64,000 nucleotides of DNA from Eledone cirrhosa (lineage: Eukaryota): assembly GCA_964016885.1 (NCBI GenBank), contig OZ024754.1:1984001-2048000 (forward strand), given 5' to 3'. Position 1 is the first letter of the stretch, and each line of letters begins with the position of its first letter. Positions 1 to 64,000 of the stretch are shown piece after piece. The translations under genes and the position numbers were made by a program. The notes beneath the pieces were generated by a model that worked only from the letters and a program-made list of their open reading frames with translations, was not told where the DNA came from and did no database searches.

Positions 1-92
1 TGGAATGATTAATGGCGATGTCGTATAGGAGTAACTGTCTCTCTTCCTCTCTTTGTCTTGTCTCTCTGTCTCTCTCTCTATCTATCTCTCTA

Positions 93-125
<33 letters not shown>

Positions 126-516
126 TTATTTACATATAATTATATTTATTTACACACACATATATATGCTTATATATGTATGTATGTATATATATATATA
201 CATACCTGACTGTGTGTTGGCTAATGCATGTATGTGTGTGTGTAGGAAGTGTTGAGTTTACGACAGTGAGCTCCATCTAAGTGAGATAGAACAGTGATTG
301 TTAGCCGATTCGATCCCACAATATTTACCTCTCTTGAGACATAGATCAAAGGTGATTTTTTATTGTTCTTAATTTCCCTACAGATCTGTGAAGGACAAAA
401 AGTGTAAGACTGATCATATGTCAACCAGAAATCAGCCCAAATAATCTACATCTTATCAATACAATCAAATATACTTCGAAGTTCAGGTGAACTCCTTTAA
501 ATATATATATATATAT

Positions 517-561
<45 letters not shown>

Positions 562-674
562 AGTAATGTATGTATGTATGTGTGTTTATGTGCACATGTG
601 TGTGCGTATACACATATGTAAGTATGGATATACATATATACAATATTGTGAGAGTGTGTGTGTTTGCATGTATG

Positions 675-719
<45 letters not shown>

Positions 720-1050
720 ACACACACTCATGTAGTTGTACATACATAATAATTAATAAGAAGAAATACTTAAATATATAATATATATTATTGTGTTTAC
801 AGTAGTCAGAACGTTCTAGAACATTATAATAATGTCAATGTTATTGCAAATACAACCGTAAATCTGTGATTCTGTTTCAAATACAATTATAAACAGTGTT
901 TGGCGTATTTCAACAGACTGTTGAATTATCAATGACACAAATACCCTTAATTTACAAGCAATAACATTTTGTAAGATTTTAAATACAATTAAACATTCAT
1001 CTACATAAATCGTCTATTATAATGTGTATACAAACACACACCCACACACA

Positions 1051-1092
<42 letters not shown>

Positions 1093-1098
<6 letters not shown>

Positions 1099-1252
1099 AC
1101 AGATTAAAGTTTAAGCAAAGAATCGCTGTTTTCACCCTTAACGGGATCTTCTGAAACTAAAACTTTTGCTCTACGGTTCTTATATATTTGATATATATTT
1201 ATCCTTATCGAGCTCTCTTTGGATTTTAGTCTTCAAATTTATTAATATTACT
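1093..1252 (+). mobile_element. (TA)n-inserted fold-back mini-element family A, copy 1 (Penelope-like/retrozyme candidate)
   Basis: Near-identical to 16548-16714, 18958-19149 and 53412-53578. Flanked by (TA)n on both sides. The inverted 5' arm reads CAGAAGA-TCCC-GTTAA-GGGT-GAAA on the minus strand (1130-1153), which is hammerhead-like. Confidence 0.7.
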
Positions 1253-2869
1253 ATATATATATATGGGTAAATATTTGCGATTTTTAATAACGGCATTATT
1301 TTCTCTTCCTTCTGCAAAGCTATTAGCGATGGTCTCAAAAACGTGAAATGGTTAAAACCTTAGATCGAGATATCGATATATTAATGATAAATAAGTTCCG
1401 TTAATAATTTAATAATTGTTATTCCTTTTAATATTCCTACAAGTATGATTTCAGTTTTTTAGACATAATGAAATGTGAATCAAATTAGAGTTGAAATACA
1501 TTTTTAATTAGTCTTCGTCTAGTTTGACTAATTTATATTTGGAAAAATGTTTAAATCTGGTGGATTAATTATCATTCCGACTAATACCATTCCTCTTTGC
1601 TGATATATATTATAATTGCACAGTTTTTTGGCCGCCTGTCAATTGACCATTGGAGGTTCTCAAAAACGTTTTAAATTATGAGATTTTATGTAATAAAAAG
1701 GAAAAATGCCCGGACAAGTGTACTAAACTTACTAAAGTGCAAGTATTTATACAAATAATCAGTGCTTCGTCAACGGCGAGGTTTCCTCTCTCTCTCCATC
1801 CATCTATCTATCTATCTATCTGTGACTTTCACTCTCTCTCTCTCTCTCTCTCCATCTATCTATCTATCTGTCTGTCTCTCTCACTTTCACTCTCTCCCTC
1901 TATCACTTTCACTCTTCCGCTCCTATGGTTGAGCGTTGTTCTTGTTTGGTTAAAAAACGTTCTTGATTGATTAAATATCGCATCAAAAGCTTTCATCTGA
2001 AAACACCCAGTCATTTTTGAGACCTTACATCTCAGACTACATTATCTAAAGTTTCCTCCACTTTAAGAGAATACAATATCATTTCACATATATTTGGCTG
2101 TTATTTCGAAAACCCTGGCGTCGGACAACTCGCGTCATAATTTGTTCGCTGAAAATTATTCTATGTTGCCTACCCCAGACCAGAAATGTTTGACCAGATG
2201 TATGATAAAAAACACTCTAATCTTGTTTTTTTTAGATATCTTTTCATATATCAGATACTCTCATTTTTTTTTCATTTTTTTTCTTTAGGCGATATCTGTG
2301 GGAGCTGTGGGTAATATTATAGACGCTACCTCGTTGGTTTTTGTTCATTAAGAGGTTAATGATTTTGTAATGGGCAAAAGAAGCCCCATATGCTGATCTC
2401 AAATGCAATATATACGTATTTTAGAATTAGCTTAAACTATATTCTAATAGGTATCTCAATGGCTTGGTCAGAACCAGATAGCAAAATCTCGCTAACTGAT
2501 CAGCCATTTCTTTTAAGGCAAACGCAAACTGTATATCCCACAGTAGCATTATATAATAAGTGAATTGTGAATCAAATTAACTTAGGTGTATGTATCGGCA
2601 TACATGGCTGTGTCTGTATATGTGTGTGCGTGCCTGTGTGTGTCTGTGTGCGTGCCTGTGTGTGTGTGTGTGTGTGCCTGTGTGTATGGGGACTAAAAAA
2701 ATGTCTAAGGAGTGATGTCAATGTTATGTCTCTCATAAATCAACATCTGATCGGAATCTTTACATAAACAAGAAATTAATGTTTATGGAACCTAGAGAAT
2801 ATCTAATGAAGTTACAACTGCTAATATCTGTATTGATAATGACATTTATACAGATGATCGTATTGACCA

Positions 2870-3225
2870 CGGTGATGATGGTGATGGCGGTGGTGATGGT
2901 GATGGTGGTGATGGTGATGATGATGGTGGTGGTGATGACGTTGATGGTCATAATGATGATCATAATGATGATGATGGTGATGATGATGGTGACGATGACG
3001 ACGTCGATGATGATGACGATGATGTTGATCATGATGACGCGATGGTCATAATGATGACGACGTTGATGATGATAATGGTGATGATGTTGATAATGATGCT
3101 GATGTTGATAATGATGCTGATGTTGATAATGATGCTGATGATGATGTTGATAATGATGTTGATAATGATGGTGATGATGACGATGGTGATGATGATGATG
3201 GTGATGATGATGGTGATGGTGTTGA
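2870..3225. repeat. (GAT/GGT)n trinucleotide low-complexity repeat
   Basis: Direct reading; source of the poly-M/V and poly-I/T ORFs. Confidence 0.9.
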
Positions 3226-3345
3226 TGTATATGGCGGGATGGTCCCGATGGTCATGCTGAAGTAAATAATACTATTCATGATTATGATGATAAAGTTGCT
3301 GAAGATAATGAATATGTTAACAACAACAACAACAACAGCAATAAT

Positions 3346-3410
3346 AATAATTGTTTCTACTTTTTGGCACAAGGCCAGCAATTATCTCAGTACATTACTG
3401 GTATTTTATT
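3346..3410 (-). mobile_element. SINE 3' fragment
   Basis: TTGTTTCTACTTTTTGGCACAAGGCCAGCAATTA...CAGTACATTACTGGTA is the reverse complement of the SINE tail. It sits at an (AAT)n tract. Confidence 0.8.
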
Positions 3411-5166
3411 TCTAATAATAATACATCTATTTATTTGCCAGAGGGGCACCCAGATAAGATTGCATTGCATCTGTCTAAGCAGCAGCCAAATCAACCAGCG
3501 TATTCTCTCGCTCTCTCTGTATACCACCCACTGTCTCTCTCTCACTCTCTCCCACAGAATGTCATATACACTTATGCACGTGGCAAAATAAGGGAGGGGT
3601 GAACTTAAGGTTGTATACATCAAGTACTTTCTTCCATAAGTAAATCTATTTAGTTTGTATTCGAAAATGTTGGATGAGTCTGAGATCGTTGGTAATTTTA
3701 TCTAAGTGAGTCTGCATAACAAATTGCTTATCTCACTTCAAATGCTTCTCTGTAAAACATATTTATACATGCTCTAGAGATATGAAAGCCATCCATCGAT
3801 TCAATTATTGGTCGATTTTAATACGCTGAGCAGCCAAATATGTAAACAGGTATAGATGTTGTTTATAAAGTAGTTTTTTTTTTTCCAATTCTATTAACCA
3901 GTATTGGCATCGTTACACTAAATCAAATAGAGATTTCCCCAAACCATTCTGAAGTAGATTTGTCAAATCACGCTTTCGTTCTAATATATCAACCAGCTAC
4001 AGAATATCAAGTTCCGTTTATTGAGAAAAAATATATGAAAAAAAAAAAATGAAACAAAAAAACAAACATGTCTTTTACTCTCGCTACTATAAAGAATGCA
4101 ACATTATGTTGTTTTTTGTTTGCACTTTAGAGGAAAACTTTGGTATTGGTGTATATATGTATATGTCCATCTCTATTTCTTTACCTCCCCCCTCGCTCGC
4201 TCTCTGTTGATTTCTGTGGTCTCTCTCTCTATCCCCTCTCTCTTTCTCTCTCTGTGCGTGTGTTGATATCTGTGTGTGTTCTATATAGATAAATAAAGTT
4301 ATCACTGTATTAATAAATAAATACATACATAATCAAATAGAGTATCAGTTTTTGGTATAAGTAAATAAATAATATAAATGGGATGAAGAGAGCGAGAGTA
4401 AATAAGAGGAAATATAAAACGCTCGGAATGTATGAAAAAAAGAATGAAATCTTTCTAAGAAAATTATTTTTCTCAAAGCTGAAAAATCTAAATGTAATTT
4501 GTTTTAATGTAAAAGGATTGCGTTACATTCAGAATCACGCACAGTTATATATAACCCTATACATGCACACACGAAAACATGTACAGAGACGACTATATAT
4601 ACATCTGTGCACGTACACATACAGACACATACACGCACACACACACACAGGCGCGCACACACACAGGCACACACACACGTACGGGCGCACACATACAAAC
4701 TTACATTTATATTTGCACACACACACATCGTAGTTTGTATTTTCTTATTTTACAAACCTAACAAAGAAAAAAATCAATACAAAATCAGAGTGCATATAAA
4801 TTACTGTAGCTGAAAAATCTTTAAAGGTTATCCAAGGTCCTAGAGTTTCGTGTCACAGAACTTGTTTAACAAATAATTGATCACTAAATGAAAAATATAT
4901 ATAATTTAAAAAAATAACAACAGACTGGAAAGCTTCATTTATGCTAATGCATCTTCCCATTAGTTGGCAGCTTAAGAACGAAGCACAGGTGGAGAATAGA
5001 TTTAGAGCCAACATATATGATGTTTAGATATGATAGAAGTGGGCTCATGTCGTACAAATAAACAGTCTCGGATATTATCTTACGGCCTTTAAGTCCCTTT
5101 CCAAAAGCCTTAATATTTGAGTTCAGATAAATGCTTGAACTTTATATATATATATATATATATATA

Positions 5167-5326
5167 ACAACCAGCGGTACAACAGGTCTTATTAGTTTTA
5201 CGCTTTATATTAGAAAGAGGAAAGTTCGACGTCTCGGTCTTAAGTCCTTCTTCAGGAGTACAATACAGAGACAGGATCACAATGGAGAAACAGAAAAATG
5301 GTCCAGTAAAGATAAAAAAATTGAAC
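5167..5326 (-). mobile_element. (TA)n-inserted mini-element with degenerate hammerhead (family D)
   Basis: Minus strand 5260-5224 reads TACTC-CTGAAGA-AGGAC-TTAA-GACC-GAGA-CG-TC, a hammerhead core with GAAA changed to GAGA and a GUC triplet. (TA)n on both sides. Confidence 0.6.
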
Positions 5327-5959
5327 ATATATATATATATATATATGCATGTATGTGTGTATTTATGTGTATATGCATATTTATGTGTGCATGTATATTG
5401 CCTGTAATTGTATATAAATAGTTGCATATAATTATATAAGTTTCCTTTTTTTTTTATTACACTTACTGCTACACAGGTCTAATCAAGTGTGATAAATTAT
5501 AACTGGAGCAGGCATAGGATGGTGGATGGTGGTAGTGCGTTCATCGGGTTTGTTGTTGATTGAATTAAAGGTGGATTTGTCTCGGGGGTAATGCTGTAGG
5601 TGATGATAAAGGGACTGCTGTTGATTATGTTAGTGTTCAAGATTGCTATGGTTATGATACAAGGGGTAATTGATTCCATCTTTTGTGGGAGTGGAATTGT
5701 TAATGATATGTTTGTAGTGGGTTCGTTTGTCCAGTAATAGATTAACATTGTGGTGACTGAAACATTAATTTTAACAAATTGTACCATTTTTGGTTTTATT
5801 GTATTTCTTCGTTATCTTAGTTGTTCCAATGTTAACCCTAAGTAAGCAGACTTTTAGTAAATATGTATCTGTGACTATTCTGTCTTTAACACTAAATAAT
5901 CCTAGGGTAGTGGATTAACAGTATCATTAACGAACAAATGATTAACAGTTTATATTTTC

Positions 5960-6135
5960 TCTCTTTAAATTCCTCGTTTCAATACCATTGAGAAGAACTT
6001 TGCCTTTCATGATTCTAACGTCGTTAAAATAAAGTACCAGTTAAGTACTCTGCTCAGTATAATTGTCTTTCTCTTTAACTATTCTTTCTCGTTAACGAAA
6101 TTACTGCCCTTCTACCAAAATTAGAATTCATTATT
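5960..6135 (+). mobile_element. Old, diverged SINE copy
   Basis: AACTTTGCCTTTCATGATTCTAACGTCGTTAAAATAAAGTACCAGT matches the SINE core with mismatches. Confidence 0.7.
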
Positions 6136-6147
6136 AAACATTGATTA

Positions 6148-6335
6148 GGGCGGTGGATTGGCAGTATCGGTAGAGGGTCGGACGCCATGCTTTCCAGCAT
6201 AGTTACGTCCCTTTACGATCTGAGTTCAAATCTCGCCGAGGTTGACTTTGCCTTTCATCCTTACGGGGTCGATAAAATAAAGTACCAGTAATGCACTGCG
6301 TAATTCCTGGCCTTGTGCCAAAAGTAGAAAATTAT
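6148..6335 (+). mobile_element. tRNA-derived SINE with Meta/MESC-like core (short subfamily)
   Basis: A box TGGCAGTATCGG, B box GAGTTCAAATC, core GCCTTTCATCCTTACGGGGTCGATAAAATAAAGTACCAG, tail CTGGCCTTGTGCCAAAAGTAGAAA. Many copies in the window. Confidence 0.9.
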
Positions 6336-8027
6336 TTCAACGAACCACCACATGGATGCTCTTTATGTCTTGGTAATATATAACACAAAGATAGTTCTCA
6401 CTATAGTAGCCATGATAGATGTAACAGTGGTAGTGAACGAGCTTGTGGTCACTTTGGATCGGATTTGTATTGTGAATCATGATAGTTATACTAGCGATGT
6501 CTGCCTGTTGTGATGTTGGTAGTCTTTTAGTAAAATTGGTAGCAACCGTGATCCTAATTCCGTTCCACGTGTTACGTTTCTGAAAGGCTTTTTAATTGTG
6601 GCTATGAAGAATTTGCTTGTGGTAAAAATGTGGTCAGTGACTATGGAAATTGTAGCTGTAGTCTCATATTAGTGATGACGATATTCACGGCAGTATTATT
6701 GTAATTACCAGTAGTGTGCAGACATCTATTTTATTTTAGTTCATACACTATAAATTGGTGTGCAGGCTGCAATAACAATAATAGCAGCGACGGCATATGT
6801 TTGTGGTAATAATGCATCATAGTAGCGGCGGCGGTGGTGGTGTCTATAATACTTGTCATATTGTTGTCGGTGGGGGATACTGAATAATAAACGTTAAAAT
6901 GCTGATTCATTTCGTAATGTTTGGTTTCCGATACAATCTCCTTCTATGAAAGTGGCACATGTAAATTCTATTACACGGACCATGATACGGCTTAAAGCCA
7001 GTCACAAGTAGAAAAAAAGGAAACAAGTTTACTTTCAGTTTTAGATCTTGAATTAGTGATGATATATTTGACAAGATGGACAAGGCATGTACCAAGTGTC
7101 CATTTATGTTTGCTCTTCCATCCAAAGGCTTCATCGATTTCCATTTTCATTCGCCTCCTTCCCCTTAGCCCCTTCTCTTCTCTCATTCTTCTCTTTTACC
7201 GCCGTCTCCGTATTCAGTTCATTATTATTATTTCTTCTTTTTCTTCTTCATCTCATTCTTATTCTCATCCTCCTCCTTGATTTCTTCGTCTTCCACCCTT
7301 CTACACTTCCACACACAAACACACACAAACACACATTCAGACATAAAATCGAGACTACTATGGCGGTGACGAGGACCGGTGGTCGGAAATGGTTGGAGAA
7401 TAATCAGCTGAAATAGATAGATATGATTGTGGTTTTATCATTTCTTTGCATCAATTTCTGTGGCGGCTAAACGGAATGAATTTTCACAAGAATAGGCAGA
7501 AACGACCAGATTTGGGAGGCGATTTTTCTGTAGAAATTCTAATCATTGACAGTGTCAGTAAATTATCCATTTTCAGTTATTGGGCGAATATAATGAAATT
7601 GTTGTGTGGAAGATCGTCAGAAAGAGTGATTACTTGTAGAAACCTGAAATTAAAACTAAGCTAAATAAATAAAGTGTCTTCTTCCCAGCAGTATTGGTGG
7701 AGAGGAGGTTGTCAGCAGTGGTGCTGCGGGTTGGGTGGTTGTAAACAACAAATTTAATTGACTGTTGTTGTTTGAAGTTCCTCATTTTTATTTGTAAATG
7801 TTTGTTGAAACTTTGCTGGATGTTAAGAAAATCTGATTAATAAGTAACACCACTTCTTCTCCTTCTCTTCCTTTGTCTCTTCTTCTTCTCTGCCACAGTT
7901 GATGACCTCTAAGAACTCTGCCGACAAGCCGAGTATAGTGAGATAGCGCATGCGTGAGTGAATGATAGCATAAGTGTGCTTCTTTCTGTATATTTTCATT
8001 CCCTCTCTACATACAGATTACATTTAA

Positions 8028-8280
8028 CCCTTTAACATTTAAACCGGCCGTATCCGGTCAGAATTCTCTCACTTCTTTCCGTTCAAACTGGTCGTAACTG
8101 GCTCTTATTGATGTTAAGGTATTGTTCTCAAAATAAATAATATCAAAATCTCATAGACTTGATATTATCTGAGGTTACCATGTGACCTTACCATGAAAAT
8201 ATAATAGTAAATATAGATTAATCTAATATAGATTAATGAAAATATAATAGTAAATATAGATTAATGTAAATGCTGAAGGG
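8028..8280. mobile_element. piggyBac-like MITE
   Basis: TTAA on both sides (8024-8027, 8281-8284). Termini CCCTTTAACATTTA and TAAATGCTGAAGGG form a 12/14 inverted match with CCC...GGG ends. Confidence 0.8.
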
Positions 8281-8469
8281 TTAAAGCAATATTGTAAATG
8301 GAAACCAAAGGAATGAAAACAAATATCCAATATACCATATACCTGGTACTATTAGTTCCTCCGGAGATTTTGATCTGAATATATGTCTCCAGTGACACAA
8401 CTGATTGTATTACCATTAAGTATATGTATATATGAATCCATATATATCCATTTATATGTATGTATGTAT

Positions 8470-10275
<1,806 letters not shown>

Positions 10276-10278
<3 letters not shown>

Positions 10279-10517
10279 AAATATTAAACAAATAATGAAT
10301 AAACAATTCCTTATATTAAACAAAAAAAGTTCATTATTATGTTTAATATAAGGAATTGTTTATTCATTATTTGTTTAATATTTTATCTTGACTCTGTATA
10401 CCGTTTATCTTTCACCGAAAGTGGTTTTTCATTACATCTCTTCTTTCCATGATATCCGGAATACATTGAGTTCTTCATACGGATTGGACACTACCGTAAA
10501 CTCTTGGTAGATTTATC

Positions 10518-10520
<3 letters not shown>
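10276..10520 (+). mobile_element. Fold-back mini-element embedded in the satellite
   Basis: Perfect ~47-bp inverted arms at 10276-10322 and 10340-10386, then a unique tail with ATTGAGTTCT (10465-10474) ending at (TA)n. Confidence 0.6.
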
Positions 10521-15470
<4,950 letters not shown>

Positions 15471-15542
15471 TAAATGGATATATATGGATTCATATATATA
15501 TATATATATATATACTTAATGGAATTTTTTCCATTGCTCATA

Positions 15543-15760
15543 ATTTTTCAATTGACTGCCATAAACCGGGGTTAGCTCCCTTTGGAGTAACATGTGCTTC
15601 ACACCGGGTTTGGGGTTAGAACGAAAGCCTGTTGAGAAAGTAAATCCTCTGTTCGATCTTCCAGAAGCCTAACTTGTATACACCACAAGCGGATTTTGTT
15701 GATTTCGGATTTACAGAAACCTCACTTAGATATTCAGTAATTTCGAAGTCATGGTCCAGG
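15543..15760 (+). mobile_element. Candidate hammerhead-variant mini-element
   Basis: TTTTTCAA-TTGACTG-[branched hairpin]-GAAA-GCCTG-TTGAGAAA, with complementary flanks. Lies between microsatellites. Confidence 0.35.
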
Positions 15761-15779
15761 TATGTCATATATACAGTTA

Positions 15780-15892
15780 TGTGCATATGTATGTATGTAT
15801 GTGCATATGTATGTATGTGCATATGTATGTATGTGCATATGTATGTATGTGCATATGTATGTATGTGCATATGTATGTATGTGCATATGTGC

Positions 15893-15923
<31 letters not shown>

Positions 15924-16070
15924 TGTATGTATGTATGTATGTATGTATGTATGTATGTATGTATGTATGTATGTATGTATGTATGTATGTATGTATGTAT
16001 GTATGTATGTATGTATGTATGTATGCATGCATGCATGCATGCATGCATGCATGCATGCATGTATGTATGT
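15780..16070. repeat. (TATG)n/(TGCA)n compound microsatellite
   Basis: Direct reading. Confidence 0.95.
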
Positions 16071-16301
16071 TTATTCTTATATGTATATATGTATGTGTGT
16101 GTGTGTATATCCTTTTCTCACTAGTCAGTTCTTTCGTTGCTACAGATCACGTTGCTGAATTAGCGGTCGCTATCTTCAATTTGCAAAGCCCTTTAAACTA
16201 TATGTTATTACTCTGAGGTCTATACCTTGTCGAGTACTTGGCTGCACTGCTGAAAGCATTCGTTGGCTTAGCTGCTGATCGAACTTCGAATAGACTGTAC
16301 T

Positions 16302-16351
<50 letters not shown>

Positions 16352-16506
16352 TATATGTGTATCCGTGTGTGTATATATATGATACATATATCCTAGCAAA
16401 GGCTTGTAGAATACACAAGCCAAAATCGCTTGACTCAGCGGTCAGATTTTTTCTTGTCTCTATACCCCGTCACCATCTTCCTATACTCTCTCTCTATTAT
16501 ACATAC

Positions 16507-16538
<32 letters not shown>

Positions 16539-16547
16539 TTATTTATT

Positions 16548-16714
16548 TATTAAAATAACAGATTAAAGTTTAAGCAAAGTTTAAGGATGAAAGCAGCGAT
16601 TCTTTGCTTAAACTTTAATTTGTTATTTTCATAAATATTTGCTCTACGGTTCTTATATACATTTATGCTTATCGAGCCCTCTTTAGATTTTAGTCTTCAA
16701 ATTTATTATTTTAC
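16548..16714 (+). mobile_element. Family A mini-element, copy 2
   Basis: Shorter inverted arm and the same tail (TTTGCTCTACGGTTC...TATCGAGCCCT...GTCTTCAAATTTATT). In (TA)n. Confidence 0.75.
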
Positions 16715-16727
16715 TATATATATATAT

Positions 16728-16890
16728 GTTTATCCCGGGTTCAGTCGGGGATAACCACAGTAGGTAAGGTACTCAATACATAATAGTAGAGTATAAATGT
16801 TTAATATAGAAATGGCTTCCACATGACTAGAACTGTTTCATTCCTCCGAAAGAACCAGTTCTAGTTCTGTAGAATCCATTTCTATATTGA

Positions 16891-16892
<2 letters not shown>
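16728..16892 (-). mobile_element. Family E fold-back mini-element, copy 1
   Basis: Reverse-complement homologue of 55494-55662. Inverted arms at about 16800-16835 and 16856-16892. In (TA)n. Confidence 0.7.
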
Positions 16893-16922
<30 letters not shown>

Positions 16923-16923
<1 letters not shown>

Positions 16924-17042
16924 ACGAAGGAAATGTGGTAAGGAACCAGGTGGACCATAACGCACCAAAGTACTCAATACTTTAGTCCAGAATTAGCCGT
17001 CGAAACGGCTTGAGCTCAGCCGTCGGGGTCTTACTGGTTCCT
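16923..17042 (-). mobile_element. Family F mini-element, copy 1
   Basis: Homologous to 44607-44745, 59033-59104 and 62476-62675. Carries the hairpin AGCCGT-CGAA-ACGGCT. In (TA)n. Confidence 0.75.
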
Positions 17043-17903
17043 ATATATATATGTGCGTGTGTGTCCATATGTGTATATGTTTGTGCGCTTTTCTATGATA
17101 TTTTGTGAGTGCCATTCTTTGTGGTGTGTGATGTGAAGCTCTGTTTGTATAGCCTTATTGAAGTATATTTAATTTAAGATAGGAAAGTAAGCCATCACGT
17201 TGATATGTTCAGGTGTGTTTCTATAGGTTCACAGTCAGCATTTCTTTGTTCAGTTATTAGGTGATCCGATTAAATTTGACTGATGTCAGTGATATTTTAA
17301 ACACGGTGATAGTGAAATAAATGTCAAAGGTATATAGAAACCAACAAAGCAAAATGTGAACAAAGACGACGAAGATACTTCTCCATATGATCTATGGATT
17401 CTGGGAAAAGATTTGCCAATTAAAATGGGGAGAAGTGAGTAAAATTTCATTTAAATATTGTCGTCAATGACATAACTAATTACGGAATATATATATCATT
17501 TTATTTCTCTTTTCATCAGTCCTTAATGACTCACATTCATTTTAGTTGCGCTATATTGTCAGTTAATGTGTAAATATATATATATATATAACAAACATGC
17601 GTCTGTTTAGGTATCCATATATGTTGGTATGTATGTATCCACCTCTGTGTATCCATCTCTTTCTCTCTCTGTCTGTCTCTCTATCTCTGTACACACATAT
17701 ATATATAACATCGTTTTGTAGATTGCTTGAAGCATTGTTGAATAGGAAACACAAATATATATACATATATATATATATATACGTACATACATGGTAGGAG
17801 CAAGAGAGATTTGTGTGTATGTGTGTATGTATATACATATTAGACATACATATATGTATATCCCCAACACACAAGCACACACGCACACACACACACGCAC
17901 ACG

Positions 17904-17953
<50 letters not shown>

Positions 17954-18272
17954 CTCTACTGCGATTGTTGAACGATGGTTAAAGTTAGATTTAAAGAAGC
18001 ATTGTTCAACTATCAAGTTAGCTCAATAGAATTGGAATTAGTGCAATGACTTGATATTAATACTAATCAGCTTCTGAATGGCTTGTTCTTGCAAATGCTT
18101 CGATGGGCTTCACACACAACACAATCCAATTAAACAAACACTGAGCAGATAAATTTGATTCCTAACTTATATTTCCCTGAAGACTACTGAATGAGAAACA
18201 AAATCATAACGAGAAACAAACAACAACAAGAATAACAACAACAACAACAACAACAACAATAATAATAATAAT

Positions 18273-18597
18273 CGACACGAGAGTGCAAGAGAAGGAGAGG
18301 GAGAAAATTAACCGATACCAGGACTTAAAGTGGGAGGTAAATAGGATTTGGAACTGCCATGAAGTCAAAGTGGTCCCGATTGCCATAGGCGCACTAGGTA
18401 CTATCTCAAAAAGTTTCCAAGGATGGTTAAAGAAAATTGGCCCCGCCCCGCTTTTTGGAACGCTTCAAAAGGCATGCTTGCTGGGAACAGCAAGAACCCT
18501 CCGATACGTCCTGAATATCTGAGGCTGCAGGTAGTGGCTTGATATTCATTTCAACAAACTTTCCAGTTAACTAACACCAATGAGATTCGAAGAACAA
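18273..18597 (+). mobile_element. 5'-truncated R4/Dong-like non-LTR retrotransposon (RLE C-terminus plus 3' UTR)
   Basis: ORF 18283-18522 reads EKINRYQDLKWEVNRIW..VVPIAIGALGTI...LQKACLLGTARTLRYVL, typical of R4/Dong C-termini. Flanked by (AAT)n, the known Dong target. Confidence 0.85.
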
Positions 18598-18626
18598 TAA
18601 TATTAATAATAATAATAATAATAATG

Positions 18627-18845
18627 ATTTCATTTATTGGCCACAAGGGCCGACATATAGTGGATAATACAAAAGACTGGGACAGTGGGATTTTACAGAA
18701 AAAATCGAGTAAACAATATGAATAACAATAACAAAGTAACAATAAAAATTCCCCAATAGGAGGGATGACCACCCAGGGTTCAAATTTACCCGCCTACAGG
18801 CGCATGACCAGAGTAGGCCCACCCAGACGGGCCATTCTTTCCTGG
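18627..18845 (-). mobile_element. Probable LINE (Tx1/L1-like) 3' end
   Basis: Minus strand ends a frame RMARLGGPTLVMRL*, followed by a GC-richer then T-rich UTR terminating at (ATT)n. The family assignment is from recollection only. Confidence 0.45.
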
Positions 18846-18957
18846 CACAAAAAAGACAATCTGCTATTGGTCACCAATATAAAATCAACCTACATTGACA
18901 TATTCACACAAATGTATATATATCTATGTATATATATATATATATATATATATTAAT

Positions 18958-19149
18958 TTATTAAAATAACAGATTAAAGTTTAAGCAAAGAATCGCTGCT
19001 TTCACCCTTCTGAAGATCCATGGTGACACCAGCGAAACTTTAATCTGTTATTTTAATAAATATTTGCTCTACGGTTCTTATATATTTGATATATATCTAT
19101 CCTTATCGAGGCCTCTTTCGATTTTAGTCATCAAATTTATTATTATTAC
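18958..19149 (+). mobile_element. Family A mini-element, copy 3
   Basis: Inverted arm, then forward CTGAAGA-TCCA-TGGT-GAC-ACCA-GC-GAAAC, then the family tail. Confidence 0.75.
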
Positions 19150-19165
19150 TATATATTATATATAT

Positions 19166-19346
19166 ATTAGAAATATATGCTATTGCCGTACTTTGACTAA
19201 AGAAATTAAAGAAATTATTTAGCCTGATAGTGGGGTTAAGAACTCATCTTTTTTCCTTTTCTCCGAGGGTTCTTAACCCCACTATCGGGCTAAATAATTT
19301 TTTTAATTCCTTTAGTCAAAATACAGCGATAGCTTATATTTCTAAT
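19166..19346. repeat. ~80-bp-arm inverted repeat next to (TA) (family G fold-back)
   Basis: Arms at 19166-19245 and 19267-19346 are complementary with scattered mismatches. Confidence 0.85.
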
Positions 19347-32559: not shown

Positions 32560-33020
32560 AGAATGCGTGTGTTTGTGTGTGTGTGCGTATGAGAATGTGT
32601 GTGTGCGTGTGTGTGCTGTGTGCGTATGAGAATGTGTGTGTCCTGTGCTTTCCTAAGAAATGGTCTAAGAAATGGAAAAGGAATGTTTTAAGAGGTGTCT
32701 GGATATGGTAGTGGTGTTAGTGGGAGTGGTGAGAGGAGGGTGGACTGTATGGAATAGGGAAGGGAAGCTGGTGGCTATTTAGATTAATACACAGACACAC
32801 ACACACGTACAACTACACACAAGAACACACATACACTTACACACAAGAATACACATACACAGAGGAGCAGATATTTACATACACGCTAGAACAAACATAC
32901 ACTTACACAAAATATCACATACATTTACACACAAAAGGACACACATATTTACATACAAGATTACATATACACCGACATACAAGATCTGATATTCTGAGTT
33001 CAAATCCTGCCGAAGTCACC

Positions 33021-33184
33021 TATTTCCCGTCCTCAAAGACGCTACTTTTTACCTAGAATAAGTCTCAAAAATCTACCATGCATCCTGGAGGCCGAAGGTT
33101 TTTTTTTTTTTTTTTCAAATTTTTGGTTGTCAAAATTAGGGTGCGTCCTCGAGGACGAAGCGTCTTCGGCGCCGGGAAATACTG
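33021..33184. mobile_element. Tc1/mariner-superfamily (pogo/Tc2-like) MITE
   Basis: TATTTCCCGTCCTCAAAGACGC ... GCGTCTTCGGCGCCGGGAAATACTG|TA imperfect TIRs with TA at the right end. The left end abuts a SINE B-box fragment. Confidence 0.6.
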
Positions 33185-35137
33185 TATTCTTTCTTCCGGT
33201 GTCGGGAATGTTAAATAAAACAGTCAAATATTTCAGTCAATAAAATCGATAACAACTTGCAGTCCTATATCAATATTAGAAACTAATATTTATGATATTC
33301 ATCAATTAGGTTTCGAATAGCAAAAACCAATGGTGCGACGGACACAATCCGTTTTGGTAATTACCATTGCAAGGATTTAGAACGATTTGGTTTGTATTTC
33401 TGGTAGAATGAAGCTGCTTTCAAAGGTCAGTTAAGGAATCATACAACTTAAGTTTCTGGTATAGTCAGAATATATTTATATAAGTTCACGGCCTGACCAG
33501 AACATTCTTATTTATATCCTTGACATAACTATACATTTTCCATTCTATTTTACTGATGTTAGTGTTTAATTGTTTGATATGGGGTAATTTTGACTAGTGT
33601 CTCTAGCAGTAATAAAATGCACGTAGAGGTTCCTTTACTTAGTTTGTTGTTATAACATGCTGGTACGTTAATGGTAAAATCCTTCTAGACGTGACTACAT
33701 TTAATTCTATATATATTGGTCTATATAATCTAATCTAACGTTCGATTTAATTATATAGTGCGTGATGTGACGGAATTTCGAGTGATATTTTAGTAAAGCC
33801 TGGCTCCACGAGAAACCTTACACTTAAAACTGTTCCTGGAAAGATTAAACGTTGTTTTCATTTTTGCTTATGTAGGATTATATTACAAAAATGTATCATT
33901 TGATATTTTAATGTGGTAAGGAGCGATTTGAAAGGTATCAAGTTTGTTAATAAAAGAGTTAAGCTGGGGAATAGTCGAATAGATAGAACACTTTCAACAA
34001 TTGACTCTTCCCTCTTCATGTTATGATATAAATTTATATTCCTGTTGAAGCTAATCTTGATTGGAGCTCTTTAACATGAAATACTAGAGAAATATAGCAA
34101 TTGATTTTAATCGTAACATCAATACTGGCGGCAACTGAAGCCAAAATATGAAGGGGCATAATTCTTTTGACGGGATCGTCTACTAAATTTTAGAATCAAT
34201 GGTTTTCCAATGATTTACAACATATGCATAAAGACACGAATTGTGAGGTAGAGGGTTGCCTTATTCAATTAATAAAAGACATACAAAGACATATGACCGC
34301 CATTTTGACTTCAATTGAGAAAATGAACGGACAGAAATGTAATCTCTAAAATATTACTTCAAATATTCCATTACATCAACCCTATAACTGGAAATCAAAT
34401 ATAAATCTAACTGCAATGTATGCCATTTTAGATCATACATACTCATAGCTTTCCATAAAAAAAAATCTCTTAATCAATTGAAATATAATATGTAAATAGA
34501 AATATATGGTAAGGCATATGGAGGGATAGCGAAGTTGTTCTCTGTATGTCGCGTGTCAAAGGGAAATAAGTCCGCCAGTGTTTATATATCTCTGGAACGT
34601 TGTATTGAGACGGACATTTTAATTAAGACGAGAAAAGCAAGTGAAGTGTGAAACATTCAACTGGGAATTGAACTAACGTTAGAAAAATAGCTTGCCAGGA
34701 GGTGTGTTTAAATCAATATCTGTTGCATAATTTTAGTTTAGAAGAATCATTTGCAATTCATATGAACGTACGTACGTATGTATGTATGTATATATACATG
34801 CATGTATGTATTATGTATGTATATATGTAAGTGTCTATGCATGCAGCAGACAATTTATGTCGGGTTTATAAAGAACGTGCAGATTCTCCACAGTGACTAT
34901 ACTTTTAGATTTGTACCTTTGATAATTGGGGGACCCTTGGTGACGTTACAAACTGCCTAAGTACAGATCCTAAGGAGCTGGTCTTCACAGAATCATAAAG
35001 AACACGGGCAGTTTTGAAGTTTCGAGCAAAAACACTCAATAAAATAGAACTGTAAAAATATTTTAATGTAAAATATTTCAGGAAGTAACAACTATGTAAG
35101 CACACGCATAGATAGAGAAGTGAATATATATATATAT

Positions 35138-35328
35138 AATTGTTTCGACTTTTGGCACAAGGCCAACAATTATCCCAGCGTATTACTGGTACTTTATTTT
35201 ATCGACCCCGTAAGGATGAAAGGCAAAGTTAACCTCGACGGGATTCGAACTCAGACAATAAAGGGCCGTAACTCTTTGCTGCAAAGCATGGCGACCGACG
35301 CTCTGCCGATACTGCCAATCCACCGCCT
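35138..35328 (-). mobile_element. SINE (short subfamily), followed by a second 3' fragment at 35342-35416
   Basis: Full reverse-complement match including the head ACTGCCAATCCACCGCC. Confidence 0.9.
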
Positions 35329-36002
35329 ATAAATATATATAATAATTGTTTCTACTTTTGGCACAAGGCCAGCAATTACCCAGTACATTACTGGTACTTT
35401 ATTTTATCGACCCCGTATAACGCAAAACATACACAACCACATATGCGAAGACATCATTACCTGCTCACACAAACACTCACAGACACACAGACATACATAT
35501 ATACCAAGTTAATATCTAAATTCCAATGAAAGAGACTTGTTTCTCTGTTCGAAGGCGACACTCTCTAATGGCTAAAATGAGTAATATAATATCACCACAA
35601 GTATATACACTCTCTCCCTCTATATATACACATGTATATATACCTATATACAGTACATATACACCTCTATCACTATCTCTATATATATATATACATATAT
35701 ATGTGTATATATAGAGGGAGAGGCACAAACACAAAGAAAATAATCCCCAGTCACCGAAGAAGTCACAGAATCTGTGACGAAAGAACTTTGACAATATATA
35801 AACAACCATCTGGTTGTGGAACCAACCAACCAACCGGAAATTTATAAATTCCTAAATTTATAAATTTATTATAATAAATTGAAGTGAAAGCGACTGGTGC
35901 GTGTGTTTCTTATTGGCAACATGACCCTCCCAAAGTATAACAATATCGGTTTCAACACACGTTTTCAGATAAAGAATCTTGCTAAACAAATTCAGAAACG
36001 AA

Positions 36003-36040
<38 letters not shown>

Positions 36041-36048
36041 GTGTATGT

Positions 36049-36086
<38 letters not shown>

Positions 36087-36609
36087 GGCGGGTTAAGAAT
36101 ATACGTTTCTTTCTCGTTGTCTCTCCTCTTCTCCAATATAAACCGATCCTTCCATGTATATCCCTCTGTCCCCTCTCTATCCCCGTCACTATCCCTCTCA
36201 CTATCTCTCAGTCTATCCACCTCTCACTATCCCTCTGTCAATGTAGCAACACTATCACAATCACCATTTAATTACCCGTCTCTTTACTCTATTGTTTTCC
36301 TTGCCGCTAACTCCATCTTAACTATCACGCCTTCTATTCAACTTAATCTAATGGCTCTGTATTTTCCTTGCTTCAAATCAATATTTCTATGCCTATGTAT
36401 ACAGTGATGTAGAGAGGGAGAGAGAGAGCGAGATTCAGAAAGATATATATATATATATATATATATATACTGATATGGATGAGGTGTCAAATATATATAT
36501 CTATATATCGATATATATATATATATATATATATAGAAACACACATACACATTTACATATATACACAAGAGCAAACATACATCATAAATATACAAATATG
36601 TGTGTGTAT

Positions 36610-36642
36610 ATATATTATATATATATATAACACATATATAAG

Positions 36643-36697
<55 letters not shown>

Positions 36698-36854
36698 CAC
36701 ATATATAAGTATATATATATATATATATATAGTTATATTTGGGGAGGGTCATATTTGCGTAATATTGCCAGAATTAATAACAGAACACACTCACTGTTTG
36801 GTTGGTTTTCGCTTCTCGCTGTCTTTTATATATATATATCTGCGATCTTTATCG

Positions 36855-36917
<63 letters not shown>

Positions 36918-36928
36918 CACATATATAA

Positions 36929-36970
<42 letters not shown>

Positions 36971-36974
36971 CATA

Positions 36975-37025
<51 letters not shown>

Positions 37026-37037
37026 CACATATATGTC

Positions 37038-37068
<31 letters not shown>

Positions 37069-37125
37069 ATATAACACATATATAAGTATATATATATATA
37101 TGTATATATATATATAACACATATA

Positions 37126-37160
<35 letters not shown>

Positions 37161-37270
37161 CACATATATAAGTATATATATATATGTATATATATGTATA
37201 TATATATATATAACACATATATAAGTATATATATATATAACACATATATGTCTATATATATATATATATA
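36610..37270. repeat. (TA)n with AACACATATATAAGT/ATGTC units
   Basis: Direct reading; interrupted by a unique island at 36730-36860. Confidence 0.85.
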
Positions 37271-37594
37271 CATATGTATGCATGTATATTTAAATGTAGG
37301 TAAAGGTAAAAAGTTAATTAATCTCAGGTTTATAGCATGTCATAAATCTTTATCACAGCAAATTTCCAACCGCTATTAAGGATTATTGTTATAAAGTTGT
37401 GTAAATGACGTCGGCTGAAGACTAAATGTGTTTGGACGAGGAGATGCTATAAATATTTCAGGAAGAGGCAATTTATAATAATTATTATTTATTTTTATCA
37501 CCATTATCGTCTTCTTTCTTAATGTTATACTTTGTGTCAACTCTTGTGGTCAATAAAAAAAACATTATGATTATTATTATTATTATTATTATTA

Positions 37595-37915
37595 TCCCGC
37601 CGAGGTTAACTTTGCCTTTCATCCTTACGGGGTCGATAAAATAAAGTACCAGTAATGCACTGGTATAATTGCTGGCCTTGTGCCAAAAAAGAAAATAGAA
37701 ACAATTATTATTATTGGCAGTGAAGATAGATACAAAATGTATTGCAGCATAGAGCTACGGCCATTTACGTTCTGATTTCAAAAGCCACCGAAATTCTTTG
37801 GCTTTCATCCTTACGGGGCTAGATAGAAATAAGTACTAATGACGCACTGGGGTTGATTTAATCGACTTTCCCCTCTCCCCAAATTGTTGGCCTTGTGCCT
37901 AAATCAGAAACATTT
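37595..37915 (+). mobile_element. Two tandem SINE copies (5'-truncated short plus diverged long)
   Basis: Cores at ~37610 and ~37800, within (ATT)n. Confidence 0.85.
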
Positions 37916-38299
37916 ATTCATTTTTATTATAAGTAGTAGTAGTAGTAGTATAGTAGTGGTGGTGGAGGTAGTAGTAGTAGTAGTAGTAGTAGTAATGAAC
38001 ATTTATCCATTTTCCTATCAGCACAATAGTTTTTTAATTATGCAATTATAAGCAAATAACGATGCGTATATATTTCAATACTTGCGCAACTATTCACACA
38101 AAGAGAACAGGATCCAGGTTCTTTCATATATTGAATTAACAGCATAAGTTCTTTGGATAGATATTCTATCTTTATCTACGTTGCCTTCTCTAATATATAA
38201 TATATATTCTATGTAAAAGGTAAACAGAAATAACAACACAATCAGTACAGTATATGGAAGGGATATATTAGGTTAACGTTTGATATAGCAAGAAGAGGG

Positions 38300-38335
38300 T
38301 CTTAACGTTTCGGACGTTAGTCTTTCATCAAAAGA
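38300..38335 (-). ncRNA. Minimal hammerhead motif (family B, C3 changed to U)
   Basis: Minus strand reads TCTT-TTGATGA-AAGAC-TAAC-GTCC-GAAA-CGTT-AAGA. Confidence 0.6.
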
Positions 38336-38738
38336 AAGAATTAGAAATAAGTCAGATTGAGGGGACGGGTGGGTGTGCAATTGTAAAAAAAATGTCTTTA
38401 GATAAAAAAATAACCGATCAATTCATTTTGACGACTTTCGCAAAACTCATATGTATATATTCGATAGTATGAACAAGTATAGGGTCCAATTGAAAGCCTT
38501 TTGGTTGGTTATATTATTGCCATCTTAAACTAGAAGATGTAAATTTCTTATGGTAGCATGACTAAATATAAGTTAGCGACAGGGTTTAAAGTGAACTTTC
38601 TAGGATAGAACCTTCGAATATAACTTATTTAGAAAGCATTGGATGTATTTTAGTATTCGCAATGTGCACCTCCCGTTGCAAATTACCATAATAATTGTTT
38701 CTACTTTTGGCACAAGGCCAGCAATTTTCTCAGTGTAT

Positions 38739-38783
<45 letters not shown>

Positions 38784-38789
38784 ATCAGG

Positions 38790-39185
38790 TGTAATGACTT
38801 GGACACTGACCAAGAAACTCACTCAGATGGTGGATGGGTGCTACACGAGAATGTTTGAGGATGGCTCTGAACATTAATCAGTATACACTGAGGATGAAAA
38901 ACTCAGAGCTGTATGGGAGCCTCCGAAAAGTCAGCTCAAAAGTGACACAGAGGAGACTGAGGTGAGCTGGACATGCTCACCGACATCCAGAGTTGACATT
39001 GCACTCAGTACTCCTGTGAGAGCCCCTACATGGACACACTGGAAGGGGAATACCAAGGTTAACGTATGTTGATGCCCTAAGGACAGACACTGGTCTGTTG
39101 GAGACGCAGGACATGGCAGCGATAATGAGGGACAGAGATCGCTGGAGTGAACTCCATGGATCTCGGGTATTTTACCCGCCCTAGA
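38790..39185 (+). mobile_element. 5'-truncated RTE-clade LINE, frameshifted
   Basis: TWTLTKKL..MVDGCYTRM / ELYGSL.KVS.KV..RRLR*AGH / LTYVDALRTDTG..MRDRD. Ends TAG(ATAT)n. Confidence 0.85.
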
Positions 39186-39195
39186 TATATATATA

Positions 39196-39278
39196 CAGGG
39201 TTCTCCCCACAAAAAGTTTATACACACTTCAACAACACATCCTAATAAAAATATGTATACATTTTAGGGGGCACCCTT
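39196..39278. mobile_element. ~80-bp Tc1/mariner-like MITE (CAGGG..CCC termini)
   Basis: Imperfect TIRs with TA flanks. Related copies at 50156-50226, 53911-53987 and 59208-59285. Confidence 0.65.
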
Positions 39279-39925
39279 TATATATATGTACATATATATA
39301 TATGTATATATATGTATATATATACATATATATGATAGATAGATAGATAGATAGAGAGAGAGAGGAAGAGGGATACTGATAGATATATAGATAAATATAT
39401 AGATATACCTATACATATGTATGTTATTTTTACACGTATGGATTTAATGTAATATTAAAGTTATATATCTACATTTATAGGTGTGCAGTGGGAATCCATT
39501 ACAAATGATCGTTTGTGGCCAATTTAGGAAGTTGCTCTCCATTTATATTTCAAAGAGTGAATCAATATTTCGCATTCGAATTATATTTATATGCCTTTAA
39601 TTCATTTAATTCCCTCAAAGAACTATTAATTTACACTTTGCTTCTTAATAATATATGGGCATGTGCATAAAACTAGAGGAATAACGTCTTGCAATTCTCG
39701 CATTAAGTTTAAGGAGGTTTTAACGAGATTTTAATAGGCCCTCTTCGAAAATATTCTGATATATGTACTACATTATAAAGAAATTATCATCATGATTGAC
39801 ATCATTCTCAGCATCATCATCATCATCGTGATCATCATCAGCATCGCCGCCATCATCATCATCATCATCGTCGCCTCCGTCGCCGTCATCGTCGCCGCCA
39901 TCGTCATTATTATTATTAATATTAC

Positions 39926-40140
39926 TGGATTGGCAGTATCAGTAGAAGATCAGACAACATGCTTGTAAGCATAGCGTTATGGCCCTTTATATTCTGGGTT
40001 CAAATCCCGCCGATGTTAGCTTTGCCTTTCATCCAAACAGGGTCTATAAAATACGGTAGCAGTAATGCACTGGGGTCGATTTAATCAACTTTCATTCCCC
40101 TTCCTTTCAAGTTACTGGCCTTGTGCTAAAATTAGAAACT
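39926..40140 (+). mobile_element. SINE (long subfamily)
   Basis: A/B boxes, core, GGGGTCGATTTAATCAACTT segment, and tail. Confidence 0.88.
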
Positions 40141-40404
40141 ATGTATGAATGTATGTATGTATGTATGTATGTATGTATGTATGTATGTATGTATGAATGT
40201 ATGAATGTATGAATGTATGTATGTATGTGCGTGCGTGCGTGCGTGCGTGTGTGCGTGTGTGTGTGTGCGTGTGTGTGCGCGTGTGCGTGTGTAAACAAGC
40301 ACAATAAATATGTATAATATATCTACATTAGAAAACATAGACATACTTATATAAGAACCAACTTAACAGTTCGTTGCCTTAATATATTATGGATGAAGTT
40401 TCAC

Positions 40405-40484
40405 GATATATATGTATATATATTTATATATGTATATATATTTATATATGTATATATATGTATATATATAAATATTTATATATG

Positions 40485-40518
<34 letters not shown>

Positions 40519-40769
40519 ATTATATATTTATATATGTATATATATATGTATATATATATTTATATATGTATATATATATATATTTATATATATATTTATA
40601 TATATGTATATATATATTTATATATGTATATATATATATATTTATATATATATTTATATATGTATATATATATTTATATATGTATATATATATTTATATA
40701 TATATATAAATATATATATATAAATAAATATTTACTCGTTGTAACCCAACAATTTAAATAAAACTTTGC

Positions 40770-40813
<44 letters not shown>

Positions 40814-40870
40814 ATGTATATATATATATTTATATATGTATATATGTATATATATATATTTATATATGTA

Positions 40871-40901
<31 letters not shown>

Positions 40902-40915
40902 ATGTATATATATAG
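40405..40915. repeat. (TA)-derived satellite containing a family C tail fragment (~40722-40770)
   Basis: TATTTACTCGTTGTAACCCAACAATTTAAATAAAACTTTGCA matches 20911-20954. Confidence 0.85.
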
Positions 40916-41211
40916 CCTCGATTTTACTCAAGCCGTCCCGAGAGACGTTCGCTAGATAATAATTCCACCGACGATAATAACTATGTGGTCTCTTTGGCAA
41001 GAGAGTGTTCTCCAAGTGCTAAATTTACCATTACATCTTTCTATATTTATATGTATATTCCGAGTTTCTAATCACAGTTCTGCCGGAGGTTGTATATTTT
41101 CCCTTATTGATTATTGCATTTAAAAAATTATAAATCTAATATATAAGTATGATTGTCAATAGTTTAAAGATACACATCATACATACATACATACGTACGT
41201 ACGTACGTACG

Positions 41212-41259
<48 letters not shown>

Positions 41260-42714
41260 TGTGTGTATATTAGAAAATAAAATTTCAATTATTAACACTT
41301 TATGTTTGTATTCTTCGTTCCAAATTTCGTATCATATTTGTGTATCTGCAAATCGAACCTCAAATCCTGTAGATTTTGTGCATTGACATTGCAATCACTG
41401 TTGTAACATTTTATAACTTCACAAGGGCTCAATATTTCCTCACTTCATAAAAATGGGAAGACAGAATTCAAGCAGAAGTCATCACAAGTGTTTTTCTATT
41501 TTCTTAATTTCAGTAAAATCTAAGAATTGTGCAGTGTAATATCATAAAACATTCGGGCTGCACTACTTCTAAAACGCGAGGAAAACGCCGTATTTTGACA
41601 AGACAGCAGTGGTGTAAGTGTGTAACGATATGCATATTTGATTAAGGGTAAATTAGATGATTATTTAAAACAAAAAACATAAAATCTACAGATTTGCCTT
41701 CTGGAATATTTTATCAAATACGAAGAAATGCAAATCATATGAATAGAGGATTAACTCGATATCTGAAATCATAGAGATTACATTCATCATACTAAACGAA
41801 ACTGGGTAGCAAATACATCTCAGAGAAAAATGCTACTAATGATATGTTCCAAATGAAAATTGAATTAGTGTGATTATGGACGGTATCCGTTGAAGAATCT
41901 TTACCGATATTGAAGTGGAAGAATAAAGTTCCACCAAAATGGAAAACACTAAATGCTAACACGCTTAACTATGGTTATCATGAAATAACACCACTTCAAA
42001 GGAGAACAACTAATTTAGTGGTTATAATACCAAGGTCAAAAAGAATTATAATATCGATAACCTTAACAAGAAGAAGATATAATCTCGTAAATCCTATAGG
42101 CTAATGAATAAGACCACTATCAAACAATAAAATGCATAATAATCAACAATACGTAAACGATAATATTAATTCCAGGATATCTAGACAACCAAACAACTCC
42201 ATTAAAATTAGAACATCGTAATGAAAACGAAGTATTTCTCAAAATCACGACAACAGTCTAAAGCTGGACACTGTAGGAAAAGAGAATTTATGTTTCGGAT
42301 AGTCGTCCTTCATTGCAGGATGGGATGAGAAACCAAAGATGAAATAGAAAGATAGAGTGAAGAGAAGAGAAATAAAAGGAACACATTTTTTTAGAAAATG
42401 CCCTTGTGTGTATATATTTGTATATTGAGTCACAGAGAGAAAGATAGAGGAAGATAAATATAAATATAAATATACAAATATGTGTCACTGACAGAATAGG
42501 TGAGAAAACCTAAAAGGAGAAACACCAGCTGATATGTGTGTGTAAATATACACATTATACTATTACGTTATATATATTTTAGTTGAATATACATATATAG
42601 TACATGTACACATCCATCCACTCACACACCTACAACCCCCCTCCCATACACACACATATATATATATATATATATGCATGTGTGTATGGTGGTATGAATG
42701 CGTGCAGCTATGTA

Positions 42715-42765
<51 letters not shown>

Positions 42766-42865
42766 GAATATCGCCGAGCACAGCTAAGCATAATTATGTG
42801 CATTCAAAATCAAATATTAAAATGTAAACATTTATACATATCCGATGAGAAATACTGGCACTAAA

Positions 42866-42900
<35 letters not shown>

Positions 42901-42999
42901 GTGTATGTATGCGTGGTGTATATACACATACAATTATATATGTGGTGAAGAGTTGAGAACACTCTAGTCACAGGCATACATACTTACATGTATTCATAT

Positions 43000-43059
43000 A
43001 TACACACATTTATACATACGTACATACATACATTCATATATACATACATACATATATAG

Positions 43060-43094
<35 letters not shown>

Positions 43095-43355
43095 CATGCA
43101 TACATTCATATATACATACATAAATTTATGCATTCATATATACATCCATATATCCATACATTCATTCATTCACATATACACACATATATACATAGATATA
43201 TATATATATATACATAGATATACATACATACACATATATATACATACACATACACACATACATATATATATATACATAGATATACATACATACATGCATA
43301 CACATATATATATACATACACACATACATGCATACACATATATATATACATACAC

Positions 43356-43392
<37 letters not shown>

Positions 43393-43803
43393 CATACATA
43401 CAGATTTATACACACACACATATATATACATAAAACATACATACACGCATATATACTTATATATACATATATACATATATAAATACACATTTATACACAC
43501 ATAATATACATACACGCATATATACTTATATATACATATGTACATATATATATATATACATATATAAATACACATTTATACACACATAATATACATACAC
43601 GCATATATACTTATATATACATATGTACATATATATATATATACATATGTACATATATATATATATACATATATAAATACACATTTATACACACATAATA
43701 TACATACACGCATATATACTTGTATATACATATGTACATATATATATATATACATATATAAATACACATTTATACACACATATATATACATATATCTATA
43801 TAT

Positions 43804-43846
<43 letters not shown>

Positions 43847-43850
43847 CACA
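43000..43850. repeat. (TA/CA) compound repeat with an ~80-100-bp tandem unit
   Basis: ACACGCATATATACTT...AAATACACATTTATACACAC occurs four times. Confidence 0.85.
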
Positions 43851-44238
43851 TAGAAAACCTACATTCTTCTGGAAGCAGTCGTAACACTTTAAAGCTATTG
43901 ACACTGAACTGAATAAAGATTCATTTGCAAGCAGTCAACTTTCTAACGATGTCAATTGATGTACACAATAAAGATGGCGTGGTGTGCGTTGTAAATCTAG
44001 TTCTCACTCGTTACTAGAGTACAGGGAGCAAGATTCAGTGAAATATTCATCTATTAGCCGAGCATTTCGAGCTGAATCCTATTGAATTGGAAATTGCAAC
44101 AGTTCAATAGATATAACAATACTACTATAATCAACCTTACGTTATTATCGCTTTCTAACAATATATACCGGAAGTTCTCTTGCTTCGGCTTTGGCTCCAG
44201 AAGTTAGGCGGCGTACGGCTACATCTATATATGTATGC

Positions 44239-44272
<34 letters not shown>

Positions 44273-44444
44273 GCATATATATATACATACACACAAACAC
44301 ACACACACACATATATATATACATATGTATGCATGTATGTATGTATGTATACATATATATACACACACAGATATGGTGGTCTATTTCTCTTTTTCCCCTC
44401 TAATATTAATGCGTCGCTCTTTATATAAGCATAGAATGTGTATG

Positions 44445-44481
<37 letters not shown>

Positions 44482-44606
44482 GGCTGTATGCTAGTGTCTC
44501 TGTGCAACAGTGAATCGAAAGCAGCTACAGCATCAGTTTTTTGGTGGTTGTTTTTTTTTACATATTTCCATCACATCTCCGATCCAACATATATATATAT
44601 ATATAT

Positions 44607-44743
44607 AGGAACGAGTAGGACCCCGACGCCTGAGCTCAAGCCGTTTCGACGGCTAATTCTGGACTATTACCCACTCTACTACCCTAAGTATTGAGTACTT
44701 TGGCGCGTTATGGTCCATCTGGCTCCTTACCACATTTCCTTCG

Positions 44744-44745
<2 letters not shown>
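44607..44745 (+). mobile_element. Family F mini-element, copy 2
   Basis: Inverted arm plus tail AAGTATTGAGTACTTTGG..CCTTACCACATTTCCTTCGTT. In (TA)n. Confidence 0.75.
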
Positions 44746-44791
<46 letters not shown>

Positions 44792-45934
44792 CTCTCTCCC
44801 CCCTCTCTCTCTATATATATATATCAGGAAATAGTTTCCAACCGTGAACCTGCCTACTTTCATTCACACTAAATTTACATAACCCATTAAATTTACATTT
44901 CAAATTTATTTATTTCGTTGTGAAAATCAGATATAATTCATATTAATGTTTTATATTCAAATATTAAGATTTATATTTAGTTGCCAACAAAAAAAGAAAA
45001 AAAGAAAAAAAGAAAAAAAGAAAAAAAGAAAAAAAGAAAAGAAAAAAAAAGAAAAAAAAGAAGTAAATTGGCTGAGGCATGATTGTGTGAAATTTATTGC
45101 AGGTTCCGTCATTTGGGCGATGCGTGGTTTGATTTCCGCAGGCGTCACAGTCCGTCTTTATCCATCTCCACGATAATTTTCCTATCTTATTCGAATATAT
45201 ATATGGTAAATTTCTTTAAGTCGTTTGGATGCCTCGACAATGCAAATGGGTAAATCTCCGGGTAACAAGATACGGTGGTGGAGAGAGAAACGTAAGTGGG
45301 TGTACGTTGAGATGCGTGGCGTGTATAAGACGTGTAGAGGAATGAAGGAAAGAGCGTAAAGGATACAAATAAAAATAACACGAGAGAGAGTTACCTTGGG
45401 AGAGATTTAATTGTCTATATATTTCAGATTCATATCCATTAACTGGGGGTTTTTTTCCGGGGTGGGGGGAAAGGTTGTCTGTCGGAAAGGTGCGAAACGT
45501 GAATTTACTGGTATAAGAAACCGACAGGAGCCCAATGGGTAGATCTTGAGCAACGTGGTTCGATAACATTGATGAGCTTGGCTGGTCTCACTTGGGGATC
45601 TAACCGGAGACATTGCAGACGGTTTCTTCTGAAAGCACCCACAAGAAGGAGTGTTTGAGGACTGGGTAGTCTCGACCCTCAGAGGAATAAGTTGGCGAAA
45701 AGGAAGAAGAATCATTGACCAAATCAGGATTGATGGTAACATTATTAGTTATACGCACAACGGACACACACACACACACAATTTCAAGTGATCAATAATG
45801 TAGTGATAATATATCGTCACGTTAGAGATGAACAGCGTACATGTAGGTTTGCACAACGAGTTTACATTATATTCCGGAAAAAATGTAGAAAAGATGAATA
45901 GAAAATGAAAGTGCTTTTATAAAGGAATTTATTA

Positions 45935-46056
45935 GGTATTGACATATGTTTCTGTAATAGACGGAATACCTATGTATCGCTGCATGCGTAATCATATAAT
46001 GTTAGCAAGTATTCGATAGCAAATGTATAATCAGTTGTCACTTCTTCAGAGATATT
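45935..46056 (-). ncRNA. Hammerhead motif with ~90-nt stem II (minus-strand copy)
   Basis: CTGAAGA at 46049-46043 and GAAACATATGTC at 45952-45941. Confidence 0.65.
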
Positions 46057-46474
46057 GGATAAATTGGAAAAAAATCAGAAAAATTAAAGCATTTATATTA
46101 GTTGTAAGAAAGGAAGAAGAGAAGGGATAGTATATGACAGATGGCAATTCAATTTGCTGGTAAACAAGTATATAGAGGTTTTTAATGAGAATACAATGAG
46201 TATATGGCTTATTTTATCTAAATAAGAATTTTTGGGAGTGCCTATTTTAATCTGTATTTGACCAATACACAATGGACAGGGCTGGTCGTTTGGTGTAGTA
46301 GTATTAATACAAATATAAAGTGTCAAGTAAGGAAGAGAGAGATTTTCACTGCTACTGTATAACAACAATGCTGGTAGCCTGCTGGTATATGCATTAGGGA
46401 ATTGAATTAAGAAATCTCATTTTATCTATAGCAGTTTATATTAAATGGTAAAGAATAGAAGAGTTGATAGAATT

Positions 46475-46596
46475 AATATCTCTGAAGAAGTGACAACTGA
46501 TTATACATTTGTTATCGAATACTTGCTAACATTATATGATTACGCAAGCAGCGATACATAGGTATTCCGTCTGTTACAGAAACATATGTCAATACC
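46475..46596 (+). ncRNA. Hammerhead motif with ~90-nt stem II (plus-strand copy)
   Basis: CTGAAGA at 46482-46488, GTGACA/TGTTAC closing a long hairpin, GAAA at 46579-46582, palindrome CATATG, GUC ending at 46590. Confidence 0.65.
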
Positions 46597-46637
46597 TAAT
46601 AAATTCCTTTATAAAAGCATTTCATTTTATATTCATC

Positions 46638-46715
<78 letters not shown>

Positions 46716-46830
46716 TATTAGAGAATAATAATAATAATGTCCGTTTACAATTGTTTCGCTACTCCATATAATATTTCTGGATCAGATGACTATATATCAT
46801 GATTGATCTGGTTCAGTTGAAAATAATTAC

Positions 46831-46877
<47 letters not shown>

Positions 46878-46894
46878 TATATATATATATTTAT

Positions 46895-46932
<38 letters not shown>

Positions 46933-47059
46933 ATAAACACCAGGTATTATATCCCACGGAATATTAATTTAGGCCAGACGCAACTAAATATATATAAGAG
47001 AGAAGAGACGGAGAGAGTGAAAGAGGTAGTGAGTGTGAAAGAGTGGTGTATGTATATAT

Positions 47060-60379: not shown

Positions 60380-60556
60380 CCTTGCTTAAATCTGTTGCTT
60401 CCGTCTGTTAGTACCTTTGTAGTCAGCGGCAGGTTTGAGATTCGTGAGTTGGAATGGCTTTTCCAGCGCATCTCTCTTACCAGCCTCCGGGGAAACGCCT
60501 TCTCCATCCTGTCCGCCAGGGGCTGTGGGACCCCATTTGCTCACCATACGGATTAA
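60380..60556 (+). mobile_element. CRE-like (RLE-type) non-LTR retrotransposon C-terminal fragment
   Basis: Frame 60437-60556 reads EIRELEWLFQRISLTSLRGNAFSIL...*, resembling the FQRxSxAxQRGNA terminal motif of CRE-like elements. Locally GC-rich. Confidence 0.65.
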
Positions 60557-60769
60557 TAGGCAAAGTTATAAACAATTGTAAATAAACCTATTTAATTGTT
60601 ACAAAAAAAAAACCAAAAAAAATAACGTCGTTATGTGGAGCGTTGAGACCAATTACACGCCAAGACAAAACCACGTTAATGGTATAAATGGAGTTATAAT
60701 AGACTGTTGTAGTTTCACTAATTCATGTATAGAATATCTATATGATTTTGAACTCAGAATTTATAACCT

Positions 60770-60905
60770 TCATCATCATTCTACTCATTTGTGGGCAGTC
60801 GGAACTCACTTGACAATCCCTTTCCACTCTGTTAGGTCCTGCATTTCTGTCCGCAGATCCCTTATGTCCAACACTGAGTCCTCATCTATGGTGTCTGGTA
60901 AAGTC
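60770..60905 (-). mobile_element. Old RTE-like LINE 3' end
   Basis: Minus strand reads TLPDTIDEDSVLDIRDLRTEMQDLTEWKGIV, then a TGATGATG tail. Confidence 0.55.
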
Positions 60906-61877
60906 AATTTTTGTGAATAGACACATCGAGAGGGATGCCCCAGAGGGAGAGATGAAATGATTTCTTTGTCGACTCGCTGACAGTGACCAGCAAACTGTAA
61001 CTGTAGCTAAATAGTATGAAGCTCTAACCAGTCTGCCATTCAATATTAAACAGAATATTAAAGAAGATGATAAAGGACGTCCTGCGTTGGTGAGGTGAGC
61101 TTTACAGTTGTTAGATCAATTGAAATCCTTTCTCTTTAATTTAATCATGACTCTTACAATTCTCAGCGAAATTCAGTCTGATATAGTTTGTAGCTATACT
61201 GACCCTTCCAATTAGAATTTAAATTCAAGGGCTTCGAAGCTGTTTCTATCTATCAAATTTAAACCACAATACATGCGTTGGCCCGAGGTTATTTAGGGTA
61301 AATAATTGGGATTGATCCGGAGAAATTAACGAATGAGGAGGAGCGAGCTTCTTAACAATTTAGCTATGATTATAAGCTAAAAAAGTACAGCGACAGTTCA
61401 ACTTGAACAAAAGATCAACTTCAGCGACAACAGTGATTATACAACACACAATGAAACAAGAAATAGATTTATAATTAATTATTCCTATAGACATTGACGA
61501 TATACAATAAATAATAATCTCGAAAATAGATTTAGACTTATTCATTCATATTTTAACCATATTTCTCCCATGTTTAGCTTTTGTTTCTTCTATATAATAT
61601 ATAACTTATACCTTATATATATTTATGAATTAAGCAGACGATATTAAGCATCACTCTCTCGTTTTCTCTCCCTCCCTCTCTCCTTCTCTCTCCCACTCAC
61701 TATCTCTTTCTCTCCCGCTCTCTCTCTCTCTCTCTCTCTCTATTTTTCTATCTCACCCCCCTCTCCCTCTTTATCTATCTTTCTATCCACATACACAAAC
61801 ACACATATATAATTACAGGTTTCATGTGTATATTTATTTACATTATTAATATATTTACACCATGTGTGCATGAATGC

Positions 61878-61923
<46 letters not shown>

Positions 61924-61998
61924 CTTGTGTGTGTATATGTGTATATATATGTTGTGTGTATGTATGTAAATATATATACAAGCATGCAAGCATGCATG

Positions 61999-62029
<31 letters not shown>

Positions 62030-62475
62030 ACATGTATGTATTTGTTTGTGTGTGTGTGCGCGCTTTGAAAATCATCGATACGTAGTATGATTGATAAGGT
62101 TTAATTATATATAGAATTACAATATGTATACACACTCAATAGGAGTGTATAAATTATCATATAAATTATCATATATATGTGTGTGTGTGTGTGTTTGTAT
62201 GTGAGAGTGTTTATGAGAGAGAGTGGGAAGAGAAACAGAGGAGGTGGTAGAGAGAGAGAGGGATATATATATATAGAGAGAGAGAGGGAGGGAGGGGGTG
62301 AGGGAATGAGAGAGAGGGGGACTGAAAGAGAGAGAGAGAGATGGAGGGAGAGTGAAATAAGAGACGGGGAGAGAGCATACAAGTGCTTACACTTTCTGCA
62401 GACACTAACACACACACATTTTCATACATAGTTACTTTCATACGTATGTACATACATATATACACACATATATAT

Positions 62476-62673
62476 ATAGGAAAAAATATGACCCCGACGG
62501 CAGAGCTCAAGCCGTTTCAACGGCTATTTCTGGACTAGTCCAGAAATAGCCGTCGAAACGGCTTGAGATCGGCCGTCGGGGTCATACTTTTTCCTATTTC
62601 CCATTCTACTACCCTAAGTATTGAGTACTCTGGTGCGTTATGGTCCATCTGGTTCCTTACCACAATTCCTTTG

Positions 62674-62675
<2 letters not shown>
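62476..62675 (+). mobile_element. Family F mini-element, most complete copy 4
   Basis: ~61-bp loopless palindrome at 62476-62597 centred on ACTAGT, then a tail with ATTGAGTACT ending at (TA)n. Confidence 0.8.
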
Positions 62676-62713
<38 letters not shown>

Positions 62714-62721
62714 AGAGAGAG

Positions 62722-62761
<40 letters not shown>

Positions 62762-62801
62762 GATATTAAACAAATGGAAATTACATTTATAAAACCATAT
62801 T

Positions 62802-62867
62802 TATTTCATTATATATATTTCAGGGATATCATATTAAAAATATGGTATGCCCTCTTCAGACAAAATA
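62802..62867 (-). ncRNA. Type I hammerhead ribozyme (family C copy within 62761-62908)
   Basis: Minus strand reads TATTTTGT-CTGAAGA-GGGCATACCATATT-TTT-AATATGATATCCCT-GAAA-TATATA-TA-ATGAAATA. Confidence 0.78.
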
Positions 62868-64000
62868 CAATATATAGACAGTTTTATAAATAAATTTGAC
62901 ATACCTTAGAGTTTACAACTTCCATTTAAAAAGTTGTTACGGTAGTGAAAATGTTAAGGACGGTTAGAAAGAAGTTTTTTTTTAATGATTTCTGCTAAAT
63001 AAGTTTGGTGAATAATTTTGGTTTTGTTTGCTTTTGACTCTGATTGCTTCTAATAAACTTGGCAATATTGTCAAATAAATTGGAGGGATTGATTGATATG
63101 CTGGGCACACTGTGTTTTTATTACGGCCCTAGATATTCTGGGGAGAAAAATATTCTTGGCGTTTTTAATATTTTAATATATTGATATCTGTTCTATTCTA
63201 TGCTTGTACGATATTCATGTAAGAAAGGGCAAGAATATTATTATTATTAATAATGTATATTTTATGTATATATATATGTATGTACACTTATGTGTATGGT
63301 AAAATCTTTTTAACGCAATGAAGAGTTCCATGTTAAATTAAAATTTACAGAGCTGATCATGTAAACTCACATGTGTCTATAATGTCAGTTTGAGATAACC
63401 TCTTTTTCTTTCTCTTTTCTCTTTTTTCATGAAAATACATATATACCTATGTATTCCAGTATTTTTTGAGGTTTTATCTCAGATTTTGATTATAAACCTA
63501 TGAATTTTTAAAATAAACATATAGTCACTATTTTTTCACACATTATTGATATGTGTCTCATTCATGAATATTGATGTTTACATTATAATTCATAGGAATT
63601 GATAGACTGATGAAACATAATATTTTAAAACTATCATTTTTGTTTCTAAGTATATCTCCTCTCCTCCTCCCTTCTACTCTTATATCGGCTGTTTTAACTC
63701 CATCTCCTGTATATCACCCCTCCCCTATCTCTCCCACCTCGTATAATAGATATTACTCGATCTACCTCTCATTTATTTTTGTTTTTATTTCTCCCCGTAT
63801 CCTTAACACTAAATAAATAAATAAACAAATGAATAATTACAGTAGCCTCTTCCCTCATAGATCTCTCATTTGGTGGTTTTCCCTTTACATACATTTCTTC
63901 ATCTTCTTCACCTTCCGCTCTTTTTTCTTTTTTTCTTTTCTCCTTTTTTCCTTTTTTCCCCGTCTTTCTTTCTAACCGTCCTTAACATTTTCACTACCGT

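Follow-up and report, generated by a model that had tools for sequence, protein, structure and literature searches.

A hammerhead motif with a long, covarying stem II in Hydra-clade Penelope-like elements of Eledone cirrhosa

Introduction

The window analysed here is a 64-kb stretch (64,000 nucleotides) of Eledone cirrhosa contig OZ024754.1, in which two inverted arms each hold the strands of a hammerhead core separated by 90 nt. The locus raises the question of which element it belongs to, whether the 90-nt segment is truly stem II of a hammerhead, and what so long an arm might do. A sequence-only reading had taken it for a Penelope-type hammerhead with a giant, pre-miRNA-sized stem II, whose inverted arms could switch cleavage off or supply a substrate for ADAR or Dicer. 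The role of the hammerhead for Penelope-like elements is an open question (PMC8557442, PMC11167929).

Results

Identity of the element

A first look at the 3.0-Gb genome gave 913 candidates for the arm. The motif lies inside a 697-bp repeat that adjoins an ORF with reverse transcriptase (RT) and GIY-YIG parts and Hydra motifs; in full copies elsewhere, this pseudo-LTR (pLTR) comes both after the endonuclease end and ahead of the start of the ORF. The pLTRs occur in direct and inverted orientation with a tail at one end, as in EN+ Penelope-like elements. Since Pfam returned no significant family for two ORF copies, the EN+ assignment rests on motifs. At locus L032, a stop-free frame of 735 aa contains YRDD and IYKC...YYVG.

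The features that define the Hydra clade are RWK, DKT in place of DKG, loss of conservation of GxKF/Y, CxCX5C, no CCHH, a single Cys in GIY-YIG, and CxxC and CxH around conserved E and N (PMC8557442, section 11). The L032 protein has RWK at position 46, without GxKF/Y; the DKT motif appears as ADKTS in locus L041, and the L032 copy reads AAKT. In alignment A5, the linker CxCX5C is present without CCHH, CxxC and CxH flank conserved E and N, and a single Cys lies between the GIY and YIG halves. The Hydra-clade assignment was thus made by motif definition, with the likeness to Hydra-1_Obim judged by eye, and Neptune, another clade considered, was dropped in favour of Hydra on the clade definition. 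No relative was found in viral contigs. The window's family or close relatives were also seen in contigs labelled as other organisms, at a depth too low to serve for covariation or for the range of the family.

Layout of the insertion

The insertion has the following parts.

45780 to 46476, minus strand: complete 697-bp pLTR of a Hydra-clade Penelope-like element, in element sense, with 91-97% matches elsewhere of up to about 700 bp
45780 to 45882, minus strand: tail-side segment of the pLTR (tail described in PMC8557442 and PMC11167929, where it measures 30-40 bp)
46475 to 46647, plus strand: right arm, an inverted, 5'-truncated pLTR piece with (TA)n at its end
46640 to 46718, no strand: (TA)n microsatellite, probably the target into which the element inserted; (TA)n also closes many copies of the family

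The two arms (45883-46056 and 46475-46647) are 95.4% identical across a 174-bp alignment, so the inverted arms seen from the letters alone are real. No ORF piece was found in the 64-kb window by tblastn, which makes the window copy ORF-less. Judged from these sequence features, a Hydra-clade Penelope-like retroelement has inserted here in a 5'-truncated and inverted form that lacks an ORF.

Among 95 motifs of the window's family listed from the first 153 Mb of contig C1, neighbours within 5 kb formed 15 inverted pairs, compared with 4 direct pairs; 30 of the 95 copies sit in inverted pairs, which are spaced 126-3,603 bp apart among the copies listed. Inverted 5' pLTR copies are called common for Penelope-like elements (PMC8557442, legend of Fig. 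2), hammerhead pairs on opposite strands about 100-700 bp apart are described in PMC4209133, and Hydra elements prefer (TA)n targets (PMC8557442). The mirror arrangement of the arms is therefore routine, an ordinary Penelope-like layout.

Elsewhere in the window, positions 44550-44750 hold another dispersed short repeat with a small hairpin, which has many matches in the fetched loci and was negative in the hammerhead scan. A 154-aa open stretch at 28657-29120 (plus strand) presumably resembles the C-terminal end of a LINE-type RT protein.

Hammerhead motifs in the window

Both arms carry CUGAAGA, 90 nt, GAAA, a palindrome and GUC, as the sequence-only reading had described, and C17 of the right motif falls on 46590, where it had been placed. 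Residues follow the hammerhead residue numbering.

46482 to 46488, plus strand: core strand CUGAAGA (C3-A9) of the right hammerhead
46489 to 46578, plus strand: stem II, a rod of 90 nt whose two end positions are unpaired A (1x1 junction)
46579 to 46590, plus strand: GAAA (46579-46582), stem III palindrome ACAUAUGU (46582-46589) and GUC triplet
46559 to 46598, plus strand: competing 8-bp hairpin, 46559-46566 with 46591-46598, which would mask GAAAC and the cut site
46598 to 46603, plus strand: AAUAAA, 8 nt downstream of where the right motif is predicted to cut
45941 to 46049, minus strand: left hammerhead, with CUGAAGA at 46049-46043, stem II at 46042-45953, GAAA from 45952 and C17 at 45941
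45928 to 45933, minus strand: AAUAAA, 8 nt downstream of where the left motif is predicted to cut

In the right motif, C3 is 46482, G12 is 46579, and the cut is predicted after C17 at 46590; in the left motif, on the minus strand, C3 is 46049 and G12 is 45952. All residues of the core (C3-U4-G5-A6-N7-G8-A9, G12-A13-A14-A15.1 and U16.1-H17) are present, but the Watson-Crick 10.1-11.1 pair beside A9 and G12 is missing and replaced by A.A. The core is thus not textbook, because an unpaired A lies on both sides between it and stem II, and of the canonical core claimed earlier, the conserved residues held while the junction pair did not. Rfam hammerhead families gave 0 matches in the window at the gathering threshold.

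Folded alone, the 90-nt segment formed a single rod of -21.7 kcal/mol (z = -2.6), with 3 of 200 shuffles equally stable, and the three helices named beforehand lie in this one rod. It contains 32 pairs interrupted by many loops, with a longest helix of 8 bp. The left rod is weakened by two substitutions, and its basal helix has 4 bp. The fold of the right motif in a 181-nt context had z = -0.88, and the basal stem II probability of the window's family in context was 0.03. Stem I of this family has 1 uninterrupted pair, or 4 if one C is bulged. The stem III palindrome of 8 nt has a self-duplex energy of -7.0 kcal/mol. The competing hairpin, present in the window's family and absent in its sister family, is favoured in context by 0.9 kcal/mol in a typical copy and by 3.7 kcal/mol in the window's right arm.

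Long-armed motifs in the genome

Copies were counted with patterns that use the palindrome CAWWUG, with the reversed pattern as control; other palindromes are outside the count. For arms with A.A ends, the 58-86-nt pattern matched 1,886 times (6 reversed) and the 87-116-nt pattern 1,844 times (2 reversed); arms of 72-101 nt without A before GAAA gave 5,198 matches (25 reversed). The long arms (58-116 nt) came to about 8,900 in total, with some double counting possible, compared with 33 reversed. At shorter lengths, arms of 28-57 nt with A before GAAA gave 263 matches (6 reversed), and arms of 9-26 nt gave 8,846 (8 reversed). These results indicate that the long-arm motif is not a chance pattern. 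The window's family made up 95 of the first 100 listed matches with 87-116-nt arms, and has about 1,800 copies with an intact core.

The fetched loci, which comprised an automatic set and 40 regions picked for diversity, yielded 312 matches, 156 of them distinct, in 58 clusters at 80%. Three clusters were dropped because they repeated a site already represented, reached this time through another core further upstream, and the 55 that were kept likely include chance matches and deleted copies. In 13 of the 55, an endonuclease encoded on the strand of the motif ends about 400-1,260 nt upstream of it, and another 7 are inverted beside an ORF (within the 1.5-kb flanks). The ORF of the sister family is about 72% identical to that of the window's family.

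Several other motifs were noted in the fetched loci. A short-armed counterpart (L276-L285) has the same palindrome, a U.U junction and a stem II of mostly 11-12 nt with only 2 pairs; in one example (L284:1501-1530, plus strand) the motif lies 223 nt past the end of a Hydra-type nuclease. Two families with 50- and 41-nt arms (L067-L096 and L127-L146, e.g., L090-L092 and L133) share the palindrome CUAAUUAG and a 5-6-bp stem I; some form tandem units of about 515-525 bp, no linked ORF was found in 56 loci, and they are candidates for retrozyme-like or non-autonomous elements. At L004:114-1100 (plus strand), a hammerhead with a 14-nt arm and a U.U junction lies in a 471-bp tandem repeat. L217 and L211 (clusters F10 and F20) have 93-96-nt arms with a branched, two-hairpin stem II (z = -4.1 and -4.7). 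Hammerhead-like motifs with a U3-A8 core variant (UUGAAAA, UUGAGAA) occur in other repeats at L012:794, L026, L053:837, L085 and L060.

Covariation of stem II and stem I

Across the 55 clusters, the first six pairs of stem II were paired at 0.77, compared with 0.48 when the 3' halves were permuted (0 of 2,000 permutations reached the observed value), and stem I at 0.74 compared with 0.48 (0 of 2,000). In 30 coarser groups, the values were 0.72 compared with 0.45 for stem II and 0.69 compared with 0.45 for stem I. One-sided shifts of the stem II register lowered pairing to 0.31-0.40. The register begins after a 1-nt junction on each side, which is itself paired in 0.18, a figure biased by the search patterns; the A.A junction occurs in 31 of the 55 clusters, a count that the same patterns inflate. 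Stem III and the core carry no independent evidence, because the search patterns fix them. The results showed that stem II closes the core and that, past a 1x1 junction, its pairs covary in register.

In the sister family, the rod is 92 nt long (z = -3.3) and A-U replaces G-C at its base; this family also has CACGUG in place of CAUAUG and a 5-bp stem I. The upper helices covary in one lineage of 23 sequences: 83.7% of cells were paired in a four-helix structure named by the author, compared with 27-42% in slid controls, and 17 of 25 pairs showed double changes. Of five measures, four were matched by 0 of 500 shuffles and one by 86 of 500. The alignment of this lineage leaves out the window's family. 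RNAalifold gave 0 pairs on a MAFFT alignment of 25 diverse families that included the window's, and only 8 pairs on 23 closer sequences, so for the window's family the support for the upper helices comes from folding and from one sister family. The basal helix exceeded a probability of 0.5 in context in 12 of the 55 cluster representatives, many of which are single, decayed copies.

Taken together, the long stem II is real and widespread, and recurs in dozens of families with compensating base changes. Of the outcomes by which the sequence-only reading would have been abandoned, three (no fold, no covariation, copies without the core) did not occur: the rod folds, the stems covary and 1,844 matches keep the core. 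In alignment A3, columns 39-43/84-87 and 51-54/74-76 hold near-invariant internal-loop bases (GUAUU/AGAC and GA/AGC) in one long-armed lineage, candidates for a protein contact or a tertiary motif.

The poly(A) signal and the ends of copies

In 33 of the 55 clusters, the predicted cut is followed by an AAUAAA no more than 30 nt away (shuffled mean 2.9, maximum 9 in 2,000); the signal lies upstream in 0. Among metagenome relatives, it was found in 16 of the 27 scored (29 had been picked as distinct), with a shuffled mean of 2.0, and it follows the cut in only 2 of 10 short-armed copies of the same genome. The sequence here is AT-rich and the signal shares positions with stem I, and copies run on far beyond the expected poly(A) site.

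No family copy starts at the cut site: pLTR bins 481-560 contain no 5' start, and the cut is at 536. The 3' ends of copies cluster about 60 and 160 nt beyond it. The absence of starts at the cut and the 3' ends past it are in line with uncut templates.

Comparison with known hammerheads

The Hydra-clade hammerheads of PMC8557442, including Hydra-1_oBim, share with ours the type I motif, the location in the 3' pLTR and a palindromic or near-palindromic stem III, as well as the 1x1 junction, (TA)n targets and inverted 5' copies. Many published Hydra motifs have an unpaired U.U flanking stem II (File S2 of PMC8557442), so the 1x1 junction is a known Hydra trait. Stem II of the Hydra hammerheads in that file has 3-7 bp with loops of 3-10 nt; unlike those rows, the rods described here are 58-116 nt long, have multiple helices and occur in dozens of families.

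The minimal metazoan Penelope hammerheads of PMC4209133 likewise lie in the pLTR and have an extra nucleotide after A9, a short stem I, a palindromic stem III and opposite-strand pairs; they cleave weakly and in a dimer mode. Their helix II has at most 7-8 bp and a conserved G10.1-C11.1, whereas here the first pair is free (A-U, C-G, G-C, G-U or U-A) and an extra base precedes G12. Elongation of stem II has a precedent in the spike-moss elements PLE-X1_sMoe and PLE-X1_sTam, which have the longest stem II in File S2 of PMC8557442, with a loop 2 of about 30-35 nt. That pair comprises two families of another clade, of about 50 nt and marked as deviating, and the file gives no covarying 60-100-nt rod for them. 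Poseidon PAc of Anolis (PMC11167929) also has a pLTR hammerhead and a tail signature; it belongs to another clade, and protein-assisted cleavage has been demonstrated there, whereas our motif is known from sequence. PAc cleavage needs the element's protein, and the uncut RNA is the template (PMC11167929).

In metagenomes, we found 78 loci related to the RT, 63 with a nuclease and 35 with a downstream hammerhead. All 35 hammerheads (duplicates included) have arms of 10-31 nt, and none of the 78 loci showed an arm of at least 35 nt, although many of the 28 hitless ones end too soon after the nuclease for a long arm to show. With the published Hydra motifs and all 35 metagenome arms at or below 31 nt, the sequence-only reading was right to call this a Penelope-type hammerhead with an unusually long stem II. 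An endonuclease tree (28 rows, 140 columns) placed the window's family and five other long-armed lineages in one supported group and two long-armed lineages outside it, with the L010 and L005 labels coming from neighbouring insertions; this topology fits a single origin of the long arm as well as several. In the literature searched, which covered few subscription papers, neither stem II arms of 60-100 nt nor an AAUAAA next to the cut were found described. Within that reach, the long arm with its covariation is new; the motif is real, the element type is known and the inverted layout is ordinary.

Discussion

We consider it probable that the motif is a type I hammerhead whose stem II measures 90 nt, that it would cut after GUC when two same-sense pLTRs pair through the palindromic stem III, and that its arm has roles in docking and at the 3' end. 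In a transcript of an active pLTR-ORF-pLTR copy, or between two RNAs, the palindromes would pair as a shared stem III (-7 kcal/mol), and in such a same-sense dimer this stem would outweigh the competing hairpin (0.9 kcal/mol). By analogy with other Penelope hammerheads, cleavage would likely be slow or protein-assisted. It would separate the body of the RNA from the AAUAAA that lies 8 nt further on, and so would likely affect 3'-end processing and not make the copying template. The long arm may be a lineage-specific extension kept as a rod, with internal-loop bases conserved in at least one lineage, and we infer that it is most likely a docking site for a protein of the element or of the host. 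In the window, the two motifs run antiparallel; they cannot dimerise with one another, and read-through would bury both in a 160-170-bp duplex, a by-product of the way in which the element inserts. A bolder version, in which the 60-100-nt stem II is a protein-docking add-on with conserved internal loops that gates cleavage before the poly(A) signal and the element's protein chooses between message and template, is speculative and seems to us improbable.

That the motif is derived from a hammerhead and does not cut, at least here, with its core and rod kept for protein binding or 3'-end processing, is unlikely but deserves serious weight. Stem I is broken, the junction is A.A and an 8-bp hairpin competes, yet about 1,800 copies exist; the copies appear to be made from uncut RNA, and in another Penelope element, ribozyme mutants left insertion in vitro unimpaired (PMC11167929). 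Against a motif that has lost cutting, stem I covaries in the exact hammerhead register across the 55 clusters, the sister family has the 5-bp stem I and the compensated palindrome, and the 1x1 junction occurs among canonical Hydra hammerheads (PMC8557442, File S2). A far smaller chance falls to the inverted arms being a functional antisense switch or a selected ADAR or Dicer substrate. Read-through RNA of either strand is predicted to form a duplex of 159-169 bp (about -300 to -330 kcal/mol), so this part of the sequence-only reading stands, and inverted pairs outnumber direct ones (15 compared with 4 among the 95 listed copies); however, inverted 5'-truncated pLTRs are a by-product of Penelope insertion (PMC8557442 and PMC4209133), any such insertion would yield the duplex, the 126-3,603-bp spacing is random, the 5' junctions are scattered and the window copy lacks an ORF. 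The proposed designed switch or substrate is accordingly not supported.

Drosha and Dicer act on hairpins with recognisable substrate features, and the arm, at about 90 nt and as a single rod with z = -2.6 to -3.3, could at first sight be a hairpin of pre-miRNA type, set free by ribozyme cleavage or by Drosha. Its 32 pairs are broken by many loops, with no helix above 8 bp, and the arm varies from about 57 to 101 nt with sequence poorly conserved between families, which would be unlike a guide-bearing hairpin; only the pre-miRNA size claimed for stem II is borne out, and such a product is very improbable. It is hardly credible, too, that the arm holds or borders a spliceosomal intron whose splicing makes or removes the ribozyme. 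The segment of the window's family does start with GU and end with AG at G12, the family and its sister have in common a donor-like AG/GU on the 3' side of the arm and, just beyond the pLTR, a site that resembles an acceptor, and pLTR introns that touch the hammerhead are known (PMC4209133). However, the A before GAAA is missing from 5,198 matches, the AGGU of the window's and sister families is replaced by UAGAC in other families, excision from GU to AG would delete G12, and base-pair covariation accounts for the arm without an intron. A splice acceptor (YAG) at G12 was ruled out by the same 5,198 non-A matches.

In the window's and sister families, an acceptor-like AG/TTGAGCAAC sits just beyond the pLTR, a short way ahead of the ORF (L051:770-805 and L101 near 1830-1860, plus strand), and the pLTR tail region holds TGAGCAAAC/CGAGCAAAC, which resembles it; from its sequence, it possibly belongs to a 5'-UTR intron as in other Penelope elements. 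Contigs of eight sequencing runs contained three joints, none with GT..AG ends, and were uninformative on expression and splicing.

For the hammerhead with a long stem II that we favour, the genome offers both extremes with the same palindrome (8,846 short-armed and about 8,900 long-armed motifs) and dozens of divergent sequences, a natural series on how the length of stem II bears on cleavage and protein binding. Since long arms escape Rfam and short-helix descriptors, hammerhead censuses likely undercount. That an AAUAAA stands next to the cut site suggests a concrete role in 3'-end processing. If the gating by a docked protein were true, the genome would hold a protein-regulated ribozyme in about 9,000 copies, invisible to standard scans.
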